Part shown: in pieces, positions 1 through 64,000 of the stretch
How positions within the stretch are numbered: position 1 is the stretch's first letter
How the letters are laid out: each line of letters begins with the position of its first letter
Source of the DNA: an uncultured Chlamydiae bacterium
GTDB taxonomy: Bacteria > Chlamydiota > Chlamydiia > Chlamydiales > JAJFMA01
Assembly (NCBI GenBank): GCA_963713615.1
Contig: CAVQMM010000001.1
Location: 1,664,001-1,728,000 of the forward strand
Direction: 5' to 3'
DNA length: 64,000 nucleotides
Translations under genes and position numbers: made by a program
The notes under the pieces: model-generated
What the model was told of the DNA's origin: nothing
Seen by the model: the letters and a program-made list of their open reading frames with translations, nothing else
Database searches by the model: none

Positions 1-455
1 AATCGGGTACAGGAACATGGACCCTTCCCTTGCAAGGATATTATATCTTTCAAAACTTGAGCCATGAACTCATTGGAGGCTGTTTATACAATGTGCAGTT
101 CAAAGGCCATGGATATCGCTATGGTGACAACGCCACTCTTGTAGCAGCGTGGAATCCGCGCTTGCTACCCTGGATATTGCCTGAACGCGGCTATTATTCA
201 GAGGTTTTGATGACTTTCGAATTTGACTACATTTGGGCACAGCGCGACAAGACCCATCGCCAACGCGTTTTAAACACTGGCGGTGAGACCATTACCTTCT
301 CCCCTGGTTTACGCTACAACCACAAATACTTTACTCTAGCCTGCGCATACATCCATCCCGTGCGTACAAGATTGAACGACAGCCCCGGACTACCTCAGCA
401 GCTGGTCCCTAAGCCCTGGCGTTCTTTTGCACTTCAAATAGGTGGACGATACTAG
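1..455 (+). CDS. Partial (5'-truncated) probable outer-membrane beta-barrel protein
   Basis: Frame is open from base 3 (SGTGTWTLPLQGYY...). Alternating amphipathic beta-strand pattern, TGG..ITFSPGLRY motif and C-terminal aromatic residue (GGRY). Confidence 0.55.
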   Translation, partial: SGTGTWTLPLQGYYIFQNLSHELIGGCLYNVQFKGHGYRYGDNATLVAAWNPRLLPWILPERGYYSEVLMTFEFDYIWAQRDKTHRQRVLNTGGETITFSPGLRYNHKYFTLACAYIHPVRTRLNDSPGLPQQLVPKPWRSFALQIGGRY

Positions 456-1189
456 TTGATGTTGATGAGGTTGCGCGCAAAATGATAGCCAATTGGGGCG
501 GCTAATCCACCACTTATCTCTTTAAGAACACCTGCAACGAGTCCCGCGACAAGAGCATTGATTCTATGAAACCGCGTTACCAATGTTCGGTTTATGCCAT
601 AGGCTTCCGCATCTTGACCTTCATGGAGTCTAGCAAAAATCAGAGACGTTAGTAGTATTCCTAATACTCGACTAGCCTGAAGGCCCAATCCCGCCGCTTT
701 AAAACTCCAAATGGCCAGTGGCTGTAAAGCTCCACGCATCATTAATTCTTCAATAATGGGTGCAGCAACACCGTCCACTAGTGTCCAAATCACCTGATAC
801 TGTTGTGGGTCACAAAAATACTCGCCGACAAGCTCTAAAGTATGCAGGGGAGATACCCTGTTGTAGCCGATTGAGGCGAGGGCAGAAAGGGCAAGAACCT
901 CCAGCGGATATGTCATGCCGTAAGCCCCAAGGCCATAGAAAAATTGTTCAGCCATACTGGCATTGGCATAGAGCTCACCAATCAGCGCAAAAGACACCTC
1001 GGAAGCAATCATTGTAGCAGCTACCAGTACCGCACCAGCGAAAACCTTCGGTTTGCCTGCCGCAGACAGGCCGCTAATGATGTCCTTCACCCCTCCACAA
1101 GCAAGCGCCACACCAGTTGTAGCATAAGCAGTTGCAACAACGCTCTCAATGCTATAATCACTACAATTAATATTGTTATTATCAAACAC
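452..1189 (-). CDS. CPBP/CAAX (Abi) family intramembrane metalloprotease
   Basis: Several TM segments; motifs APIIEELMMRG, FARLH and PIGYHFARN. Confidence 0.8.
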   Translation of the reverse strand: MFDNNNINCSDYSIESVVATAYATTGVALACGGVKDIISGLSAAGKPKVFAGAVLVAATMIASEVSFALIGELYANASMAEQFFYGLGAYGMTYPLEVLALSALASIGYNRVSPLHTLELVGEYFCDPQQYQVIWTLVDGVAAPIIEELMMRGALQPLAIWSFKAAGLGLQASRVLGILLTSLIFARLHEGQDAEAYGINRTLVTRFHRINALVAGLVAGVLKEISGGLAAPIGYHFARNLININ

Positions 1190-1323
1190 GACTTCTCTAC
1201 ATTAACATTTGTTTATTTGTTTACAAAATACTCATTTTATCTTCTTATAAAATATAAGTCAATAATTAGTCGGTGAATATAATTCGACTACGCTAATTAA
1301 TCAATGAAGTGATGTTAGTTTAG

Positions 1324-1800
1324 CTAGACGTTACAAGATGGGCTCATCTGACCAAGCTTTTGTAGGATGGCTATAATTTTTGTTTTCTTAGAGATAACAG
1401 GTGCAAAAAATTTAGCATCGGCCTGTTCTACAGCTGGCAAGGCCTTTTGAAGGAGAGCAGAGCCTTCAGCTGTCAAGATGGGATGCTTACTGCGTTCATC
1501 GGTCGACCGTGCACGCTTGATGAATTTTTTTGCCAGTAACCCGCGCAATATCTGAGACGTCGTATTGGGATCCAGGCCGGCTTGTCTGCCAATATCCGCT
1601 TGGGTGACTCTATCTCCTTCTTTTGTTAGCCAGCCAACAGTTGCCAAGATCACAAATTGCGGATGCGTGAGATTGAGCGGCTTGAGGACATCCTCGATGG
1701 CGCGACGCCAGAGCGTACTGACATGCCACAGAAGAAAGCCTGGGCTATCCTCCGGTGTGGTATGAACACTAATTTCCTTAAAATTCACACTACTTGCCAT
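1324..1800 (-). CDS. MarR family transcriptional regulator
   Basis: LNLTHPQFVIL, winged HTH, and RARSTDERSK (DxR wing motif). Confidence 0.9.
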   Translation of the reverse strand: MASSVNFKEISVHTTPEDSPGFLLWHVSTLWRRAIEDVLKPLNLTHPQFVILATVGWLTKEGDRVTQADIGRQAGLDPNTTSQILRGLLAKKFIKRARSTDERSKHPILTAEGSALLQKALPAVEQADAKFFAPVISKKTKIIAILQKLGQMSPSCNV

Positions 1801-2037
1801 GGTATCATCCTTGTCATCTCAAAAACTATACCATGAGGTGGCTTTTCGACAGAAGTTCAGCTATCCAATGATGTCTTGTGTATTTCCATATTACATTTTC
1901 AAGGGATTGGCCTTTCGGATTCAGAACAGCATAAAAACCTTTATCTGTTTTATGTGCATTATTGAATAGAGCATTCTTTATCTATCTTTTTTTTCTTATT
2001 TTCGGCATAACCAAATTCTTACTAAGGTGCCATCCAC

Positions 2038-2097
2038 AACCGTCGCAAGGAACCCAAAGCGGTGGCAAGCCACCGCACTCCAAGAGCGCTGCGCGCG
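2038..2097. repeat. Single REP-like arm (GGAGTGCGG/CCGCACTCC family)
   Basis: ccgtcgcaaggaacccaaagcggtggcaagccaccgcactccaa..gcgctgcgcgc matches the right arm of the doublets at 16373-18730 and 61399-61471. Confidence 0.85.
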
Positions 2098-2134
2098 TGT
2101 TATTTAACGGCCTACGAATCCATCAACGAATGTC

Positions 2135-2209
2135 AAAAAAAAGATGTGTGCAACACTATGCATTCCGTGACTGCACCACATAGGAAGAACGAGACTTCTG
2201 CAATTCCTT
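2135..2209. repeat. CCACATAGG-ended repeat plus remnant end of the ACTTCTGCAATT element
   Basis: aaaagatgtgtgcaacactatgcattccgtgactgcaccacataggaag resembles 61478-61526; acttctgcaattcct resembles 19010-19026. Confidence 0.6.
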
Positions 2210-2236
2210 CCCAGCTATAACAAGTAGTCACCTGGG

Positions 2237-3553
2237 TTATAGAGGGACGATATCTTCACTGAAGGTCTGAGAGCCGAACTGCGACTCTTCCGTAGACCCC
2301 TTGAGGGCCTGCGTAGAGGAATGGCCTTCCATAATCGTGGTGAGAACATCATCAAAATACCCCGCTCCTACAAAGCTCTGATGCTTGAGCGCCTTATACC
2401 CCGACCGACGTTCCAGCTCAAATTCGTGCTGTTGAAAGCGGGAATAAGCAGCCATGCCATCCGAGCAATACTCATGAGCAAGCTCAAACATACTCGCATT
2501 GAGAGTATGAAAACCAGCCAACGTGATAAACTGAAATTTATAGCCTAATTCACCCAATTTATCCTGAAAGATTTCAATCGTGCGATCATCCAAGTTGCCT
2601 CGCCAATTGAATGACGGGGAACAGTTATAGGCTAGCCATTTGCCGGGGAATTTCTCATGCACTCCCTGAGCAAATTCTCGAGCAGCTCCTAAATCAGGTT
2701 TGGAGGTCTCGCACCATACCATATCGCTATAAGGAGCAAACGCCCTAGCACGTGCCACAGCGTATTCCACCCCTCCTTTAAGTTCCCAATAGCCTTCTGA
2801 AGATCGCTCCCCAGTAAGAAAGGGGCGGTCCAGTGGATCAGAATCTGACCGAATATACGTAGCAGACTCGGCATCAGTACGAGCTATGATAATGGTTGGG
2901 ATACCCATAATATCAGCCGCTAAACGGGCTGTCACAAGTTTCTCAACAAAGATGCCTGCAGGGACTAAAACGCGTCCACCCATGTGTCCGCACTTTTTGA
3001 GGGATGAAAGCTGATCTTCCAAGTGAATCGCTGCTGCTCCAGCACAGATCATGGCCTTAATGAGCTCAAAGGTATTAAGCGGCCCCCCAAAACCTGCTTC
3101 AGCATCGGCAACAATAGGTACAAACCAATCTAAATTGCCATGATTGGACAAATGCTGTACTTGATCGGCCCGCATAAATGCATTCTGGATACGTTTAACA
3201 AGGTTGGGAACACTGAGGAGGGGATATAGGCTCTGATCGGGGTAGGTTTGACCGGCATCATTAGCGTCAGCAGCTACCTGCCAGCCGCTAACATAAACAG
3301 CCTTTAGACCGGCCTGTACCTGCTGAACAGCTTGAGTACCAGTCATCGCGCCCATGGCTCGGATAAAGGGCTCTACCTCAAACAAATTCCACAGTTTTTC
3401 AGCTCCCAGGCGTGCCAGAGTATGATCGATATGCAATGACCCACGCAGTTGTACAACCTTCTCAGCGGAATAGGGACGCACCAGGCCCTTCCAGCGAGGG
3501 CTCTCCTTCCAATAGTGCGCTAGGGCATCGATCTGTTCCTTAGTATAAGCCAT
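2237..3553 (-). CDS. aceA: Isocitrate lyase
   Basis: Catalytic [43 protein letters not shown]. Confidence 0.98.
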
Positions 3554-3562
3554 GGATACCTC

Positions 3563-5146
3563 TTAAAGTTGCTCGTATGCTCGCAAAGTCAAGAACTCAA
3601 CGAATTCCTTCTGCATCACTAGACCATCGAGGAGTGTTCTAGCCTCGGCCAACTTACGAATGCCTAATTTGCGTTCCGCATAGGCAGCCATTATCTTACT
3701 TTCTTCCTCACCAGCAATGCGAAGATATAGATCGTTAGTCATGCGCATACCTCCTTTCAACTCTGCTCCATGGTGCAACCACTGCCAAAGCTGAGCACGC
3801 GATATCTCTGCTGTGGCGGCATCTTCCATTAGGCTAAAGATGGCTACGGCTCCGACTCCAGTTAGCCAGCTGTCTAGGTACTGTAAGGTCACATTGATAT
3901 TTTTTCGTACTCCCTCTTCAGTGACCGTTCCCCCAGGAACAGCGAATTGTAGTAATTCATCAGAGGAAATATGTACGTCCTCTCGCATTTTTTGCTTTTG
4001 ATGGGACTGATCGCCAAGGGCCTGTGCAAAGATGTCATGAGCGGTAGGAACAAGATCCGGATGTGCAACCCAAGTACCATCGAAGCCATCTGATGTCTCA
4101 CGCAATTTGTCTTCGCTTACTTTGGCGAGTGCTAGTTCGTTAGCTTCTTTGTCCTTGCGACTAGGTATGAAGGCAGCCATGCCGCCAATAGCGTGAGCAC
4201 CCCGTTGGTGACATACCTTTACTAGCAAATCTGTATAGGCCCTCATGAAGGGCACTGTCATGGTGATCTGTATGCGATCTGGCAGTACAGCTCGTGAGCG
4301 TTGATGAAACTTTTTAATAATACTGAAGATATAGTCCCAACGTCCCGCATTGAGTCCTGAGATATGCTCGCGCAGCTCAAACAGGATTTCTTCCATCTCA
4401 AAGGCCGCCAAAATGGTTTCCAGCAGCACGGTTGCTCGAATAGTTCCGCGCGGGATATTCAACGCTTGTTGTGCATATACGAAAACATCATTCCACAGGC
4501 GTGCTTCGAGGTGGTTCTCTAGCTTAGGCAAATAAAAATAAGGCCCTGTACCTTTCTCAATCAAATTGCGAGCGTTGTGAAAGAGGAACAACCCAAAGTC
4601 AAAGAGAGAGGCGGAAATAGGTACTCCATCGATTAAAAAGTGCTTTTCAACGAGATGCCAGCCTCTTGGGCGAACCATCAGTACGGCAACTTTTGGATTG
4701 AGCTTATACTGTTTCCCTTCAGGACTGGCAAAGGTGAGGGTGCCAGCAATGGCCTTTGTGAGGTTAAGCTGCCCCTCTACCATATTATGCCAGGTAGGAG
4801 AGTTAGCATCCTCGAAATCCGCCATAAAGACATCAGCACCGGAGTTCAGGGCATTTATGACCATTTTACTGTCTGTAGGCCCTGTAATTTCTACCCAACG
4901 CTTTTGTAGATCTTCTGGCACAGGTGCGACCTTCCAGGAATCGTCGCTACGTATCGCCGCCGTTTCTGGTAGAAAAGTGGGCACTTCGCCTTGATCGAGG
5001 CGTTCTTGCCGCAAAGCACGCTTTTGCAGTAGGTCTAGTCGTCGCTCTTTAAAGGTCCTGTGCAGGTCGTGAAGAAATGCTGATGCCTCTGGTGTAAGTA
5101 GCTCAGCAACGTTGGGGGTTTGCTTAACAGTAACCGCTGTGTTCAT
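3563..5146 (-). CDS. aceB: Malate synthase A
   Basis: [50 protein letters not shown] at 5146 chosen because it follows a GGAAGG RBS (ORF track start 5158). Confidence 0.97.
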
Positions 5147-5244
5147 ACTACCTTCCACAAAATGGGTTATTTTCCTCTATAGCTGATCGGTCAAAGCTAC
5201 GCAAGCGATAGACAAATATCTCTCTCTAAGTTATGCGATAGCGC

Positions 5245-6549
5245 ATGGATGTCAATCTCGAAGAAGTTACACACCACGCCTCGTGGGTCATGGGAGCTTT
5301 TCTCCTTGGCTACACTGCAATAGTGATCGAGGAACTTGTCAAATTCAACAAGGCCGCCACGGCTCTCTTAATGGCCATTGTGTGCTGGACGATCCTATTT
5401 CTCGAACCAGCAGACTCCGTCGACAGACACTTGTTCATCTTCACGTTCCAGATGTTTAAGGTCAGCCAAATTCTCTTCTTCTTAATGGGAGCCTTGACCA
5501 TCGTAGAGGTCATTAATGCGCACCGTGGCTTTCAGGTGATCACTAACCACCTGATGATGCGTTCCAAGCTGAGAATGCTTTGGACTACTGCGCTAGTGAC
5601 CTTTTTTCTCTCTTCGATTCTTGATAACCTTACAACGACCATTGTGATGGTTTCCTTGATCAGCAAGATTGTTCAAGAACGCAATGAACGCCTCATGCTC
5701 GGCGGCGTCATCGTTATTGCTGCTAATGCTGGTGGGGCCTGGACGCCTATTGGTGATGTTGCTACCACCCTGTTGTGGATAAATGGGCAAGTCACCACTG
5801 TCGCCGTTATGCGAGACTTATTCCTACCGAGCCTCCTCGGATTGATAGCGTGTCTGATCTGGTTTAGCTTTAAATTTAAGGGGGAATTTCCAGCTGCAGA
5901 TGAAGGACCAGCTGCCGAAATGGAACCCAGTGGGACTATTGTTTTATTTCTAGGTATCTTCTCACTGATCTTTGTTCCCATCTTCAGACTTCTGACAAAT
6001 CTGCCCGCTTTTATGGGTATGATGCTGGGCCTGGGGTTTATGTGGGTAGTGACCGATCTTCTTCACCACAAAGATAGAGATCGCCAATACCTTCGCGTCG
6101 CGTCAGTATTGCCTAAAGTCGATATCTCGATTATTTTCTTCTATTTAGGCGTTCTACTTTCTATTAACTCACTGGAAAGTGCCGGCTTACTCAGGCAAAT
6201 GTCCCTTTGGCTTAACGAACATATTTCCAACCCGCTGGCAATTCCGGTGCTGATCGGCCTAGTCTCCTCTGTCGTAGACAACGTCTCACTGGTGGCTGCT
6301 ACGATAGGGATGTATGACCTGTCACACTTTGCCACGGACTCACCCTTTTGGCAGGCCGTAGCCTATTGTGCAGGAACGGGTGGAAGTATCTTAATCGTCG
6401 GTTCCGCAGCTGGCATCGCTCTGATGGCAATGGAAAAGATGGACTTCATGGAATACACTAAAAAAGTCACAATACCAGCCCTCTTAGCATACTTTGTAGG
6501 AATTGGCATTTACTTAGCTGTGAGCCCCATTACCAGAAATTTACTTTAA
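5245..6549 (+). CDS. nhaD: NhaD-family Na+/H+ antiporter
   Basis: FFLSSILDNLTTTIVM, AANAGGAWTPIGDVATT, SSVVDNV, YCAGTGGSILIVGSAAG; many TM helices. Confidence 0.9.
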   Translation: MDVNLEEVTHHASWVMGAFLLGYTAIVIEELVKFNKAATALLMAIVCWTILFLEPADSVDRHLFIFTFQMFKVSQILFFLMGALTIVEVINAHRGFQVITNHLMMRSKLRMLWTTALVTFFLSSILDNLTTTIVMVSLISKIVQERNERLMLGGVIVIAANAGGAWTPIGDVATTLLWINGQVTTVAVMRDLFLPSLLGLIACLIWFSFKFKGEFPAADEGPAAEMEPSGTIVLFLGIFSLIFVPIFRLLTNLPAFMGMMLGLGFMWVVTDLLHHKDRDRQYLRVASVLPKVDISIIFFYLGVLLSINSLESAGLLRQMSLWLNEHISNPLAIPVLIGLVSSVVDNVSLVAATIGMYDLSHFATDSPFWQAVAYCAGTGGSILIVGSAAGIALMAMEKMDFMEYTKKVTIPALLAYFVGIGIYLAVSPITRNLL

Positions 6550-7421
6550 AAAATCATCATCAGAGACTCCCCATGGATTCCAGTTTTATCTTTTAAGGTC
6601 AGGTTATAATTCAGACTCTTATTCAAAAAAAAGATTTGTTTTTTTATAGTTTCCTTACTCATATTGCCCCACCAATGAACAATGACGGCATCAGGGTTAA
6701 TTGGACGGTCAACGGTCCAATTAAAAACTGATGAGAGCACTGCAAATGATCGTTTTTCGGTAAATAAGATATTCGCCAATAGCTGCTGATCCGAGCAAAA
6801 AAGATGATTTCGTGTGATGGTTTGCTTAGCCCATTCCTGAATAATCTGCGAGTCGCGCTCGAAAATCACCACTCCAGCATTGAACATGGTCTGGCCCTCA
6901 GCAATGATCCCGCGGCTCAGATTGAGTTGCTGCGACCATTCGGGCTCGGCAGACACACCAATACCGCCGTCTCCTAAAGGGATCGCAAAAAGCGAGCGAA
7001 GCGACCCTCTTATCTGTGTGTCCAAATCTAACCAGAGCGTTCGTTTGTATGGCGTGCGGATAAGAGATAGGGGCTTTTTGTACCAAGTGAAGCGCATCTG
7101 CCACACATTTCGATGCATAGCTTCCCAAATAGCTGCATCTCTGTGGCTTACAGCGTCTTTCTTAGCCATAAATCCGTCGGAAAGGTCCAACTTGATGAGG
7201 TCTCCTCGTTGACGACACCACTCTGCAGCGTCGCTAGTGAGATCCCCAAAATCGACAAAAGTCACAGGATAGCTATTATGCAAGCGATAATGCATCCACC
7301 ACCAGGGGAGTAACCACTCTTGCCCTCGGGAAGTGCCTACAATAACCCCTTGCATGACGACCATCCATACCTGTTTTACCACGCTATACCACACTCGGTT
7401 GCGTAAAGGCCAGCCCCACAT
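6546..7421 (-). CDS. GT-A fold glycosyltransferase-like protein (GT8-like)
   Basis: WYKKP..TLWLDLD (DxD), FNAGVVIF, SDQQLL, IVHWWG. True start probably downstream of the ORF-track start. Confidence 0.7.
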   Translation of the reverse strand: MWGWPLRNRVWYSVVKQVWMVVMQGVIVGTSRGQEWLLPWWWMHYRLHNSYPVTFVDFGDLTSDAAEWCRQRGDLIKLDLSDGFMAKKDAVSHRDAAIWEAMHRNVWQMRFTWYKKPLSLIRTPYKRTLWLDLDTQIRGSLRSLFAIPLGDGGIGVSAEPEWSQQLNLSRGIIAEGQTMFNAGVVIFERDSQIIQEWAKQTITRNHLFCSDQQLLANILFTEKRSFAVLSSVFNWTVDRPINPDAVIVHWWGNMSKETIKKQIFFLNKSLNYNLTLKDKTGIHGESLMMIF

Positions 7422-7486
7422 AGGGGATTTGCGCTAAAACCAGATGAGTTCTAACATGACGTTAGACCAAAAAGACTACTCAAGGG

Positions 7487-8110
7487 GTGCCCCTCATGAA
7501 GAGAATAGTTGGCTTAATCATTGTATATGCTCTTCTTTTATTCGCACCTAGGGCAGCAATAGCAACAGATGCCCCACCAATTGATGGCCAAACCCTTCTA
7601 GCCAAGGGAGGGCACCATGGTGGACATCATCACCATGGCCACCACCATCATCATCATCACGGCCACCATCACCATGGACATCACCACCACCATGGACACC
7701 ATCACCACCACGGACACCACCATCATCATGGGGATCATCACGATGGCTGGGACCACCATGGTGACGGCTGGGACCATCATGGTTCGTATAATGGTGTAGG
7801 TGTTTACCCTCCAGGTGAAGCGTATTATAGAACTGTACAGGGGGTATTACCCACCTTCTCATTGAGGGCAAGCACGCCTCAAGTATACGTGGGAGAGCCT
7901 GTTTCCATATCTCTCCCCCACACGACGGGTACGCCACCTTATACGGTGTTTTGGCGGACAAATGACAGCACGCAATGGACAAAAAGCGGCACTAATTTCA
8001 ATGTCAAGGCCACTCAACCTGGCGATATGAAGGTCCATGTTGTGGTCCAGGATGCCAATGGAAAGTTTTCACGTCCTCAGACTACAAACATTAAGGTTCA
8101 AGGACGATAG
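7487..8110 (+). CDS. Secreted His-rich protein with C-terminal Ig/PKD-like beta domain
   Basis: Signal peptide (..PRAAIA), long (H)nG tract, then VGEPVSISL..GTPPYTVFW..VVVQDANG. Confidence 0.75.
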   Translation: MPLMKRIVGLIIVYALLLFAPRAAIATDAPPIDGQTLLAKGGHHGGHHHHGHHHHHHHGHHHHGHHHHHGHHHHHGHHHHHGDHHDGWDHHGDGWDHHGSYNGVGVYPPGEAYYRTVQGVLPTFSLRASTPQVYVGEPVSISLPHTTGTPPYTVFWRTNDSTQWTKSGTNFNVKATQPGDMKVHVVVQDANGKFSRPQTTNIKVQGR

Positions 8111-8139
8111 AGTTTTTACAGAACAGAAAGGAAAAACTC

Positions 8140-8448
8140 ATGCAAAAGATGATTGTAAGTGCGATTTATGCCAGCATTATTCTCTTCAGTGGTCACCTGG
8201 GGGCTCGTGATGATCGAGGAAGCTACGAAGATCATCGTCAAAATCATCGCAATTATGAACAGGATCACGATTGGCACGATAATGCTTGGCGACACAACGA
8301 CGATGATTGGGATCGCGAATATCATAACAATGGGAACGATCGGGGTGGTACTGGACAATGGCAAAGTTCCTCCACGACAACCTGGCAGGGACAGAATGTG
8401 ATTATTACTCCACCTAGCCAGGTCTACTATTACCAAAATCCGGAATAA
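8140..8448 (+). CDS. Small secreted low-complexity D/H/N/R-rich protein
   Basis: AAGGA RBS, signal peptide and charged low-complexity body. Confidence 0.65.
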   Translation: MQKMIVSAIYASIILFSGHLGARDDRGSYEDHRQNHRNYEQDHDWHDNAWRHNDDDWDREYHNNGNDRGGTGQWQSSSTTTWQGQNVIITPPSQVYYYQNPE

Positions 8449-8455
8449 TGCACCT

Positions 8456-8622
8456 CTTGTTAAAATCTAAAAGATGTTGTAGATACATCTAAAACATCTT
8501 TTAGATTTTAATAAGCTGCCATTTCATGGGATGCAAAAGCCGTTTTTCTTGTTAAGGTCCATTTTAGACGTATCTACAACATCTTTTAGATTTTAACAAA
8601 CCACCATTTAGACGTATCTACA
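8456..8622. repeat. AT-rich inverted/direct repeat cluster between convergent genes
   Basis: cttgttaaaatctaaaagatgtt / aacatcttttagattttaataag hairpin, a second inverted copy at ~8562-8599 and a partial third. Confidence 0.75.
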
Positions 8623-8624
8623 CC

Positions 8625-9230
8625 TCACCCATTCAAATCGCTTAGCATGCGATCCAGGATAATGGTCGTTTCTTTTACTCGACGAGAATGCTCCCCTTCC
8701 CAAGCCTTGCCAATTTCATTTACAGAAGCTTTAGGATGTAGCTCTCTGAATTGCTGAGCGAAGTTCAGGTAAGCCCACTCCAGCTTGGGGGCTGCTTTGC
8801 GGTTCTTTCGCCGCTCATATTCCTTTTGCCAGTAAGCTGCGAAATCGGAATATGTGGGTGGCTCACCAGCTAACCATTTTACCTTAAGCCAATCTTGACC
8901 ATAAGCGGTAAAGTGAAAATGCTCCCCTACGAGTGTTTTCATGAATTTTCTGGTCTTCAAATCATTTTTATAGCTACCCAACAGCATTTTCGCCTTGGGT
9001 GTCAGGGGATATTCATGCCCTTTTTTAGCTTTAGAGATCTCAGGCATCATCGGCGGCACTGCTACCTTACCTGTTCGCAAAAAGGACATGATACGGGTGA
9101 TCAAGTCTAGCTTTCTTCCCGCGGGAGGTAGGTTTAAGCGGTGGCAAATATCCTTCAGCTCGCTTATATGAAGAAAATAAAGGTTTTGGTTGAGCTGATC
9201 TAGCTCATGCTGGTTGAGCGCATCCGCCAT
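8625..9230 (-). CDS. SAP-domain / DUF6434-like protein
   Basis: N-terminal ELKDICHRLNLPPAGRKLDLITRI (SAP-like), then HFHFTAYGQDW..PPTYSDFAAYWQ. Confidence 0.65.
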   Translation of the reverse strand: MADALNQHELDQLNQNLYFLHISELKDICHRLNLPPAGRKLDLITRIMSFLRTGKVAVPPMMPEISKAKKGHEYPLTPKAKMLLGSYKNDLKTRKFMKTLVGEHFHFTAYGQDWLKVKWLAGEPPTYSDFAAYWQKEYERRKNRKAAPKLEWAYLNFAQQFRELHPKASVNEIGKAWEGEHSRRVKETTIILDRMLSDLNG

Positions 9231-9304
9231 ATATACTCTCCAATCAAGGCTCTTTGCCTTACTATAGAACAACGGATAAATCTAGTACATCGCAGGAAAC
9301 AACG

Positions 9305-10600
9305 ATGACTCATAAAAGACAGGTCTGGGGCAAATACTGCTCTTGGTTTCCTAGCCAGGTAGCCTATCCCTCTTCTCCAGAGGAAGTACGGGACATCCTC
9401 CTCCACGCTCAAAAAAGTCGGCTGAAGATACGCACCATTGGCTCCCTACACTCCATGAATGATCTTTGCAAGACAAGCGACATCCAAATACACACCGATA
9501 AACTATGCAAAGTGATCAACATTGATAAGCAGAGCCTAACCATCAAGGTAGAGAGCGGCATTAAGATCAAGCACCTTCAAGAGCTTCTTGCTGCTGAGGG
9601 ACTGACTCTTCCCAATCAAGGCTACATTGTAGAGCAGAGTGTCGCTGGAGCCATAGCCACTGCGACACATGGTTCGGGCAAGACAGGCACTCTAAGCAGC
9701 TTTGTGGAGGAAATCGAGCTAATCAGCGCTAAAGGCGAACTACATGTCCTTACGCCAGCCTCAAATCCGCATTTGTTTTCGGCGGCGGTGGTCAGTCTAG
9801 GTTGCCTAGGAGTGGTGTCCACGGTAACGCTACGATGCATCCCACAACAAAAGCTCCATTTATCAAAAGTCAAGATGAGCGTGCAGCCCCTGCTAGATCA
9901 ACTCTCAAGCATCCGAGAACACAACGATTTCTACCAATTGGTCATCAACCCTTACAGTGATGAGGCATTGACATGGCAATTTCGTAAAACGGATGAACCG
10001 CTGCGTCATTGTTTTTACTACCAGCTGCGAAGACTGATGGGAAAGGCCCTGGCTATCTTTGCATTCGACATTCTTCCACCCCCCACCTGGCTTGTACCCA
10101 CAGTGGTGAAAACGTATATGACGCTTTCGCCTTTTAAGGGTTGTGTAGACTATGGCTATCATTTGCTTTCCCCAGCGGACGAAGGCCATTACGTTGAGGA
10201 AGAGATAGCTGTACCAATAGCACACTTTGAAAAGGCTCTGTTGGCTACGCGAAAACTCATTGACGAATTTAACGTAAAAGGCACTCGCGTCGTGGCTATC
10301 ATCTTGGTGCGTTTTGCCGAAGCTGATGCGTATGGCTACCTAAGTCCGACTCTGAACCGCAAAACTGCCTACATCAGCCTGATCACAATAGCAAAACCAG
10401 GATATCAAGAGCTTTTTGAAGCGGTTGAGCAGGCCCTATACGCTTATGAAGGACGTCCTCACTGGGGTAAGGTGCACTTTTTAAACCGAGATAGGGTTGC
10501 AAAACTGTATCCGGAGACATATCCTTCATTCATCGCCGCACGCCGCGAGCTTGATCCAGAAGGCGTTTTCGCAAATGATTACATCGAACGCCTGTTTTGA
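9305..10600 (+). CDS. FAD-linked aldonolactone oxidase (L-gulonolactone / D-arabinono-1,4-lactone oxidase family)
   Basis: GSLHS FAD-attachment His, SVAGAIATATHGSG, SLGCLGV, C-terminal GRPHWGK..LDPEGVFAN. Confidence 0.88.
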   Translation: MTHKRQVWGKYCSWFPSQVAYPSSPEEVRDILLHAQKSRLKIRTIGSLHSMNDLCKTSDIQIHTDKLCKVINIDKQSLTIKVESGIKIKHLQELLAAEGLTLPNQGYIVEQSVAGAIATATHGSGKTGTLSSFVEEIELISAKGELHVLTPASNPHLFSAAVVSLGCLGVVSTVTLRCIPQQKLHLSKVKMSVQPLLDQLSSIREHNDFYQLVINPYSDEALTWQFRKTDEPLRHCFYYQLRRLMGKALAIFAFDILPPPTWLVPTVVKTYMTLSPFKGCVDYGYHLLSPADEGHYVEEEIAVPIAHFEKALLATRKLIDEFNVKGTRVVAIILVRFAEADAYGYLSPTLNRKTAYISLITIAKPGYQELFEAVEQALYAYEGRPHWGKVHFLNRDRVAKLYPETYPSFIAARRELDPEGVFANDYIERLF

Positions 10601-10606
10601 GGCTGA

Positions 10607-10771
10607 TATACCACTCACGCGTAGGTTGTGTACATTTCGACTAGCGTGAAAGCTCCCGTGGTTGAACGATCGCAAGTGGGTCCATATTTGTAATATTGAC
10701 CCACTTGCGATCGTTCAACCCCGGGGCTTTGGCGCAGTCGAAATATGCACAACCTACGCGTGAGTGGTATA
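10607..10771. mobile_element. 165-bp hairpin MITE with TATACC..GGTATA ends
   Basis: Near end-to-end imperfect palindrome (tataccactcacgcgtaggttgtg / cacaacctacgcgtgagtggtata). Related ends at 51221 and 63100. Confidence 0.75.
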
Positions 10772-10840
10772 GAACCAACAACTTTTCTTTATCCCTCCTT
10801 TGCACATTTCGTCCATACTGGGTGTTTTTAGAGGTAAAGT

Positions 10841-11632
10841 ATGGACGTTCGTGGTGCTGGAATCATCCCGTGTGCTTCCTATGGGGGTGAAGAGTACCTT
10901 CTCCTCGGCGAGCAAGGTTGTACCATTAACAGAGAATGGGGAGATCTGGGTGGCAAACGTGATCCTGGAGAATCCGTGCACGCCACGGCTGCTCGCGAGG
11001 CACACGAGGAAAGTCGCGGTGTGCTGGGTTCAACGCTGGGACTCATTTTCCGAACCTTCTGGCCCATGGAGACTATTGCACTACGTCAATACCGTAGTTA
11101 TCTCTGTCGATGGAGGATCTCAAATCTCTGCGATATTCCCAAGAGGTTTCAAAGAACCCACCGCCATGGACATGTCTTTAACGAAATGAACCAGTTGCAA
11201 TGGGTCAAAGCCTCGGAAGTCCATGACGCCGCTATGAACTACCGCCCTGGCTCCGGCAAATGCGTATGCACAGCCGCGGGTAAACGACTTGCTAGACGTT
11301 GCACCGGTGTGCTTCGCCGCAGCAGTGGCTATGCGCGCCACGCGGCAAGTCAAGTGGATCGCATTTCTACCTCCACAGGACATGCCTTGATTAACCTCAA
11401 GAATGGAAGAGCCTTTTTGGTAGAGCAGCGAGGTTCTTCAAGCGACAATCTCATCCTGAAAAGACACACTGGGCCTCAAAGCCTTTGGCAACGTATCAAA
11501 GACTTCTGTCTTGTATTGCTATTTCTTAAGCCTAACGAAGCCTCTAGCGCGGAACGTGAGGCAATCTTCCATGCCTTGCAACAAGAATCTCTAGTTCATC
11601 GCTTGTATCGCCGTGTGGAACGGTTCGTGTAG
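10841..11632 (+). CDS. Nudix hydrolase with C-terminal extension
   Basis: Nudix box GGKRDPGESVHATAAREAHEESRG; GAGG RBS. Confidence 0.85.
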   Translation: MDVRGAGIIPCASYGGEEYLLLGEQGCTINREWGDLGGKRDPGESVHATAAREAHEESRGVLGSTLGLIFRTFWPMETIALRQYRSYLCRWRISNLCDIPKRFQRTHRHGHVFNEMNQLQWVKASEVHDAAMNYRPGSGKCVCTAAGKRLARRCTGVLRRSSGYARHAASQVDRISTSTGHALINLKNGRAFLVEQRGSSSDNLILKRHTGPQSLWQRIKDFCLVLLFLKPNEASSAEREAIFHALQQESLVHRLYRRVERFV

Positions 11633-11772
11633 CCTTTTTTAACGCAAAAGCGCAAAGAAGAGCTCATGTGTGTGCATGCACGGCATAAGTAGGGTAAATA
11701 ACCCTACTTATGCCATGTATCATAACGGTGAGCTCTTCTTTGCGCCTTTGCGTTAAAAGGCTACACGAACCG
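11621..11772. mobile_element. 152-bp MITE/REP doublet (CGGTTCGTGTAGC..AACGCAAAGGCGCAAAG family)
   Basis: About 44-bp terminal IRs and an internal hairpin ggcataagtagggta-aa-taccctacttatgcc. Related copies at 19104-19138 and 28130-28185. Confidence 0.8.
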
Positions 11773-11787
11773 GTCTACTGAATCTCG

Positions 11788-11816
11788 TTGTGTTCAAGTT
11801 TGAGAGCGTTTATAAT
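11788..11816 (+). promoter_or_regulatory. Candidate sigma70/sigma66 promoter for the AAA+ ATPase
   Basis: TTGTGT-17 bp-TATAAT; a G11 run follows at 11848-11858. Confidence 0.4.
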
Positions 11817-11974
11817 ATGCTCACTACAAAGGGCTTTGTAAGTTTTCGGGGGGGGGGGATCATCATGTATATTCACACGCATCTGCATCCGTCCTAGTAA
11901 ATTTTATTTTCGGAAATGTGGCCATCTGCTTTCTCGCGATGGCACGTATTGTTATTTTATGGGGAGGTTTTCGG

Positions 11975-13645
11975 ATGGATTTTACATTTCGTTATGTAGT
12001 AGGTCCCGCCGTGGCAGTAACTAGCGTTATAACTACCGCTGTGGTTGTTGGGGGCGGCTATTTATATGCCGGCTTACAGGTAGCTCCGGATATGGATGTG
12101 GCCAATAAAATCAAGAATTTTCTCTTTGATAGAGTACCAGACAGCACGGAAGAGGGCGCTAAGGTATTTGTTCAAAAAGTTGGGGCTGGAACAATCAACG
12201 CTGTTGGCGAGGGTCTCAATTCGCCTCATTTTAAGGAAGCGTTAACGAAATTGATCAATTCCCTCGGAACAGTATTTACCTCAGGTCTAGGGGATCTAAA
12301 CCGGGTCATCGGGGACATGAGTAAGCATTTTGGCAACATCGGAACAAGTCTCGCTAAAAACCTCAAGGAAATCAGTGCGCCATCGCTACACGAAGTTGCG
12401 GGTATTTTTCGAGACTTCATGAAAAATATCTCTTTCACCATGATCACCACATGGGTGCCTACGATGGTCGCTTGGGGCGCGCTCTCTGTGGGAACTCCAC
12501 TGCTGCTAAGATATATCTACTATCGAGCCAAGCACATGATTGGCCGCCCCAGCCTAATGATCGAATATAAAACGATCACGATATTTACGCCGGTGAAGGA
12601 GCTTTGCTCCAAAATCACCCAACTCTTCAGGAATGCCTCTGAACAAATCAAAACACCCTTTTTCAATGCGGAAGTCACACGCCGTACGAATGAGATCATC
12701 AAAGCTACCTATAATATCAAAAAACATGGTGGAAACTTTCAAAATCTAATTCTCCATGGTCCTGGCGGTACTGGTAAGACGATGATCGCTAGCAAAATTG
12801 CTCGTGAAGCCGGCATGAACTATATCATGATGTCCGGAGGCGACCTAGCACAATACATCAAACGAGGCGAGCACGTCACCGAACTGAATAAAATGTTGAA
12901 ATTTGCCAACAATGGCTCGCAACCAACAATTCTCTTCATCGATGAAGCCGAGGCAATGTGTAAAAACCGCGATGTCCTCGATCAAGAGCATACCGAATTG
13001 CTCGACGGCTTTCTCAAACAAACAGGTGAAGCCAACAAGAATATGATGATTATTATGGCAACTAACCGCCTACATGACATCGACCCTGCTGTGTTAAGCC
13101 GCATGGACCATAAGGTGCATGTTGGCGCTCCTGACTATACCCAAAGGATGAATATCTTGAGGCAGTACGTTCAGCGGCAGTTTAGCAAAACCGATATCAA
13201 TAACTTCTTCACAGATAGGCAAATAGGATCCATCGCAAGCAGAACGACTGGTCTGACAGGCCGAGCCCTCGAGAAGCTCGTCAATGCCATCTACTGCAAG
13301 AAGGCGACCACGGATGACAATAAGCTAACCCAAAGACTGATCAATGAGTCCATCTACGACTTTGTCACGCAAGAACGAGATTTGCCTGGTGCGGAGCGCT
13401 CTTGGTTGTTTGTAGAGAGAATCAGCGACTTCTGGTACTTCACGATCCCTGCAATCAGCAACTATTGCATGGAGATCATTTCGGCCATTGGAGCAGTGCT
13501 GTCCGGTACCACAGACTTTGGTCTCAGTGAAGCTGTAACAGAGAAGATCAGAGACATGGGATACGCAGATTGGTTCGGAATACTTCCCAAGGCAGAGCCA
13601 AGACGCTGGTCTTTCTGGCCCAGTGCATTAGAACGGTACGTGTAA
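11975..13645 (+). CDS. Membrane-anchored AAA+ ATPase, ATAD3-like
   Basis: Walker A GPGGTGKT, Walker B ILFIDEAE, sensor ATN, SRH DPAVLSR; TM segments upstream. Start set at the ATG after a GGAGG RBS. Confidence 0.85.
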   Translation: MDFTFRYVVGPAVAVTSVITTAVVVGGGYLYAGLQVAPDMDVANKIKNFLFDRVPDSTEEGAKVFVQKVGAGTINAVGEGLNSPHFKEALTKLINSLGTVFTSGLGDLNRVIGDMSKHFGNIGTSLAKNLKEISAPSLHEVAGIFRDFMKNISFTMITTWVPTMVAWGALSVGTPLLLRYIYYRAKHMIGRPSLMIEYKTITIFTPVKELCSKITQLFRNASEQIKTPFFNAEVTRRTNEIIKATYNIKKHGGNFQNLILHGPGGTGKTMIASKIAREAGMNYIMMSGGDLAQYIKRGEHVTELNKMLKFANNGSQPTILFIDEAEAMCKNRDVLDQEHTELLDGFLKQTGEANKNMMIIMATNRLHDIDPAVLSRMDHKVHVGAPDYTQRMNILRQYVQRQFSKTDINNFFTDRQIGSIASRTTGLTGRALEKLVNAIYCKKATTDDNKLTQRLINESIYDFVTQERDLPGAERSWLFVERISDFWYFTIPAISNYCMEIISAIGAVLSGTTDFGLSEAVTEKIRDMGYADWFGILPKAEPRRWSFWPSALERYV

Positions 13646-13984
13646 CCTTTTTTAGACTAAAGGACATAAAGAGGTAATTGCGGAAGTATTTGGGCTCTCA
13701 TGGATCGGTTCTTTGAAAAAAATCACTTTTTTTTGTGAGAAGGCGATTCTGGAGAGCTTAAGTGGTATGGCACTATCCAGTCTGGAAAGACAGGCTTTTC
13801 TCCCTTCCCAGGCCCGAAGGGTCGATATTGCAACAGGCCATGGCATCGCCACATAGGCCTCAACCTAACAGGTCTTTTGAGCTTATATCTCAATGACTTA
13901 GGACTTCACAATCGTATCTCGGCGCGCAGCGCTTTGGAGTGCGGTCGCTTGCGACGTAAGCGTCAATTGAGGCCATCTGGCGAT

Positions 13985-15529
13985 TTATTCGGCAGTGGGG
14001 GCTGATGAGGTGGATGAGGCCTTTGCTTGTCGCCTGGCGGCAGCCCAAGCGTCGGGCAGAAGCTCGTGAAGTTTTTGAGAATTATGGGCTGGCAGGCGCC
14101 TCATCACATCCTCTAGGTATTCGTGGGGGTTGACTCCTATCGCGCGGCAGGTCTGTACCAGGCTTAGCAGTACGGCGGAAGCTTCCCCACCCTCCTCGCT
14201 TCCAATAAACATCCAGTTCTTGCGGCCAATAGCTAGAGGGCGTATCGCTCGCTCCGCTACATTGTTGTCGAGACGCGCAAATGCATGTTGGGTGTAGTTT
14301 TTCAGATGGGGAATTAAGCTGCAATAATAGCCTAGAGCCTCCCTTAGATTCGATTTGGGAAGAGCCTTGCCATTAACCAGCCGGTCCTTGATGCGTGCAG
14401 TCAGCTCATCTATTATTGGAGCTTCTTTCTCTTGTCTTATCCGCAGACGTTCCTCTGGAGAACGTTCCCAAGCAACTCTCTCTAACATAAATAGATATTT
14501 TATCTTGCGCAGTACCCAGCTAACAAATTTTTTATCGCCACCTACAGCGTCGAAAAACTTGCGCCGAATGTGACTCCAGCATGGACACCAAGTGAATTGC
14601 TTCTTATTAGCCAGTGCTTCATAGGCTCCATATTTATCCGAATGGACAACACCTTTATATCCAGCTAGTATTTCCACAGCATGCTTGTGGCAGCGGTCCG
14701 TGCGAAAATGATAGACTCGATAAGGCGGATTTTTTTCCTGCCCTCCAACGATCACCCACATAAAAGCCTGGTGCACCTTTCCCTTACCAGGGACAAGCAT
14801 GTCCACAGGAGATTCGTCCACAAAAACATTGTTGCTGCTGAGCACGCGAGCAATCATTTCTTCATATAGCGCCTTTAAGGCATATCCACAGCGCATTACC
14901 CACTTGCAAAGTATTTGTCGGCTGATGAGAATGCCCTCGCGAGCTAAGATTTCCGATTGACGAAATAAAGGAAGGTGATCGGCGAATTTTTTCACGATCA
15001 CACTGGCTAAAAGACTCTCATCGGCTTGACAGCGAGGAAAAATGCTATCTGGTAAATCTGCGATAAAAACGCCCTCTTCACTATGTGCTCTACATGCATA
15101 CTTGGGACGTACTAGCTCCTTGACGTAGTAGCTACCTGGCGTATGCGCTATTTTGTGAGTGACTTCTTCGCCAATTTTGACGAGGGCTTCACCCGTTGTA
15201 GGGCAAACTTTTTGATCCTCTGGCAAATCTAAAATACAGCGTTGAACGGGAATATTGTCTGGAAGCGTAATTTTATCTTTGCCATTGCGCCCCTGCTTAA
15301 CCCGTCGATGAGCAGGCACATTTATTGTCTCTTTTTGCTCTTCGGAACCAAGATTTTCGAAACCTTCCAGGTAGAGTTGTTGACCGCCATCGTCGACTAC
15401 TTTTTCCGAACGTTTCCCAAAAATCTGACGCCTAAACCATTCAAGCTGCTCCTTGAGAAAGCTATTCTCATTTCGCAGGGAATAAATTTCCGATTGAAGC
15501 TGTTCTAGTGATAGTGTTGAGGTTTCCAT
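13985..15529 (-). CDS. tnpC: IS66 DDE transposase
   Basis: FGKRSEK, zinc finger CPTTG..RPKYAC, KFADHLPLFRQ, VDES, HSDKY, CWSHIRRKF, DNNVAERAIRPLAIGRKNW. Confidence 0.97.
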   Translation of the reverse strand: METSTLSLEQLQSEIYSLRNENSFLKEQLEWFRRQIFGKRSEKVVDDGGQQLYLEGFENLGSEEQKETINVPAHRRVKQGRNGKDKITLPDNIPVQRCILDLPEDQKVCPTTGEALVKIGEEVTHKIAHTPGSYYVKELVRPKYACRAHSEEGVFIADLPDSIFPRCQADESLLASVIVKKFADHLPLFRQSEILAREGILISRQILCKWVMRCGYALKALYEEMIARVLSSNNVFVDESPVDMLVPGKGKVHQAFMWVIVGGQEKNPPYRVYHFRTDRCHKHAVEILAGYKGVVHSDKYGAYEALANKKQFTWCPCWSHIRRKFFDAVGGDKKFVSWVLRKIKYLFMLERVAWERSPEERLRIRQEKEAPIIDELTARIKDRLVNGKALPKSNLREALGYYCSLIPHLKNYTQHAFARLDNNVAERAIRPLAIGRKNWMFIGSEEGGEASAVLLSLVQTCRAIGVNPHEYLEDVMRRLPAHNSQKLHELLPDAWAAARRQAKASSTSSAPTAE

Positions 15530-15611
15530 ATGCTCTAAATCATATCACAGACCCCCTCTATTATCAAGTATTTTATCTAATAAAATGCACATTGTTTTTA
15601 GGATTTTAGGC

Positions 15612-16193
15612 TCAATGACTACTCTCCAACAACATTAGAAATTCTCGACGATCGATAGCGGAATCTGGAATGCTTCCATTGCGAAAACTTCCTTTTTCAA
15701 GTCGCTTGTACCAGACGGCATGACCATTACCATCCCAGTAAAAGACCTTCACTAGATTTCTACGACGATTTAAAAAAACGAAGTAGGCCCCGCAGGTAAA
15801 TTCGCCCGAGAACGAACTGTCAACAAGATTGCTCAAGCACTCAAATCCCTTTCGCATATCGATCGGCTCTTGATAGAGAAAGACACCCTTGTTTTTCTGA
15901 TATGACGACCTCAGAGTTTTGCTCGCAGACTTTAGGGTTAGATAGACGCTCTTCTGATCAAGCGAAAGCTTGAGCTCGGGCAGGGTAATGTCTATCCAAC
16001 CCGTCGAGGAAATGTGGTCGGGCGGGCTAACTTTAAAGCGTTGGTACCAGTACAAGAGCTGCTGGTAGCTTATATTGTTCTCTAGGCACCACCTGCGGCC
16101 ACTCTGACCGCTCGCCATCCATTGGTCTATGCGTCGAGCCCACTCAGAACGCTTCCTTTTGAAATCCATTAGTATCTCCATGGTTAGGGTCAT
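15612..16193 (-). CDS. IS66 accessory protein, TnpA-TnpB fusion
   Basis: N-terminal TnpA-type HTH (W..SGQSGRRWC....ISY..L.YW) fused in frame to IS66 TnpB (IDMRKGF, FVFLNRRR..VK.FYWDGNG..KRLEKG). Confidence 0.88.
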   Translation of the reverse strand: MTLTMEILMDFKRKRSEWARRIDQWMASGQSGRRWCLENNISYQQLLYWYQRFKVSPPDHISSTGWIDITLPELKLSLDQKSVYLTLKSASKTLRSSYQKNKGVFLYQEPIDMRKGFECLSNLVDSSFSGEFTCGAYFVFLNRRRNLVKVFYWDGNGHAVWYKRLEKGSFRNGSIPDSAIDRREFLMLLESSH

Positions 16194-16250
16194 GGAGAAA
16201 ACTTAGAACCTCGCGGAATTACGAAAAAGGTGGCTTCAATTGACGCTTAC

Positions 16251-16401
16251 CTTGCGACCGCTTTTCGTTCCTTGGGACGGCAATGCTAAACGGCATTGTA
16301 TGGATTCGTCGAAGGCTGCATGTACTAACTATTTTACCCTTAGGGAATTATAGTAATGCCGTTGCACACGACCGTCGCAAGGAACCCAAAGCGGTCGCAA
16401 G
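16251..16401. repeat. Inner arms and core of the interrupted REP doublet
   Basis: Homologous to 61278-61428, with the core in the opposite orientation. Confidence 0.9.
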
Positions 16402-16458
16402 GTAAGCGTCAATTGAAGCCACCTTTTTCGTAATTCCGCGAGGTTCTAAGTTTTCTCC

Positions 16459-17040
16459 ATGACCCTAACCATGGAGATACTAATGGATTTCAAAAGGAAG
16501 CGTTCTGAGTGGGCTCGACGCATAGACCAATGGATGGCGAGCGGTCAGAGTGGCCGCAGGTGGTGCCTAGAGAACAATATAAGCTACCAGCAGCTCTTGT
16601 ACTGGTACCAACGCTTTAAAGTTAGCCCGCCCGACCACATTTCCTCGACGGGTTGGATAGACATTACCCTGCCCGAGCTCAAGCTTTCGCTTGATCAGAA
16701 GAGCGTCTATCTAACCCTAAAGTCTGCGAGCAAAACTCTGAGGTCGTCATATCAGAAAAACAAGGGTGTCTTTCTCTATCAAGAGCCGATCGATATGCGA
16801 AAGGGATTTGAGTGCTTGAGCAATCTTGTTGACAGTTCGTTCTCGGGCGAATTTACCTGCGGGGCCTACTTCGTTTTTTTAAATCGTCGTAGAAATCTAG
16901 TGAAGGTCTTTTACTGGGATGGTAATGGTCATGCCGTCTGGTACAAGCGACTTGAAAAAGGAAGTTTTCGCAATGGAAGCATTCCAGATTCCGCTATCGA
17001 TCGTCGAGAATTTCTAATGTTGTTGGAGAGTAGTCATTGA
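16459..17040 (+). CDS. IS66 accessory protein, TnpA-TnpB fusion
   Basis: Identical translation to 15612-16193. Confidence 0.88.
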   Translation: MTLTMEILMDFKRKRSEWARRIDQWMASGQSGRRWCLENNISYQQLLYWYQRFKVSPPDHISSTGWIDITLPELKLSLDQKSVYLTLKSASKTLRSSYQKNKGVFLYQEPIDMRKGFECLSNLVDSSFSGEFTCGAYFVFLNRRRNLVKVFYWDGNGHAVWYKRLEKGSFRNGSIPDSAIDRREFLMLLESSH

Positions 17041-17122
17041 GCCTAAAATCCTAAAAACAATGTGCATTTTATTAGATAAAATACTTGATAATAGAGGGGG
17101 TCTGTGATATGATTTAGAGCAT

Positions 17123-18667
17123 ATGGAAACCTCAACACTATCACTAGAACAGCTTCAATCGGAAATTTATTCCCTGCGAAATGAGAATAGCTTTCTCAAG
17201 GAGCAGCTTGAATGGTTTAGGCGTCAGATTTTTGGGAAACGTTCGGAAAAAGTAGTCGACGATGGCGGTCAACAACTCTACCTGGAAGGTTTCGAAAATC
17301 TTGGTTCCGAAGAGCAAAAAGAGACAATAAATGTGCCTGCTCATCGACGGGTTAAGCAGGGGCGCAATGGCAAAGATAAAATTACGCTTCCAGACAATAT
17401 TCCCGTTCAACGCTGTATTTTAGATTTGCCAGAGGATCAAAAAGTTTGCCCTACAACGGGTGAAGCCCTCGTCAAAATTGGCGAAGAAGTCACTCACAAA
17501 ATAGCGCATACGCCAGGTAGCTACTACGTCAAGGAGCTAGTACGTCCCAAGTATGCATGTAGAGCACATAGTGAAGAGGGCGTTTTTATCGCAGATTTAC
17601 CAGATAGCATTTTTCCTCGCTGTCAAGCCGATGAGAGTCTTTTAGCCAGTGTGATCGTGAAAAAATTCGCCGATCACCTTCCTTTATTTCGTCAATCGGA
17701 AATCTTAGCTCGCGAGGGCATTCTCATCAGCCGACAAATACTTTGCAAGTGGGTAATGCGCTGTGGATATGCCTTAAAGGCGCTATATGAAGAAATGATT
17801 GCTCGCGTGCTCAGCAGCAACAATGTTTTTGTGGACGAATCTCCTGTGGACATGCTTGTCCCTGGTAAGGGAAAGGTGCACCAGGCTTTTATGTGGGTGA
17901 TCGTTGGAGGGCAGGAAAAAAATCCGCCTTATCGAGTCTATCATTTTCGCACGGACCGCTGCCACAAGCATGCTGTGGAAATACTAGCTGGATATAAAGG
18001 TGTTGTCCATTCGGATAAATATGGAGCCTATGAAGCACTGGCTAATAAGAAGCAATTCACTTGGTGTCCATGCTGGAGTCACATTCGGCGCAAGTTTTTC
18101 GACGCTGTAGGTGGCGATAAAAAATTTGTTAGCTGGGTACTGCGCAAGATAAAATATCTATTTATGTTAGAGAGAGTTGCTTGGGAACGTTCTCCAGAGG
18201 AACGTCTGCGGATAAGACAAGAGAAAGAAGCTCCAATAATAGATGAGCTGACTGCACGCATCAAGGACCGGCTGGTTAATGGCAAGGCTCTTCCCAAATC
18301 GAATCTAAGGGAGGCTCTAGGCTATTATTGCAGCTTAATTCCCCATCTGAAAAACTACACCCAACATGCATTTGCGCGTCTCGACAACAATGTAGCGGAG
18401 CGAGCGATACGCCCTCTAGCTATTGGCCGCAAGAACTGGATGTTTATTGGAAGCGAGGAGGGTGGGGAAGCTTCCGCCGTACTGCTAAGCCTGGTACAGA
18501 CCTGCCGCGCGATAGGAGTCAACCCCCACGAATACCTAGAGGATGTGATGAGGCGCCTGCCAGCCCATAATTCTCAAAAACTTCACGAGCTTCTGCCCGA
18601 CGCTTGGGCTGCCGCCAGGCGACAAGCAAAGGCCTCATCCACCTCATCAGCCCCCACTGCCGAATAA
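17123..18667 (+). CDS. tnpC: IS66 DDE transposase
   Basis: Identical translation to 13985-15529. Confidence 0.97.
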   Translation: METSTLSLEQLQSEIYSLRNENSFLKEQLEWFRRQIFGKRSEKVVDDGGQQLYLEGFENLGSEEQKETINVPAHRRVKQGRNGKDKITLPDNIPVQRCILDLPEDQKVCPTTGEALVKIGEEVTHKIAHTPGSYYVKELVRPKYACRAHSEEGVFIADLPDSIFPRCQADESLLASVIVKKFADHLPLFRQSEILAREGILISRQILCKWVMRCGYALKALYEEMIARVLSSNNVFVDESPVDMLVPGKGKVHQAFMWVIVGGQEKNPPYRVYHFRTDRCHKHAVEILAGYKGVVHSDKYGAYEALANKKQFTWCPCWSHIRRKFFDAVGGDKKFVSWVLRKIKYLFMLERVAWERSPEERLRIRQEKEAPIIDELTARIKDRLVNGKALPKSNLREALGYYCSLIPHLKNYTQHAFARLDNNVAERAIRPLAIGRKNWMFIGSEEGGEASAVLLSLVQTCRAIGVNPHEYLEDVMRRLPAHNSQKLHELLPDAWAAARRQAKASSTSSAPTAE

Positions 18668-19188
18668 ATCGCCAGATGGCCTCAATTGACGCTTACGTCG
18701 CAAGCGACCGCACTCCAAAGCGCTGCGCGCCGAGATACGATTGTTAGGCTTAGGTTGAGGCCTATGTGGCATCGCCATGGTATATGCCAGGAAGGGATTT
18801 CGCAGTCTGAAGGACTGCTACAAGACGCCAGTTTACAAACACCATTTATGCATGCGCTTTATGGCAGCCCTACAGGCTGCTAAAACCGTTTTGGCATATA
18901 CCATGGCGATGCCATGGCCTGTTGCAATATCGACCCTTCGGGCCTGGGAAGGGAATGACTCTCTCTTCACCGGCATCCGATTTTCAGGAAATTGACTTCG
19001 GAAAATCGGACTTCTGCAATTACCTCTAAAGGACTTAGGAAGCACACTCTACAAGTCCTTTATGTCTTTTATGTCCCTTTGGTCCTTTAGTCCATCCGTG
19101 ACCCTGCGCCTTTGCGTTAAAAAGAGCTACACGAACCGCTCACCAATATGGTATCAATGAATAAACATAGATACCTCCTGGAGTCGCT

Positions 19189-19602
19189 ATGGGAAAGACC
19201 GCAACATCCCTTCCAATATTGATCCGAGAAACCTTCTTAGATTCCTTTGGCCATGTCAACCACGCCAAGTATCTAACTCTCTTTGAAGATGCGCGCTGGG
19301 ACCTCATCACCAACAGTGGCTATGGTCTAAAAAAAATTCTTGAAACCGGCATCGGACCAACTGTTCTGGGAATCAATGTAAACTTCATGCGCGAACTTCG
19401 TGTAAGAGATGAAGTGATCATCGTCTCACACCTGATCTCCTACGAAAAGAAGATCGGTAAACTAGAGCAAAAGATGCTCCGTGGCGACGAAGTCTGTTGT
19501 ACTGCAGAAGTAACCTTTGGCCTCTTTAGCCTTAAAGAGCGCAAACTCGTCTTGCCTACTCCCGAATGGAAACAAGCTTTTCATCTTGAGGAATCATCAT
19601 GA
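19189..19602 (+). CDS. Acyl-CoA thioesterase (hot-dog fold, YbgC/FadM-like)
   Basis: LDSFGHVNHAKYLTLFEDAR motif. Confidence 0.9.
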   Translation: MGKTATSLPILIRETFLDSFGHVNHAKYLTLFEDARWDLITNSGYGLKKILETGIGPTVLGINVNFMRELRVRDEVIIVSHLISYEKKIGKLEQKMLRGDEVCCTAEVTFGLFSLKERKLVLPTPEWKQAFHLEESS

Positions 19603-19631
19603 ACGCCATCGTTGTCACCAAAGCATAATTG

Positions 19632-19791
19632 GGCCTTATTCACCTTTGCGGTCAGTTTTCGGTCGACTGCAAAAGGATCGTCTGTCGCGTTTTGCTCCTC
19701 GGACATAGCTGGCGCTATGCCCTCGTCACAAACCACGACATCCGACCTTTTTCGTCCGACCGAAATTCTGACCGAAAAGGTGAACAAGGCC
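19632..19791. mobile_element. 160-bp MITE (GGCCTTGTTCACC family), copy 1
   Basis: Terminal IRs ggccttattcacctttgcggtcag / ctgaccgaaaaggtgaacaaggcc; flanking CATAATT duplication; near-identical to 42864-43023. Confidence 0.9.
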
Positions 19792-19991
19792 CATAATTCC
19801 GCCCTTAGTGCTGCCAGAAAATTTCAAATGACAATGCTGGCCGTTTTGAGGCTTCTATTTGTATTCACAGCAAATTTTTTAATTTTATTGAACATACTAA
19901 CATATTAATAAAAACATGATTCACTTTATTTATATAATTTGCTAGAATGTTAATTTAATAGCTCATAATCGCATAAAAATAAAGGTGGCAG

Positions 19992-22955
19992 ATGGATAAT
20001 ATAGTAAACAATATACAAGAGAATCCAATCAATTATAGTAACATCGATAATCATCAACGGTGGTGTGTAGACTCTCACGGGACAATTCGCACGGAAGAGA
20101 AAAAGGGCTTTTTTGGACGAATTTTTAGTTTCTTTCGCAGCGAATCTACCAAGCTTGACAAGGTATTTGCCGCTATGTTGGATGACATCGATGCGATAGA
20201 TGATCCTAGCAAAACAAACTGCCAAGATTTGTTATATCTCTGTAACCTCGTAGAAGAACGCTATTCCAAAGCTGCCCGTGCGGGTGTTATTGTAGCTGGT
20301 CATGGAGATGCTGAGGCAAATAAAGAAGCTATTCTCAATGCCAGCTATCAAAAACTGGGTGGTGTGATTTTTGGTGACCCAAACTGGAAAGCTAATGAAG
20401 AGATTTCGGAAGACGAACGAGCTGTCTTGGCATCTATTTACAGTTTCCTTAACAGTACCGGAATGAATAGAGCGGATATAGAAGAATTTACACAAACCAT
20501 TGTTCAACAATTTCCAGATCTACAGGATGAGAACACCTCCGCAAACATGTATATGCGTATGGCGGAATTAGGTTTTCCCGCAGCCCAAGTTATCGCATAC
20601 TCTATCGAACAAGATGCAGCTTTGCGTATTGGGCTCCTTAACGCCGCTAGTGACTCGGGTTGCCTCCTAGCAACCAGGATTCTGGAAAACCAGCTGCGTG
20701 ACATGGATGACGCTGATAATTATCCTCTCATTCACCAATTGACTGAAAAACTTGCGGACCACGATCTCAACGCCCGCTTCCGTTTAGCCTTCGATCATTT
20801 GACAGGCTGCGGAACTGAAATAGATATCGATAGAGCCTTAGAAATTGCAGAGGGGAATGATCGTGAAGATTTCGAGAGAATTCAAAACATCTGCCAGTCC
20901 TTAAAGCAAGCGCCGCAAGAGGTTACTAGACAGACTATTAGAACGCTCTTGAGCGACTTAACAGCATTGATTCCAAGCGCAAATGGTCGTCGACGCCTCC
21001 TAGAACAGCTTGTCAATAACTATCCTTTGGTACACCTCGTCAACGCTCTGTCGCAGGACATTGATTTAGAAGTTTACGAAGATTTAATAGCCCAAGGCTT
21101 TGAAATTGCAAGAGAAGGTTTAGCAGATAAATATCTACAACTGGCACGCTATGAAGAAGCCTTTGTCACTCTATGGGAACTAGCCGAAAATGATGCCCAA
21201 GCGATGTATTCTCTTGTCGAAACATTTGGGCCTCTAGGCCACCAAATACTCAACACACAGGTCAGTCTCGAACTGTTGAGAAAGTTCGACGATAGACCTC
21301 TAAGTGATGAGCTAGCAGCGAACTTTAACCGCCTATATGTGGACATTGAAGCACAAACTAGAGTCATCGCGCTAGCGAATCGCCTTGATAGAATAAAAGA
21401 CAATCCCGATATCGCCCCTCTCTACGTAGCCGAATTTCATAATTACGATACCTTTATGACTGAGCACGAGTTTAGCGATGACATGAAAGCTGAAGTCAAA
21501 GTGGCCTTTATGTACCAGTATGGGATCGGTGGAGTCTCTGAGAATATTCCATTAGCTCGCCTGGGCTATAAACATCTGGCCCGGAGCATTTATGAGCAAG
21601 CCCATCAATTCATGAGAGAGGGTGAGTATGATAAAGCCCTTCGTTTCATGGAAAGAGCCGCAAAGCTCGGAAATATCGAAGCGTGCTATCAGGCTGTACG
21701 CATGAGACAACTAAACCTAACAGGCGACCACAATCCCAAAACAATTTTAGACCTGATCCATCACTCAATGATAGACCAAACTCAAGTTCCTGGTAAGTTG
21801 CGTTTCTGCGAAGCAGATACTCTGTATTTCGACTACAAGGACATGGGAAACAGCATCGATGCATACATTGAGGCTGCAACCCTAGAAGAGCCCATGGCGT
21901 TAAAAGTCCTGCATGAGCTTGTAGATGCTAAAGTCATAGCAGAAAAGGACATCCCATTCGAAACTGAGCGGTTGCTTGAGCAAGCTAGGATAAAAACCAG
22001 ACAAAATCTAACAGTAGCCGCCTCAACGGCACGCAGTGACTATCTCAGTCCCGGCGATGCGCTGACTATGCTGGAATCGGTTGTAACGTGCATTGAGATA
22101 TCCGAGGAGCTGAAAAGCTATGCCCAAAACCTTCTTGATCAAGAGGATGTTGCGGTCTATTTGAATGACGTCCTTCCTTTCGGTGAATCCGTTCTTCTAG
22201 CTAACTTGGCCACACTCATGGCAGCTGCTAGCGTGACTGAGGCAACTGAGGGAATGGCGTTAGAAAGAGTGGCCAAATATCTCTTTAATATGGATCGTCC
22301 TACTGAAGAGGAAATAGAGATCGCCAGAAGCCTTCGTGATTGGGCAGTGAAAAACAAGGAATTTTTCCAAGCTGGCGATCTAATGCGCAAGCGAGAATTC
22401 GCCGAGGCTCAGCATTTATACGCTGCGTTAGCTGCTGGCGGTGATCACCGTGGCTGGTATCCAGCTGCAAGGCTACTAGAGCTCGGTTTTCTAGGAGATG
22501 AAGCCTCCGGAGCTGCTGTCGCATACTATAATGAAGACTTGTCCAATGTTAATAGTCAATACGCCCTTGCATTGTATCTACAAAAGACTGGTCAGCCTGG
22601 ATATGAGGACATCTATCGCTCTCTGTATGAAGATGGCTATGGTCCGGCGGATATTCAGCTGGCTTTGATGGCAGAGCAAGAACTTCTATTTGGCTTAGAT
22701 CTAGGCTATATTGATGAGTCTGTTGAAAATCAACGCTCCAAAATTGGTTCGTTGTTAGAATATGATATCGCACTCGCTCAGCGCGGAGAGACGACAATTC
22801 TACGCATCGCCAACCTCTTGAGCTATCTCAATGCACTCGATGAGAACCTGGTTGTCGCCACAGGCGAAGCATGGAACAGCATCTTGAACGGTTCAGATGA
22901 CTTTGAACAAATCCTGATAGACGTCCTAATGACCTATGAGGAAGAGGAACAATAA
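19992..22955 (+). CDS. Large acidic alpha-helical protein with Sel1-like repeats, candidate secreted effector
   Basis: SLR-like motifs (ARFRLAFDHLTGCGTEIDIDRA, YQYGIGGVSENIPLA, MERAAKLGNIEACY); N/Q-rich N-terminus with KKGFFGRIFSFF; no Sec signal. Confidence 0.7.
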   Translation: MDNIVNNIQENPINYSNIDNHQRWCVDSHGTIRTEEKKGFFGRIFSFFRSESTKLDKVFAAMLDDIDAIDDPSKTNCQDLLYLCNLVEERYSKAARAGVIVAGHGDAEANKEAILNASYQKLGGVIFGDPNWKANEEISEDERAVLASIYSFLNSTGMNRADIEEFTQTIVQQFPDLQDENTSANMYMRMAELGFPAAQVIAYSIEQDAALRIGLLNAASDSGCLLATRILENQLRDMDDADNYPLIHQLTEKLADHDLNARFRLAFDHLTGCGTEIDIDRALEIAEGNDREDFERIQNICQSLKQAPQEVTRQTIRTLLSDLTALIPSANGRRRLLEQLVNNYPLVHLVNALSQDIDLEVYEDLIAQGFEIAREGLADKYLQLARYEEAFVTLWELAENDAQAMYSLVETFGPLGHQILNTQVSLELLRKFDDRPLSDELAANFNRLYVDIEAQTRVIALANRLDRIKDNPDIAPLYVAEFHNYDTFMTEHEFSDDMKAEVKVAFMYQYGIGGVSENIPLARLGYKHLARSIYEQAHQFMREGEYDKALRFMERAAKLGNIEACYQAVRMRQLNLTGDHNPKTILDLIHHSMIDQTQVPGKLRFCEADTLYFDYKDMGNSIDAYIEAATLEEPMALKVLHELVDAKVIAEKDIPFETERLLEQARIKTRQNLTVAASTARSDYLSPGDALTMLESVVTCIEISEELKSYAQNLLDQEDVAVYLNDVLPFGESVLLANLATLMAAASVTEATEGMALERVAKYLFNMDRPTEEEIEIARSLRDWAVKNKEFFQAGDLMRKREFAEAQHLYAALAAGGDHRGWYPAARLLELGFLGDEASGAAVAYYNEDLSNVNSQYALALYLQKTGQPGYEDIYRSLYEDGYGPADIQLALMAEQELLFGLDLGYIDESVENQRSKIGSLLEYDIALAQRGETTILRIANLLSYLNALDENLVVATGEAWNSILNGSDDFEQILIDVLMTYEEEEQ

Positions 22956-22962
22956 ATAAATG

Positions 22963-23002
22963 AACATGGTAGACGAACGTCGTCTACCATGTTTATTTTT
23001 AT
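22963..23002. terminator. Probable bidirectional intrinsic terminator
   Basis: 14-bp stem aacatggtagacga/tcgtctaccatgtt with A-rich left and T-rich right flanks, between convergent genes. Confidence 0.75.
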
Positions 23003-23022
23003 TCCTGAACCCTTTCACGCCC

Positions 23023-25560
23023 TTAGTGCTGCCAGAGAATTTCAGCAGCTTCTAAGGGAACTTCTATCCCGGGAAAACGCGCCACAACACGTGGTGTATA
23101 GTCTGTAGGAGGACGTTGTCCGTCAACAACGACACGATAGATGCCTATCTTCGAATTTCCAGCATCTCGCTTCATCTCCTTGTGTATAGGCTCCGCACCA
23201 TCCTTGCCATCGGCATAAAGTTCTACCGTGACGAACTTTCCATCTAGCCCGTTGAGGTGCAGCTGCACTTCAAATGCATGCCTATTCTCCGAAGAATCGA
23301 CCTTAACCTCGCCAAATGACAATGCTGGCCATTGGCTATTTAGGTCTTTCTGCCAAGCGATAACCTGGTCCCCCCATGTTCCTTTATTGGCAGTACGTTC
23401 CTTAAAGGCCGCGGCTCCTGGCAAATAGTATTTCTCCGTGTATTCGCGCACAGAGCGATTCGCAGAATACTGCGGTGTAAGCCGAGCCATACTCTCGCGC
23501 ATACGCGTAAGCCATGCCCTGGGGATGCCTTTGGAATCGCGATTGTAAAATTCCGGTACCACTTCATGTTCAAGCAGCTCGTAGAGCTTCAAGGCATCGA
23601 TATCGTCCCAGTGAGGGTCTTCACCATGCTCTTGACCATCCCCGATAGCCCACCCCACTTCAGAACAATAGGCTTCGGCCCACCATCCATCCAATTCAGA
23701 AATATTCAGTCCACCATTGGCTAGCACCTTCATGCCGCTAGTACCACAGGCTTCCCAAGGACGCCTCGGGGTATTGAGCCATACATCCACACCCTGTACA
23801 AGCTCTTGAGTAAGCATCATGTCATAGTCGCTAAGAAATATGATATGCGCTCGTGCTTCAGGCCTTTGTAAGAAATCCATCCACTGCTTAATGAGTGCCT
23901 GTCCGGGGCCATCAGCAGGATGGGCCTTGCCGGCAAGGATTAGCTGAACGGGACGCTCAGAATTGCAAAGAATGCGCAAGAGACGCTCTGGATCATGAAG
24001 CAGAAGATTAGGACGTTTATAGGTTGCAAATCTTCGAGCAAAACCGAGAGTTAGAGTATTGGGATCAAATATATGCCTCGCATGTTCGATTTCAGCCTTC
24101 GGAGCGGCCCTTACAGCTAGCTGACGCGCAAGGCGCCGGCGTGAAAAGTCCACCAGTTTAGCACGAGATTCGTTACGCATCTTCCAAAGGCGTTCATCAG
24201 GCACCGTACGAATGTTCTTTTCCAAAACATCGGTATTGCCCAACCAGCGCGACTTCCCACAAGCATTAGCCCACAGACTATCAGCAGAGGCGGAGTTCCA
24301 AGTGGGTACATGAATGCCATTGGTGACGTAACCAACAGGAACTTCATTCTCAGGCCAATTAGGGAATATAGGTTGAAAGATGCGGCGACTGACCGCAGCG
24401 TGGAGACGGCTAACACCATTGATGGCATGGCTTCCACGAACAGCTAGATAGGCCATGTTGAAAGGCTCGTTATCGTCCTTCGGATTTTGACGACCTAAAG
24501 CCATAAGTTCCTTAGGTGTAATGCCTAACTTATTCCTGGCATACGTTTCAAGGTATTGTTCTATCAGGGCTGGTGAAAAGCGATCGAACCCTGCAGGTAC
24601 GGCAGTATGAGTTGTAAACAGGTTACCAGCCCTAGTGGCGGCTAGAGCAGCTTCGAAGTGCAGGCCAGTATTTCTCATAAAGCTTCTGGCACGCTCTAGC
24701 ACTGCAAAGGCCGCATGACCCTCATTAAGATGGCAAACATCAGGCTTAATACCTAGGGCCTCTAGCATACGCCATCCGCCAATACCCAAGACCAGTTCCT
24801 GCCTTAGGCGCTGCTCAGGACCACCTCCATAAAGTTCGCTAGTGATCCCTCGGTGAGCCGGAAAATTGGCGGCGTCATTGCTATCTAAAAGGTAAAGCTT
24901 AACTCTTCCTATCTGCACCTGCCACGTCCGTAGCCATACCGAGTAGCCTGGAAACATGGTCTCAATACGTAACCACTCTCCGTTTGGGGACCTCACGGGT
25001 AAAATGGGCAACTGACCAGGGTCATTGAAAGGATATAGCGCCTCTTGCATCCCATATTGATCAATAACCTGCCGAAAATATCCTTTTTGGTATAGCAACC
25101 CTACGCCAATAACAGGGATGCCAAGGTCGCTGGCAGCCTTGAGCTGGTCACCCGCAACGTTACCCAGGCCTCCTGAATAGATCGGCAAGGCCTCGCTTAA
25201 CATATACTCCATGCTGAAATAAGCTACGCAGCCTAATGGAGATTTATCATGAGTTTTCTGAAACCATAGTGGGCATTCGGCCTCAGCGCGCTTCTCTTCA
25301 ACGAGATGCTCGACGTTCTTTCTAAAGTCTGGGTCCGCTAAAGCTCTGCGTAGCTTTGTCGGAGAGACCGTTTTGATCATCACCCAGGGGTTCTTAGTGA
25401 GATCCCACAGTTCCGGATCCAGAGCCTTCCAAACGTCGTCGGCACAGTGGTTCCACGACCAGCGGAGGTCCAGGGCAAGCTCTATAAGAGGCTCTATACC
25501 TTCAACATCTATGGGCACAAAGTTCTGAAGTAGGCCACGCAGGGATTCTTGTTTTACCAT
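23023..25560 (-). CDS. glgP: Alpha-glucan (glycogen) phosphorylase
   Basis: AYFSMEY..LPIYSGGLG, HLNEGH, FARRFATYKR, AGKAHPAD and PLP site EACGTSGMK. Confidence 0.96.
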   Translation of the reverse strand: MVKQESLRGLLQNFVPIDVEGIEPLIELALDLRWSWNHCADDVWKALDPELWDLTKNPWVMIKTVSPTKLRRALADPDFRKNVEHLVEEKRAEAECPLWFQKTHDKSPLGCVAYFSMEYMLSEALPIYSGGLGNVAGDQLKAASDLGIPVIGVGLLYQKGYFRQVIDQYGMQEALYPFNDPGQLPILPVRSPNGEWLRIETMFPGYSVWLRTWQVQIGRVKLYLLDSNDAANFPAHRGITSELYGGGPEQRLRQELVLGIGGWRMLEALGIKPDVCHLNEGHAAFAVLERARSFMRNTGLHFEAALAATRAGNLFTTHTAVPAGFDRFSPALIEQYLETYARNKLGITPKELMALGRQNPKDDNEPFNMAYLAVRGSHAINGVSRLHAAVSRRIFQPIFPNWPENEVPVGYVTNGIHVPTWNSASADSLWANACGKSRWLGNTDVLEKNIRTVPDERLWKMRNESRAKLVDFSRRRLARQLAVRAAPKAEIEHARHIFDPNTLTLGFARRFATYKRPNLLLHDPERLLRILCNSERPVQLILAGKAHPADGPGQALIKQWMDFLQRPEARAHIIFLSDYDMMLTQELVQGVDVWLNTPRRPWEACGTSGMKVLANGGLNISELDGWWAEAYCSEVGWAIGDGQEHGEDPHWDDIDALKLYELLEHEVVPEFYNRDSKGIPRAWLTRMRESMARLTPQYSANRSVREYTEKYYLPGAAAFKERTANKGTWGDQVIAWQKDLNSQWPALSFGEVKVDSSENRHAFEVQLHLNGLDGKFVTVELYADGKDGAEPIHKEMKRDAGNSKIGIYRVVVDGQRPPTDYTPRVVARFPGIEVPLEAAEILWQH

Positions 25561-25569
25561 AGAAACTCC

Positions 25570-27231
25570 TTATGTTGTCTGTTGAACGACAGGGGCAAGA
25601 GCTGCGCTAACAATCGCCTGAGCCTCTTCCTGAATTCGATGTAGGTGCTCTTCTCCATGAAAACTCTCTGCATAAATCTTATAAATATTCTCGGTTCCCG
25701 AAGGCCGAGCCGCAAACCAACCATTATCCGTCTCCACCTTCACACCACCTATAGGAGCGCCATTGCCTGGGGCATTGGTGAGAATTGTGCGGATCTTGTC
25801 TCCTGCAAGTTGCTTTTGATGAATTTGATCGGCCGATAACTTCTTCAGCAGACTTTTTTGCTCCGGAGAGGCTGCTGCCTCAATGCGGCCGTAGGCTGGT
25901 GTGCCAAACTCATGAGTTAAATCGCCATAGATCTCTCCGGGATCTCGGCCCATCCGAGCGGTAATTTCAGCCGCTAACAAGGATGGAATAAATCCATCTT
26001 TGTCTGTGGTCCATACAGATCCGTCCAGTCGCAAGAAGGAGGCTCCCGCACTTTCTTCGCCCCCAAAGCCCAATGAACCTGTGAGTAATCCATCGACAAA
26101 CCACTTAAATCCCACAGGCACTTCATACAGCTTACGCTTGAGTTTTGCAGTGACGCGGTCAATCATCTGGCTGCTTACCAACGTTTTTCCCACAGAAGCT
26201 TCCTTATTCCATTTAGGACGATTCTGGAAAAGATAATGAATAGCCACTGACAGGTAATGGTTGGGGGGCATCAAACCCACGCTCTTAGTAACAATGCCAT
26301 GCCTATCGTGGTCAGTATCGCAGGCAAAGGCAACTTCAAAACGATCTTTTAGACCTATCAAGCGCTGCATAGCGTAAATCGAGGAGGGATCCATGCGAAT
26401 CTGTCCATCCCAATCATAAGTCATAAAACGAAAGGTAGGATCGACAATTTCACTGACAACGGTGAGGTCTAGGCCATATTTCTCAGCTATAGGTCTCCAG
26501 TAATGAACGCCGGCGCCCCCCAATGGGTCCACTCCTAGCTTGATCTTGGAATCGCGAATGATTTTCATATCGATGACATTACCAAGATCGCTCACATAGC
26601 TATTGAGGTAGTTGTGTCGATGAGTTGTTGCTGCCTTAAGAGCCTTGGCTAGAGGGACGCGTCTGATCGCGGCAAAATTTTTACCCATCATCTCATTTGC
26701 CTTGGCTTCTATCCAGCTTGTAACCTCAATATCGGCTGGTCCTCCATTAGGAGGGTTATACTTGAATCCACCATCAGGCGGGGGGTTATGGGATGGCGTT
26801 ATGACAATGCCGTCAGCTAATCCGCTTTTGCGACCGAGATTGTACTTGAGGATGGCATGGGATATTACCGGTGTTGGAGTGTACTCATCCCCTTCAGCAA
26901 GCATCACATCAACACCATTACCAGCCAGAACTTCTAGGGCTGTCACCAGAGCCGGCTCTGAGAGGGCATGCGTATCAATACCAAGATACAGTGGCCCTTC
27001 AATCTTCTGCTGTTGCCGGTAATGGCAGATAGCCTGAGTAATAGCCAGTATGTGCCTTTCGTTGAACGACTTATCAAATGCAGATCCACGGTGCCCTGAG
27101 GTGCCAAAGGATACGCGTTGTGACGGAATCGATGGATCAGGAATTTCAGTGAAATAGGCCGTAATCAGTTTAGGTACATTGACTAATGTAGACGGATCGG
27201 CAGGTTTGCCAGCTAGCGGGCTTACAGACAT
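25570..27231 (-). CDS. pgm: Phosphoglucomutase
   Basis: FGTSGHRG, TPSHNPP, CDTDHDR, GEESAG, RPSGTE. Confidence 0.97.
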   Translation of the reverse strand: MSVSPLAGKPADPSTLVNVPKLITAYFTEIPDPSIPSQRVSFGTSGHRGSAFDKSFNERHILAITQAICHYRQQQKIEGPLYLGIDTHALSEPALVTALEVLAGNGVDVMLAEGDEYTPTPVISHAILKYNLGRKSGLADGIVITPSHNPPPDGGFKYNPPNGGPADIEVTSWIEAKANEMMGKNFAAIRRVPLAKALKAATTHRHNYLNSYVSDLGNVIDMKIIRDSKIKLGVDPLGGAGVHYWRPIAEKYGLDLTVVSEIVDPTFRFMTYDWDGQIRMDPSSIYAMQRLIGLKDRFEVAFACDTDHDRHGIVTKSVGLMPPNHYLSVAIHYLFQNRPKWNKEASVGKTLVSSQMIDRVTAKLKRKLYEVPVGFKWFVDGLLTGSLGFGGEESAGASFLRLDGSVWTTDKDGFIPSLLAAEITARMGRDPGEIYGDLTHEFGTPAYGRIEAAASPEQKSLLKKLSADQIHQKQLAGDKIRTILTNAPGNGAPIGGVKVETDNGWFAARPSGTENIYKIYAESFHGEEHLHRIQEEAQAIVSAALAPVVQQTT

Positions 27232-27324
27232 TCGGTCCTCCCCTTAGCAAATAAATATTTTCTCATCCTACCACAGTGGCTTTGTTCGTCAAGTCCCGAT
27301 GTAATTCTCCCCCCCTCAGAGAAG

Positions 27325-27420
27325 TAGGTATTTTCACCACCGAGGCGCATAGAAGCTTGTGGGGCTTTTTTAGGATTTTTACCGCCGAGGCACCGAGACA
27401 CCGAGATAGGAAAGAGAGGT
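27325..27420. repeat. Dispersed CACCGCCGAGGCGC repeat, copy 1
   Basis: Highly similar to 56461-56550; internal tandem accgccgagg units. Confidence 0.8.
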
Positions 27421-27525
27421 GAGAGGAAGAGGAGGGAATCTTTTTACACATACAAAGAAAAGCCCAAATTCGTTATGTGTGGATTGATGGATGGACAACA
27501 ACAAACCCACCTCTAAAGGAGGCCC

Positions 27526-28119
27526 ATGGATAAACCAACCGATATCACACTCGTACCTCATTTCCGTGACATCGATAGCGTCCGGAGGTCATGGGGTCTA
27601 TTTTTTGCATTAGGCATCATCCTGGTCATTCTAGGGTGTCTAGCAATAACCCAAGCGGTGTATGCGACGGTCTTTACGGTCTTCCTGTTTAGTTTTTTGC
27701 TTATTGTCGCAGGTATAGTCCAAATCATACAGGCATTCATGGCGAGGCCATGGAGCGGAATGTTTTTGTCATTGTTCTTAGGCATTCTCTATTTGGCGAC
27801 GGGCATACTATTTGCCTTTAAGCCTGCTGTGGCGGCGATAGCCATAACCTTATGGATTGCCGCTCTCTGCTTCATAGGAGGCATCATGCGCATGGCCACC
27901 TCAGCCTATCTACATTTCCATCATTGGGGTTGGGTGTTCTTTAACGGCTTGGTAACCTTTTGCTTGGGTGTCTTGATCTTTGCCGATTGGCCGATCTCTG
28001 GCCTGTGGGTTATTGGCCTATTTGTCGGTATCGACCTAATATTCACTGGATGGGCGTGGGTAATCCTGTCTCTCGCAGCTCGTAACAATCCTAAACCCGT
28101 CACAACGCCCAGAGGGTAG
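27526..28119 (+). CDS. HdeD/DUF308 family membrane protein
   Basis: Six TM helices, WG..FALGI..VILG and GLFVGIDLIFTG; AAGGAGG RBS. Confidence 0.88.
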   Translation: MDKPTDITLVPHFRDIDSVRRSWGLFFALGIILVILGCLAITQAVYATVFTVFLFSFLLIVAGIVQIIQAFMARPWSGMFLSLFLGILYLATGILFAFKPAVAAIAITLWIAALCFIGGIMRMATSAYLHFHHWGWVFFNGLVTFCLGVLIFADWPISGLWVIGLFVGIDLIFTGWAWVILSLAARNNPKPVTTPRG

Positions 28120-28129
28120 ATACAGATAC

Positions 28130-28185
28130 AAAGTTCGTGTGGCTCTTCTTTGCGCCTTTGCGTTAAAAAGAGCTACACGAACTTT
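28130..28185. repeat. Collapsed copy of the GTTCGTGTAGC MITE family
   Basis: aaagttcgtgtggctctt / aagagctacacgaacttt IR around ctttgcgcctttgcgtt. Confidence 0.8.
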
Positions 28186-29008
28186 CCGTGCCCGCAAAGC
28201 TGAACTCCCTCGAATAAGCCTTGACGATAAGGTTACCCTGCTCAAGGGTCACTATAGTATAAATTTCAGGGAAGTTAAGGTGGACCCCTGGACCACAGAT
28301 ATTATCGCCCATGGCGGGACAGGTTACATAGGGAATACCGTCGATAAATTTACAGTGAAAATGGTGTAAGTGTGCCTGAAAGACACCTCGTATAGCGTTG
28401 GAATCGGCAATAGCTTTTCTAATCTCAAACTGGTTTTCGAGAAATAACGACTCCCTAGGAGCATCAAAAGCCTCCACAAAGTAGTTGCCTCTCACATCGT
28501 GATCATCAATCCCACAATGAGTAAACAGCAATGTAGGCACCGAACACTCCTCTAGTAGGATGCCCTTTAGCCATGTCAATTGCTCGTTTGGTAAACGTCT
28601 GATTTGGTGGTTGCCTTTGTCTGCATCTATTCCTAGCCAAACGATCCGTGCTTCACCAAAGTGTAATGCCCCATAACTGCTCTGAAGAAAGCCCGCCCGC
28701 TCCCATTCATATTCGATTAAGGTTGCCGACAGATTTCTGATTTCATGGTTCCCTAGCAAATGTATCACTGGGCAACTCAATCCCTTAAAATGCCGTAAAG
28801 CCTGACGGTAGTTGATGAGATCTACTTCTTTAGAGTCTCGTCTAATAAGATCACCCAAATTGACAATAAGGTCCGGAACATGCAATTCCATGATATCCAG
28901 AAGCACCTGCGGCAAGATACTCTCGGCGAGGTGAGAGGCTGCTCGAAATTTACCTTTATACTCTAATGCCCTTCCAATATGGACATCATTCAGAATTGCT
29001 ATCTTCAT
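28163..29008 (-). CDS. Calcineurin-like metallophosphoesterase
   Basis: DVH, GDL, GNHE, THC and AHLH motifs. Confidence 0.9.
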   Translation of the reverse strand: MKIAILNDVHIGRALEYKGKFRAASHLAESILPQVLLDIMELHVPDLIVNLGDLIRRDSKEVDLINYRQALRHFKGLSCPVIHLLGNHEIRNLSATLIEYEWERAGFLQSSYGALHFGEARIVWLGIDADKGNHQIRRLPNEQLTWLKGILLEECSVPTLLFTHCGIDDHDVRGNYFVEAFDAPRESLFLENQFEIRKAIADSNAIRGVFQAHLHHFHCKFIDGIPYVTCPAMGDNICGPGVHLNFPEIYTIVTLEQGNLIVKAYSREFSFAGTESSCSSF

Positions 29009-29162
29009 ACTACCCTCTTGTCATGGAATTGCCACATAGTAACTCCTCCATCGATAAAACAAACTAAATTTTTCATATATTCTCATATCAATTATTTTTT
29101 GTGAACACCAAAACAGACTCAGATTAAGCTGGTTCTACATTCCTTGAAATTACAACCTCCGA

Positions 29163-30686
29163 ATGCTACAATGGGCAAAACACAGTGTAGGGGGAATTAT
29201 GACCTCGTTATTTTATCGCAGCACTATCCGTCTAGGATGCCTACTCGTCATGTCTCTGGGAGCCTTTATCGCATTGGGAGCTACTATGACGGATCGAACA
29301 AATATTCTACCGATCACCACTGATGAAGTGGCCAAGTACGTTCAAACGGTACAAGGCAACCTTGTGAAGACTGTTAATGACCTATCAGCAGTGCCAAGCC
29401 ATGAACGCAATTTCAACAACACATTTAAGCCGTGGTATCGCCAAGCCTCTGACCTATTAGCCTCTCTTGGTACTCTTGACTACATCGGACGCAGCGATCT
29501 CCCCGGCGATGAAGAGGCCATCAAGGGCCTTCAATCAGTAATCACGCAGGTTTACCAAATCCAAGTCCTTGACCCCACCCTTCGAACTTGCCTATTGGAT
29601 TCGGCAAAAAACATCCTAGCAGGCTCTGGCTCCGGTAGTCCGTACGAATACCATCATATTCAATGCTTATTGGAAGACGGAGACAAAATTAAGCAGGCGC
29701 TCTCACCAGAGGAATTGCAAACACTTGATCACCTCCGAACCTTCAATGCCCCACGCCATAAAGAGCCCTTTCTAACCCTGCGAGGTCTGGCCACACCAAA
29801 AACTAACGAAACGTCTGGGAAAACCGCTATCAGCGTTCTTACCCTCAATACCTGCTTCACACCAGGTATGTTGAGCTATGTGCATGGCGGAGTAAAGCCT
29901 TGGAATGAACGCATCATCCCCCTAACGGAGAAAATTCGTTCCACTAATGCCGATGTCGTTTGTCTGCAGGAAGTCTTTGCCGAAGATGCCAGCCACGCCC
30001 TTTACGAAGCGCTCAAAGATGACTATGCCTACTTCTATGGCTCCATCGGACCACGTCCGCTTGGATTTTCTCCAGAGCGAATAGGACAATCCAGTGGTTT
30101 ATTTGTAGCGAGCAAATATGCCATTGAAAGCCCACAATTCACACAATATACGGCCGCGCTAGTACCGATGAATTTTGGTTTCTTCGACTTCATCGTCAAA
30201 GATGGCTCCAGGTCATTGGCACACGTCTACACCACGCATATGCAGGCATTGCATGCTGAAGGAGCCTCTCAGGTGCGCGGCCAACAAATTCAGCAATTTA
30301 TTGACCGCATGACAGCTGATGCTGCTGCATCGCCTCAGCTCCCCCACTTTATGTGCGGAGATCTCAATATCGCTTGGGGCTCAGGCGAACCGGGAGAGGC
30401 CCTCATACGTGCGCACTTTCATGACGCATACAACCACAACCGCACCGACTTAGAACCCTCTCAAACCACTTGGACCGAGTATTTCACTAAGCACTTCTTC
30501 GATAGCCATGCCATTCCCATCGCTGTGGTCGATGAGTCCGGTATTCTTGATTATGCATTGCTCCTCAAGTCTCCCGCTGGACATGAAACACACACAACCC
30601 TAATACGCACCAGCGAGCGCGATGCGCCGGATGAAGTAATTAGTGACCACCATGGACTCTTGACAAGCATCACCGGCAACCCATGA
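29163..30686 (+). CDS. Exported EEP-superfamily phosphohydrolase (sphingomyelinase-like) with N-terminal helical domain
   Basis: TLN, ADVVCLQEVF, SSGL, TTHM, GDLN, LDY, SDH; N-terminal hydrophobic leader. Confidence 0.82.
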   Translation: MLQWAKHSVGGIMTSLFYRSTIRLGCLLVMSLGAFIALGATMTDRTNILPITTDEVAKYVQTVQGNLVKTVNDLSAVPSHERNFNNTFKPWYRQASDLLASLGTLDYIGRSDLPGDEEAIKGLQSVITQVYQIQVLDPTLRTCLLDSAKNILAGSGSGSPYEYHHIQCLLEDGDKIKQALSPEELQTLDHLRTFNAPRHKEPFLTLRGLATPKTNETSGKTAISVLTLNTCFTPGMLSYVHGGVKPWNERIIPLTEKIRSTNADVVCLQEVFAEDASHALYEALKDDYAYFYGSIGPRPLGFSPERIGQSSGLFVASKYAIESPQFTQYTAALVPMNFGFFDFIVKDGSRSLAHVYTTHMQALHAEGASQVRGQQIQQFIDRMTADAAASPQLPHFMCGDLNIAWGSGEPGEALIRAHFHDAYNHNRTDLEPSQTTWTEYFTKHFFDSHAIPIAVVDESGILDYALLLKSPAGHETHTTLIRTSERDAPDEVISDHHGLLTSITGNP

Positions 30687-31195
30687 AAAAAATCGGTGTC
30701 ATATCGGATACGCATGATCAGGTCAGCTTGATCACCAGGGCAGTGGAACATTTTAATGCCGAAAAGGTTGACTACGTCATTCATTGCGGCGATTGGGTGT
30801 CTCCCTTTATTTTACGCTTTTTCAGCGGATTGACCGCGCCCATGCGTGGCGTCTTTGGCAATAACGACGGCGACAAATTCCGCCATATGCAATACAAACA
30901 TTCGCTAGGTCTCGACCTAGAATACGAAGACCGCTTTTTAGAGCTGGAGCTGGGTGGCCGCAAGATCGCCGTATTTCATGGCGACTATGCGGGCATTGTG
31001 GAGGCTCTGGTGACCTGTGGCAAATATGATGCTGTTTTCCATGGACACACCCATGGACGCATCAATGAGAAGTATGGCAAAACCCTCAGCCTGAATCCTG
31101 GGTCTCTAATGGTTGAAACAAGCCCGGGAATATGCGGAGCCAGCATTGCCGTCTATGACACAACAACTAATACTGGTCGCCACATCCTGTTGTAG
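30683..31195 (+). CDS. YfcE/MJ0936-family metallophosphoesterase
   Basis: ISDTHD, IHCGD, GNND, FHG, HGHTH, LNPGS. Confidence 0.9.
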   Translation: MKKIGVISDTHDQVSLITRAVEHFNAEKVDYVIHCGDWVSPFILRFFSGLTAPMRGVFGNNDGDKFRHMQYKHSLGLDLEYEDRFLELELGGRKIAVFHGDYAGIVEALVTCGKYDAVFHGHTHGRINEKYGKTLSLNPGSLMVETSPGICGASIAVYDTTTNTGRHILL

Positions 31196-31215
31196 AGATC
31201 ATTTCGGTAAAAAAC

Positions 31216-32109
31216 ATGGACAATGCTTACAAACAAGATTTTATTCGTGCTGGAGCCTTAGCTAGAGAGATACGCGCTTTTGGAAAATCTCTCATCACCC
31301 GCGGAGCTTCCTACAACGATGTCATCAGCCAGATCAATCAAAAAATTTTTGAGCTGGGAGCTCGTCCTGCCTTTCCTCCACAGATAGCCTTGAATGATGT
31401 CGCTGCGCATTTCTTGCCCGAACCAGGACAAAACATCTCCTTCGTAGATCAAGTCGTCAAACTGGACATAGGCGTCAGCTACAAAGGTGCCATCGGTGAT
31501 TGTGCCGTCACGGTCGATCTATCCGGCAAACACCAAGTGCTTGTAGATGCCGCCGAGGCCGCGCTACTGGCCGCAGAGCAAATCATCAAGGTGGGGTTGC
31601 CACTCCGAGAGATAGGCAAGGTGATTGAACAAACAGCACAGTCTTTTGGGCTCTCACCCGTTAGAAACCTTTGTGGACATGGCCTGGGAAGGTTTAAAAT
31701 TCACACCAGCCCAACAATTCCCAACTGTGACAACAAATCCACAGCTCTCATTAGACCTGGAATGACTTTTGCCATTGAACCCTTTGTGAGCACCGGTATA
31801 GGGATGATTTATGAAACCGGCGCACCAACCATTTTTGGCTTTGTGGCGGAACGCAGGGTACGCTCAGAACTCGCTCGAACCCTATTGGCAAAGATAGCGA
31901 GCTTTGATCGATTACCCTTTGCCATACATGCTTTAGTCACTCCTGAGCTACCTTTAGCCACTGTACGACATGGCCTCGACGAACTGCTGAAAGCAAATGC
32001 TATTGAAGGCTATCCACCACTCGTGGAACAATCTCACGGCCTTGTTGCGCAGGCCGAGAACTCTGTATTGATTGATATGAATGGGACTGTAATCATTACC
32101 ACACGGTGA
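31216..32109 (+). CDS. map: Methionine aminopeptidase, type II
   Basis: AFPPQ..NDVAAHF, KLDIG, GDCAVT, NLCGHGL, FAIEPF, a ~60-aa helical insert and VAQAENS. Confidence 0.9.
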   Translation: MDNAYKQDFIRAGALAREIRAFGKSLITRGASYNDVISQINQKIFELGARPAFPPQIALNDVAAHFLPEPGQNISFVDQVVKLDIGVSYKGAIGDCAVTVDLSGKHQVLVDAAEAALLAAEQIIKVGLPLREIGKVIEQTAQSFGLSPVRNLCGHGLGRFKIHTSPTIPNCDNKSTALIRPGMTFAIEPFVSTGIGMIYETGAPTIFGFVAERRVRSELARTLLAKIASFDRLPFAIHALVTPELPLATVRHGLDELLKANAIEGYPPLVEQSHGLVAQAENSVLIDMNGTVIITTR

Positions 32110-32113
32110 ATAG

Positions 32114-32950
32114 CTACTCAATACCATCATCACAAGCGCTTTCTATAGCCAAACTTTTAATTCTATACCTTGATAGGTACTTGTTAAAATAGTGGGGAAA
32201 CAGCCCTTCAATACACCCATCAATCTGTTGACAACCGCGCAAACCAGCTCTCCTAGAGTGGTACAGCAAATCCTGCCCTTTCGATTGAGATCCACCGTTT
32301 CCTTCGTAAAGGGTCAGACAATTTCTTTTGTGATCCTCTAGGTACTCAAAGAAATGCCATGTATCGCCGTCAGGCATTACTCCCACCATTTGCATGATAT
32401 CCAACAGAATCGGCGCAGGATCTTTGATAAGGTCTTCATAAAAAATTAGGTATCTTTTGGAAGGATTCCAGTACTCGTAACATCTCAAAGCATTTATATA
32501 ATGTTCTTTGTGATTCAAAAATGCCCTACATTTAAAGTTGCTCTGGTCTAACCAATTATATCGCGCTTCACACTCTAGGTGATATAAGATGTTCTCCATA
32601 CTCTTAAACTGACGAAGCATACATTCTCTATAGTTCCGCACCACTACAATTAAAATATCATTGAACTCGCCATTTTTTTTGATCCAAAGTGCGTTTGGAT
32701 TATGAGCACCATAGATAAAACCGTTAACATCGCCATCTGCGTGGTAACGTCCTATACCTCTCAAAAAGTCTTCCTCGCAGAAGCCTCGATTAAAAAGCAC
32801 CTCCCTATTAAGTAAGTGACCGAGACAATATAACGCCCAATGAGTACCACTTCGAGGAAAGGCAAGAACTAATATTTCAGGCTCGTGCGCTGCTAAATTT
32901 GATGCCGTGACACATACCAAACAGAGAAAATGATGCCACCATTTCAACAT
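32114..32950 (-). CDS. Sulfotransferase-like protein with N-terminal leader (paralog 1)
   Basis: 5'-PSB-like FPRSGTHW, 3'-PB-like VVRNYRECM, and FYEDLIKDP. Confidence 0.72.
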   Translation of the reverse strand: MLKWWHHFLCLVCVTASNLAAHEPEILVLAFPRSGTHWALYCLGHLLNREVLFNRGFCEEDFLRGIGRYHADGDVNGFIYGAHNPNALWIKKNGEFNDILIVVVRNYRECMLRQFKSMENILYHLECEARYNWLDQSNFKCRAFLNHKEHYINALRCYEYWNPSKRYLIFYEDLIKDPAPILLDIMQMVGVMPDGDTWHFFEYLEDHKRNCLTLYEGNGGSQSKGQDLLYHSRRAGLRGCQQIDGCIEGLFPHYFNKYLSRYRIKSLAIESACDDGIE

Positions 32951-33014
32951 AGATACACTACACGCGGTTATATTTTCGCCTTCAAATTCTAATTGTAAGC
33001 GCTATACATCTCAA

Positions 33015-33863
33015 TCAGAATTCCACGTTCTCAGTGCCACTACTTGAGCTTTCTATGTCCAAACTTTTAATTTTATACCTGGATAGATACTTGTTAAAGT
33101 AATGAGGAAATAGCCCTTCCATAGACCCATCAATCTTTTTACAACCGTGCAAGCCAACTCTCTTAGAGTGGTAGAGCATATCCCGCCCTTTCGATTGAGA
33201 TCCACCTTTGGCTTCGTAAAGCTTCATGCAATTTCTTTTGTGATCCTCAAGATAATCAAAAAAATGCCATGTATCTTCCGCAGGCATCACACCCAACATC
33301 TGCATAATGTCGATTAAGATAGGCATAGGATCCTTCAAAAAATCCTCAAGAAAAATCATGTATCTTTTGGAAGGATCCCAAAATTCGTAACATCTAAGAA
33401 CATTGATGTAATGGTCTTTATGATTTAGAAAAGCCCTATTCCTCGAACCGTGATGATCGAACCAACTGTAGATCGACTCAACTTCTAAGTAATAATTAAC
33501 ATTTTCAACACTTCCTAAATGACGCAACATACACTCTCTGTAGTTTCGTACCATAACGATTAAAATATCATGTTTTTCGCCATCTTTTTTTATCCATAAG
33601 CCATTGGGATGATGTGCACCATAGATATAACCATTAAAATCATCAGCAGCGTCACTGGGCCCACCGCTATGTTGTGAAATCCTTTCTTCGTCAATACCAC
33701 GGTTATAGATAACCTCGCGGTTAAGCACATGGTTCAAACAATATAAAGACCAGTAAGCTCCACTCCTTGGATAGGAGAGAAATAGTATCTCAGGTTCGGA
33801 AGCGATGAGGTTACCGACAGCAACACATAAGAGGCATACAAAATAACCGCATAATTGCATCAT
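33015..33863 (-). CDS. Sulfotransferase-like protein (paralog 2)
   Basis: YPRSGAYW and VRNYRECM; closely similar to 32114-32950. Confidence 0.72.
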   Translation of the reverse strand: MMQLCGYFVCLLCVAVGNLIASEPEILFLSYPRSGAYWSLYCLNHVLNREVIYNRGIDEERISQHSGGPSDAADDFNGYIYGAHHPNGLWIKKDGEKHDILIVMVRNYRECMLRHLGSVENVNYYLEVESIYSWFDHHGSRNRAFLNHKDHYINVLRCYEFWDPSKRYMIFLEDFLKDPMPILIDIMQMLGVMPAEDTWHFFDYLEDHKRNCMKLYEAKGGSQSKGRDMLYHSKRVGLHGCKKIDGSMEGLFPHYFNKYLSRYKIKSLDIESSSSGTENVEF

Positions 33864-34046
33864 AAATCCATCTCCGTGATTTCTAGAAAAAGCAGGCTGA
33901 ACTGGTCAATCTTACGCCATTCGAAAACGGAAGGAAAACTTTTTTTTTACACGCTTATCCCTTTCGGATAATCTCGATTATTGACAAATGTGGCCCTAGC
34001 TTGTATGACCTATAGACTTTGATAAAACACAGTTGACTGAGGTTGT

Positions 34047-35030
34047 ATGAAATTCTCTCTTTGGCTTGTCCTTGCGTTCATTTGTGCACTCTGCAACATT
34101 GCGGCAAACCCTTTCCTCATTAGTTTTCCGGAAAAGGATGACCTCACCAACGACGACTATGTAGAGATTCAAGATAAACTTAGAGCTGTAAACATCCGCA
34201 GCCCTTTAAAAGCTCTATATCCGCCTTTTAGGCACTACCACGCCTTTGAGGACTTTCTCCAAAGGTGTTCGCAAGGATTAAAGCAAACCTTGATCATGCC
34301 GGAAAAAGGTCTTTTGCCAATCTGTAAGCTGGAGATGATTGGTCAAGGCGGTGACATGTGCATCGTTACCTACGCTCCGTTTGATGGAAGCGCATCCAAA
34401 TGGATTAGCTCAATCCCCGCAGCACTTGCCAATACAGGCTTTAACGGGTATTTTATGTACCGCGTCGGGGGCGTTCCCAATCCCACTGGTCAAGAAATCC
34501 AATATGCTGGTGTCCCTGGATGCTTTAAACTTTTTATGATGTTGGAAGCACAAAAACTGGGTTTTGACACAGTTCTGTGGATTGATCCTTCAGCCCTTCC
34601 TTTGAACGATCCAACGCCCCTCTTCCGACAGCTGGAAACCCAAGACGTTCTATTTATAGCCAACGCTCCTTCCTTAGGCTTCTGGCGCAATATTCTTCCC
34701 ACGACTCAGAAACTTCTCAAAAAGCTCACTAATACCGATGTTTTAAAGACACAGTTCATATCAACATCTGCTTTTGGTCTTAGATTAAGCTCAAAAACCT
34801 CCCAAAGGTTGATTTCCGATTTTCGCCAATGCGTGGAATTAGGGACCCCATTCTTTTCCTTTTATCCCGAGGCGTTTGTGATCAGTGCCATTATGGGTCA
34901 GAATGATATTCCATCTTGGATCAATGCTGCGAACTTGAAGATCTTATCACACCATCGTGGAAATCTCAGTTCAGCACAGCTTCGGCAAGCCAAGTTTAGT
35001 GGTGTATTCTTCATTCTCCGAGAGCCGTGA
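34047..35030 (+). CDS. GT-A-like putative glycosyltransferase (family paralog 1, divergent)
   Basis: Leader; CIVTYAPF, GFNG...RVGG.P, VP..FK..MLEA..LGFDTVLWID.S and YPE, shared with four other paralogs. Confidence 0.55.
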   Translation: MKFSLWLVLAFICALCNIAANPFLISFPEKDDLTNDDYVEIQDKLRAVNIRSPLKALYPPFRHYHAFEDFLQRCSQGLKQTLIMPEKGLLPICKLEMIGQGGDMCIVTYAPFDGSASKWISSIPAALANTGFNGYFMYRVGGVPNPTGQEIQYAGVPGCFKLFMMLEAQKLGFDTVLWIDPSALPLNDPTPLFRQLETQDVLFIANAPSLGFWRNILPTTQKLLKKLTNTDVLKTQFISTSAFGLRLSSKTSQRLISDFRQCVELGTPFFSFYPEAFVISAIMGQNDIPSWINAANLKILSHHRGNLSSAQLRQAKFSGVFFILREP

Positions 35031-36096
35031 TCGCCTCTTTTGAGCTTTTGGAAATCGTTGGTACAAGAGTTTTTTTGAGACGGTCTTTGTCAATTTTGGC
35101 TATCCAAACCTCTCTATCATCTTTTCCATAGGCCACGGCTAGGTAGGAACCGCAATCCACAAGACCCCCAGGGAAAATAACTTTCTTCTCCTTGCAGCGA
35201 TTTGTATAAAATCCCGGTGCGATAAGAGGATAAGGGCTGATGGAGGTGATCTGAAAGGGTGGATTAGGTGAGAATGTATACGCTCCCATAAAGTAATGCC
35301 ACATGGGAGCATTAGGTGAGACTACGGACTTCATAAAAAGCGAGGAATGGAAAAAGGCCAGATATTCTCCATCCACAAGTATTGCAGGCGTACCTCCACG
35401 TGGCATACCCCACTTCCAATTACCCACCTTTGGAGCGCAGTACTTTGGCGTACATTCACCAGTGATGGAATCGGGGCTAAGGATCATGTGAGGGATCATT
35501 GAATAACCTATCAGAAACGAATCACCCCATTCAAAGGGAACCCAGTTCTTTTGCCATTTGATAGTCTTGCGATGCTCTTTGTGAAAAAGCATCTTAGCAG
35601 GGCCCAATGTAAATTTACCATTGGAATAAGTCAGCTCTGCAACATACATATCTCTGTGATGTTTACGTGAGGGACTTGTAACATGAGGATTATCGTTACA
35701 AATAATATATATTTTATCCTGAGATCGAAAGATACGTGCATCTTCCGACTGTGATGGCGCCGCCCCGAAATGCCTGGAATTAAGAATCCATGGTTCCGAG
35801 ATAGGCTCAAATTCCTCATTAAGCATCACTATCCCAATATAAGAAATATTTTTATTATCGGAATCGGGAGTAATTCTAAAGGTAAGAAGCAGTCCCTGTT
35901 TGGCCCTAATAAGAGAAGGATTCCAAGCTTGCGGATAACCTTTTACATAGATTTTCTTTGTAGTGATAATACAATCGGAATCAAGGAAAGACGAAATAAA
36001 AGGAAGCGCATCGGCGACCTGTATGCGAAACAAAATCAAAAATGCCAGGACATAGATGACAATGAGGGATACAAAACGTTGCACTTTACTCCTCAC
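35011..36096 (-). CDS. Five-bladed beta-propeller glycosidase/transferase-like protein (GH130/GT91-like, paralog 1)
   Basis: WNPS, SEDARIF, QKNWVPF, RGGTPA, FFHS, VIFPGG, AYGKDD; N-terminal TM/leader. Confidence 0.7.
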   Translation of the reverse strand: MRSKVQRFVSLIVIYVLAFLILFRIQVADALPFISSFLDSDCIITTKKIYVKGYPQAWNPSLIRAKQGLLLTFRITPDSDNKNISYIGIVMLNEEFEPISEPWILNSRHFGAAPSQSEDARIFRSQDKIYIICNDNPHVTSPSRKHHRDMYVAELTYSNGKFTLGPAKMLFHKEHRKTIKWQKNWVPFEWGDSFLIGYSMIPHMILSPDSITGECTPKYCAPKVGNWKWGMPRGGTPAILVDGEYLAFFHSSLFMKSVVSPNAPMWHYFMGAYTFSPNPPFQITSISPYPLIAPGFYTNRCKEKKVIFPGGLVDCGSYLAVAYGKDDREVWIAKIDKDRLKKTLVPTISKSSKEAITALGE

Positions 36097-36280
36097 TCCC
36101 CATTTCGGTTAAGGACGTGACTGAGACAATAAAGACACCAGAGCATACTACTTCTGTAAAAGGACAAAGACAACATTTGGGGTTCTTCACCAATAAAGCT
36201 GGTCGATTAGGATGCAAAAGAGGGCCTTGTTCACCCCCTAGGAACAGATATATCGCATGGCTTTGAGCTATGCCTCTTCT

Positions 36281-37072
36281 TCAAGTGCTAAGATCATCCA
36301 ATTTATATCTCTTTAGATATTTATGAAAGTAATATGGGAACAACTGTTCAACCAGATTATCGATTAAGCGGCAATTTTTTAAGCCCATCTTTTTTGAGTG
36401 ATAAAGGTTGTCTGTTCCCTTTGATTGTGATCCTCCCATAGTAGTATAATCTCTAAGACACACATGTTTGTGTACTTCTAAATCCTCAAAAAAACGCCAT
36501 GTGTTCTCGTCTGGAATCTCTCCTAAAAAATAGACGACATCCAGCAGAACCGACATAGGATTATTTATCAGGTCTTCGTAAAAGATTAAATATCGCTTGG
36601 ATGGGTCCCAGGAATCGTAGCATCTGACATTATTGATATACTGACTAGAACAGAGAACCAGCGCCGCAACTCGATTTGCATCTAGCCAATTGTATGTCGC
36701 CTGCATTTTTAGATCATCCACGATGGCCGCAACACTTCCTAAATGACGCATCAAACACTCGCGGTAATTTCGTACTACAACAATCAATAGATCATTTTTA
36801 TCACCCTCTTTTTTTATCCAAAGCTCCTTCGGACAATGACCTGCAAAAATATAGCCATTGCTTTCATCTTCTGCCGCTTTGTAGAGTGTTTCCTCACCAA
36901 TACCACGTCGGAAAATAACGTCACGATGGAGTAAGTAACTCAGGCAGTAGAGCGACCAATGAGTCCCACAGCGATAGGTAGATAAGACTAGAATCTCTTG
37001 ATCACCACCAAATAAGCTAATTGAAAGCATGCATGCTAAATAGATAAAATTTCGAAACACTTTCATCCTCAT
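36281..37072 (-). CDS. Sulfotransferase-like protein (paralog 3)
   Basis: TYRCGTHW, VVRNYRECL, FYEDLINNP. Confidence 0.7.
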   Translation of the reverse strand: MRMKVFRNFIYLACMLSISLFGGDQEILVLSTYRCGTHWSLYCLSYLLHRDVIFRRGIGEETLYKAAEDESNGYIFAGHCPKELWIKKEGDKNDLLIVVVRNYRECLMRHLGSVAAIVDDLKMQATYNWLDANRVAALVLCSSQYINNVRCYDSWDPSKRYLIFYEDLINNPMSVLLDVVYFLGEIPDENTWRFFEDLEVHKHVCLRDYTTMGGSQSKGTDNLYHSKKMGLKNCRLIDNLVEQLFPYYFHKYLKRYKLDDLST

Positions 37073-37153
37073 ATTTTTGCTGAGTGTTCAAAATAGAGTT
37101 ATTCAAACTCTATGGCCCTTGATAGAACTTGGAATCTCTGCATAAGCAGCCCC

Positions 37154-38599
37154 TCAGACAACGGAAACAAGTTGTGCAGATTCATCTTCACCAGGCTTAA
37201 CTAATACTTGCATATCACGTCCTAATAGCTTCGTAGCCATCATCCAAGCCATAATGATCCCCACAATCAAAACAGCAAAAATAGATATTCCAGCTCCAAC
37301 CGTTGTAAAAGTCAGGAGAAGCCCCTGATTAACCAAACAGGCTCCAGTCCTGCCCATACGCGGCCCCAAACCATCTACTGCAGCCTTGCCTTGTGCCTTA
37401 AGATGTGATTCGAGCGGAATATAGGCCATATCCTTACTGATATCGAAGAGGGAATATTTGCTGGCTCTACCCACGCTAAACTGCACGGCACCCAAGATTA
37501 CCGCTATAGTCAGCAACAGTATGGGGTCTAAATGTATGGATTCTCGAAAAATCAAAAGCCCGAAAAAAAGCAGTCCAATAATTAACAGGAAGATCGGCGT
37601 CACTAATGCTGTTTTTGTCCATCCAAGATGGGTCAAGACCAGAGGAGTGGCAAACGCGAAAAGAACCGTTAAAGCTCCACCTATGGCAAAACTTAGGCCC
37701 AGAAATGTACTATATCGGTTGAAATCGGGATAGATCTCTTTAACTTGAGCCTTCCATACCAATTCAAACAACCCCATGACAAGGTCATAGGCAATAACCA
37801 TTATTGCAAGGCAAAGTAGATGACGAGACCGAAAGAGGTATCGCACTTGCTGCCAGATATTCTGATGCATCTCCTGCTGATCATTTGTTTCCGTAGGCTT
37901 ATGCGAGAGACAATCAAATGATCTCATTAGACGAGGAAAAAGAGCCATTAGCGTGACACAACCACAGATAATAACAACCAATAGAGCATAAACAGAAATG
38001 TGAGGGACTGCAAAAGACGCTAGGGCCGGAAACTGTCCTCCAATGATCGCTCCAAGGGCCCCACCTATGCGTACCCAAGAGTATGTGTGCTTCGCCTCTT
38101 GCAGAGGAGTAATTTCATTGGCCAAACTCCAGAAAATGACTGAAGTGACCACACAGCCCCATAGGTCCCCTAAAACGAAGAAAAGCGATAAAGTCCAATT
38201 ACGCCCTATAGCGATGAATCCATTAAGTCCCTGTGGTAGATAGTCAGCCAGTGTATCAGCATAGTGATGCGGCTCAATAATACTGCGATATGGGTAAAGA
38301 AAACATGCAAAGATTACAAAAAACGCCAGGAAAATAATGAGGCTCCTATTGATGACTGCAGCTAACCCATACCGCTTAAGATAAGATGTGAAAAAGAATG
38401 CCGCAACAAAAGTCATTGGAAGCATTATCCACAGCTGAATAAATGGAATTACTTCAGCGCCCGATCCCTCTGCAGTAATGATCAACGCATCTTTCACGGT
38501 GTGAAGAATGTTGTGGATAACGCAAATGATAAAAAAGATGGCACTCATCAGTATCACTTGTTTTTGATGCTCCGACAATGGCCAGAAGCTTATTTTCAC
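37154..38599 (-). CDS. NTT/Tlc family nucleotide transporter (ATP/ADP translocase family)
   Basis: KDALIITAEGSGAEVIPF, FWSLANEIT, SKYSLFD..K.MAYIPL, GKAAVDG; about 12 TMs. Confidence 0.93.
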   Translation of the reverse strand: MKISFWPLSEHQKQVILMSAIFFIICVIHNILHTVKDALIITAEGSGAEVIPFIQLWIMLPMTFVAAFFFTSYLKRYGLAAVINRSLIIFLAFFVIFACFLYPYRSIIEPHHYADTLADYLPQGLNGFIAIGRNWTLSLFFVLGDLWGCVVTSVIFWSLANEITPLQEAKHTYSWVRIGGALGAIIGGQFPALASFAVPHISVYALLVVIICGCVTLMALFPRLMRSFDCLSHKPTETNDQQEMHQNIWQQVRYLFRSRHLLCLAIMVIAYDLVMGLFELVWKAQVKEIYPDFNRYSTFLGLSFAIGGALTVLFAFATPLVLTHLGWTKTALVTPIFLLIIGLLFFGLLIFRESIHLDPILLLTIAVILGAVQFSVGRASKYSLFDISKDMAYIPLESHLKAQGKAAVDGLGPRMGRTGACLVNQGLLLTFTTVGAGISIFAVLIVGIIMAWMMATKLLGRDMQVLVKPGEDESAQLVSVV

Positions 38600-38687
38600 C
38601 TGTCACCCTCGCTATTTTTTTAGAATAATGTCTTAGAAAAAAATATTTGTCCACTTGGCTCTGTGGTAAAAAAACTCACAGTATGTG

Positions 38688-39614
38688 TTAAAAAGATTTC
38701 TCCTTAGGCAAGGCTAGGTAGTCATCGTTGCAAAGGTGTGTGACGGTATAGTTCAGTTCTTCGAGCAAGGATGTTGTGTGATTAATCCTCTCCTGACGTG
38801 TCTGTGCATCAATATTCGCGCCCATCTTGCCCATGATCTCAATAACAATGACGGGGCGACCAAGCACGATGGTTTGTCGAGCTCCTTCAATCACACTATC
38901 CTCTGCACCATCTACGGCTATTTTCATCACTGCTATGTTGGATAAACCAAACGAATCTAGGCAATGTTTGTGCAGAGACCAAGGCCCATCACTTCGTTGA
39001 TGAACAGAACTGTACTCAGCACCGTAGAAATGGGTTATAGGGACCTCTCCATCCTCTTTGCCAATGCGACAAAGGTGCGGAATTACATTAGAGAATCCGT
39101 TGAGTTTTGCATTTTGAACCAGCTCACGAAAGAACTGGCGTTCGCTTTCAAATGCGTAGACCTTGCCTCGACAGCCTACTAGCTGTCGCAACTCCATCGA
39201 TATGGTACCCATGTGAGCTCCTATATCACATGCTTCATCTCCCGGTTTAACGTAAGAGGCCAAAACCTCAAGGATATAAGGCTTCCACATGATGCCTTTT
39301 TTGATAATATCTTTGATGGGATCTCTAGCATTGTCCACCCAAAACCACGCCAGATTAGTGACGGCGTAGGGGATAGATGCGTAGTGCTGCCAAGGCATCC
39401 TGTTTAGATATTCAGCAACAGACGGGTCTTGCGGATAGTAGGAGTATTGGTCTCCGTGCGATGACGTGAAAGACAGAGCAGAAAAAAATAGACCTATCTT
39501 TACGAATTCTCTCAAAATACTAGAACCATCCATTAATGCTCTGAAAGCGATCATAATCGATTCTCCCAATTTAGAACCCTGTGAAATCGTGCATTTTCTA
39601 AAATCTGTAGTCAA
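38688..39614 (-). CDS. FkbM-family SAM methyltransferase (paralog 1)
   Basis: DIGAHMG, VYAFE, LDS..MKIAVDGAE, RPVIVIE. Start uncertain. Confidence 0.85.
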   Translation of the reverse strand: MTTDFRKCTISQGSKLGESIMIAFRALMDGSSILREFVKIGLFFSALSFTSSHGDQYSYYPQDPSVAEYLNRMPWQHYASIPYAVTNLAWFWVDNARDPIKDIIKKGIMWKPYILEVLASYVKPGDEACDIGAHMGTISMELRQLVGCRGKVYAFESERQFFRELVQNAKLNGFSNVIPHLCRIGKEDGEVPITHFYGAEYSSVHQRSDGPWSLHKHCLDSFGLSNIAVMKIAVDGAEDSVIEGARQTIVLGRPVIVIEIMGKMGANIDAQTRQERINHTTSLLEELNYTVTHLCNDDYLALPKEKSF

Positions 39615-39688
39615 GAAGAAGCCTTCTGGTATATTTTTTATACACAGGCGTTTTTAAGAACTCCAATCATTGTAAAGGCTGAACAGGA

Positions 39689-40417
39689 ATGAGCTGGCAT
39701 AGAAAAACTCTATTTATCACTCTTTTTTTTCTCGGTACAAGCCTACGACCTTCGTTCTTGCATTGTGAAATACTTTTAGAAGAAGGCCAAGAGGAGATCA
39801 CGCAAGGCCCGCTATTCGTCAGCCTAGGCTCACATTGTAGCCCCGCCCTAATATTGCGTAAGGCAGGAATACGAAAGGCTGCTTACCCTTTCGATTGGGC
39901 TGTATCGGTCGATGGTCATATGCTCATACAAGGTATTCGAGAGGGCTTTATCCATTTTTGCCACCCACAGTATCTTGTCGCGTCTGCAACAAAGCCTGGA
40001 TTTCTTTTGCAGACTTATTATCATATGGAATTTAAGCATGATGGGTATTGGCTTGGCCCTGACTATGAGGAAAACCTTCCCAGCTTCTGCAAAAAATATG
40101 AACGAAGGCTTGCCAGGTTCAACAACATTAAGTTTCATGATGGAACGGTCTATTTTATTAGACAGGCTTTACCAAGATCGGATAGTGACGCATTTATCTT
40201 CAAAAATAGCGACAACAATGAAATTAGTCCAACCTATGCCACACACCTCTATGCAGCCTTAAAAGAGACGTTTCCAAAGCCTGAGGTGCGACTAATTATC
40301 ATCAACCCACCATCCAAAGGAACGCGCAAAATGCATAGGATATCACCAAACATCGTCATCGTCAGCGCCGATGTGACAAATATAGACATCTTTAAAGTCG
40401 TCAAGTTTTTCAAATAG
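39689..40417 (+). CDS. DUF1796 family putative papain-like cysteine peptidase (paralog 1)
   Basis: FVSLGSHC..A..LR..G.R...YPFDW, H, KYERRLARF; leader. Confidence 0.75.
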   Translation: MSWHRKTLFITLFFLGTSLRPSFLHCEILLEEGQEEITQGPLFVSLGSHCSPALILRKAGIRKAAYPFDWAVSVDGHMLIQGIREGFIHFCHPQYLVASATKPGFLLQTYYHMEFKHDGYWLGPDYEENLPSFCKKYERRLARFNNIKFHDGTVYFIRQALPRSDSDAFIFKNSDNNEISPTYATHLYAALKETFPKPEVRLIIINPPSKGTRKMHRISPNIVIVSADVTNIDIFKVVKFFK

Positions 40418-40436
40418 CAACGATCGTTCACTCGGT

Positions 40437-41504
40437 TCAACCTTTATCAAACCAAAAAGGTTTGGCTGCATTCCGTGGCTGTCTTGGTGTTTGAACCCGA
40501 AAATTCATATAGTTGTAGATCGAAGCGGTAGGCTTCACTCCTGTCCGCCAAGCTGCAACAGATAGGATAAACTCCTCGGGATACAATGTCATCGCTGGGT
40601 ATACCTGGGTACTCAGGCTATACCATTCCCAAATGAGACGATGAGTTGCCGGATGGTTAAAAGAAAAACCCATTGCACAGGATGGTATGTGTGGGATTGC
40701 GGAAAGCTGTTCGACATCAAGTCCTGAACTATATATGGAGGTCTCAGGATAGAGGTGAAGCCTGTACTCATAATCTAAATATACAGCATTGGTAAACAGC
40801 ATGGCACCGCCTTGAGCTATTCCCTTAAAAACCGCATCTAAATTGTTTACAGGGTGCACCGAGCAGTCTAACCATAGAACATTTTCATAGCCCAATAATG
40901 ATGCTTCAAGAATGGATAGTAACTTAAAGGAGTAAGGTACATGCACAAGACGAATCCCGCCACGCTCAACCAGCGGAAAACCACCTAGTCGACATAAAAC
41001 ATGACCGCGATAACCATTAGTCTTTAGATCTTCAATAATATTGAATAGCCGTTTCTGATACGCAACATTTCGATATTTGTTGTCCGAGTCAAATGACGCA
41101 TACAAAACGATGCACCTAGACCGATCTCCTTTAGGCGCTCCGCCTAAAGCCATGATTTGAACACTTGGCATTTCCTGGCTTGGACCAACCAACATCATTC
41201 CTTGCAGCATCCTATACCAATAGCGGTATTGTCGACCTTCATCTCCAATGGGAGGATCACCAGCATTCTCGATGCGATAATCGAATACCACGTCCAAATA
41301 AGGCCTATCTCCATATCTCAGGTAATATTCGACCTTTTTATAGTCTTCCCACGTAGGATTATTAATATTAGAAAGCGAATCCCATAGCCCTGTCAGCTCA
41401 TCATCAACATAAAAGGGTTGCACCTCGTCAAACGTAGGAGGACCACCAAAGACATTCATCAACAGCAATGTCATTATGACTGTACATAAGAGTCGACTGT
41501 TCAT
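40437..41504 (-). CDS. GT-A-like putative glycosyltransferase (paralog 2)
   Basis: Signal peptide; HVPYSFK..EA.LLGYENVLWLDCS, YPEE, C-terminal FWFDKG. Confidence 0.55.
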   Translation of the reverse strand: MNSRLLCTVIMTLLLMNVFGGPPTFDEVQPFYVDDELTGLWDSLSNINNPTWEDYKKVEYYLRYGDRPYLDVVFDYRIENAGDPPIGDEGRQYRYWYRMLQGMMLVGPSQEMPSVQIMALGGAPKGDRSRCIVLYASFDSDNKYRNVAYQKRLFNIIEDLKTNGYRGHVLCRLGGFPLVERGGIRLVHVPYSFKLLSILEASLLGYENVLWLDCSVHPVNNLDAVFKGIAQGGAMLFTNAVYLDYEYRLHLYPETSIYSSGLDVEQLSAIPHIPSCAMGFSFNHPATHRLIWEWYSLSTQVYPAMTLYPEEFILSVAAWRTGVKPTASIYNYMNFRVQTPRQPRNAAKPFWFDKG

Positions 41505-41634
41505 TTAAGACCCTTATTATCAAACATCAAAAGCGCTTGTGTCATTTACACAAGACGGATATAGCCTTCCAGTTTTAACTTTAGTCGGGCATCGCGCAAC
41601 GGTGGCAAGTAATGCTATCAACTGCGGACTCAAC

Positions 41635-42714
41635 TCATGCTTTATCGAGCCAGAATGGCTTGGATACATTTCGTGGCTTCCTTGGAGTCTTAGACCGAAA
41701 ATCCATATAGTTGTAGATCGATGCTATAGGCTTCACTCCTGTCCGCCAAGCTGCAACAGATAGGATAAACTCCTCGGGATACAATGTCATCGCTGGATAT
41801 ACCATCGTACTCAGGCGATACCACTCCCGAATAAGATGATGAGTGGTTGGATGATTGAAGGAGAAACCTATTGCACAAGATGGTATGTGTGGAATTGCGG
41901 AAAGATTCTTGAGAGCTAATCCTGCACTATATACTGCGGTCACAGGATACAGGTGAAGGCCATATTCATAATCTAGATGCACGCCATTTGTCAACAGAAG
42001 AGCACCCCTCTTAGCTATTCTGTAAAACACTTTGTTTAGATTGTTCACAGGATGCACAGAAGAATCTAACCACAGAATATTTTCATAGCCCAATAGTGAC
42101 GCTTCAATAATGGACAATAGCTTAAAGGAATAGGGCACATGCACGAGACGAATGCCCCCACGTTCAATCAGAGGAAAACCACCTACGCGATACAGGACAT
42201 GCCCACAATAACCATTGGCCGTCAAGTCCTCAATAATATCAAATAGTCGCTTGTCATAGACTCGTTTTTCAGCACTATTACGATCCCCACTATCAGCATC
42301 GTATGATGCATATAGTACAACACATTTGGACCGGTCTTCCTCGCTAGCACCTCCTAAAGCCAAAATCTGAAGTTGTGGTAGCTCCTCATTAGGGCCAACG
42401 AGCATCATGCCCTGCAGCATTCTGTGCCAATAACGGTGCTGTCGTCCCTCATCCCCAATGGAAGGGTCACCGGCCTTTTCGATACGATAGTTGAACACCA
42501 CGTCTAGATAAGGCCTGTCACCATATCTCAGGTAGTATTCAACCCTCTTATAGTCTTCCCATGAGGGATGATAGATGTCAGTAAGCGACTCCCATAGGCT
42601 CGACAGCTCCTCATCGACATAAATGGGCTGCACATCGTCAAATACAAAAGAACTGCCGAAGACATTTGTTAGCATTAACGTCAGCACACCTACAAAAAGC
42701 AGTCGATTGTTCAT
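41635..42714 (-). CDS. GT-A-like putative glycosyltransferase (paralog 3)
   Basis: Tandem close paralog of 40437-41504. Confidence 0.55.
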   Translation of the reverse strand: MNNRLLFVGVLTLMLTNVFGSSFVFDDVQPIYVDEELSSLWESLTDIYHPSWEDYKRVEYYLRYGDRPYLDVVFNYRIEKAGDPSIGDEGRQHRYWHRMLQGMMLVGPNEELPQLQILALGGASEEDRSKCVVLYASYDADSGDRNSAEKRVYDKRLFDIIEDLTANGYCGHVLYRVGGFPLIERGGIRLVHVPYSFKLLSIIEASLLGYENILWLDSSVHPVNNLNKVFYRIAKRGALLLTNGVHLDYEYGLHLYPVTAVYSAGLALKNLSAIPHIPSCAIGFSFNHPTTHHLIREWYRLSTMVYPAMTLYPEEFILSVAAWRTGVKPIASIYNYMDFRSKTPRKPRNVSKPFWLDKA

Positions 42715-42812
42715 AAAAACCTTTTAGCATAGTTTGAGCAAGCATATTTTCAAGTAAGATAGCCAGCCTCGATCGACTCGTCAATTATATTTTATTGCTT
42801 TTATGCATCTCC

Positions 42813-42841
42813 TTGACTCATTAAAGGAACTATTTTAGACT
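42813..42841 (+). promoter_or_regulatory. Candidate sigma70-type promoter for FkbM paralog 2
   Basis: TTGACT-17 bp-TAGACT, conserved in the paralogous intergenic region at 45182-45211. Confidence 0.6.
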
Positions 42842-42863
42842 GCACAGATTCAATTGTTTTTAA

Positions 42864-43023
42864 GGCCTTGTTCACCTTTGCGGTCAGAATTTCGGTCGGA
42901 CGAAAAAGGTCGGATGTCGTGGTTTGTGACGAGGGCATAGCGCCAGCTATGTCCGAGGAGCAAAACGCGACAGACGATCCTTTTGCAGTCCACCGAAAAC
43001 TGACCGAAAAGGTGAACAAGGCC
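42864..43023. mobile_element. 160-bp MITE (GGCCTTGTTCACC family), copy 2
   Basis: Terminal IRs; 8-bp duplication GTTTTTAA at 42856-42863 and 43024-43031. Confidence 0.92.
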
Positions 43024-43081
43024 GTTTTTAAACAATGATGACCTCCCGGTAACGATAACTATTCAGCACGTCGAGCCTAAC

Positions 43082-43960
43082 ATGAAAGTTCCATTTATTA
43101 GCCTACACAATACTGTCCATGCCCTGTCTGAGCTATGGAAAATCCCTCTTCTCTTTTTGGCCTGTACAATCACTCTGGTACCGGAAAGCGACCTTTACGC
43201 ACATCCTAAGCCTCCAACATATTACCCTAACGAAGAACATGTGGCAAAGTACCTAAACGAGATGCCTTGGAGTTACTATAAGTCATATTACGTAAATGGA
43301 TTGGGGTGGTTTTGGGTCGATAATGCTCGTGATGTGGTCAAAGATACGATAAAGACAGGAAAGGTCTGGTCGCCTCATATCGTACAGTTACTGGAAAGGT
43401 ATCTCAAACCTGGCGACAATGTGATCGATATTGGAGCCCATATGGGAACCATGTCGCTTGCGATGAGTAACCTTGTTGGAACGACCGGAATGGTTTATGC
43501 TTTCGAATGTGAACGACAATTTTTTAGAGAGCTCTACCATAACATGTATTCTAATGGTAGAACCAATGTCATCCCTCACCTAAGCTGGATTACTGACGTT
43601 GATGCTGATGTCGAGGTATTCGACAAGCATGAAGCTAATTATAACCCTGTGCATTCCCCCATCGATGAGTCTTGGACGCTGCATAAACACACCTTGGATT
43701 CCTTTGCCCTCAACAACATCGCATTGATAAAAATCGATGTAGCAGGTGCCCAGGACGAGGTATTAAGCGGAGCACAAGAAACCATCGCTCACTCACGCCC
43801 CCTCCTGTTTATTAAAATCCTGGGAGCCTTGGATGGAAAAAAGGACCCAGCCGTCAAAAAACGTCTCGTGCATACGTGCAAAACGTTGCTTAACATGAAC
43901 TACATCATATTAAATCTAAAAGGCGAATATTACTTCGCTATTCCTAGAGAACGGGCATAG
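43082..43960 (+). CDS. FkbM-family methyltransferase (paralog 2, degenerate motifs)
   Basis: DIGAHMG, YAFE, KIDVAGAQ. Confidence 0.85.
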   Translation: MKVPFISLHNTVHALSELWKIPLLFLACTITLVPESDLYAHPKPPTYYPNEEHVAKYLNEMPWSYYKSYYVNGLGWFWVDNARDVVKDTIKTGKVWSPHIVQLLERYLKPGDNVIDIGAHMGTMSLAMSNLVGTTGMVYAFECERQFFRELYHNMYSNGRTNVIPHLSWITDVDADVEVFDKHEANYNPVHSPIDESWTLHKHTLDSFALNNIALIKIDVAGAQDEVLSGAQETIAHSRPLLFIKILGALDGKKDPAVKKRLVHTCKTLLNMNYIILNLKGEYYFAIPRERA

Positions 43961-43980
43961 ACCTCTAGATTTAATGAGAG

Positions 43981-45045
43981 CTACTTTTTATCCATCCAAA
44001 ATGGAAGTTTTGCACCAGAGGGTTGTTGCGGAGTGCACTCCCTTGTATCCATATAATTTGCAAGGCGATTGGTAGGCTTGATACCACAACGCCAGGCGGC
44101 AATAGACAAGATAAATTCCTCGGGATACAGAGACATCGCTGGATGCACCATAGCTGTCATACGATACCATTCGCGTAACAACTCATGTCCTGATGGATGA
44201 TTGAAAGAAATGCCGATGATTGCCGCCCCGATGTGGGGAATTTTGGCCAAATCGGCAATCCGTAAACCAGTACTGAAAACAGTCGAGTCGGGGCAAAGGT
44301 GAAGCCGGTATTCATAATCAAGTTTTGTGTCAGTTGTGGCTAAGATAACTCCCTTTCTACGTAATTCCAAAAACACCTTTTTAAGGTTATTAGCAGGATG
44401 CATAGAACAGTCTACCCACAACACATCGTGATAACCCATTAGAGACGCTTCTATGAGTGAAAGTAACTTGAACGAATAAGGAACATGAATCAATCGAAGA
44501 GACCCTCGGTCTACTAAGGGATATCCACCCACGCGATATAACACGTGCCCGACATAGCCCTCTCGTTTCAAATCGGCTACAATATTTAGCATCCGTTGGG
44601 CATAGGAGGTTCTTAGGTCAAAAGGATCCATATTAAAAGACCCATATAGGACGATGCAACGTGACTTGTCTTCAGGATGAGCTCCCCCAAGCTCCATTTG
44701 TTTAAACACAGGCATTTCCTGTTTTGGCCCTACCAACTTGATGTTTTGCTGGATTCGTTGCCAACAGGCAAATGATCGATCTCCCAGTTCTTCTGGGAAT
44801 ATTTCACAGATGCCTAGACACAAGTCAAACAGCGTATCAAGATAGGGTCTCCGACCATAACGAAGATAGTTTTGGACCAATTGATAGTCCGCCAAGGTGG
44901 GAAAATACAGATCCGACAACGATGTCCATAGCTCTTCGAGCTCATCATCCACATAGGTTGAACGCACCTCATCCAGAGCGAATGGAACAGCACCAATTTC
45001 AGCGAACAGCGTCAGCAACAAAACGGATAACAGACTTAAAACCAC
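43981..45045 (-). CDS. GT-A-like putative glycosyltransferase (paralog 4)
   Basis: Same family motifs (VLWVDCS, YPEE, FWMDKK). GTG at 45045 after an AGAGG RBS preferred over the ORF-track start 45159. Confidence 0.55.
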   Translation of the reverse strand: MVLSLLSVLLLTLFAEIGAVPFALDEVRSTYVDDELEELWTSLSDLYFPTLADYQLVQNYLRYGRRPYLDTLFDLCLGICEIFPEELGDRSFACWQRIQQNIKLVGPKQEMPVFKQMELGGAHPEDKSRCIVLYGSFNMDPFDLRTSYAQRMLNIVADLKREGYVGHVLYRVGGYPLVDRGSLRLIHVPYSFKLLSLIEASLMGYHDVLWVDCSMHPANNLKKVFLELRRKGVILATTDTKLDYEYRLHLCPDSTVFSTGLRIADLAKIPHIGAAIIGISFNHPSGHELLREWYRMTAMVHPAMSLYPEEFILSIAAWRCGIKPTNRLANYMDTRECTPQQPSGAKLPFWMDKK

Positions 45046-45181
45046 CGTGTGACCTCTAGGGTATGTTGTGAATGCAGTTGCGTAGATTCTAACACTTGAA
45101 TTAAAGCCAGACAACAACAAAAATTTTAACCCGCGATTGCCTGCTAATCTTTGAAACACATTTAGCTACTCAATCATTTTC

Positions 45182-45211
45182 TTGACTCATTTTAAAGCAC
45201 TCTTTTAGACT
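45182..45211 (+). promoter_or_regulatory. Candidate sigma70-type promoter for the FkbM tandem array
   Basis: TTGACT-18 bp-TAGACT; paralogous to 42813-42841. Confidence 0.55.
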
Positions 45212-45285
45212 GCACCCATTAAGTAGTTTTTGAGCAGTAGCAGTAGTGGTCCTCTCTTGACAACACTCAGCACATCGAGCATAGC

Positions 45286-46179
45286 ATGAACATTTCCTCT
45301 GTTAACCTCCTCAGGCCTGCCAAAATTTCGACTAAATTGCGCAGGTTTTCTCTTCTCTTTTTGCCTTATGCCCTTGTCGCATTGATGTGGAGCAGTCCGC
45401 TAAGTGCGGATTTCAATCTACCAATCTACTATCCACAAGAGGAGCATGTAGCTTCATATATTGGTCGCATGCCCTGGCATCTCTATAAATCCTACCATGT
45501 ACCCGGTCTGGGCTGGTTTTGGGTAGATAACGCCCGCGATGTTGTTAAGGATACGATCAAAAAGGGCAAAATATGGGAACCCTACATCGTAAAGATACTA
45601 GCGACCTACATTAAGCCCGGCGACAACGTCGTTGATCTAGGGGCGCACATGGGCACGATCTCCCTAGCTATGAGCAATCTGGTGGGACAAACAGGAATGG
45701 TATACTCGTTTGAAGGTGAACGGCAGTTTTTTAGAGAGCTTTACCACAACATCTACTCAAACGGAAGAACAAATATCATACCTCATCTATGTTGGATCGG
45801 TGATAAGGAGGAAGACATTGAAGTTCATTATTACTACGGCAATAACTATAGCCCGGTGCATCAGCCCAGCGATAGGCCATGGATACTTCACAAGCACAAA
45901 TTGGATACCTTTGACCTCCAGAATATCTCGTTAATGAAGATCGATGTGGAATGCACCGAAGACGAAATCTTAAGTGGCGCTCAGGAAACCATCGCACGCT
46001 GCCGCCCAGTCCTAGTGATCGAAATTATGGGGGGGTTTGGCAATAGTAACAAACCTGAGGTACATACTCGCATTGCTCACACGATTGGTACACTCAACGC
46101 AATGGGTTATTCCGTACAAAAAATTCATGTCGACGATTACCTTGCAGTCCCTAAAGAAAAATTGAGAAATCGCAAATAA
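45286..46179 (+). CDS. FkbM-family methyltransferase (paralog 3)
   Basis: IWEP, DLGAHMG, YSFE, KIDVECTE, RPVLVIE; hydrophobic leader ending LSA. Confidence 0.9.
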   Translation: MNISSVNLLRPAKISTKLRRFSLLFLPYALVALMWSSPLSADFNLPIYYPQEEHVASYIGRMPWHLYKSYHVPGLGWFWVDNARDVVKDTIKKGKIWEPYIVKILATYIKPGDNVVDLGAHMGTISLAMSNLVGQTGMVYSFEGERQFFRELYHNIYSNGRTNIIPHLCWIGDKEEDIEVHYYYGNNYSPVHQPSDRPWILHKHKLDTFDLQNISLMKIDVECTEDEILSGAQETIARCRPVLVIEIMGGFGNSNKPEVHTRIAHTIGTLNAMGYSVQKIHVDDYLAVPKEKLRNRK

Positions 46180-46198
46180 ATTAAGGAACAGACTACTC

Positions 46199-47119
46199 AT
46201 GAAGGGTTTCAAGCTATCTGTCATTCTTTGCTGTTGGTGGCTGTCGTCTGCTCTAGCGGGAGATGATCAAGCCTACCAATATTATCCCAAGGAACCTGCG
46301 CTAGAGGCTTATCTGAACAAAATGCCCTGGCAATACTATCGGCTTTATAACGTACCCACTTTAGGCTGGTTTTGGGTCGATGACGCACGCGATTGCATCA
46401 AGGATACACTGAAACAGGGAGTTCTTTGGGAAAAACATGTGCTTCGAGAGCTTAAGAGATATCTTAGGCACGGTGACGTCGCTATCGATATAGGCGCGCA
46501 TATGGGCACGCTATCGCTGTTTATGAGCCGTCTCGTAGGCCCCACTGGCACTGTGCATGCCTTTGAGGGTGAACGTCAGCTATTTAGAGAACTCATCGAG
46601 AATGTAAGATTAAACGAGCGCCCGAATATAATACCCTATATGTTCTGGATTAGTGATGTGGAAAAAGATATTGAAGCCTCATGGGTATTCTATCACCCTG
46701 ATTCCAGCCCCGTCTGTACCTCTGAAGGGCTTCCCTACAGTTTGCATGTACATCGGCTTGACTCATTTAATTTTGATAGAGTCAAGCTCATAAAAATTGA
46801 TGTTGAATTGAAAGAAGATGAGGTTTTGATGGGCGCTAGAGAGACAATCATGCGTTGCCGTCCAATCATCCTTATTGAGATCATGGGCGGATTCGGCTGG
46901 CGCGTGACGCCTGATGTGCGAGCTCGTATAGACCATACTGTATCCCTCTTGAAAGGCATGGGGTATGTTGTAAAACAGATCTTCACAGATGACTATATCG
47001 CGATACCCTCAGAACGCTTTAAACCAATACCTCCGAAATCTGATGTATCGCAAAATCTTGTTAGTGGCCTTCCACAAGTAGCCTTCGAGAACCCTAAGAC
47101 AGAAATTCAAGAAACTTAA
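46199..47119 (+). CDS. FkbM-family methyltransferase (paralog 4)
   Basis: Signal peptide (SSALA), DIGAHMG, HAFE, KIDVELKE. Confidence 0.9.
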   Translation: MKGFKLSVILCCWWLSSALAGDDQAYQYYPKEPALEAYLNKMPWQYYRLYNVPTLGWFWVDDARDCIKDTLKQGVLWEKHVLRELKRYLRHGDVAIDIGAHMGTLSLFMSRLVGPTGTVHAFEGERQLFRELIENVRLNERPNIIPYMFWISDVEKDIEASWVFYHPDSSPVCTSEGLPYSLHVHRLDSFNFDRVKLIKIDVELKEDEVLMGARETIMRCRPIILIEIMGGFGWRVTPDVRARIDHTVSLLKGMGYVVKQIFTDDYIAIPSERFKPIPPKSDVSQNLVSGLPQVAFENPKTEIQET

Positions 47120-47130
47120 TAGAGGCAAAT

Positions 47131-47997
47131 ATGCAATTCCGCTTCCTAAAATGGCCTATTACGATTAGTTGCCAAGCCCCACTAAAGCTATTGCTTTGCC
47201 CTTTGTTGTGCTTCACCTCTTTGACCGCCGAGCAAAAGCTCCCCGCCTATTATCCACAGGAAGATCACGTAGCGTCCTATCTCAGCAACATGCCCTGGGG
47301 ATATTATAAGTTATACAACGTCACTGGACTCGGATCTTTTTGGGTTGACGATGCCTATGACGTTGTCAAAGACACCATAAAAAAAGGTAAAATTTGGGAA
47401 CCTCATATCTTGAAGCTACTCATTACATACATCAAACCAGGTGATCATGTCGTCGACATCGGCGCACATATGGGGACGATTTCGCTCACAATGAGCAATT
47501 TAGTTGGAGAGGCCGGTATGGTGTATTCCTTTGAAGGCGAACGACAGTTTTTTAGAGAACTCTGCTATAACGTGTCTGCCAGCAATCGCAAGAATGTTAT
47601 GCCACATCTGTGTTGGGTTACTGATACCAATATGGAGCTCGAAATGACACAGTACTACGGTGACAACTATAGTCCTGTACACCAGTCCAATGATGGCCCG
47701 TGGAATCTACATAAACATACTCTAGACTCGTTTAATCTCGACAATATAGCCTTGATGAAGATCGATGTGGAGTGTACAGAAGACGAGGTACTACGAGGAG
47801 CCCAGGAGACTATCTCGCGGTCACGCCCAATCCTGATCATAGAAATCATGGGCGGTTTTAGCAGAAAAGATTCAAGGATTAGAGAGCGCATTAAGAATAC
47901 GCGTCGCACATTGCAAAGTATGAACTACAAAGTGAAAAAAATTAAGGATGACGACTACCTCGCCATTCCTAATGAGCGCATCCCAGCAAATGCTTAA
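47131..47997 (+). CDS. FkbM-family methyltransferase (paralog 5)
   Basis: Leader ending SLTA, DIGAHMG, KIDVECTE. Confidence 0.9.
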   Translation: MQFRFLKWPITISCQAPLKLLLCPLLCFTSLTAEQKLPAYYPQEDHVASYLSNMPWGYYKLYNVTGLGSFWVDDAYDVVKDTIKKGKIWEPHILKLLITYIKPGDHVVDIGAHMGTISLTMSNLVGEAGMVYSFEGERQFFRELCYNVSASNRKNVMPHLCWVTDTNMELEMTQYYGDNYSPVHQSNDGPWNLHKHTLDSFNLDNIALMKIDVECTEDEVLRGAQETISRSRPILIIEIMGGFSRKDSRIRERIKNTRRTLQSMNYKVKKIKDDDYLAIPNERIPANA

Positions 47998-48132
47998 CTT
48001 TGGCAGAAATAGCATATTCCATGGACTATTGAACGAACTGCGATGGGGTCTAAACCGCTTTTATCTTGTTGCCTAAATGCACCATGCTAAACTACAAAGA
48101 CGACTCTCAAACGTTTAATTTTAGAGCTAAAA

Positions 48133-48870
48133 ATGGTCTGGTGTTGTCTACGTTCTATTTATGCATTGTTATTGTCAATGTGCCTGTCACCTCTATGTGG
48201 GGATCTCTTTTCCGAGGCGGATGATGCGGAAATCGTTTCACAAAATCGCACCTTATTTGTGAGTCTGGGCTCGACCTGTCATTCAGCAATGATGTTGAGA
48301 CATGCCGGCCTCAGATACGCTGCCTATCCGTTAGATTGGGTCTTGTCCATGGATGGTAACAAATTGATCGATGGTATTAGGGATGGTTTTGCTTATCTTT
48401 GCGATCCTAGATACCTCATAGTTCTAAAAGAAAAGTATGGGTGGTTGGCAAATACCTACTACAGCATAGAACTTGTCCATGAGGGGAACTGGCTTGGTAA
48501 CCGTTTTGCGCATCGATGGTCTAAATTCCGCGAGAAATATGCAAGGCGATTGGCAAGGTTTCACAATATTAAAGAGCATGAAGGTACTGTCTATTTTTTC
48601 AGAGCCGCTATGCCTGAATTTTTTGTTTCCCAGGGTACATATGTCTTTGAGGATAAAGAAAACAGAGTAATCACGCCACAGTACGCTCTAAGATTATATT
48701 CTGCACTAAAGGAGGCTTTCCCGAAACCAAATGTGCGATTAATTATTTTCAATTTTTTACCAGAAATCGACAGGGAAGTGCTGAAGGTTTCAGATGATAT
48801 TGTTATGGTTTGGACTGATTGGGCAAAGGGACTCGAGGAAAACGTCCCATCAATCCTGGTGCATTTCTAA
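48133..48870 (+). CDS. DUF1796 family putative cysteine peptidase (paralog 2)
   Basis: FVSLGSTC..LR..GLR..AYPLDW; paralog of 39689-40417. Confidence 0.75.
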   Translation: MVWCCLRSIYALLLSMCLSPLCGDLFSEADDAEIVSQNRTLFVSLGSTCHSAMMLRHAGLRYAAYPLDWVLSMDGNKLIDGIRDGFAYLCDPRYLIVLKEKYGWLANTYYSIELVHEGNWLGNRFAHRWSKFREKYARRLARFHNIKEHEGTVYFFRAAMPEFFVSQGTYVFEDKENRVITPQYALRLYSALKEAFPKPNVRLIIFNFLPEIDREVLKVSDDIVMVWTDWAKGLEENVPSILVHF

Positions 48871-49016
48871 TGTTTTCCAAATTGTACAATTTGCGATTAC
48901 TTGCTCTCGCTTTCTTTCTATGGACAGGTATTCCCTTGCATGCGCCACAAGTGCTTGTGAGAGTATCGAGGTACTAAAGTGCTGCCAAAATTTCAAATTA
49001 TGTTGACGAATTTCTT

Positions 49017-49100
49017 GGCCCTATTTACGCTGCACGGTTTTCGTAGCAATTAGGGGCCTCGCAGCCGACCGAAAACTGCGCGTAAAGTCGAACAAGGCCC
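49017..49100. repeat. Degenerate short member of the GGCCTTGTTC MITE family
   Basis: Ends with cgaccgaaaactg..gaacaaggccc. A further remnant end gggccttgttcacc lies at ~36222. Confidence 0.6.
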
Positions 49101-49163
49101 AATTAGGCGTCCACAATAGGACAAGCCATAGAAAACGACCGCAGACCAACAGAGAGCATTAAC

Positions 49164-50042
49164 ATGAAAAATTACGGTATTTTAGAGCATAGTCCCCTTT
49201 CGCAATGTTTTAGGTCTATCTGGATCGCCCGCCTTTGGGTGTCGTGCCTACTCTTGGTATTGACATTCACTTCTTTGAAGGCTGACCATAAGCTCCCAGA
49301 CTACTATCCTCAGGAAGAGCATGTGGCAGTCTATCTATCTCAAATGCCGTGGCAATATTATAAGTCGTATTATGTAAAAGGTCTGGCATGGTTCTGGGTG
49401 GATGATGCAAAGGATTGCGTTAAGGATACCATTAAGCAGGGCGTTATTTGGGAGCCCTACATCTTGAAGGTACTCAGTCGATATATAAAACCTGGTGATC
49501 ATGTGATCGATCTGGGAGCACATATGGGAACAATTTCACTAGCCATGAGTAACCTCGTAGGTGAGACTGGTATGGTTTATTCTTTTGAAGGCGAGCGTCA
49601 ATTCTTCAGAGAGCTATATCATAATGTCTATTCTAATGAGCGTACCAACGTGAAACCCCATCTTTGTTGGATTACCGATAAGGAAGACGACGTTCAAGTT
49701 ACAGGGTACTATGGCCCGGATTATAGTCCTGTCCACCAATCCTCGGATAGACCTTGGACTCTTCACAAGCGCACATTAGATTCCTTTGGCTTTGATAATA
49801 TCTCCGTGATCAAGTGTGATGTGGAGTGTACAGAAGATGAGGTTCTAGCCGGAGCTCAGCAAACCATAGCCCGCTGCAGACCCATTTTCGTCATTGAGAT
49901 CATGGGAGGATATGGCTGGAGTAACGACCCCAAGGTCCTAGACCGCATTGCCCATACTATCGAAACCCTGCGAGCAATGGATTATGTAGTCCGAAAAATC
50001 TATGTTGATGACTACCTAGCCATACCTAGAGAAAAGCTTTAA
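49164..50042 (+). CDS. FkbM-family methyltransferase (paralog 6)
   Basis: Leader ending SLKA, IWEP, DLGAHMG, KCDVECTE. Confidence 0.9.
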   Translation: MKNYGILEHSPLSQCFRSIWIARLWVSCLLLVLTFTSLKADHKLPDYYPQEEHVAVYLSQMPWQYYKSYYVKGLAWFWVDDAKDCVKDTIKQGVIWEPYILKVLSRYIKPGDHVIDLGAHMGTISLAMSNLVGETGMVYSFEGERQFFRELYHNVYSNERTNVKPHLCWITDKEDDVQVTGYYGPDYSPVHQSSDRPWTLHKRTLDSFGFDNISVIKCDVECTEDEVLAGAQQTIARCRPIFVIEIMGGYGWSNDPKVLDRIAHTIETLRAMDYVVRKIYVDDYLAIPREKL

Positions 50043-50050
50043 GCATTCGA

Positions 50051-50092
50051 GGCTGCTGTTACCCATTGTAAGAATTTAGGGTGACAGCAGCC
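50051..50092 (+). terminator. Hairpin, possible terminator
   Basis: ggctgctgttaccc / gggtgacagcagcc stem directly after the stop codon; weak U tract. Confidence 0.4.
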
Positions 50093-50259
50093 ATTTGTAT
50101 GAACTCCGTTGTGCCACAATCGGTCATAAACACGCTTTTGGTCAACTTCCAAATTTCTGACCGATTTGAAATGGTTCTTCGCAAACCTGGTTCATTCACA
50201 AAAATTGTTTGCCTTGAAACTATCATATAGGCCAATCTTTAAAGTTAAATGAATGGAAA

Positions 50260-51219
50260 ATGTGGTCCTCGAGAATGTTTAACCAGACAAATTATAACAG
50301 CAGCATCGGGCAAACGTATTCGAAGTGGCTATATATAGCGATAACAATACTCTTGAGTCTCCTGACCATAACATCCGTTTATGGCTTTAATGGCGAAGCC
50401 TTAGCTAATCTATCTCTTGGCTATCGTTTCGACGGCATCACGGCTAAATCCGAAGGCCTAGATCCAAAAGGATCGCGCGTATCCCTGGATTTCATGGATA
50501 TTAAGGTTCACATCTGCGAAGTCGTCCTGTCCGGTGAGCTCGCTTTTCCTAACAATTGGATCTTTGAAGGTTTCACCGATATCGGCGTGGTGGGAGCCGG
50601 TCGATACAAAGAAGAAGCTCTCGCCATGGGCTTGCTGGATACGCAAGCCGATCTTAATTCCGGATGGTGTGCTGATATTTCTATCGATCTTGGCTATCGG
50701 TGGCCTATCTGTTGGGGCCTCTGCCTTCAACCTAGCATCGGTTGGTCTTACGACTACCTCAAAGTCACGACGCAACGTACTAAAACCAACGGTCATCCCG
50801 ATCCTATTCTTGAAGGGGTGTCATATACCAATCGCTGGCAGGGCCCCTGGGTAGGTTTGGGCTCGCAAGGCTGCTGGTGTGGTTACAAGCTAAGATCCGG
50901 TTATGAATATCACCAACCTTATTGGAAAGCCGCATGGACACTTGCGCACCCAGATATTCCCAGAAGCGCTTTTTCAGATCATAGGAAGTCTCATCACGCA
51001 TCAGCCCATGTCATTTTTATTGAATCTAGCTATACATTGCCCAATTGTTGGAGCTTTGGTATAAACATGAGAGGAGGGTATTGGCGGGCCACTCAGGGCA
51101 CCCTTCTTCCTAGAGCAGGAAGCTTCTCAGCTCTCGATATACCAGAGGAAGTAGATGTTGTGCACCAAGCTACGTGGTATACCGGGCAAGCCAAAATCTT
51201 TTGCGGTGTTACTTTCTAG
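50260..51219 (+). CDS. Outer-membrane beta-barrel protein (Pom/omptin-like), paralog 1
   Basis: Leader, amphipathic strands, YTNRWQGPWVG, C-terminal F; paralog of 56773-57672. Confidence 0.7.
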   Translation: MWSSRMFNQTNYNSSIGQTYSKWLYIAITILLSLLTITSVYGFNGEALANLSLGYRFDGITAKSEGLDPKGSRVSLDFMDIKVHICEVVLSGELAFPNNWIFEGFTDIGVVGAGRYKEEALAMGLLDTQADLNSGWCADISIDLGYRWPICWGLCLQPSIGWSYDYLKVTTQRTKTNGHPDPILEGVSYTNRWQGPWVGLGSQGCWCGYKLRSGYEYHQPYWKAAWTLAHPDIPRSAFSDHRKSHHASAHVIFIESSYTLPNCWSFGINMRGGYWRATQGTLLPRAGSFSALDIPEEVDVVHQATWYTGQAKIFCGVTF

Positions 51220-51220
51220 A

Positions 51221-51281
51221 TATACCATGCGGGTTAGATTTGCCGCCGTCGAATACGCCAAATCTAACCTCGCATGATATA
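51221..51281. repeat. Short TATACC-ended hairpin element
   Basis: tataccatgcgggttagatttg / caaatctaacctcgcatgatata; similar to 63100-63142. Confidence 0.65.
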
Positions 51282-51385
51282 CCTAAAAAACAAAATTCAT
51301 GACATTTGTACCGCCACACTATTTAGCATCCTCATTTTAGAGGGTATGTAAAGGTCATCCACACATCAAAAAACGAGAACAAATC

Positions 51386-52480
51386 GTGTCGGTAGTGCAA
51401 TTTTTTAAGTTCTTACTTATCACCATAATTCTCTTTGTCGCCAGTGCCAATATCATCGCCGAAAATGATCTGTTCGAACCTCTCTACATGGACGAGGAAT
51501 TGATGGATCTCTGGGCTTCGCTTGAAGACATTCATAATCCAACGATAGAAGATTATCGGTCCGTAGAACACTATCTTAAGTATGGCAAACGCCCATATTT
51601 AGATTTTTTGCTTGATCATCTCTACAATACAGGACTACTTATAAAACCAATAGATCGTAGTTGGACGATTTGGAATCGCCTTATGCAAAGGATTTGTTTG
51701 ATCGGCCCAAATGACGAAGCACCCTTTTCACAAACTTTTGTTTTGGGTGTAGCGCCTGACGACCTCTCACAATGTATTGTGCTTTATGCTTCATTCAATG
51801 AGGACACTTTTGATGGGAAAACCGGCTACATTCAGCGCATGTTAGCGCTTGCTGAAGAGCTCAAACAGGTTGGTTTTAAGGGGCATGTTCTCGTCCGCGG
51901 TGGGGGTTATCCCACCCTTCAACATGGTGGGATTCAATTCGCGCATATCCCCTATTCATTCAAAATTCTCGCAATGTTAGAAGCTCATCTGCAAGGATAT
52001 GGACGCGTATTGTGGTTAGATTGTTCCGTTCATCCAGTCCGGAATATACAATTGGCCTTTGCAACAATAGAAACCACTGGCTATCTTTTCCTGGAGAATG
52101 GATCCACTCTGTTCACAGACTATCATTACAGTCAAAAACTTCCCTATGCCGTGGTAAAAAATTTCATTTTTCCCGATGCAGCTGTTGCTGCCAGCGACTT
52201 GTCCATTCAGGATCTAAGATCAATTCCGCATCCTTGGGCAGGCATCATTGGCATCAATTTTCAGAATGACAAGGCAAAAGCTATGGCCATGGAATGGTTC
52301 AGGCTAACAAAAATGGTGATTCCGGCAATGACACTGTTTCCTGAAGAGTTATTGGTGGCTATCGCAGCTTGGCGAACTCGATGAGCTCCAACTAGTCATG
52401 TTGGCAAGTTTGTAGATGTACGCTCAAGCGTGCGAAATAAGTCCCAATCAAAAAAGTTGTTCTGGTTTGATAAGGGCTGA
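51386..52480 (+). pseudogene. GT-A-like putative glycosyltransferase (paralog 5) interrupted by an in-frame TGA at 52382-52384
   Basis: After the TGA the frame continues APTSHVGKFVDVRSSVRNKSQSKKLFWFDKG*, matching the paralog C-termini (FWFDKG). Confidence 0.7.
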
Positions 52481-52603
52481 GGCTATATACCATGGGATAA
52501 CGCCACCAAAAACCACTATGGGATATAAACAGAGAGAATGACCCTCAGTGGAATCCGTCGGAATTACAGTAGCTCTGTGGCCACCACCGAGCGCACGCCC
52601 TAG

Positions 52604-53668
52604 TTATTTTTCAGTTGACTGCTTCTGCTCATCTACCGAGATGATAGGCACAAGGGAAGCTTTTAGGCGTGTTTTATCGATCTTTGCTATCCAAACCTCT
52701 CTATCATCCTTTCCATACGCTACTACAAGGTAAGAGCCACAGTCGACAATACCTCCTGGAAATATCACTCTCTTATCATATTCATTATCCGTATAAAATC
52801 CTGGGCCAACAAGCGGGTAGGCACTGATAGCGGTGATTTCGAAAGGAGGCTCCGCTGAAAAGGTATATGCACCCATATAATAGTGCCATAATCGGTTCCT
52901 TGGAGAGATTCCGGACCGCATCTCAAGGGCGGAATGAAAGAAGGCCAAATATTCGCCATCTACAAGAATTGCGGGTGTGCCTCCTCTTAAAAAAGAACCC
53001 CATTCCCATGAAACCGGTGTTGACGTGCTGTATACTGGCGTACAGCAACCAGTGCTTTGATCAGAAGAGAGCACCCTGTGAGGCGCCAGGGTGTAGGATA
53101 AAAAAAGCGATCCCTTATACTCAAAAGGAACCCAGTTTTTTTGCCATTTGTTCCCACGCTCCTCCGCATAGAAAAGCAGGGTGGCAGGTCCCAACGAAAA
53201 TTCCTTACCATCATAAGACAGTTCCGCAACATACATATCTCGGTGATGACTAATCTTTGGATCGGTAACATAAGCATTGTCATTATAGATAAGAAATAAC
53301 TTACCGTCGCAAGAAAAAATTCGTGCATCCTCCGATTGCGAGGGGGATGTGCCCACCAAACGCGTGTTAAGAATCTGAGGCTTGGTTAGCGGTTCAAAGT
53401 CGTCATCCAACAGTACTACGCCAATGTACGATATATATAGACGATCAGGATGCGGTGTAATTCTAAAAGTAAAAACGTAGCCTGCGTCAACCTTTACCAT
53501 TGATGGATTCCATGCGTCAGGGAAACCCTCCACATTGATTTTTTGTGCCGACACAATAGAGTTGCAGTTGACAAAGGAGGATAGGTAATTACGGCCCTCC
53601 AACGTGATATGAGCTAGGATACAAAATACCATTAGGAACGTCATGTGGATAAAAAGTAAGCGTCGCAT
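52604..53668 (-). CDS. GH130/GT91-like beta-propeller protein (paralog 2)
   Basis: WNPS, SEDARIF, QKNWVPF, RGGTPA, AYGKDD. Confidence 0.7.
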   Translation of the reverse strand: MRRLLFIHMTFLMVFCILAHITLEGRNYLSSFVNCNSIVSAQKINVEGFPDAWNPSMVKVDAGYVFTFRITPHPDRLYISYIGVVLLDDDFEPLTKPQILNTRLVGTSPSQSEDARIFSCDGKLFLIYNDNAYVTDPKISHHRDMYVAELSYDGKEFSLGPATLLFYAEERGNKWQKNWVPFEYKGSLFLSYTLAPHRVLSSDQSTGCCTPVYSTSTPVSWEWGSFLRGGTPAILVDGEYLAFFHSALEMRSGISPRNRLWHYYMGAYTFSAEPPFEITAISAYPLVGPGFYTDNEYDKRVIFPGGIVDCGSYLVVAYGKDDREVWIAKIDKTRLKASLVPIISVDEQKQSTEK

Positions 53669-53719
53669 CTAAAGCCTCTGGAGTTCTATCAAATTGATCC
53701 GATAACCGGCTCATGTTTT

Positions 53720-53997
53720 TGGTTCTTGGGAAGAATTGGGGGCGCATTGGAATCACAATCGTCACTCGGCGCTTTGGAGTGCGGTCGCTCGCGACCGCTT
53801 TGGATTTAGGCGAATCTACTGCGGCACACAGCTTTCCGTTAAACCGTCCAGCCCTCTTATATACCCCTGAAGAAGAAAAGTAAAGATTCGTACCGTACCT
53901 AGTTCGCTCAAATCCAAAGCGGTCGCGAGCGACCGCACTCCAAAGCGCCGAGTGACGATTGTGATTCCAATGCGCCCCCAATTCTTCCCAAGAACCA
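53720..53997. mobile_element. REP doublet (REPIN-like) with 88-bp inverted arms
   Basis: Arms 53720-53807 and 53910-53997 contain ggagtgcggtcgctcgcgaccgcttt; unrelated ~100-bp core. Confidence 0.88.
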
Positions 53998-54090
53998 TCT
54001 TTTTTTGACCGCTAGTGTCTGCAAAAAGCATCGTGAGCCATTCGTTGAATTCTTTCCAGTCAAATTTTGGCTAGTCTAAGAAATGCCCGT

Positions 54091-54690
54091 TTATAAGCGC
54101 CAACCCAACCCGAGGCCGATACGAAAGCCCCCGACATTATCCACATTGGTCAGGTGCATAGGAATGTAAAGATAATCCACAAAAGCGTCCAAAAATAGGT
54201 TTTCAGTAATGTTTTTATAAATACCGCTTTTGAACGTGGCCCCAAAACGCGCTTTTCGTACGTGTTTCTCCACAAAATCAGAATCGTTAAACAATCGCAT
54301 CCAGGTATAATTAAAACCCGCACCAGCATACACGTCCACGCAGCAACTTACCGGACAAACATACTTTAAACCGAAGCTCAATGGATATAAGGTCAAGGTG
54401 GTGGGCTCTGGTACTCCTAAAGAATGCCCTCTTTTATTAAAGTAGGTAAAATTGCACCAAGCCGACCAGCGATCAATCAGCTGTTTGCTTAGCTCCGCTT
54501 CTACGTCAAAGCGGGCGCCACGATAGATTTTTCTGACAAGGTTTTTAGTAGGATACACATAGGCACTACGAATCTCTACATCCCAGCCACAGTCCCATTC
54601 CGAATTCATGTCATAACACTGTGAGACAACAGTATTTGGTAACGTCAGAAGCGCTAAGCAAAGAAATAGAAACCAGCCCATGCGTTGCAT
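54091..54690 (-). CDS. Small outer-membrane beta-barrel (OmpW/OmpA-like)
   Basis: Signal peptide, YAGAGFNY, C-terminal GGFRIGLGLGWRL. Confidence 0.75.
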   Translation of the reverse strand: MQRMGWFLFLCLALLTLPNTVVSQCYDMNSEWDCGWDVEIRSAYVYPTKNLVRKIYRGARFDVEAELSKQLIDRWSAWCNFTYFNKRGHSLGVPEPTTLTLYPLSFGLKYVCPVSCCVDVYAGAGFNYTWMRLFNDSDFVEKHVRKARFGATFKSGIYKNITENLFLDAFVDYLYIPMHLTNVDNVGGFRIGLGLGWRL

Positions 54691-54699
54691 TATTACCCC

Positions 54700-56343
54700 C
54701 TAATATAAAGTAACACTCAATCCGTAGCTTTCCTGACCCATTAAGTTTACGGTTTTCACCGTATAGACATCGGCTGTTTTAATGCTAGCATCATAATCGA
54801 CATATAAATGAGGTCCAACGGATGGTATAGAGACGATCAGCTTACTGTTGCGATAGATGCGATAGGCTACAACTGCAGGATCGATGCTTGGGTCCCAACT
54901 CAATGTATGAATGACTTTCGTGCCCGAAATAAAACTTCGGCGTACGGATTTCCCATAGATGTTGAGAGCATCGTCTGGTAAATAAATTCTCACTAAAGCC
55001 TTGATGGATCTATCAGAAGCATCTTCCCAAACTGCCACGATGTTATGACCGCAGTCCAAACAAGCTCTTATGCCAACGCTGTTAGAGGATTCTGACGAGA
55101 ACCTCCAAGGATTAGTCCAGGTACCTCCAGCCCAGGAAACGGCCTCGTGCAATTGAAAGAACCGATGTCCATCTTCCCATACGGCCAACAAACGGCTAGA
55201 ATCATTAATGGAGACCTTAACGTTATCACTAGCCTGAGAGTTTGAAATCTGCTTGACTGGCTGCCACCAACCTTTCGCTGGCCTATATGACGACTGAATC
55301 CCCCTTGAGGTCCATGCCGCTACCGCTGCGCCAGTGGGATCAACCGCCAAGCTGGGGTTACAAGAATCTTTACCTGGCACGGATAACACATCAATTGATG
55401 ACCACGTGAAATTTGAGAAATTGTATGAGGCTGTCTCAATTGTTGTAGGCTGGTTACGTGACTCCAATTCCCATACGCTAATGGCGGTATCAGACTGATC
55501 AATCCCGACGCGAGGATTAAAAACCCCCAATGAACCCGCTGTCACTGTTGAAACTGGTCCCCACTCCCCTCCAATGCCACCAGTGAAGGGCCGGGCGGCC
55601 AAAGACCTGATGTTAACGCTATCATAATCTACCCATACTGCCAGTGCATTACCTGCATCATTGACGGCAACGGAGGGCAAGCAAGACTGGTGGTTGAATG
55701 TTGCATCTGAAATAAGAGCTCCTGTAGAAGAACTCCATGCACCTGCAGAAAAAGTATTTGCATAGATCTCCTGGACACCATCGACCGATGTATCCCACAC
55801 GGCAATAGCTAAGTCCAAATTGGGAGCGATGGCCACCTGAATATTATCGTAAATCAGATCTGCTGCAGATAATATCATGGGCGAACTCCAGACTCCTTCT
55901 GCGATGGAGGATATCCATGAGCTTTCCAATTGCATGTCTGACTGATTCTGCCAAACCACCAATGCAGCCCCTCCTAGAGAACAAGCGACTGCTGGACCGA
56001 TCGCATCGATGTCTTTGTCCGACAAATAGATGGAAGGTGACCACCCCACATTCATACAATAGGTAGCCGCTGCAACACGATGATGACCGTCCACGTCATC
56101 AACCCATACAGCGAGGGCATTCCCCACACCGTCACCAGCGAGTTGAGGACTCTGAAGCATCCGAATATTCTGTGCTGAAATACGCTTAAAATCCACCCCT
56201 GCACTACCTGGAAGCGGAAGGCTTACACCCACGACTAAAAGCCATAGCCCAGCGAAAATCTTTAAATTGCCATATCTAAAAAAAGCGTTCAGCATCTCTC
56301 TCATCAACTTAAAAATTTTGAAAAAACGAATTTTTTTTGGCAT
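54700..56343 (-). CDS. Exported beta-propeller-like repeat protein with C-terminal FN3-like domain
   Basis: Repeated P.VA....GNALAVW units; C-terminal LSWDPS..YRIYRN..YTVKTVN..GQES. Confidence 0.7.
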   Translation of the reverse strand: MPKKIRFFKIFKLMREMLNAFFRYGNLKIFAGLWLLVVGVSLPLPGSAGVDFKRISAQNIRMLQSPQLAGDGVGNALAVWVDDVDGHHRVAAATYCMNVGWSPSIYLSDKDIDAIGPAVACSLGGAALVVWQNQSDMQLESSWISSIAEGVWSSPMILSAADLIYDNIQVAIAPNLDLAIAVWDTSVDGVQEIYANTFSAGAWSSSTGALISDATFNHQSCLPSVAVNDAGNALAVWVDYDSVNIRSLAARPFTGGIGGEWGPVSTVTAGSLGVFNPRVGIDQSDTAISVWELESRNQPTTIETASYNFSNFTWSSIDVLSVPGKDSCNPSLAVDPTGAAVAAWTSRGIQSSYRPAKGWWQPVKQISNSQASDNVKVSINDSSRLLAVWEDGHRFFQLHEAVSWAGGTWTNPWRFSSESSNSVGIRACLDCGHNIVAVWEDASDRSIKALVRIYLPDDALNIYGKSVRRSFISGTKVIHTLSWDPSIDPAVVAYRIYRNSKLIVSIPSVGPHLYVDYDASIKTADVYTVKTVNLMGQESYGLSVTLY

Positions 56344-56460
56344 GCATTGACCAGGTCCAATACGCTTGCCAAATTTTGCTTTGATATCCTAAGCGCTATA
56401 TTTTGTTAAGAGGTTGTTCTGTGCACCCTCCCGAGCCCCTACGCGTTAAGCTAAAAGAAC

Positions 56461-56550
56461 TAGGAATTTTCACCGCCGAGGCGCATAGAAGCTCGTGGGG
56501 CTTTTTTAGGATTTTCACCGCCGAGACGCCGAGATAGGAGAGAGAGAGGA
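56461..56550. repeat. Dispersed CACCGCCGAGGCGC repeat, copy 2
   Basis: Highly similar to 27325-27420. Confidence 0.8.
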
Positions 56551-56561
56551 TTAGGAGAGAA

Positions 56562-56672
56562 TGTGCCGTTTGTGTGTCCTTGGGCAAAATGCTGTCCAAG
56601 GGCTTTACCAAAACGCTAACCCCTCAAGAGGCCCTTGGGCAGAATTTTGCCCAAGGACACACAAACGGCACA
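56562..56672. repeat. 111-bp hairpin/MITE-like element
   Basis: 29-bp perfect IR tgtgccgtttgtgtgtccttgggcaaaat, extending imperfectly inward. Confidence 0.75.
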
Positions 56673-56772
56673 GGTGCTCAATCTAACTTTTTCGAGGACC
56701 TTGCTCCTTTTCTGCCATTCGGGCAATATTGATGAAGTTCTCTTTCAAAGATGCTTAGGAGCCTAATACTCC

Positions 56773-57672
56773 GTGTACCCTCGAATACTACTACACGCAA
56801 TATGCCTACTGTTGGTGACTCATAGGCAGTGTGATGCCGCCTGGAGTTCTTCCTCGGATATTTTTATTGGCTACCGCAACGATTGGCTGACCACTATCAT
56901 AGATGGCTTTGAACATCAGCCACGACGTTTGACTTCTATCGCCGATCTGAGGGTTAGAGATATCAGCATCTTCGAATTTGCAGTCAACGGTGAACGAGTT
57001 TACAATGACACTTGGGTAGTAGCAGCTTCTGCTAAAATCGGTACGGTTTGCAGTGGAAACTATTTCGAAGAAACGATCACTTACTATGCACCACCTATTG
57101 CGGCCGATGTTACCAGCGGGCACAGTGCCGATGGTTGCTTAGGTATTGGCTACCTGATTCCCCTGTACCTAGGTATTAACTTACAACCTATGGCTGGGTG
57201 GTCCTGGAACTACCTGAAGGTCAAAATAAATCGTACAACAAAAAACGGTCTTCCCATCCCTGATCTAGAAGGTGTTACTTACACCAACTACTGGCAAGGT
57301 CCTTGGATTGGATTAGCTTCTCGCGGTACATGGTGCGGCATCAACGTCAAATCAGGTTATGAATATCATTGGCCTTACTGGAAAGGCGCCTGGACGGTTG
57401 CTGGACCCGATAACCCAGGTGGCTATTCCGACCGTCGTCGTTCACATCAGGCCACTGGACAGGTCCTGTGGATTGAAAATAGCTACATATTCCCTAGCTG
57501 CTGGGAAATCGGTTGGGGCTTTAAGACGGGTTATTGGGAAGCAACACATGGTACCGCCTATCCACGCGCTGCTTTCGTCGCTGTAGGCCGACCAAGCGCA
57601 GCATTTGATCTAGTACGACGGGTTACTTGGTTAACGTTTCAAGCTAAATTATTTTGCGGTATTCAGTTCTGA
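56773..57672 (+). CDS. Outer-membrane beta-barrel protein (Pom/omptin-like), paralog 2
   Basis: Signal peptide, YTNYWQGPWIG, SGYEYHWPYWK, C-terminal F. Confidence 0.7.
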   Translation: MYPRILLHAICLLLVTHRQCDAAWSSSSDIFIGYRNDWLTTIIDGFEHQPRRLTSIADLRVRDISIFEFAVNGERVYNDTWVVAASAKIGTVCSGNYFEETITYYAPPIAADVTSGHSADGCLGIGYLIPLYLGINLQPMAGWSWNYLKVKINRTTKNGLPIPDLEGVTYTNYWQGPWIGLASRGTWCGINVKSGYEYHWPYWKGAWTVAGPDNPGGYSDRRRSHQATGQVLWIENSYIFPSCWEIGWGFKTGYWEATHGTAYPRAAFVAVGRPSAAFDLVRRVTWLTFQAKLFCGIQF

Positions 57673-58769
57673 CTGCCTGCCGGCTGCATTTTATGTTCTA
57701 CAGCCACCAAAGATTCTTTAAGGAATGTTTTGTCTATTCTGCCAATCCATATTTCTTTGTCATCCTTGCCGTATGCGAGAAGCAAGAAAGTTCCGCGGTC
57801 CAAGTATCCACCGGGAAAGAATACCACCTTGTCTAGGCCTGAGCGAGTATAAAAATCAGCATCTACAAATGGCTCACGACTGACTGCAGTAATCTCAAAA
57901 GGGGGGGTGGAAGAAAAGGTATACGCTCCCATGTAATAGTGAGCTTTTGCGTTAGCGACGGAGGCCATGGATCTTGTGAGTGCAAAGGAATGGAAAAAGG
58001 ATAAATACTGTCCATCTACAAGCTGTGCTGGTGTTCCACCACGCAGTATACCCCAGGGCCAATGGATATTCGATGATGTCTTACAAAAGGTTCGGCACTC
58101 ACCTGTAGCGAGGTCGGGCAAGAGAATCTCTTGTGGTGCTAGGGTATACCCCAGCAGGAGAGTGTTCTCATAGATAAACGGAACCCAGTTTTTTTGCCAT
58201 TTTTGATGAAGATGTTGAGGTGGAGGTATCAGTTTCGTGGCAGGTCCTAAAACAAACTCGTCATGTACATAATTCAATTCCGCTATAAACATGTCTCTGC
58301 GACGATCAAGCGTCACCGCCGTTTCGTCGATATTATCGTTGTAAATGAGGTACACTTTGCCGTTAAGGGAAAAAATACGAGCATCTTCAGATTGATGCGG
58401 CGAGGTTCCTGTCAGCCGCGAGTCCAAGAGCTGTGGCGTTGAAATGACCTCTAAGTTATCGTTTAAGAGCACTGCTCCCATGCGCGAGATCTCGCCCGAA
58501 TTCAATCCCGGAGAAATTCTAAAAGTAAGAATAATACCGAAATCTGTTCTAATCAATGAAGGGTTATGTGCATTAGGAAATCCCTCTAAACTAAGCCTGG
58601 ACGCGGCAAAGCTAGCAAAGGGACGGACATATTCTGGACAGGGGCGTGCAAAAGACGACGTGAAGGTAGGTACGCTTAATATTAGCGTTACAGTAGTTGC
58701 TAGCGGCAGTATACGCATAGGGCTCTCTTGAAATCGCAGAAAGTCCAGAAGCTTAACAGTAAAGAACAA
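57663..58769 (-). CDS. GH130/GT91-like beta-propeller protein (paralog 3)
   Basis: HNPS, SEDARIF, QKNWVPF, RGGTPA, AYGKDD. Likely start is the ATG at 58718. Confidence 0.7.
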   Translation of the reverse strand: MFFTVKLLDFLRFQESPMRILPLATTVTLILSVPTFTSSFARPCPEYVRPFASFAASRLSLEGFPNAHNPSLIRTDFGIILTFRISPGLNSGEISRMGAVLLNDNLEVISTPQLLDSRLTGTSPHQSEDARIFSLNGKVYLIYNDNIDETAVTLDRRRDMFIAELNYVHDEFVLGPATKLIPPPQHLHQKWQKNWVPFIYENTLLLGYTLAPQEILLPDLATGECRTFCKTSSNIHWPWGILRGGTPAQLVDGQYLSFFHSFALTRSMASVANAKAHYYMGAYTFSSTPPFEITAVSREPFVDADFYTRSGLDKVVFFPGGYLDRGTFLLLAYGKDDKEIWIGRIDKTFLKESLVAVEHKMQPAGSQN

Positions 58770-58798
58770 TTTTACTTAAGCTTATCGTAACTGTTCAG

Positions 58799-59455
58799 TC
58801 AAATCGCCATGGATTGAATGAGTTGCTCATAGTCCTTCCCTGCCAGGCTAATGATCTCGTAAGCCTCTTTTTGGCCATAGGTGTGTACAATTTCTACCTT
58901 GCGTGTCGTGTTGCCATTTGGAGCATCCTTATAGGTAAGAAAATAGTGACGCAAGCGCTCAATCAAGCTCTTGGGGCATTGGCCTATATCATGTATCCCA
59001 TCAAACACGTAGTCTCCCATCAACACTGCTATAATTTTGTCATCAGCTTCATCGCCATCCAATAAACGAAATCCCCCTATGGGCCGCGCTCTTACAATAA
59101 GATCACCCCGCACGATGACTTTTTCTGTCAGAACGCAAATGTCTAATGGGTCATTGTCGCCCAGAATATCTTTACGACCTGTTTTCTGAATGCAGTAATC
59201 AGCTACACGCTGTCCACAATATGTTCGTGGTACAAATCCATAGAGGGTAGGGCATAAGCTTGAATATTCTTGAGGCCGGTCGATTTTGAGGATGCCGGTG
59301 GCCTTGTCTAACTCGTATTTCACGGTGTCGGTAGGGACGATCTCAATGTAACAGTTGACGATATCCGGGGCTTGGTCTCCTATGGCAAGGCCATGCCATG
59401 GATGCGACCGGAAGAGCATGTTCTTTGGAAGTGATGGAGGTGTTGTAGCTGTCAT
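58799..59455 (-). CDS. ppa: Inorganic pyrophosphatase (family I)
   Basis: HPWHG, KYELDK, YGFVPRT, DNDPLD, DDKII; ATG after an AAGGAG RBS. Confidence 0.95.
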   Translation of the reverse strand: MTATTPPSLPKNMLFRSHPWHGLAIGDQAPDIVNCYIEIVPTDTVKYELDKATGILKIDRPQEYSSLCPTLYGFVPRTYCGQRVADYCIQKTGRKDILGDNDPLDICVLTEKVIVRGDLIVRARPIGGFRLLDGDEADDKIIAVLMGDYVFDGIHDIGQCPKSLIERLRHYFLTYKDAPNGNTTRKVEIVHTYGQKEAYEIISLAGKDYEQLIQSMAI

Positions 59456-59601
59456 GATTGCTCCTTTGACTGGAAGGTAGCCCCTCGCCGCATTTTGATC
59501 AAATACCGTTATCAGTGACCTCAAAAAAATTTACAATGTCCTTTAATATTAGTTATTGGTACTATGTATCATTAAACGATTTAAAATACTGAATAAGTTC
59601 T

Positions 59602-61200
59602 ATGAGCAGCCAAGAGTCCATTTTAGATGCCTGTACCAGGCGCCGCACTTTTGCCATCATCAGCCACCCAGATGCCGGTAAGACAACATTAACAGAAAAG
59701 CTCCTGCTCTATTCTGGCATGATACGAACAGCAGGAATGGTGCGCGGTCAAAAGGGTCGCCGAGCTGCAGCTTCCGATTGGATGTCTATGGAACAAGAAA
59801 GAGGGATCTCTATCACCTCTTCAGCCATGCAGTTCTCCTACAAAGACACCGTCATCAATGTCTTAGATACGCCTGGTCACGAGGATTTCTCGGAGGATAC
59901 TTACCGGACACTAACAGCCGCAGATTGTGCTATCATGGTTATCGATGCGGGTAAGGGTGTTGAAAAGCAGACTTTGAAGCTTTTCGAGGTGTGTAGACTT
60001 AAAAAAATTCCCGTATTGACATTCATCAATAAGATGGATATGCCTGGTCGCGACCCCTTGGACTTGATGAATGAGGTGGAAAACGTCCTAGGTATTCGGT
60101 CAGCTGCAATGAATTGGCCAATCGGATCCGGCAAGGAATTCATCGGGGTCGTTGAGCGCGATACTCAGGATTGTTTGTTTTTCACCAAAACATCTATCGG
60201 TGGTGCTCAAAAGGCTGATATTTTGCGTCTTCCTCTTCGCAGTGACGCAGCTAAGGCTAAGATTGGTCAGGAAGGCTTTTCCACTCTGGTGCATGATTTG
60301 GAACTGTTGGAAGCGGCTGGTAATCCTTTTATTCTTGAAGATTTTTTAGCTGGTGAGTTGTCTCCGGTATTCTTTGCGTCAGCATTGACGAATTTTGGCG
60401 TAGAGCCCTTTTTTGATGCATTCATCCACCTGGCGCCCTGTCCACACGTTCGTATAGCTGATGGTATCGACGGCGCCGAACTTCAAATTGATCCTATTAC
60501 CGCGCCCTTCAGTGGCTACGTTTTTAAGCTGCAGGCGAATATGGACAAGCGTCACCGTGATAGCATGGCATTTCTGCGTATCTGTTCGGGAAGGTTTGAG
60601 AGGGATTTAGTCGTAAAACATCATCGTTTGGGTCGAGAGATTCGTTTGTCACGTCCCCATGGTATGGTGGCCGGTGAGCGAACAACCCTTGATTATGCTT
60701 ACGCTGGTGATATCATCGGTGTCATCAATCCCGGAATGTTTGCCATCGGCGATACCGTTTCTGTAACAGGTGGTTTCAATTTTAAGCCTTTACCGCAGTT
60801 CCAACCGGAAATTTTTGCCCGGGTATACCCCAAGGATGTTGGTAAGAGAAAGTCCTTTGATAAGGGCGTCCTGCAATTGACAAACGAGGGCGCCATTCAA
60901 CTATTGCGTCAAGGCGAACGTGGTGGAGAATATATCTTTGGGGCTGTGGGAAAGCTTCAGTTTGAGGTTCTGCAGCATCGTCTGCTTGACGAATATAATG
61001 TAGAAACGGTCCTTACACCTCTATCCTACCAATGTAGTGCCTGGTTGTTAGGAGATCTTAAAACCTTCAAGAAAGCTGCTAATTCGATCATCGTCTTAGA
61101 CAGGCAAGACAGGCATATCGTGCTGTTCAATAGTGCATGGGAAAAGCAATACACTATTCAACAAAACCCTCAGCATCAGCTAGTCGATATGATTTCTTAA
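59602..61200 (+). CDS. prfC: Peptide chain release factor 3
   Basis: RRTFAIISHPDAGKTTLTEKLLL, SDWM..EQERGIS, DTPGHEDFSEDTYRTL, GAVGKLQFEV. Confidence 0.97.
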   Translation: MSSQESILDACTRRRTFAIISHPDAGKTTLTEKLLLYSGMIRTAGMVRGQKGRRAAASDWMSMEQERGISITSSAMQFSYKDTVINVLDTPGHEDFSEDTYRTLTAADCAIMVIDAGKGVEKQTLKLFEVCRLKKIPVLTFINKMDMPGRDPLDLMNEVENVLGIRSAAMNWPIGSGKEFIGVVERDTQDCLFFTKTSIGGAQKADILRLPLRSDAAKAKIGQEGFSTLVHDLELLEAAGNPFILEDFLAGELSPVFFASALTNFGVEPFFDAFIHLAPCPHVRIADGIDGAELQIDPITAPFSGYVFKLQANMDKRHRDSMAFLRICSGRFERDLVVKHHRLGREIRLSRPHGMVAGERTTLDYAYAGDIIGVINPGMFAIGDTVSVTGGFNFKPLPQFQPEIFARVYPKDVGKRKSFDKGVLQLTNEGAIQLLRQGERGGEYIFGAVGKLQFEVLQHRLLDEYNVETVLTPLSYQCSAWLLGDLKTFKKAANSIIVLDRQDRHIVLFNSAWEKQYTIQQNPQHQLVDMIS

Positions 61201-61204
61201 TAGC

Positions 61205-61523
61205 CCTATGTGGCGCGTCATTCCATGACTGCTCCTCACAATCGTTGCTCGGCGCGCAGCGCTTTGGAGTGCGGTCGCTTGCGACCGCTTTTCGTTCCTT
61301 ACGACGACCATGTAAAACGGTATCACTATCATTCGCTAAGGGTAAAATAGTTAGCACATGCCGCCTTCACCGAATCCGTACAACGCCGTTTAGCATTACC
61401 GTCGCAAGGAACCCAAAGCGGTCGCAAGCGACCGCACTCCAAAGCGCTTCGCGCCGAGATACGATTGTGAGTCAGGAAAAAGATATGTGCAACACCATGC
61501 ATGGAATGACTGCTCCACATAGG
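61205..61523. mobile_element. Intact (IS-free) REP doublet at 61235-61471 nested in a CCTATGTGG..CCACATAGG inverted pair
   Basis: Arms nearly identical to 13908-13955 and 18697-18744; both CTTGCGAC target sites are unoccupied. Confidence 0.88.
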
Positions 61524-61576
61524 AAGCTTTGATGGCTGCGCGCGGGTTATTCGATGCCGCGCACAGCTAAGGACGA

Positions 61577-61918
61577 TTAACTTTCGCGCTTAAAGAATTC
61601 ATCAATCTTGCATTCGAAGGAGTCGCAACTCTTCTCTTTGCACATCTTGTGCTTCCAGCGTGAATGGTTAGCCTCGGAAACTAGCTTGGCTAGTTCGTCC
61701 AAATTCTTGCCAATCCCTGACTTAATATTCTCTTTAATTTTTTCCTTAAGGACTTCCATCCAAGCTTCGTCAGCGAGTTCAAGTAACTCCTTAGCAAAGC
61801 TTCCATGCTCATGGCACTCATCCTGATGACAACAACTCGACTTTTGCTTATGACATGCACAGGCACAGTCGCTTACATTGCAGCTGCCTTCTTGATAATG
61901 ATGATGATGATGACCCAT
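61577..61918 (-). CDS. Small Cys/His-rich protein
   Basis: AGGAGG RBS; MGHHHHH..CNVSDCACACH..CCH..CHEH followed by a helical domain. Confidence 0.75.
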   Translation of the reverse strand: MGHHHHHYQEGSCNVSDCACACHKQKSSCCHQDECHEHGSFAKELLELADEAWMEVLKEKIKENIKSGIGKNLDELAKLVSEANHSRWKHKMCKEKSCDSFECKIDEFFKRES

Positions 61919-62006
61919 ATTTTTTCCTCCTATTTCAATGAACCCTTACAAACATCCATGACATAATTCGTTGAAAATTTCAAGAAAAGGATGATCTCCC
62001 GGGGGA

Positions 62007-62972
62007 CTAATCGAAATAGATATCTGGAGTGTAGCAATCTAGCGATACACAGCGCCATTTTACCTCAGCCTCTTCTTCGGCAAGGTAGGGTTCGACAAGC
62101 CTCTTAATACGTGACATCTGTTCACATGCGGCTCTCTTACCAGCCTCATAGATCTGTTGCTTTGCTCTCTCGTTAAATGTACCAATATCACAAGTTCTAG
62201 GACGGATAACAACATCCGCATAGCGCGTGCATATCTCATTTTGCCACATAAAAGCGATTTCAGCACTGCGATTGACTACACCAAAAAGATTGGTCGGAAA
62301 GGTTTTAGGTAATAATTCACAGAGATCTACCGCTATCACGACCTCGGCACCGAGGTCTCGCGCTACTTTAGCAGGCACAGGATTGATGACTCCACCGTCG
62401 ACCAACACGCGTCCCATGTGTTCGCATGGTACAAATACAAATGGTATGGAGCATGAGGCCTGAACCGCTTTTGCAAGATTACCTGCACCTATAGGAACAA
62501 GCTCACCAGTATGAAGATCTGTAGCAACGATCACCAATGGAATCCGAAGATCCGCAAAGGTGTCTGCACCTAGATAAGAACAGAGTACCCGACGCATAGA
62601 AGCATCTTGAGATAGGCCATAGCGACAATTCCACAAGTCTAGGTCCAACAGAGAGCGTGTACGAATCGACCAAACAGCTTGCTTAATTTCTTCAGCACAG
62701 GGATTATCGGCATAAAGGGCCCCTACAATGCTACCAGCACTACAACCAACGATGATATCTATGGGAATTCCGGCAGCTTCTAACTCTTCCAATACACCAA
62801 CATGAGCCATCCCACGCACGCCACCGCTGCCCAAAACCAAGGCAACTCTGACTCTTTCCGGAACGTAGAAGGGACACAGAGATTCCGGTACTTCGCAGGG
62901 AACAAACCGATGGGGACAACAACCGGATAGGGTCCAGATTAACATTAAAAACAAAAAAGGCATATACCACAC
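62007..62972 (-). CDS. Patatin-like phospholipase, probable lipoprotein
   Basis: GSGGVRG, GCSAG, DGG; lipobox LSGC. Confidence 0.92.
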   Translation of the reverse strand: MWYMPFLFLMLIWTLSGCCPHRFVPCEVPESLCPFYVPERVRVALVLGSGGVRGMAHVGVLEELEAAGIPIDIIVGCSAGSIVGALYADNPCAEEIKQAVWSIRTRSLLDLDLWNCRYGLSQDASMRRVLCSYLGADTFADLRIPLVIVATDLHTGELVPIGAGNLAKAVQASCSIPFVFVPCEHMGRVLVDGGVINPVPAKVARDLGAEVVIAVDLCELLPKTFPTNLFGVVNRSAEIAFMWQNEICTRYADVVIRPRTCDIGTFNERAKQQIYEAGKRAACEQMSRIKRLVEPYLAEEEAEVKWRCVSLDCYTPDIYFD

Positions 62973-63099
62973 TCGGCCATAAATATCTCAATCGCAGGAT
63001 TAACCGACCAGGTTCAGGCCAATGAAAAATGGACTTCATTGGCTGGATAGACAAATTTGTCTTATAATCCATTTCCTCCATTAAGTCCACTGTAAGGTA

Positions 63100-63142
63100 T
63101 ATACCACGCGCGGTTAGATTTAACGCATTCGACAGCCTAACC
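63100..63142. repeat. Truncated TATACC-ended element
   Basis: tataccacgcgcggttagattt..ctaacc resembles 51221-51281. Confidence 0.55.
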
Positions 63143-63268
63143 ATTAAACAATTTAATTCGATCCAAAAAGTAAATCATACCTTCCTTTGTAAAACAAATC
63201 ACTTTTTAATTTAATATAGATCAACTATAATAAAAGCGTAAAAACAAGCTTTAACTGGTTATTGCAAA

Positions 63269-64000
63269 ATGTTTGAAAAAATTAAGTCCATTCTACTCAT
63301 TTGCTGCAGTTTGGCCTTCTTGCCCCTCGGCATCATGGCCGCGGAATCCACCACATTCATCATATCCAAATCTTTCGACATAGACGCAAACAGCAATGCA
63401 GCATTTGTTACAGCTCTGGAGAAAAAGGCCCCTATTGAAGCGATAGCCAGATCTGATGGTTGGCAAATCTTTATTGGAGGGGATGCCATAGAGCAATCTT
63501 CAATGGACCTAATTGATCTTCTGAGCGGCTTGCTGCAAGCTCATAAAGTGGATGTACCTCTTGCACGAGGAGCCATTACTTATGGGCTATACTTCGCTGA
63601 TAAATATGAAAACGGAATCCCTAATGATGTAGTCATTAAAATGATTCGAGAGGGGTTAGCAAACGAATATGATGTCGATGTGTGGCTTTTTGAACAAAAT
63701 CCATCCCTAGAACGCTTTATCTTAGCTAACCGACTACACGAAAGTGCACTAGAACTTCGCATGGGTAGACTCTCCACGCCACAGATAATGATGAAGGGGC
63801 AGTGGAAGGCATGGGCAGATATCGTAGGCCAGAATCTCATAGACCCGACAACTGGCAGGCTGATGAATTACATCTTCACTCCTCAAGGGTTCGAGAAAAA
63901 CTCTGCCCAAGAGCCAAAGCCTAATACTCAACAAACAACTAATCAAAAAAACGACCAACAACAAAAGCCGAAAGGAACTGAAGAAAAGCCTAAGACTGAG
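63269..64000 (+). CDS. Partial (3'-truncated) secreted hypothetical protein, absent from the ORF track
   Basis: ATG at 63269 opens 244 codons to the window edge: MFEKIKSILLICCSLAFLPLGIMAAES... with a Q/K/E-rich linker at the end. Confidence 0.75.
   Translation, partial: MFEKIKSILLICCSLAFLPLGIMAAESTTFIISKSFDIDANSNAAFVTALEKKAPIEAIARSDGWQIFIGGDAIEQSSMDLIDLLSGLLQAHKVDVPLARGAITYGLYFADKYENGIPNDVVIKMIREGLANEYDVDVWLFEQNPSLERFILANRLHESALELRMGRLSTPQIMMKGQWKAWADIVGQNLIDPTTGRLMNYIFTPQGFEKNSAQEPKPNTQQTTNQKNDQQQKPKGTEEKPKTE

Follow-up and report, generated by a model that had tools for sequence, protein, structure and literature searches.

An ATAD3-related family of AAA+ ATPases in Chlamydiota

A 64,000-nucleotide stretch of the genome of an uncultured Chlamydiae bacterium (the window) encodes, at positions 11975..13645 of the forward strand, a 556-residue AAA+ ATPase (P0001) with no internal stop, which on comparative sequence evidence is a true relative of the ATAD3 proteins of eukaryotes, with secure homology. 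Within an ATAD3 superfamily it represents a chlamydial branch that has apparently not been described before, and, judging from this kinship, it is predicted to work like the membrane-anchored motor of ATAD3. The initial annotation, which proposed the relationship, treated ATAD3 as a eukaryotic family, in agreement with a review that confines it to eukaryotes (PMC7663417). According to another source, ATAD3A lies in the mitochondrial inner membrane with its ATPase facing the matrix, and ATAD3 is mutated in human neurological disease (PMC10419812); in Plasmodium it is described as essential in a third (PMC13249166). No paper on a bacterial ATAD3 was found in the open full-text literature, the supplementary gene-transfer tables of which may list the family, and papers pairing ATAD3 with Chlamydiae or chlamydia are unrelated, as judged by their titles and the beginnings of their abstracts.

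Architecture of the protein and its kinship with ATAD3

The window genome, which is 99% complete and has the window on a 3.9-Mb contig, encodes the chlamydial histone Hc1 above cut-off and an OmcB-family match below threshold, and those relatives of the protein that have a taxon name come under Chlamydiae, Chlamydiales or Rhabdochlamydiaceae. We prefer the ATG at 11975 over an upstream GTG at 11918 as the start codon because it is preceded at a distance of 6 nt by a Shine-Dalgarno sequence, GGAGGT (11963..11968); promoter and terminator searches gave nothing above chance level. Pieces of the gene of 151-187 nt occur with zero differences in three public peat/soil runs, so that it is no assembly artefact; two 151-nt contigs matching it in one RNA library were not counted as a sign of transcription. 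With a GC content of 0.47 and codon use at the 33rd percentile, the gene bears no sign of recent foreign origin or of recent transfer from a host. Hairpin MITE-like elements lie at 10607-10771, 11615-11778 and 13631-13654; the stop codons of the ATAD3-like ORF and of a NUDIX ORF both sit in a 24-nt repeat (92% alike) matching a MITE end, which suggests that the element provides the final codons of each ORF.

The protein begins with a Val/Gly-rich hydrophobic stretch atypical of the family (residues 5-37; 11987..12085, forward strand as for all features below; KD19 up to 2.01, AlphaFold2 pLDDT below 50), which is a possible signal anchor. Where the ATAD3_N coiled coil would be, it has amphipathic helices (residues 59-151; 12149..12427), helical in the model, with a hydrophobic moment of 0.39 and no match to PF12037. 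A transmembrane (TM) helix follows between the conserved Pro162 and Pro175 (residues 160-180; 12452..12514) and is succeeded by a basic patch; the initial annotation had reported this segment, and AlphaFold2 predicts a helix at residues 154-190; the hydrophobicity of the segment is only marginal (KD19 maximum 1.33). Next come the ATAD3-type motif IGRPSLxxE (residues 189-197; 12539..12565), homologous to LGKPSLVRE and with Pro192 kept in 98% of 150 family members, and a pre-Walker-A helix (residues 232-251; 12668..12727) that the model and a profile alignment indicate to be common to ATAD3.

The AAA core comprises a Walker A motif, GPGGTGKT (residues 262-269; 12758..12781), with G262, G265, G267 and K268 invariant in the 150 members; a non-canonical pore loop 1 segment (SGGDLAQYIKRGEHVTELNKML; 12833..12898) of 22 residues; a Walker B motif, ILFIDE (residues 319-324; 12929..12946; D323 conserved in 100%, E324 in 99%); and the stretch from sensor 1 Asn364 (99%) to the arginine finger Arg376 (100%; 13064..13102). 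Across the 150 members these catalytic residues are thus 99-100% conserved. The helical lid (residues 388-469; 13136..13381) contains invariant Arg391 and Arg430 and a TDDNKLT segment resembling the SEDGxLT of ATAD3, and a C-terminal, aromatic-rich, mildly hydrophobic helix (residues 478-510; 13406..13504) is present in the subclade that holds both copies of the window genome. All seven motifs quoted in the initial annotation are found, starting at residues 189, 241, 279, 301, 319, 343 and 446, and the sequences LGKPSLVRE, MTGGDVAP and LNAFLYRTG in PF12037-positive ATAD3s are near-identical to those it had cited for human ATAD3A.

For comparison we assembled eukaryotic ATAD3s from a metagenome motif scan (118 loci, of which 23 have an open frame of 530 codons or more and all of these carry PF12037 and AAA) and from 120 PF12037-positive proteins, many of them named (plants, green algae, oomycetes and one animal); the sample is biased in that no alveolate, excavate or amoebozoan ATAD3 was identified in it. 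ATAD3 is reportedly missing from fungi. One protist subfamily (L077:1904-3985; P0356-P0360, P0362, P0370) has, by precomputed Pfam assignments, an extra PF13884 domain before ATAD3_N. A profile built from 19 eukaryotic ATAD3s gave the window protein 192 bits and, among the matches listed, other family members 92-216 bits and other AAA domains at most 89, with 58 for the genome's own FtsH; the most divergent chlamydial copies scored 44-81 bits per piece, within the outgroup range. BLASTP against an ATAD3 aligned residues 172-490 at 29% identity (158 bits). Conversely, each of 145 eukaryotic ATAD3 queries found either the gene (142) or its paralog (3) as the best match among the 2930 ORFs of the genome, the paralog being a 607-residue protein encoded 650 kb away and 38% identical over the matched part. 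No eukaryotic ATAD3 was among those listed matches to the window protein that were scanned with Pfam. An ESM Atlas listing placed a Chlamydiota cluster first and two clusters with ATAD3_N second and fifth, along with a Bdellovibrionota-rich cluster; the reverse query without PF12037 clusters gave generic AAA clusters only.

That the likeness extends beyond generic AAA motifs, as initially claimed, is upheld by profile-profile comparison. The chlamydial family and ATAD3 align with 100% over 294 columns, and with the P-loop removed 115 upstream residues still match ATAD3 (hhalign 95.8%, E 8e-9), versus 3-7% for FtsH controls. AlphaFold2 models of both proteins, of which that of ATAD3 is weak in the membrane-proximal region, present the TM helix, a short strand, a helix, the pre-Walker helix, the AAA domain and the lid in the same order. 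The two further share the G-x-P-S-L-x-x-E, M[ST]GGD, FIDEA[DE], L(N/D)AFLxxTG and lid motifs, a non-canonical pore loop 1 and a weak TM helix. However, ATAD3_N is absent from the window protein (E 0.001) and from 56 relatives (E 1e-8), which puts the protein outside the definition of eukaryotic ATAD3: its amphipathic N-region replaces the coiled coil, its pore loop segment is longer, it lacks a variable insert found inside the ATAD3 lid, and the gene is bacterial, patchy and multi-copy, with about 29% identity to ATAD3. With FtsH, Cdc48 and PAN it shares the AAA fold, Walker A and B, sensor 1 and the arginine finger; in contrast to them it has neither a protease nor a second AAA domain, no aromatic-hydrophobic-Gly pore loop and no homology upstream of the AAA core. 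The M41 protease domain was not found in it, the FtsH-family match reaching 84 bits against a cut-off of 600 and covering the AAA part only.

Of 222 chlamydial rows, 54 could not be scored; in 160 of the other 168 the pore loop segment is 22 residues long, against a length of 20 in 141 of 143 rows for ATAD3 and of 21 in FtsH-type domains. Its length can change, as one chlamydial protein has 20. In the window protein the loop reads YIKRG, in place of the FVG of FtsH-type domains. The N-region before the TM helix spans 17-377 residues and is little conserved in sequence, yet it is amphipathic, with a hydrophobic moment of 0.35 versus 0.20 when shuffled, exceeding the shuffle in 128 of 129 members. 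A mean net charge of +3 marks the basic patch after the TM helix. In 57 of 148 members, but not in the window protein, the motif is followed by an insert of about 90 residues; 47 of these 57 have hydrophobic segments in it (two in 14, one in 33), and ten have none. A homo-trimer prediction scored 0.03, which is evidence neither for nor against a ring.

Dependentiae relatives, phylogeny and origin

A second bacterial ATAD3-like family came to light through a Chlamydiota assembly (G150) whose protein, the 26th match from this phylum, is of a different type. At least 120 proteins are related to it; where a taxon is given for them it is Babeliales, Dependentiae or TM6, save in the query's own record. 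The contig in question (G150:C143; L296 / L345; 3637 nt, GC 31%), whose neighbouring genes encode signal peptides, is likely misbinned, the other option being transfer between phyla. Like the chlamydial proteins, these come from intracellular parasites of protists and combine a TM helix, the ATAD3-type motif and an AAA domain with a 22-residue pore loop segment (105 of 118 rows). They differ in a charged coiled coil, which passes the PF12037 cut-off in 4 of 22 scanned relatives, in the frequency of a signal peptide by a crude test (78 of 113, versus 9 of 145 chlamydial members, the window protein among the latter's passers), and in a stronger TM helix (median hydrophobicity 2.06, compared with 1.66 in the chlamydial family, 1.44 in ATAD3 and 2.32 for FtsH TM2). 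In domain architecture they are nearer to ATAD3 than the chlamydial family is, and their layout of signal peptide, coiled coil, TM helix and AAA domain is that of a bacterial inner-membrane protein. The window protein itself scores higher against ATAD3 (median 109 bits) than against the Dependentiae family (72 bits), a pattern to be expected if the two bacterial families evolved rapidly away from a root resembling ATAD3. We found no description of the Dependentiae family in the open full-text literature, and among the Dependentiae papers listed ATAD3 goes unmentioned. Chromulinavorax, a parasite from Dependentiae, is described as replicating inside invaginations of mitochondria (PMC6561590).

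Trees were built with FastTree (117 rows), by quick maximum likelihood (80 rows) and, after removal of 20 of the 80 rows for long branches or redundancy, under LG+C20 (60 rows, 251 columns); eukaryotic Msp1, spastin and BCS1 lay outside the trees, the meiotic and BCS1 clades being covered indirectly through PDB searches. A branch uniting the chlamydial family, Dependentiae and ATAD3 apart from FtsH/Cdc48/PAN-type domains received support of 73 with FastTree, in which long outgroup branches were included, 99 by quick maximum likelihood and 100/100 under LG+C20. Several proteins of 1,000-2,300 residues with three to seven tandem AAA domains (P0122, P0123, P0128, P0132, P0133 and others) group with the outgroup. 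Within the joint branch of the LG+C20 tree, the ATAD3s are monophyletic (95/80) with Dependentiae as their sister group (100/96), and the chlamydial proteins branch off at the base as a grade, in which two rows outside the main clade lack a known taxon; this basal position is weak, since the distant outgroup may attract fast-evolving bacterial branches. AU tests reject a chlamydial clade with FtsH (p-AU 0.0008), and hence the placement among generic bacterial AAA ATPases that would have contradicted the initial annotation. They do not reject the chlamydial family with Dependentiae (p 0.43), with ATAD3 (p 0.29) or nested with one ATAD3 subgroup (p 0.26).

With regard to the proposed derivation from a host, the best tree places the family outside the sampled eukaryotic ATAD3s, and the AU tests reject none of the three alternatives. 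That same position gives no support to recent capture from a sampled eukaryotic lineage, which we consider unlikely. Probably, and with somewhat better than even chances, the gene was captured long ago from a stem or unsampled eukaryote and then spread and duplicated among chlamydiae. A tentative alternative, to which we give about one chance in four, is that ATAD3 is bacterial in origin: it would have been a host-membrane-gripping AAA+ motor of intracellular bacteria, which an ancestor of eukaryotes acquired from such a symbiont and not from the alphaproteobacterial ancestor of mitochondria. The chlamydial family would then be the oldest branch, with a minimal TM helix and motor, and the coiled coil would have been gained on the line to Dependentiae and ATAD3, a corollary that we hold just as tentatively. 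The best-tree topology, the agreement of the pore-loop indel and the finding of no homolog in 401 Alphaproteobacteria-labelled genomes would fit such an origin. Some other history is about as improbable as recent capture.

Distribution and genomic setting

Matches to the family profile were obtained in 26 of 400 Chlamydiota genomes, with four candidates scored per genome and one genome unscored; 25 carriers are of the chlamydial type, with one to three copies each. Carriers other than the window genome fall into five of 44 family groups (3 of 4, 1 of 23, 9 of 69 including G150, 7 of 90 and 5 of 8 genomes), of which one, f10, includes a protein labelled Rhabdochlamydiaceae by NCBI, and none of the 29 searched genomes of group f4, which are 1.0-1.2 Mb in size, gave a match. 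Among 14 loci we found no conserved operon, a single shared neighbour pair, and no neighbour common to the window locus and the others. The gene tree mixes family groups, with 14 changes of family label against a minimum of four and starred cross-family pairs, which may reflect transfer, hidden paralogy or misbinning. The family has the patchy pattern of an accessory gene in Chlamydiota.

Beyond this phylum, a mixed profile (A3, E 1e-42) found no carrier among 401 Alphaproteobacteria-, 201 Opitutales-, 251 Gammaproteobacteria- and 201 Deltaproteobacteria-labelled genomes, with 3-7 candidates scored per genome; Rickettsiales lay outside the target, the Gammaproteobacteria-labelled group (genomes of about 1 Mb) is possibly another group, and the positive control recovered four of five known carriers. 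A generic Walker A pattern run on 185,579 prokaryote genomes yielded at least 603 stretches (best E 1e-18), which served as an outgroup source only and are uninformative on the range of the family. Among viruses, a scan of related loci gave generic AAA matches only, and none of seven loci from a motif scan matched the family profile.

Just downstream of the gene in the window lies an inverted pair of IS66 elements (13908-16297 and 16355-18744), 100% identical over 2390 nt and 57 nt apart; the genome has 18 matches to the element that are 2 kb or longer. Upstream, a gene of the FAD-linked D-arabinono-1,4-lactone oxidase family (9254-10600, forward; PF04030 and PF01565) is two genes away, an exported-looking 207-residue protein (7487-8110, forward) combines an extended His/Gly tract with a weak Ig-like match, and adjacent isocitrate lyase and malate synthase genes (2237-5158, reverse) constitute a glyoxylate shunt, to our knowledge unusual in Chlamydiota. 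A 987-residue orphan with no NCBIfam or Pfam match (19992-22955, forward) is found near the gene, and two further orphans (L001:10154-11659, 501 residues, and 11705-15046, 1113 residues), with no NCBIfam match, are found near an ATAD3-like copy; the large orphans near both copies are possible effectors.

Candidate roles and significance

We see an even chance that the protein is a membrane-bound AAA+ motor, exported by type III secretion, that acts on the inclusion or on host organelles. Once secreted, as is likely, by the chlamydial type III system, it would sit in a host-side membrane, that of the inclusion or one at a contact with the host mitochondrion or ER, where the predicted ring would either remodel proteins of the membrane or hold membranes together. 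The motor would lie on the same side as the basic patch behind the TM helix, which would be the host cytosol on the inclusion, or the matrix if the protein is imported like ATAD3, and the amphipathic helices, standing in for the ATAD3 coiled coil, may attach to another lipid surface. The Ile-Lys-Arg sequence of the non-canonical pore loop points to a selective grip on specific, possibly acidic, partners rather than the threading of any polypeptide. An active ring-forming motor follows from general knowledge of AAA+ proteins; we infer ATP hydrolysis and a hexameric ring from this biology and the conserved residues, and export, host-side location and target from indirect signs.

Among these signs are the accessory-gene pattern (25 carriers among 400 genomes, no shared neighbours, cross-family pairs), although the pairs could also stem from misbinned contigs as with G150:C143; the fact that most members have long N-regions but no Sec signal; a TM helix weaker than bacterial anchors and near the ATAD3 value; and the presence in the genome of the type III export-gate family PF00771. 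The sole match to that family (G000:C2:13417-15456) lies on the 16.8-kb contig C2, which, since it carries this match, is probably a piece of the chromosome and not a plasmid. Another sign is the hydrophobic insert in about one third of the members, which recalls the bilobed hydrophobic domain of the Inc proteins, inclusion membrane proteins delivered by type III secretion (PMC6925127), with which the family has in common a restriction to certain lineages, poor conservation and, for most members, the lack of a Sec signal; the same source has Waddlia drawing mitochondria and ER to its vacuole. We claim no sequence homology to Inc proteins, and the window protein is without the insert. Inc proteins are not known to carry an AAA domain.

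Several observations fit instead a motor of the bacterium's own inner membrane, with a cytoplasmic orientation comparable to the matrix orientation of ATAD3, which would remodel or tether envelope proteins, for instance as elementary and reticulate bodies convert into each other; we rate this about one chance in three. The basic patch, read as positive-inside, would fit a cytoplasm-facing bacterial motor equally well, the hydrophobic N-terminus of the window protein, which passes the crude signal-peptide test, would fit a Sec-inserted two-pass protein, and most Dependentiae relatives, with their signal peptides and stronger TM helices, appear to be laid out in this way. The best tree, which does not nest the chlamydial family in eukaryotic ATAD3, and the GC and codon use noted above likewise weigh against the preferred reading, with its exported motor and old eukaryotic source. 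A role in the bacterium's own envelope, however, sits poorly with the 375 of 400 Chlamydiota genomes in which the gene was not found at four candidates scored per genome (all 29 of f4 included), with the lack of conserved partner genes, and with 136 of 145 members that have no crude signal peptide yet place a median of 150 residues before a weak TM helix.

An unlikely rival reading is a decoy that co-assembles with host ATAD3 in mitochondria as a dominant-negative or retuning subunit. The part retained, namely the TM helix, the motif after it and the AAA module, is what the protein has in common with ATAD3, and the review cited above holds that ATAD3B may inhibit ATAD3A in a dominant-negative manner (PMC7663417); but identity to ATAD3 is only about 29%, the coiled coils that form the oligomerisation scaffold of ATAD3 according to PMC10419812 are missing, and a decoy would not need full catalytic conservation. 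Finally, a generic bacterial AAA ATPase of the FtsH/Cdc48/PAN type, resembling ATAD3 by convergence or long-branch attraction, would account for the purely generic Pfam families, the sub-threshold FtsH/PAN/CDC48 matches in NCBIfam, the best PDB matches to Cdc48/FtsH (FtsH/p97 only in a fold search) and the outgroup-range scores of the most divergent members, and a tree without eukaryotic Msp1, spastin and BCS1 leaves it some room, but it is largely refuted by the rejected FtsH clade and the upstream homology, and further by the 100/100 branch, the reciprocal choice of the two paralogs by all 145 ATAD3 queries and a PDB that could not name ATAD3, as the ATAD3 profile returned no ATAD3 entry from it, so that we hold it to be very improbable.

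Whether the motor is exported or not, two unrelated phyla of protist parasites bear ATAD3-related families. The chlamydial one pares ATAD3 down to the TM helix, the motif that follows it and the motor, and so reveals a conserved core, for the structure and biochemistry of which it offers many natural variants. The origin of ATAD3 is reopened as a question, and it becomes testable whether eukaryotes gained the gene from an intracellular bacterium, as does the possible use by parasites of an ATAD3-like motor on the organelles of their hosts.

Follow-up and report, generated by a model that had tools for sequence, protein, structure and literature searches.

The window analysed here is a stretch of 64,000 nt, probably from an environmental chlamydia, to which all positions refer unless a contig is named. 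Between two genes, for an AAA+ ATPase and a YbgC/FadM-like acyl-CoA thioesterase, it holds a 5.5-kb palindrome that consists, in this assembly, of seven inverted-repeat layers. From the outside in these are Z, G (GGAC repeats), A (a MITE), B (a REP doublet), C1 (an IS4-type MITE), D (a REPIN) and two IS66 elements. The features are as follows.

11617-11776, unstranded: free Z element of 160 bp, both arms complete
11918-13645, + strand: flanking AAA+ ATPase gene, 575 aa; AAA families match, none of them above cut-off; the final codons of the gene, stop included, fall within the Z left arm
13631-13654, + strand: Z left arm, truncated, without the ACGCAAAGGCGCAAAG part and fused to G
13655-13670, + strand: left part of the G array of 9-bp GGAC units; TAAA at 13667-13670 is the first copy of the A duplication
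13671-13800, + strand: long side of MITE A, terminal repeat GAGGTAATTGC, ends IS1182/IS5-like
13801-13851, + strand: left arm of REP doublet B, up to the hairpin; the left copy of the 11-bp C1 duplication is 13841-13851
13852-13907, + strand: long side of MITE C1, terminal repeat CATAGGCCTCAACCTAA, IS4-type
13908-13955, + strand: left arm of REPIN D; CTTGCGAC at 13948-13955 is the first copy of the 8-bp duplication of the left IS66
13956-16250, - strand: IS66 copy 1, 2295 bp, with fused TnpA-TnpB (15612-16193) and TnpC (13985-15529)
16251-16401, unstranded: core of REPIN D (inner arms and spacer), single copy, one long hairpin (z -8.3)
16402-18696, + strand: IS66 copy 2, identical to copy 1, with fused TnpA-TnpB (16459-17040) and TnpC (17123-18667)
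16394-16401 and 18697-18704: duplication GTCGCAAG on both sides of IS66 copy 2
18697-18744, - strand: right arm of REPIN D
18745-18766, - strand: short side and right terminal repeat of MITE C1
18767-18954, unstranded: remainder of B, with the right copy of the 11-bp duplication (18767-18777), the inner left arm, a 102-bp spacer and the whole right arm (18892-18954)
18955-19026, - strand: short side and right terminal repeat of MITE A
19027-19096, unstranded: TAAA duplication (19027-19030), then the remaining G array, which includes inverted GTCC units
19105-19141, - strand: Z right arm
19189-19602, + strand: flanking YbgC/FadM-like acyl-CoA thioesterase gene, 137 aa, match below cut-off

The Z arms (13631-13654 and 19117-19141) agree in 20 of 25 columns, the G arms (13655-13670 and 19077-19092) in 13 of 16 positions and the ends of MITE A (13671-13687 and 19010-19026, TAAA at both sides) in 16 of 17. 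The arms of B (13801-13851 and 18904-18954; 51/51), the ends of MITE C1 (13852-13868 and 18750-18766; 17/17), the outer arms of D (13908-13955 and 18697-18744; 48/48) and the two IS66 elements (2295/2295) are each identical. The perfect arm of the palindrome extends over 2357 bp (13908-16264 and 16388-18744) around a spacer of 123 bp. At the locus, MITE A, MITE C1 and each IS66 have their own target duplications, of 4, 11 and 8 bp, respectively. A search of positions 11500-20000 against Rfam matched nothing.

The initial annotation had described five to six nested layers around the twin IS66. All arms that it named are present where it placed them, and its perfect repeats of 51 bp (B) and 48 bp (D) are perfect; the nesting stands, while the parsing changes to seven layers, as B had been merged with C1 and the inner arm of B taken for a separate element. 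Specifically, 'gccacataggcctcaacctaa', read there as a continuation of the 51-bp repeat, marks the terminus of another element, the 309-bp MITE C1, flanked by the 11-bp duplication TGGCATCGCCA (13841-13851 and 18767-18777), and the 23-bp inverted repeat at 18767-18914, thought to split the right arm, is the inner part of the arms of B itself and involves no insertion. Free-standing relatives in the window, claimed for most layers, are limited to Z and D-type repeats (53769 and 61259); those of A, B and C1 are located in the genome outside the window. The elements of the stack recur all over the genome.

Chance matching of the outermost arms, a doubt raised with the original description, does not account for them. 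The Z arms match a small family (11 matches at 8 arm positions, vs 3 for reversed controls), and contig C1 contains 224 GGAC triplet arrays, vs 37 and 21 in two shuffles. GGAC or GTCC lies within 16 bp of 182 of the 219 A ends, vs a background of 6.8%, and at a fixed distance. Concerning GGAC repeats beside four-helix-bundle genes, we found nothing relevant in the literature, including the available text of PMC4679880. PMC3196728 contributed nothing relevant. The 110 A pairs form a size ladder of about 430, 752, 3055 and 5356 bp. This ladder runs through the whole genome, and the locus is its deepest rung rather than a unique case. MITE A has 17-bp terminal repeats. Only 31 of the 64 complete A elements (tandem arrays left out) show the 4-bp duplication, and 12 elements without it are flanked on either side by G arms that face inward, as though their middle had been replaced; many A flanks are reshuffled by recombination or repeat-replacing insertion. 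We found one candidate autonomous element with A-type ends (L163), 1.44 kb long and without a matched duplication, which encodes DUF772 and DDE_Tnp_1 domains above the Pfam cut-offs. The best NCBIfam match of its transposase is IS1182, at 82 bits vs a cut-off of 270, and the IS5 models score lower.

B follows every A arm (119/119), always at the same position, and no empty A shell occurs among these 119 arms. Of the B spacers, 129/138 lie no more than 500 bp from A sequence; outside A, B forms one free doublet cluster and a cluster flanking a Y1 gene. The inner part of B folds as a hairpin (z -8.9). The Y1 gene (contig C1:3243331-3243843) is adjoined by 13 B arms that match at 46-50 of 54 nt, all of them downstream of the gene. 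Its product is a Y1_Tnp protein that passes the IS200 model and fails the RAYT model (22 bits vs a cut-off of 80); layer B is accordingly filed as a Y1-associated REP-like doublet. The D-matching gene (contig C1:3256585-3257178) passes the RAYT model NF047646 with 83.9 bits vs 80 and has D arms on both sides, the best matching at 47/50. All 83 D cores with at least 95% identity to the local variant sit inside MITE C1 at one position, whereas the 13 free relatives of this core are only 78-91% identical. D-type doublets also form 46 free clusters; altogether 171 of the 367 D arms fall in MITE C1 clusters and 42 in clusters of another MITE, C2, and D covers about 2.5% of the non-coding DNA. MITE C2 carries its own target. 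Neither B nor D has a target duplication of its own, as is expected of HUH insertion.

MITE C1 is 309 bp long, with 17-bp terminal repeats and no transposase gene. Among the 93 C-type pairs, 71 have an 11-bp duplication and 60 are exactly 309 bp; 177/184 C1 ends adjoin an 11-mer of the B hairpin, and all four arm-by-orientation placements in B occur (13/13/6/5). An empty C1 shell was not found in the genome. An autonomous IS4 element with C1-type ends (15/18 matching) is present in another genome (G228:C22, 1.75 kb), its transposase scoring 184 bits with NF033592 vs a cut-off of 115. In the home genome, which is 99% complete, no NF033592 match exceeds the cut-off and the best tblastn match has an E value of 0.85. 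Family searches, tblastn and the inspection of 14 candidate repeated ORF groups revealed, among the matches listed, no partner transposase for either A or C1, in the case of C1 despite the near-identity of its copies. The enzymes responsible for moving A and C1 have likely been lost or lie outside the assembly.

The innermost elements carry a TnpC DDE transposase (NF033517, 356 bits vs a cut-off of 180) and a single fused 193-aa ORF on which the TnpA and TnpB models both score above cut-off. IS66 elements typically have terminal repeats starting with GTAA and 8-bp duplications; here the ends match at 19/20 and start with GTAA, and 17/18 copies have matched 8-bp duplications. This IS66 is intact and recently active. 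Seventeen of its 18 copies lie inside D-type repeats, vs 2/43 control sites of six other IS groups (Fisher p 5e-12), and one lies outside any REP. The same REPs are also used by IS110 (9/9, in B) and by one IS1634 (7/7), each targeting element at one exact base position. The near-palindrome CG-STYGCRAS-CG (12 bp) is likely what the IS66 recognises, and the element may also need the hairpin in its extruded form; the motif is almost confined to D-type repeats (353 of 360 genome sites). As this 12-mer was extracted from the insertion sites themselves, it is a description of the preference rather than a test of it. IS66 relatives that share 52-63% identity lie outside REPs, no relative above 68% DNA identity was found in 400 genomes of the phylum (one unscored), and all plasmid matches are below 60%. 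Given an intact, recently active element and relatives that lack the preference, the determinant of its target choice should be mappable.

Single IS66 hits are known on either D arm and in either orientation; the left-arm form lies at contig C1:3752972 and the right-arm form at several loci. A double hit is expected by chance 0.59 times per genome (P of at least one, 0.45), so that no special mechanism is needed for the pair, which likely represents two independent hits with an inverted geometry that follows from the symmetry of D. We rejected a fold-back artefact, as there is just one, asymmetric D core in the middle and no mirroring of the outer layers, and a composite transposon of two IS66, as each has a separate duplication and the pair was found once.

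In-silico peeling of the stack recovered simpler states elsewhere in the genome: 8 full-span matches without IS66 (best 96.7%), 37 without C1 (best 98.8%) and 6 without A (best 89%). Contigs of other peat-metagenome runs contain these modules too, together with junctions of the A-B, B-C1, C1-D and D-IS66 types. Divergence declines inward through the layers, with median pairwise distances of 0.12 and 0.03 for the long and short sides of A, 0.14 for the B spacer, 0 for both C1 and the D core, and 0.0013 for IS66. When mapped onto a tree of the A[B] copies that host it, the placement of C1 is unclustered (32 changes vs a shuffled mean of 29.9; 182/200 shuffles reached an equally low count), a test weakened by the reshuffled A flanks on a weak tree with 5/46 branches supported. 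Their own duplications, the four C1 placements, the lack of clustering and the inward-falling divergence together support serial insertion of the shells. The earlier claim that each element landed inside the previous one thus holds for the shells and fails as one insertion per layer: B and D came as cargo of A and C1, respectively, as indicated by the lack of an empty A and by the confinement of the local D to C1.

Taken together, these data make it quite probable that the stack is built from mobile elements repeated genome-wide, by four targeted DDE-type insertions, with REP cargo multiplying the landing sites. Four separate targeted insertions are likely because the gene-less shells carry the next target hairpin and IS66 sits in such a hairpin in nearly all its copies. 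First MITE A, preloaded with B, would have entered a G array inside Z; MITE C1, preloaded with D, would then have entered the B hairpin, and one IS66 an identical 8-bp site in each D arm as the third and fourth insertions. B and D may have begun as repeats of the two genomic Y1 (HUH) transposase genes, and each may have been captured once between DDE element ends and then amplified as cargo. As such amplification multiplies the landing sites of the next tier, the nesting would follow from target preference. The captures themselves are unobserved, as neither A nor C1 was found as an empty shell and no orthologous site proved to be empty.

We weighed this against four other readings. That every layer, B and D included, was inserted separately here, the REP doublets by Y1 enzymes, agrees with the Y1 genes that have matching repeats, with the missing duplications of B and D and with the free D-type doublets; we nevertheless regard it as very unlikely, given 119 A arms with B at a constant position and none empty, and 83 near-identical D cores at one position in C1 while the free relatives are divergent. 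Equally small is the chance that whole nests moved, with A ends carrying A[B[C1[D]]] or C1 ends carrying C1[D[IS66]], so that few founders gave many copies. A 750-bp size class is indeed common to 25 nests and one of 2612 bp to 10 C1 elements, and tandem arrays show that A[B] units are duplicated; but the four C1 placements are unclustered on the A[B] tree, different placements occur on identical A[B] haplotypes, and IS66 is found in all four arm and orientation classes. Some moves of whole units may nevertheless have taken place. Least credible, and largely refuted by the fixed positions, is random insertion with survival only in harmless repeats. The repeats do not code for protein, and insertions in genes are purged by intracellular bacteria, yet the control IS groups rarely hit D, itself a small part of the non-coding DNA, and each element uses one exact base.

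The remaining reading accepts the outer stack and explains the twin IS66 as an assembly chimera, or as recombination through the D core between a C1 hit in the left arm and one hit in the right. Both single forms exist, and one locus (contig C1:2277796), with mismatched duplications and a doubled D core, shows that such exchanges happen. No short-read contig from six metagenome runs, each with at most 24% of the words, spans the twin join or its unique junctions, so the join is known from this assembly only; stretches without coverage carry no information either way. The flanking genes are not neighbours in relatives: in the 5 searched for the intermediate or empty intergenic site that had been proposed as a check, none has an empty orthologous site, and the genes, at 33-61% identity, lie on different contigs. 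Likewise, none of 5 metagenome loci resembles the locus, and a nucleotide search with the left flank gave short weak matches only, in 3/40 relatives. Against these points, the duplications match on both sides of each IS66 and in the outer layers too, the orientation of C1 is consistent, the centre is one asymmetric D core with no mirror image, about one double hit is expected by chance, and the assembly has only 3 contigs. We consider this origin of the pair unlikely.

Returning to insertion of cargo-bearing shells, we tentatively propose, as a possibility we would still doubt, a self-propagating cascade: DDE MITEs would spread Y1-type REP doublets as cargo and thereby seed exact landing pads for a further tier of specialists from the unrelated families IS4, IS110, IS1634 and IS66. 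The IS66 would be strongly site-specific, reading its 12-bp hairpin site with its own proteins, a trait evolved in this lineage, and loss or lack of SbcCD would be permissive. More speculatively, the lack of SbcCD may let the 2.4-kb palindrome persist. Counting the IS bodies, these clusters make up about 4% of the genome. REP-targeting ISs are known already and all parts belong to known classes; the locus extends REP targeting to IS66 and IS1634 and offers a case, counted within one genome, in which mobile elements create habitat for each other. In mostly open literature, ISfinder aside, we found no paper on REP targeting by IS66 or IS1634, nor on a chain in which cargo serves as target.

Among known systems, the REP-targeting ISs compiled by Tobes and Pareja (2006, PMC1525189) include IS1397, ISKpn1 and ISPsy8 (IS3), IS621, ISPa11, ISPpu9, ISPpu10 and ISRm19 (IS110) and ISRm22 (IS4). 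As there, nearly all copies here occupy one REP position, IS4 (C1) and IS110 are involved, and hybrid copies without matching duplications recall ISRm22. The available text of PMC1525189 names IS3, IS110, IS4, IS256 and IS5, with no occurrence of IS66, whereas here IS66 and IS1634 are REP-specific and most targeted REPs are MITE cargo rather than free repeats. IS1272, of the IS1182 family, makes repeat-replacing insertions and targets inverted repeats (PMC5678879), which resembles the 12 duplication-less A elements between inward-facing G arms; unlike IS1272, A is non-autonomous, has a 4-bp duplication in about half of the complete copies and targets 9-bp tandem GGAC arrays, and the one transposase associated with A-type ends does not reach the IS1182 cut-off. 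Bacterial MITEs such as Nezha and Correia (Delihas 2011, PMC3184786) are likewise non-coding and 200-400 bp long, with target duplications and with ends like those of an autonomous IS known only from a different genome, but the available part of that article describes no MITE with a REP doublet as target ('nested' does not occur in it). In Anabaena and Halothiobacillus, REP dimers lie in a fixed palindromic shell of which no empty form was found (Di Nocera 2013, PMC3733652), like B and D here; those palindromes have, in the portion of the work available, two layers only, are not analysed as MITE cargo and show no further insertion tiers. Finally, as in the REPINs with RAYTs of Bertels and Rainey (2011, PMC3116915), we see inverted REP doublets that form long hairpins and cluster by a Y1 gene, and tandem arrays of units with their flanks. 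Unlike in the REPINs covered there, B is almost never free and the Y1 gene beside it does not pass as a RAYT, and DDE-type MITEs carry about half of the D arms. The spread of B and D appears to be due to a second transposase family, and our data suggest that the number of REPs does not have to track the activity of RAYTs.

The nest between the AAA+ ATPase gene and the thioesterase gene is real. Its best reading is a set of four targeted insertions, within a genome-wide chain, of units that were already partly assembled. All inverted-repeat arms named in the initial annotation are present in the window sequence. The nesting that it had rightly sensed stands, while its assumption of one insertion per layer gives way to these four insertions, and the 23-bp repeat that it had taken to split the right arm is the inner portion of B's own arms. 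From outside in, the layers are as follows (positions prefixed C1: below refer to contig C1 of the host genome, G000, not to MITE C1).

Layers of the nest (window positions)
13631 / 19141 (outer limits): palindrome Z, outermost layer
between Z and MITE A: G, the GGAC array
13671-19026: MITE A, with a TAAA duplication
13801-18954: REP-like doublet B
13852-18766: MITE C1, with an 11-bp duplication
13908-18744: REPIN D
innermost: two identical IS66 of 2295 bp each, with a separate 8-bp duplication per copy

In-silico removal of layers yields forms found intact elsewhere in this genome (best 96.7%, 98.8% and 89%). The genome, in which the window is C1:1664001-1728000, comprises 3.97 Mb in 3 contigs at 99.1% completeness. 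It is probably chlamydial: the OmcB domain of chlamydiae gave two matches below threshold, versus none in 14 controls. The ATPase gene takes its final codons and its stop from the left arm of Z (13631-13645). Directly past the thioesterase gene, window 19630-19793 holds another dispersed palindromic element with 26-bp outer and 20-bp inner repeats, one copy of which lies within an A element near C1:74164.

The 110 A pairs of the genome cluster at about 430 bp, corresponding to A[B] (shell A with B inside), at 752 bp with C1[D] added, and at 3055 bp with IS66 added; the window locus (5356 bp) is the sole A pair with two IS66. B and D are cargo of the shells, not separate arrivals. Specifically, all 119 long arms of A run on into B (112 by token; 7 with B interrupted by IS110 or a small change), and all 83 D cores with at least 95% identity lie within C1, the remaining 13 being 78–91% alike. 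Among 93 C-type pairs, 60 are 309 bp long, and the duplication is 11 bp in 71, 10 bp in 2 and missing in 20. The 4-bp duplication is missing from 33 of 64 complete A elements; some have flanks that belong to different GGAC subtypes, which suggests that copies have been rearranged with one another. Tandem arrays of 5–9 A[B] units of ~450–470 bp each occur at C1:476526-478848, 1173286-1175433, 2273505-2280484 and 2600817-2603379.

C1 uses both arms of B and both orientations (13/13/6/5), and 31 A[B] have no C1. On an A[B] tree of 52 of the 68 elements (16 tandem-array copies left out), which has support for only 5 of 46 branches, C1 placement needs 32 changes, where shuffling gives 29.9 on average. 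The median divergences (0.12 on the long and 0.03 on the short side of A, 0.14 in the B spacer, 0 in both C1 and the D core, 0.0013 in IS66) fit an order of A[B] first, C1[D] later and IS66 late.

Each element shows a marked target choice. GGAC/GTCC lies within 16 bp of 182 of 219 A ends versus 6.8% at random, and 177 of 184 C1 ends directly adjoin the hairpin 11-mer of B. Of 18 IS66 copies, 17 lie within D-type repeats (13 in C1, 1 in the sister MITE C2, 3 in others; 1 outside), with the same 8 bp duplicated every time, versus 2 of 43 control sites from six other IS groups (Fisher p 5e-12); the controls took in 6/7 IS607, 6/7 IS21, 7 ISAs1 pairs out of 18 ends and 5 second-IS66 pairs. The 12-mer CG-STYGCRAS-CG, derived from the IS66 insertion sites themselves, has 353 of its 360 free occurrences in D, so sequence reading alone could be enough to explain the preference. 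IS66 relatives in other genomes of the order (52–63% protein identity) make 8-bp duplications at varied non-REP sites. In the host genome, two further families occupy these REP repeats: an IS110 lies in the outer hairpin of B in 9/9 copies, and a 545-aa IS1634 lies in D in 7/7 (6/7 by script, the seventh by inspection of flanks). TnpA and TnpB of the locus IS66 form a single fused 193-aa ORF (window 16459-17040 and 15612-16193). C2, whose ends read CATAGGCATCAACTTAA, has a D-type REPIN inside it and takes D-type arms as insertion sites, and thus brings along its own target.

Copies of C2 (10-bp duplication in two copies)
C1:2840976-2841259
C1:3191161-3191437
C1:335213-335493

The genome has six Y1 transposase genes. 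One has 13 B arms (46–50 of 54 nt) downstream of it and passes the IS200 model only; another, with D arms on both flanks, passes the RAYT model. A further one (C1:3872945-3873421) has its own REP family on both flanks. Inverted GGAC arrays of two sister subtypes, the repeat type targeted by A, frame two four-helix-bundle genes, an association for which our searches found no literature.

Four-helix-bundle (23S_rRNA_IVP-like) genes, both under the Pfam cut-off
C1:1850843-1851055
C1:3217661-3217873

Each of two GxxExxY (PF13366) genes (C1:1855174-1855518 and 1921790-1922125) lies between inverted short-repeat arrays of its own. Of 251 genomes of the order, 20 have C-type ends, and in G228 these flank an IS4 transposase gene. 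A-type ends are present in 64 of the 251; many are single occurrences due to chance, and a few genomes have high counts. In one locus of those examined in relatives, A-type ends enclose a DUF772/DDE gene. No homologue of either transposase was found in the host genome. The IS66, IS4 and IS1182 end assignments follow the traits of these families. In inspected examples from relatives, the same shells have different cargo and targets: an A-type element of 166 bp that lies in GGAC arrays and lacks B (G002), an A-type element holding a B-like doublet (G003), one holding a D-type REP in a genome whose C-type ends also lie in REPs of the D type (G061), and a C-type element enclosing an A-type element (G006).

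The twin IS66 gives perfect palindrome arms of 2357 bp around a 123-bp spacer, the inverted geometry following from the symmetry of D. The expected number of double hits is 0.59, given 14 hits (13 seen, one recombinant locus entered twice) and the 166 sites of 83 C1 elements. The same arrangement could come from a mis-join, or from recombination, at the D core, and no contig from six peat-metagenome runs spans the locus; however, duplications are matched at every tier and the centre is single and asymmetric, and we consider this origin improbable. Contigs from the same runs contain the modules, several of which reach at least 99% identity, as well as the A-B, B-C1, C1-D and D-IS66 junction types. 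The IS66 at C1:2277549-2280302 has non-matching duplications and a doubled D core, and probably arose by recombination between a left-arm hit and a right-arm hit. The other IS66 of the genome forms a further large inverted pair at C1:2883809-2888738 (identical 2186-bp arms, 558-bp spacer).

SbcCD cuts long palindromes in E. coli. sbcD was not found in the host genome, where SbcC and SbcD queries from G001 and G003, two genomes of its own genus, had no tblastn match. MITE ends are few in the sbcCD-bearing G001 and G003 and number 38 in G002, likewise without an SbcCD match. The sbcD cut-off is passed in only 5 of 41 genomes, so most of this order lacks the gene, and a tie between its absence and the persistence of MITE nests and palindromes is only a lead.

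Among the papers listed by our literature searches, none appeared to treat an IS66 or IS1634 that is specific for REPs, or MITE cargo as the target of the next element. Published work describes REP targeting by IS3, IS110, IS4, IS256 and IS5 (PMC1525189), REPINs and RAYTs (PMC3116915), MITEs (PMC3184786), fixed palindromic shells around REPs (PMC3733652) and repeat-replacing insertion by IS1272 (PMC5678879). The parts of the nest all belong to already known kinds of element.

Follow-up and report, generated by a model that had tools for sequence, protein, structure and literature searches.

Insertion into REP sequences is known for elements of the IS3, IS4 and IS110 families. IS66 is a large family with inverted ends that start with GTAA; how its members choose targets is poorly understood, and so are its accessory proteins. 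In the cited part of Tobes and Pareja 2006 (PMC1525189), all 9 copies of ISRm22 of Sinorhizobium meliloti (IS4 family) lie in REPs at one position. The element analysed here resembles ISRm22 in being a DDE element with terminal inverted repeats, a target duplication and hybrids that lack a matching duplication; it differs in belonging to IS66, in making an 8-bp duplication centred 2 bases off the palindrome axis instead of a 6-bp duplication on the axis, and in its fused accessory protein (PMC1525189). With IS1397, ISKpn1 and ISPsy8 (IS3 family) it shares DDE chemistry and insertion at a fixed point of REP/BIME palindromes, but these have an OrfA/OrfB organisation and belong to a different family and to different hosts, and the duplication of ISPsy8 is 3 bp long and lies at the hairpin axis (same part of PMC1525189). 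IS621, ISPa11, ISPpu9, ISPpu10 and ISRm19 (IS110 family) have the same single-base precision in REPs (PMC1525189); IS110-family elements are, in the sections cited, RNA-guided DEDD recombinases (PMC11187229, PMC11208160, PMC12288879), whereas the present element has inverted ends, 8-bp duplications and no guide match that was found.

The canonical IS66 and IS679 (tnpA-tnpB-tnpC) share with the element the TnpC, TnpA and TnpB families, the GTAA ends and the 8-bp duplications (cited parts of PMC6778807 and PMC3281130), and the three IS66 copies described in the former have three different duplications of 8 bp. In contrast to them, TnpA and TnpB are one protein here and insertion goes to a single base of a repeat. 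The target is itself akin to REPIN-RAYT systems, where short palindromes with a four-base foot form facing doublets around the gene of a REP-associated tyrosine transposase (PMC6006769, PMC3733652, parts cited), but its foot is GGAG, unlike in those systems as described there; in the searched text of the REPIN-RAYT papers a GGAG foot was not found as a word. No report of a REP-targeting IS66 was found by a literature search whose scope did not extend to the main IS66 papers.

The window, i.e. the whole stretch of 64,000 nucleotides that was analysed, contains two copies of the element in one REP doublet (Table 1).

Table 1. Coordinates of the inverted IS66 pair, its surroundings and empty REP doublets in the window.
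Feature	Position	Strand
Mosaic of other repeats surrounding the pair	13801..18954	.
Outer REP arm A: GGAG foot (13936-13939), 5' stem, first duplication CTTGCGAC (13948-13955)	13908..13955	+
IS66 copy 1, 2295 bp, terminal inverted repeats starting GTAAGCGTCAATTGA	13956..16250	-
Copy 1 tnpC, DDE transposase, 514 aa (same as copy 2)	13985..15529	-
Copy 1 fused tnpA-tnpB, 193 aa	15612..16193	-
Centre between the IS66 copies, 151 bp; order: arm A second duplication (16251-16258), inner arm A, spacer, inner arm B, arm B first duplication	16251..16401	.
Arm B first duplication GTCGCAAG	16394-16401	
IS66 copy 2, 2295 bp, identical to copy 1	16402..18696	+
Copy 2 fused tnpA-tnpB, 193 aa; TnpA and TnpB profile matches	16459..17040	+
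Copy 2 tnpC, IS66 DDE transposase, 514 aa	17123..18667	+
Outer REP arm B: second duplication (18697-18704), stem, GGAG foot (18713-18716, minus strand)	18697..18744	-
Empty C-type doublet (CTCG loop)	53720..53997	.
Empty REP doublet of A/B type (89% identity to the reconstituted target)	61235..61471	.

Re-derivation of the coordinates bore out the sequence-only reading that two IS66 copies sit at the same base of both REP arms with 8-bp duplications of their own (CTTGCGAC around copy 1 in arm A, GTCGCAAG around copy 2 in arm B). The 2.3-kb perfect inverted repeat with a 151-bp spacer is likewise present in the assembly, the copies being exact reverse complements of each other. The surrounding mosaic is bounded by a 51-bp inverted repeat (13801-13851 and 18904-18954) and flanked by genes for an AAA ATPase and a thioesterase. 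In-silico excision of both copies with one duplication each gives a 231-bp doublet. An empty doublet is indeed restored in this way: the genome has 28 empty letter-perfect occurrences of it, or 65 if 98% identity and above is counted, but the one named beforehand as its equal, at 61235-61471, is only 89% identical.

The element belongs in the IS66 family, outside the canonical three-gene group. Its TnpC matches PF03050 (281 bits) and NF033517 (356 bits), both above cut-off; the terminal inverted repeats begin with GTAA and agree between left and right ends at 21 of 24 bases, and 17 of 18 copies have an 8-bp target duplication. GTAA starts are also visible in related IS66 elements. Separate tnpA and tnpB genes are found in related elements but not here, where a single fused frame in 18/18 copies encodes TnpA at residues 14-74 (NF047593, helix-turn-helix, 56 bits, cut-off 28) and TnpB at residues 104-190 (NF033819/PF05717; NF033819 83 bits, cut-off 50). 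A plasmid search for such a fusion gave, as best places, genes of less than 36% identity annotated as separate. The model of TnpB resembles nucleic-acid readers of the PUA/EVE/YTH type; for the fused protein Foldseek gave no match at E 0.001 or better, a further fold search reached at best Z 5.8, beneath the level that stands out, and no solved structure matches either element protein by sequence. An extra targeting domain in TnpC was ruled out by comparison with 27 relatives, in which the TnpC of the element had no added domain. In the tree of 28 TnpC proteins, namely those with a long intact frame, the element and a related IS66 from elsewhere (L122) fall without resolved order inside one weakly supported group of 10.

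When the flanks of all 18 full-length copies in the genome were tabulated, as the sequence-only reading had proposed, 16 were found inside the GGAG-headed REP at the identical base. One further copy is a hybrid (G000:C1:2277796) in which insertions into arm B and arm A are joined in direct orientation; both its ends abut the same REP base, without a matching duplication. The 18th copy lies in a different doublet family, palindromic and hairpin-forming, that partly resembles the REP target. The 16 clean copies and the hybrid uphold the expectation of site-specific targeting by an IS66. The probability of 16 of the 17 cleanly duplicated copies falling at one base of the 386 REP sites is about 1e-63 if the copies are independent. 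The 16 insertions split into 8 separate arm/allele/orientation classes, so the single-base result survives collapsing of copies. The IS alleles are mosaic across the 18 copies, by conversion or assembly phasing, which weakens arguments for independence based on alleles. Sixteen clean copies and both hybrid ends at the REP base constitute a "type 1 association" of REP-targeting ISs as defined in the cited part of PMC1525189. The share of copies in the REP is 17/18 and not 100%, one being in another repeat; despite this the element works like the REP-targeting class. Judged by the genome sequence, its single-base REP targeting is real, and arm-to-arm copying is therefore unnecessary to explain the insertion position.

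Two further expectations were discarded. Insertion is not orientation-specific: the copies split 6 to 10 between the two directions relative to the REP (p=0.45), and each of both arm-B alleles carries insertions in both orientations. Nor are arms with CTCGCGAC (CTCG loop, C-type) avoided, since 4 of the 16 insertions are inside them; the occupied sites span three REP arm classes, occupancy is 12/188 for A/B against 4/175 for C arms (p=0.07), and there is a 2-3-fold lean at most (p 0.07-0.13).

The target is a short palindromic REP headed by GGAG, with about 386 sites (matches within 2 mismatches) in the 3.93 Mb genome and 173 facing doublets. High copy number, short palindrome, four-base foot and facing doublets identify it as a REP, the foot being GGAG and not GTAG. 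The cognate RAYT gene (L006; NF047646, 83.7 bits, cut-off 80) is flanked by 3+3 REPs of the target type, all facing the gene. The exact REP was not found in 6 genomes of the same family, but in many genomes across the phylum looser palindromes with GGAG occur commonly.

The genome also contains a sister IS66 that is 66% identical to the element at the nucleotide level and has the first 12 terminal bases in common with it; its 5 paired copies show as many different duplications, and none of them lies in the target REP. The ends of the five other IS-size multi-copy repeat classes (7-9 members) lie near a REP site in 2/39 cases. Mimicry of the IS end by the REP (common AAGCG) was rejected because the sister shares its first 12 terminal bases with the element and is yet scattered. 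Selection for a safe haven alone was rejected as well, as it cannot yield one base and the other multi-copy elements are not drawn to REPs. The 63 loci of related IS66 elsewhere comprise 31 with a clean 7- or 8-bp duplication, the others being unpaired or without duplication; these 31 have no target in common, the best agreement being 17 of about 30 bases, so that a general IS66 target consensus is weak at most. Thirty of them are scattered; L122 is the sole site in a REP, is symmetric about its own duplication, and its element is without tnpA. IS66 ends at the GGAG foot of related REPs in other Chlamydiota are those of L122, of a remnant in G020 and, in G228, 34/42 exact-match ends of miniature elements, counted by eye. 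The miniature elements of G236 are nested and aged and not readable as duplications. The loop-position junction of the present element gave 5 single hits in 400 other genomes, equal to the control.

The reading that we favour, with some reserve, is that of a recently multiplied IS66, REP-specific in either orientation, which would owe its presence at one REP base in 16 of 18 copies to a transposition complex reading a short symmetric double-stranded sequence. The site, CG^NTNGCNAN^CG, has its symmetry around the duplication. Complementary pairs around the duplication centre occur at distances 3 and 6 in 17/17 sites and at 1 and 5 in 16/17, in a motif derived from near-identical repeat copies with few independent observations and with positions chosen post hoc. 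The mirror position of the palindrome, whose sequence departs from the motif in one base, is used 0/16 times (p=3e-5). Site symmetry and the unused mirror position would favour readout of duplex sequence over guidance by hairpin or RNA. In line with target readout, the site of the 18th copy is more REP-target-like than random sites in 6/6 window sizes (P 0.002-0.014). In three occupied arms with an extra 5'-stem base the insertion register stays tied to the loop; a bulged base leaves the register unchanged in a folded hairpin too, so this excludes only measuring from the GGAG foot along the duplex. Both staggered cuts would fall after 5'-CG, the site being read alike on both strands, and recognition perhaps extends a few bases further on the GGAG side (GTCG). 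Such a site could be bound in either direction by a DDE complex with two-fold symmetry, and the T in the REP loop may set which mirror position is cut. The genome has 454 perfect motifs, of which 380 are supplied by the RAYT-associated REP and are all located between genes or in repeats, so that the REP would be a plentiful, probably harmless landing pad. One may speculate that the helix-turn-helix/TnpB fusion, not TnpC alone, narrows target choice.

It is possible, though we think it rather unlikely, that the targeting is real but its signal is a structure or a bound protein, the complex being attracted by the REP hairpin or cruciform or by a RAYT or host protein bound there, with local sequence just fixing the cut. 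This would fit the 18th copy, which lies in a different palindromic doublet family at a site matching just 6/8 motif bases, as well as the cognate RAYT with its flanking REPs and the IS66 ends at the GGAG foot in other Chlamydiota. It would also fit the 0/74 occupancy of perfect motifs outside REPs, where the motif by itself would place 16% of the hits (P about 0.06), although 60 of the 74 are inside long reading frames, in which insertions would be selected against. Against it are the unused mirror site, a REP variant with a broken stem pair (2 genome copies) that is occupied once, the separate hairpins on which a cruciform would put both cuts, judging from the duplication position, and the lack of a RAYT-like gene in the IS. 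Of the earlier proposal of a sequence- or hairpin-guided IS66, the sequence half is the likelier; the unused mirror site and the occupied broken-stem variant disfavour the hairpin half. That the element encodes an RNA or DNA guide complementary to the REP, as single-base precision like that of IS621 and ISPpu9 might suggest (PMC1525189, cited part), is hardly credible. The longest IS-to-target match is 8-9 bases, equal to shuffled targets (n=300; longest match 8 in 152 and 9 in 75); the non-coding stretches of the IS are only 57, 82 and 29 bases long, and there is no Rfam match up to E=1. The DEDD recombinase and target-matching guide that define IS110/IS1111 elements are not found: the transposase is an IS66 DDE enzyme with 8-bp duplications.

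As to the origin of the copies, the view that a single chance insertion, or a small number of them, was multiplied along with the surrounding REP, through copying by the RAYT or gene conversion among near-identical repeats, could draw on the likeness of the doublets (28 exact empty copies) and the mosaic IS alleles, but it would have to produce 8 arm/allele/orientation classes, every one at the same base. Moreover, the nearest context relative of 14/16 occupied arms is an empty repeat (in one case tied with an occupied arm), the only two occupied arms that are each other's closest relatives are oppositely oriented and carry different IS alleles, and C-type arms have little flank in common with A/B arms. 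Such co-copying of repeat plus IS is unlikely, indeed very much so. An assembly artefact behind the second window copy, i.e. a fold-back read or merged strain alleles, is improbable too: the perfection of the 2.3-kb inverted repeat and the single-base deletions in two other copies, of a type that long-read assemblies produce, would fit it, but both on the outer flanks and in the inner arms the usual, dissimilar A and B sequences are present, the spacer is intact, excision gives a sequence found 28 times, and in a short-read contig the identical IS is joined to REP sequence on either side. An artefact at this locus would in any case leave the other 16 copies untouched.

The window pair most likely represents two insertions, the second possibly a local hop. 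Double occupancy of one doublet has a chance of 0.25-0.34, which falls to about 0.02-0.03 for a pair that is also inverted and identical if donors are random (about 0.3 x 0.5 x 0.17) and is about 0.15 with a local hop. Because identical inverted copies are less expected from separate events, a one-step origin of this pair is kept as a candidate, albeit a doubtful one: either insertion into the folded-back doublet with its arms paired, gap repair leaving an inverted copy in each arm, or conversion of one arm by the other. Such an origin should leave precisely two copies, identical, inverted and at matching bases, and the doublet is predicted to fold as one long hairpin (z=-17.5). However, 10/11 occupied A/B doublets are hit in a single arm, the hybrid with its arm-B and arm-A insertions in direct orientation cannot arise in this way, and the local hop lifts the independent chance as given above.

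One mobile element here uses the repeats of another as landing pads, and many recombination substrates arise, e.g. the 2.3-kb inverted repeat and the hybrid copy. An integrase that is compact and recognises a 12-16-bp site with no RNA involved could serve as a tool. Together with its scattered sister, 66% identical and resident in the same genome, the specific IS66 makes a natural pair for protein swaps, which would address the choice of target by one or another protein and the roles of TnpA and TnpB. Much more tentatively, and probably going too far, some chlamydial IS66 may have become, more than once, precise parasites of RAYT-made GGAG REPs by remodelling of accessory genes, with TnpB as an exchangeable target-selector module; if true, this would give the long-unexplained TnpB of IS66 a function. 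On such a remodelling reading, the present element would be at the REP loop with TnpA and TnpB fused, and the others at the foot, with tnpA missing in L122.

The two IS66 elements in the window (see table) are separated by 151 bp, and each is surrounded by its own 8-bp duplication, as the sequence-only reading of this REP doublet had stated. Each copy ends in 24-bp inverted repeats with 21 matching positions and encodes a 514-aa IS66 transposase together with a 193-aa frame. The same reading had proposed that excision restores the empty doublet seen at window 61235. When the two elements, together with one duplication apiece, are removed in silico, a 231-bp doublet remains. The genome (3.97 Mb, 3 contigs) contains 28 exact, empty instances of it; the doublet at 61235 is 89% identical to it. 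Elsewhere in the window, the reading frame at 7487-8110 contains a long repeat rich in histidine and glycine (repeat family D9), and 32114-59524 holds several families of tandemly arranged paralogous genes (repeat families D1-D8 and D10-D13).

IS66 features of the window and their coordinates
Feature	Window position	Orientation	Remarks
IS66 copy 1	13956-16250	inverted relative to copy 2	2295 bp
IS66 copy 2	16402-18696	inverted relative to copy 1	2295 bp, identical to copy 1
Fused TnpA-TnpB frame of copy 2	16459-17040		193 aa; TnpB half of the structure model is residues 102-193, pLDDT about 60-84

The genome contains 18 full copies of this element (99.7-100% identity). Tabulation of the flanks of all of them bears out the REP targeting that had been suspected: 16 of the 18 carry a clean 8-bp duplication at one and the same REP base (3 in arm A, 9 in arm B and 4 in arm C). 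The targeting is very probably genuine and driven by transposition. Two further proposals failed, namely that insertion is orientation-specific (6 versus 10 copies relative to the REP, p=0.45) and that the CTCG-loop variant is avoided (four insertions were found there). One of the remaining copies is a hybrid with its left end at the target base in arm B and its right end at the target base in arm A, which fits recombination between directly oriented insertions in the two arms; the other lies inside a different palindromic doublet family. The hybrid (G000:C1:2277796-2280089) lacks a duplication, its IS being located between an inner arm B and an inner arm A. Its 143-bp spacer is tandemly repeated, and a stretch resembling 5S rRNA (recognised by eye) follows downstream.

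The targeted repeat, palindromic and with a GGAG foot, is present at 386 sites (up to 2 mismatches) and forms 173 facing doublets; arm classes A, B and C comprise 97, 91 and 175 members. The label REP is justified because three of these palindromes lie on either side of a 196-aa gene that passes the RAYT (REP-associated tyrosine transposase) model NF047646. A search of 6 same-family genomes did not find the exact REP; many genomes across the phylum hold large numbers of looser GGAG palindromes. Six Y1 transposase-like genes (loci L001-L006) are present in this genome, at least L002, L003 and L006 each having a separate family of palindromic repeats around it, and nesting of these families has produced mosaics, e.g. 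at window 13700-19050.

IS66 elements are not known for marked target specificity. In a sister IS66 of the same genome (66% nucleotide identity, identical first 12 terminal bases), tnpA and tnpB are separate; its five paired copies each have a different duplication, and none lies in this REP. For five further multi-copy classes with the size of an IS, 2 of 39 cases have an end near a REP site. Among related IS66 elements from other genomes, 31 of 63 loci show a clean duplication; these 31 share no common target, and only one (L122) lies within a REP. One of these genomes (G354) has 29 loose GGAG-palindrome matches, and its IS66 copies are scattered. One copy of the sister IS66 interrupts another (G000:C1:2883809-2889659), and a further copy lies at 1751221 within a multi-copy IS of another kind.

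The 16 clean copies represent 8 arm/allele/orientation classes, and both orientations are present in both arm-B alleles. An empty repeat has the most closely matching surroundings for 14 of the 16 occupied arms (with a tie to an occupied arm in one case); the other two are mutually nearest, with opposite IS orientations and different alleles. The IS alleles are mosaic across copies, which weakens arguments for independence based on alleles and leaves those based on orientation unaffected.

The pair in the window probably results from two separate insertions. With 12-16 insertions placed randomly among REP arms, a doubly occupied doublet is expected with a probability of 0.25-0.34; if the two copies must also be inverted and carry the same alleles (0.17), the figure falls to 0.02-0.03, or to ~0.15 where the second copy was derived from the first by a hop. 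A single insertion into a folded doublet, or conversion, would directly yield an inverted identical pair; such a one-step origin is nevertheless rather unlikely, as 10 of 11 occupied A/B doublets carry a single insertion and the hybrid points to directly oriented insertions in arms A and B. It is very improbable that the second copy is an assembly artifact. A short-read contig, possibly an independent sample, also contains the identical IS with a REP junction on either side, joined from two loci.

The target is symmetric around the duplication center (CG^NTNGCNAN^CG), both cuts falling after 5'-CG, and therefore either insertion orientation is free. The mirror position in the palindrome differs from the motif at the loop base alone and was used in 0 of 16 cases. 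With an extra base in the 5' stem the insertion register remains fixed to the loop, and the element has also inserted into a rare REP variant in which one stem pair is broken. At the 18th site, that of the copy in the other doublet family, 6 of the 8 motif bases are retained, and the site is similar to the REP target (P 0.002-0.014 across six window sizes). The transposition complex would thus read a symmetric motif in duplex DNA, and we favor this explanation of the targeting, albeit without great confidence. Since 380 of the 454 perfect motifs in the genome lie in REPs and 60 of the other 74 within long reading frames, a short motif together with purging of gene insertions would suffice for the pattern. 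On the other hand, none of the 74 non-REP motifs is occupied, the repeat that holds the 18th site likewise forms a hairpin, and near-identical repeats are the source of the motif itself. Targeting via DNA structure or protein recruitment is a less likely explanation, to which we would give roughly one chance in four. No guide-like match between the IS and its target exceeded the level of shuffles, and an Rfam search of the IS gave 0 matches.

Aligned with 27 relatives, the transposase TnpC shows no added domain. The accessory proteins are fused: TnpA and TnpB models both score above cut-offs in the single 193-aa protein in 18 of 18 copies, and the two frames are separate in the related IS66 loci compared. 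The fusion is old rather than a recent frameshift, because a 203-aa homologue (P0002) is 64% identical over its whole length including the junction; a second, shorter fusion (P0003, 142 aa) is also found among the best 120 homologues. In the predicted structure, confidence is high for a three-helix N-terminus, low for the linker and moderate for the TnpB domain. The best fold matches of the latter are PUA-type nucleic-acid readers (YTH, EVE, ASCH, McrB-N, VcaM4I), with Z 4.5-5.8 and rmsd 3.2-4.5 over ~80-100 residues, under the level that stands out; the modeled resemblance is a weak lead. One may speculate that the fusion is involved in target choice.

The element is a real IS66-family member outside the canonical three-gene group. 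The family is described as having 8-bp duplications and a multi-gene structure in PMC6778807 and PMC3281130, the former listing three copies with three different duplications. REP-associated elements from the IS3, IS110, IS4, IS256 and IS5 families are reported by Tobes and Pareja 2006 (PMC1525189); IS66 is mentioned 0 times in the passages searched of that paper and of PMC3733652. The passages searched in PMC6006769, PMC13548323 and the preprint bioRxiv 10.1101/527788, which has 55 target motifs in a separate table, likewise contain no IS66 target information, and no REP-targeting IS66 appeared in the literature listings searched. The present element works like the known REP-targeting insertion sequences, and it offers a testable mechanism with a natural control, the scattered sister IS66, in the same genome.

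IS66 ends also occur at REPs of other genomes. The 2043-bp element at L122:66-2124 (TnpC 67% identical, tnpB present, tnpA absent) has inserted with a clean 8-bp duplication into a related REP doublet, at its GGAG foot, and a 34-bp remnant in G020 (L254:3362-3405) has both IS66 ends at such a foot. In G228, a miniature IS66-type family has 42 exact-match ends, 34 of which adjoin the GGAG foot (counted by eye), and a separate foot-junction search gave 10 matches versus 0 in the control. These elements are aged, all six recovered pairs having imperfect duplications (1-6 mismatches), and they could have been amplified together with their repeats. The loop-position junction was not above control level among 400 other genomes. 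A further genome, G236, contains ~37 IS66-type ends of 240-270-bp miniature elements (L255-L273), which have CG-rich, partly inverted flanks and are nested in other repeats.
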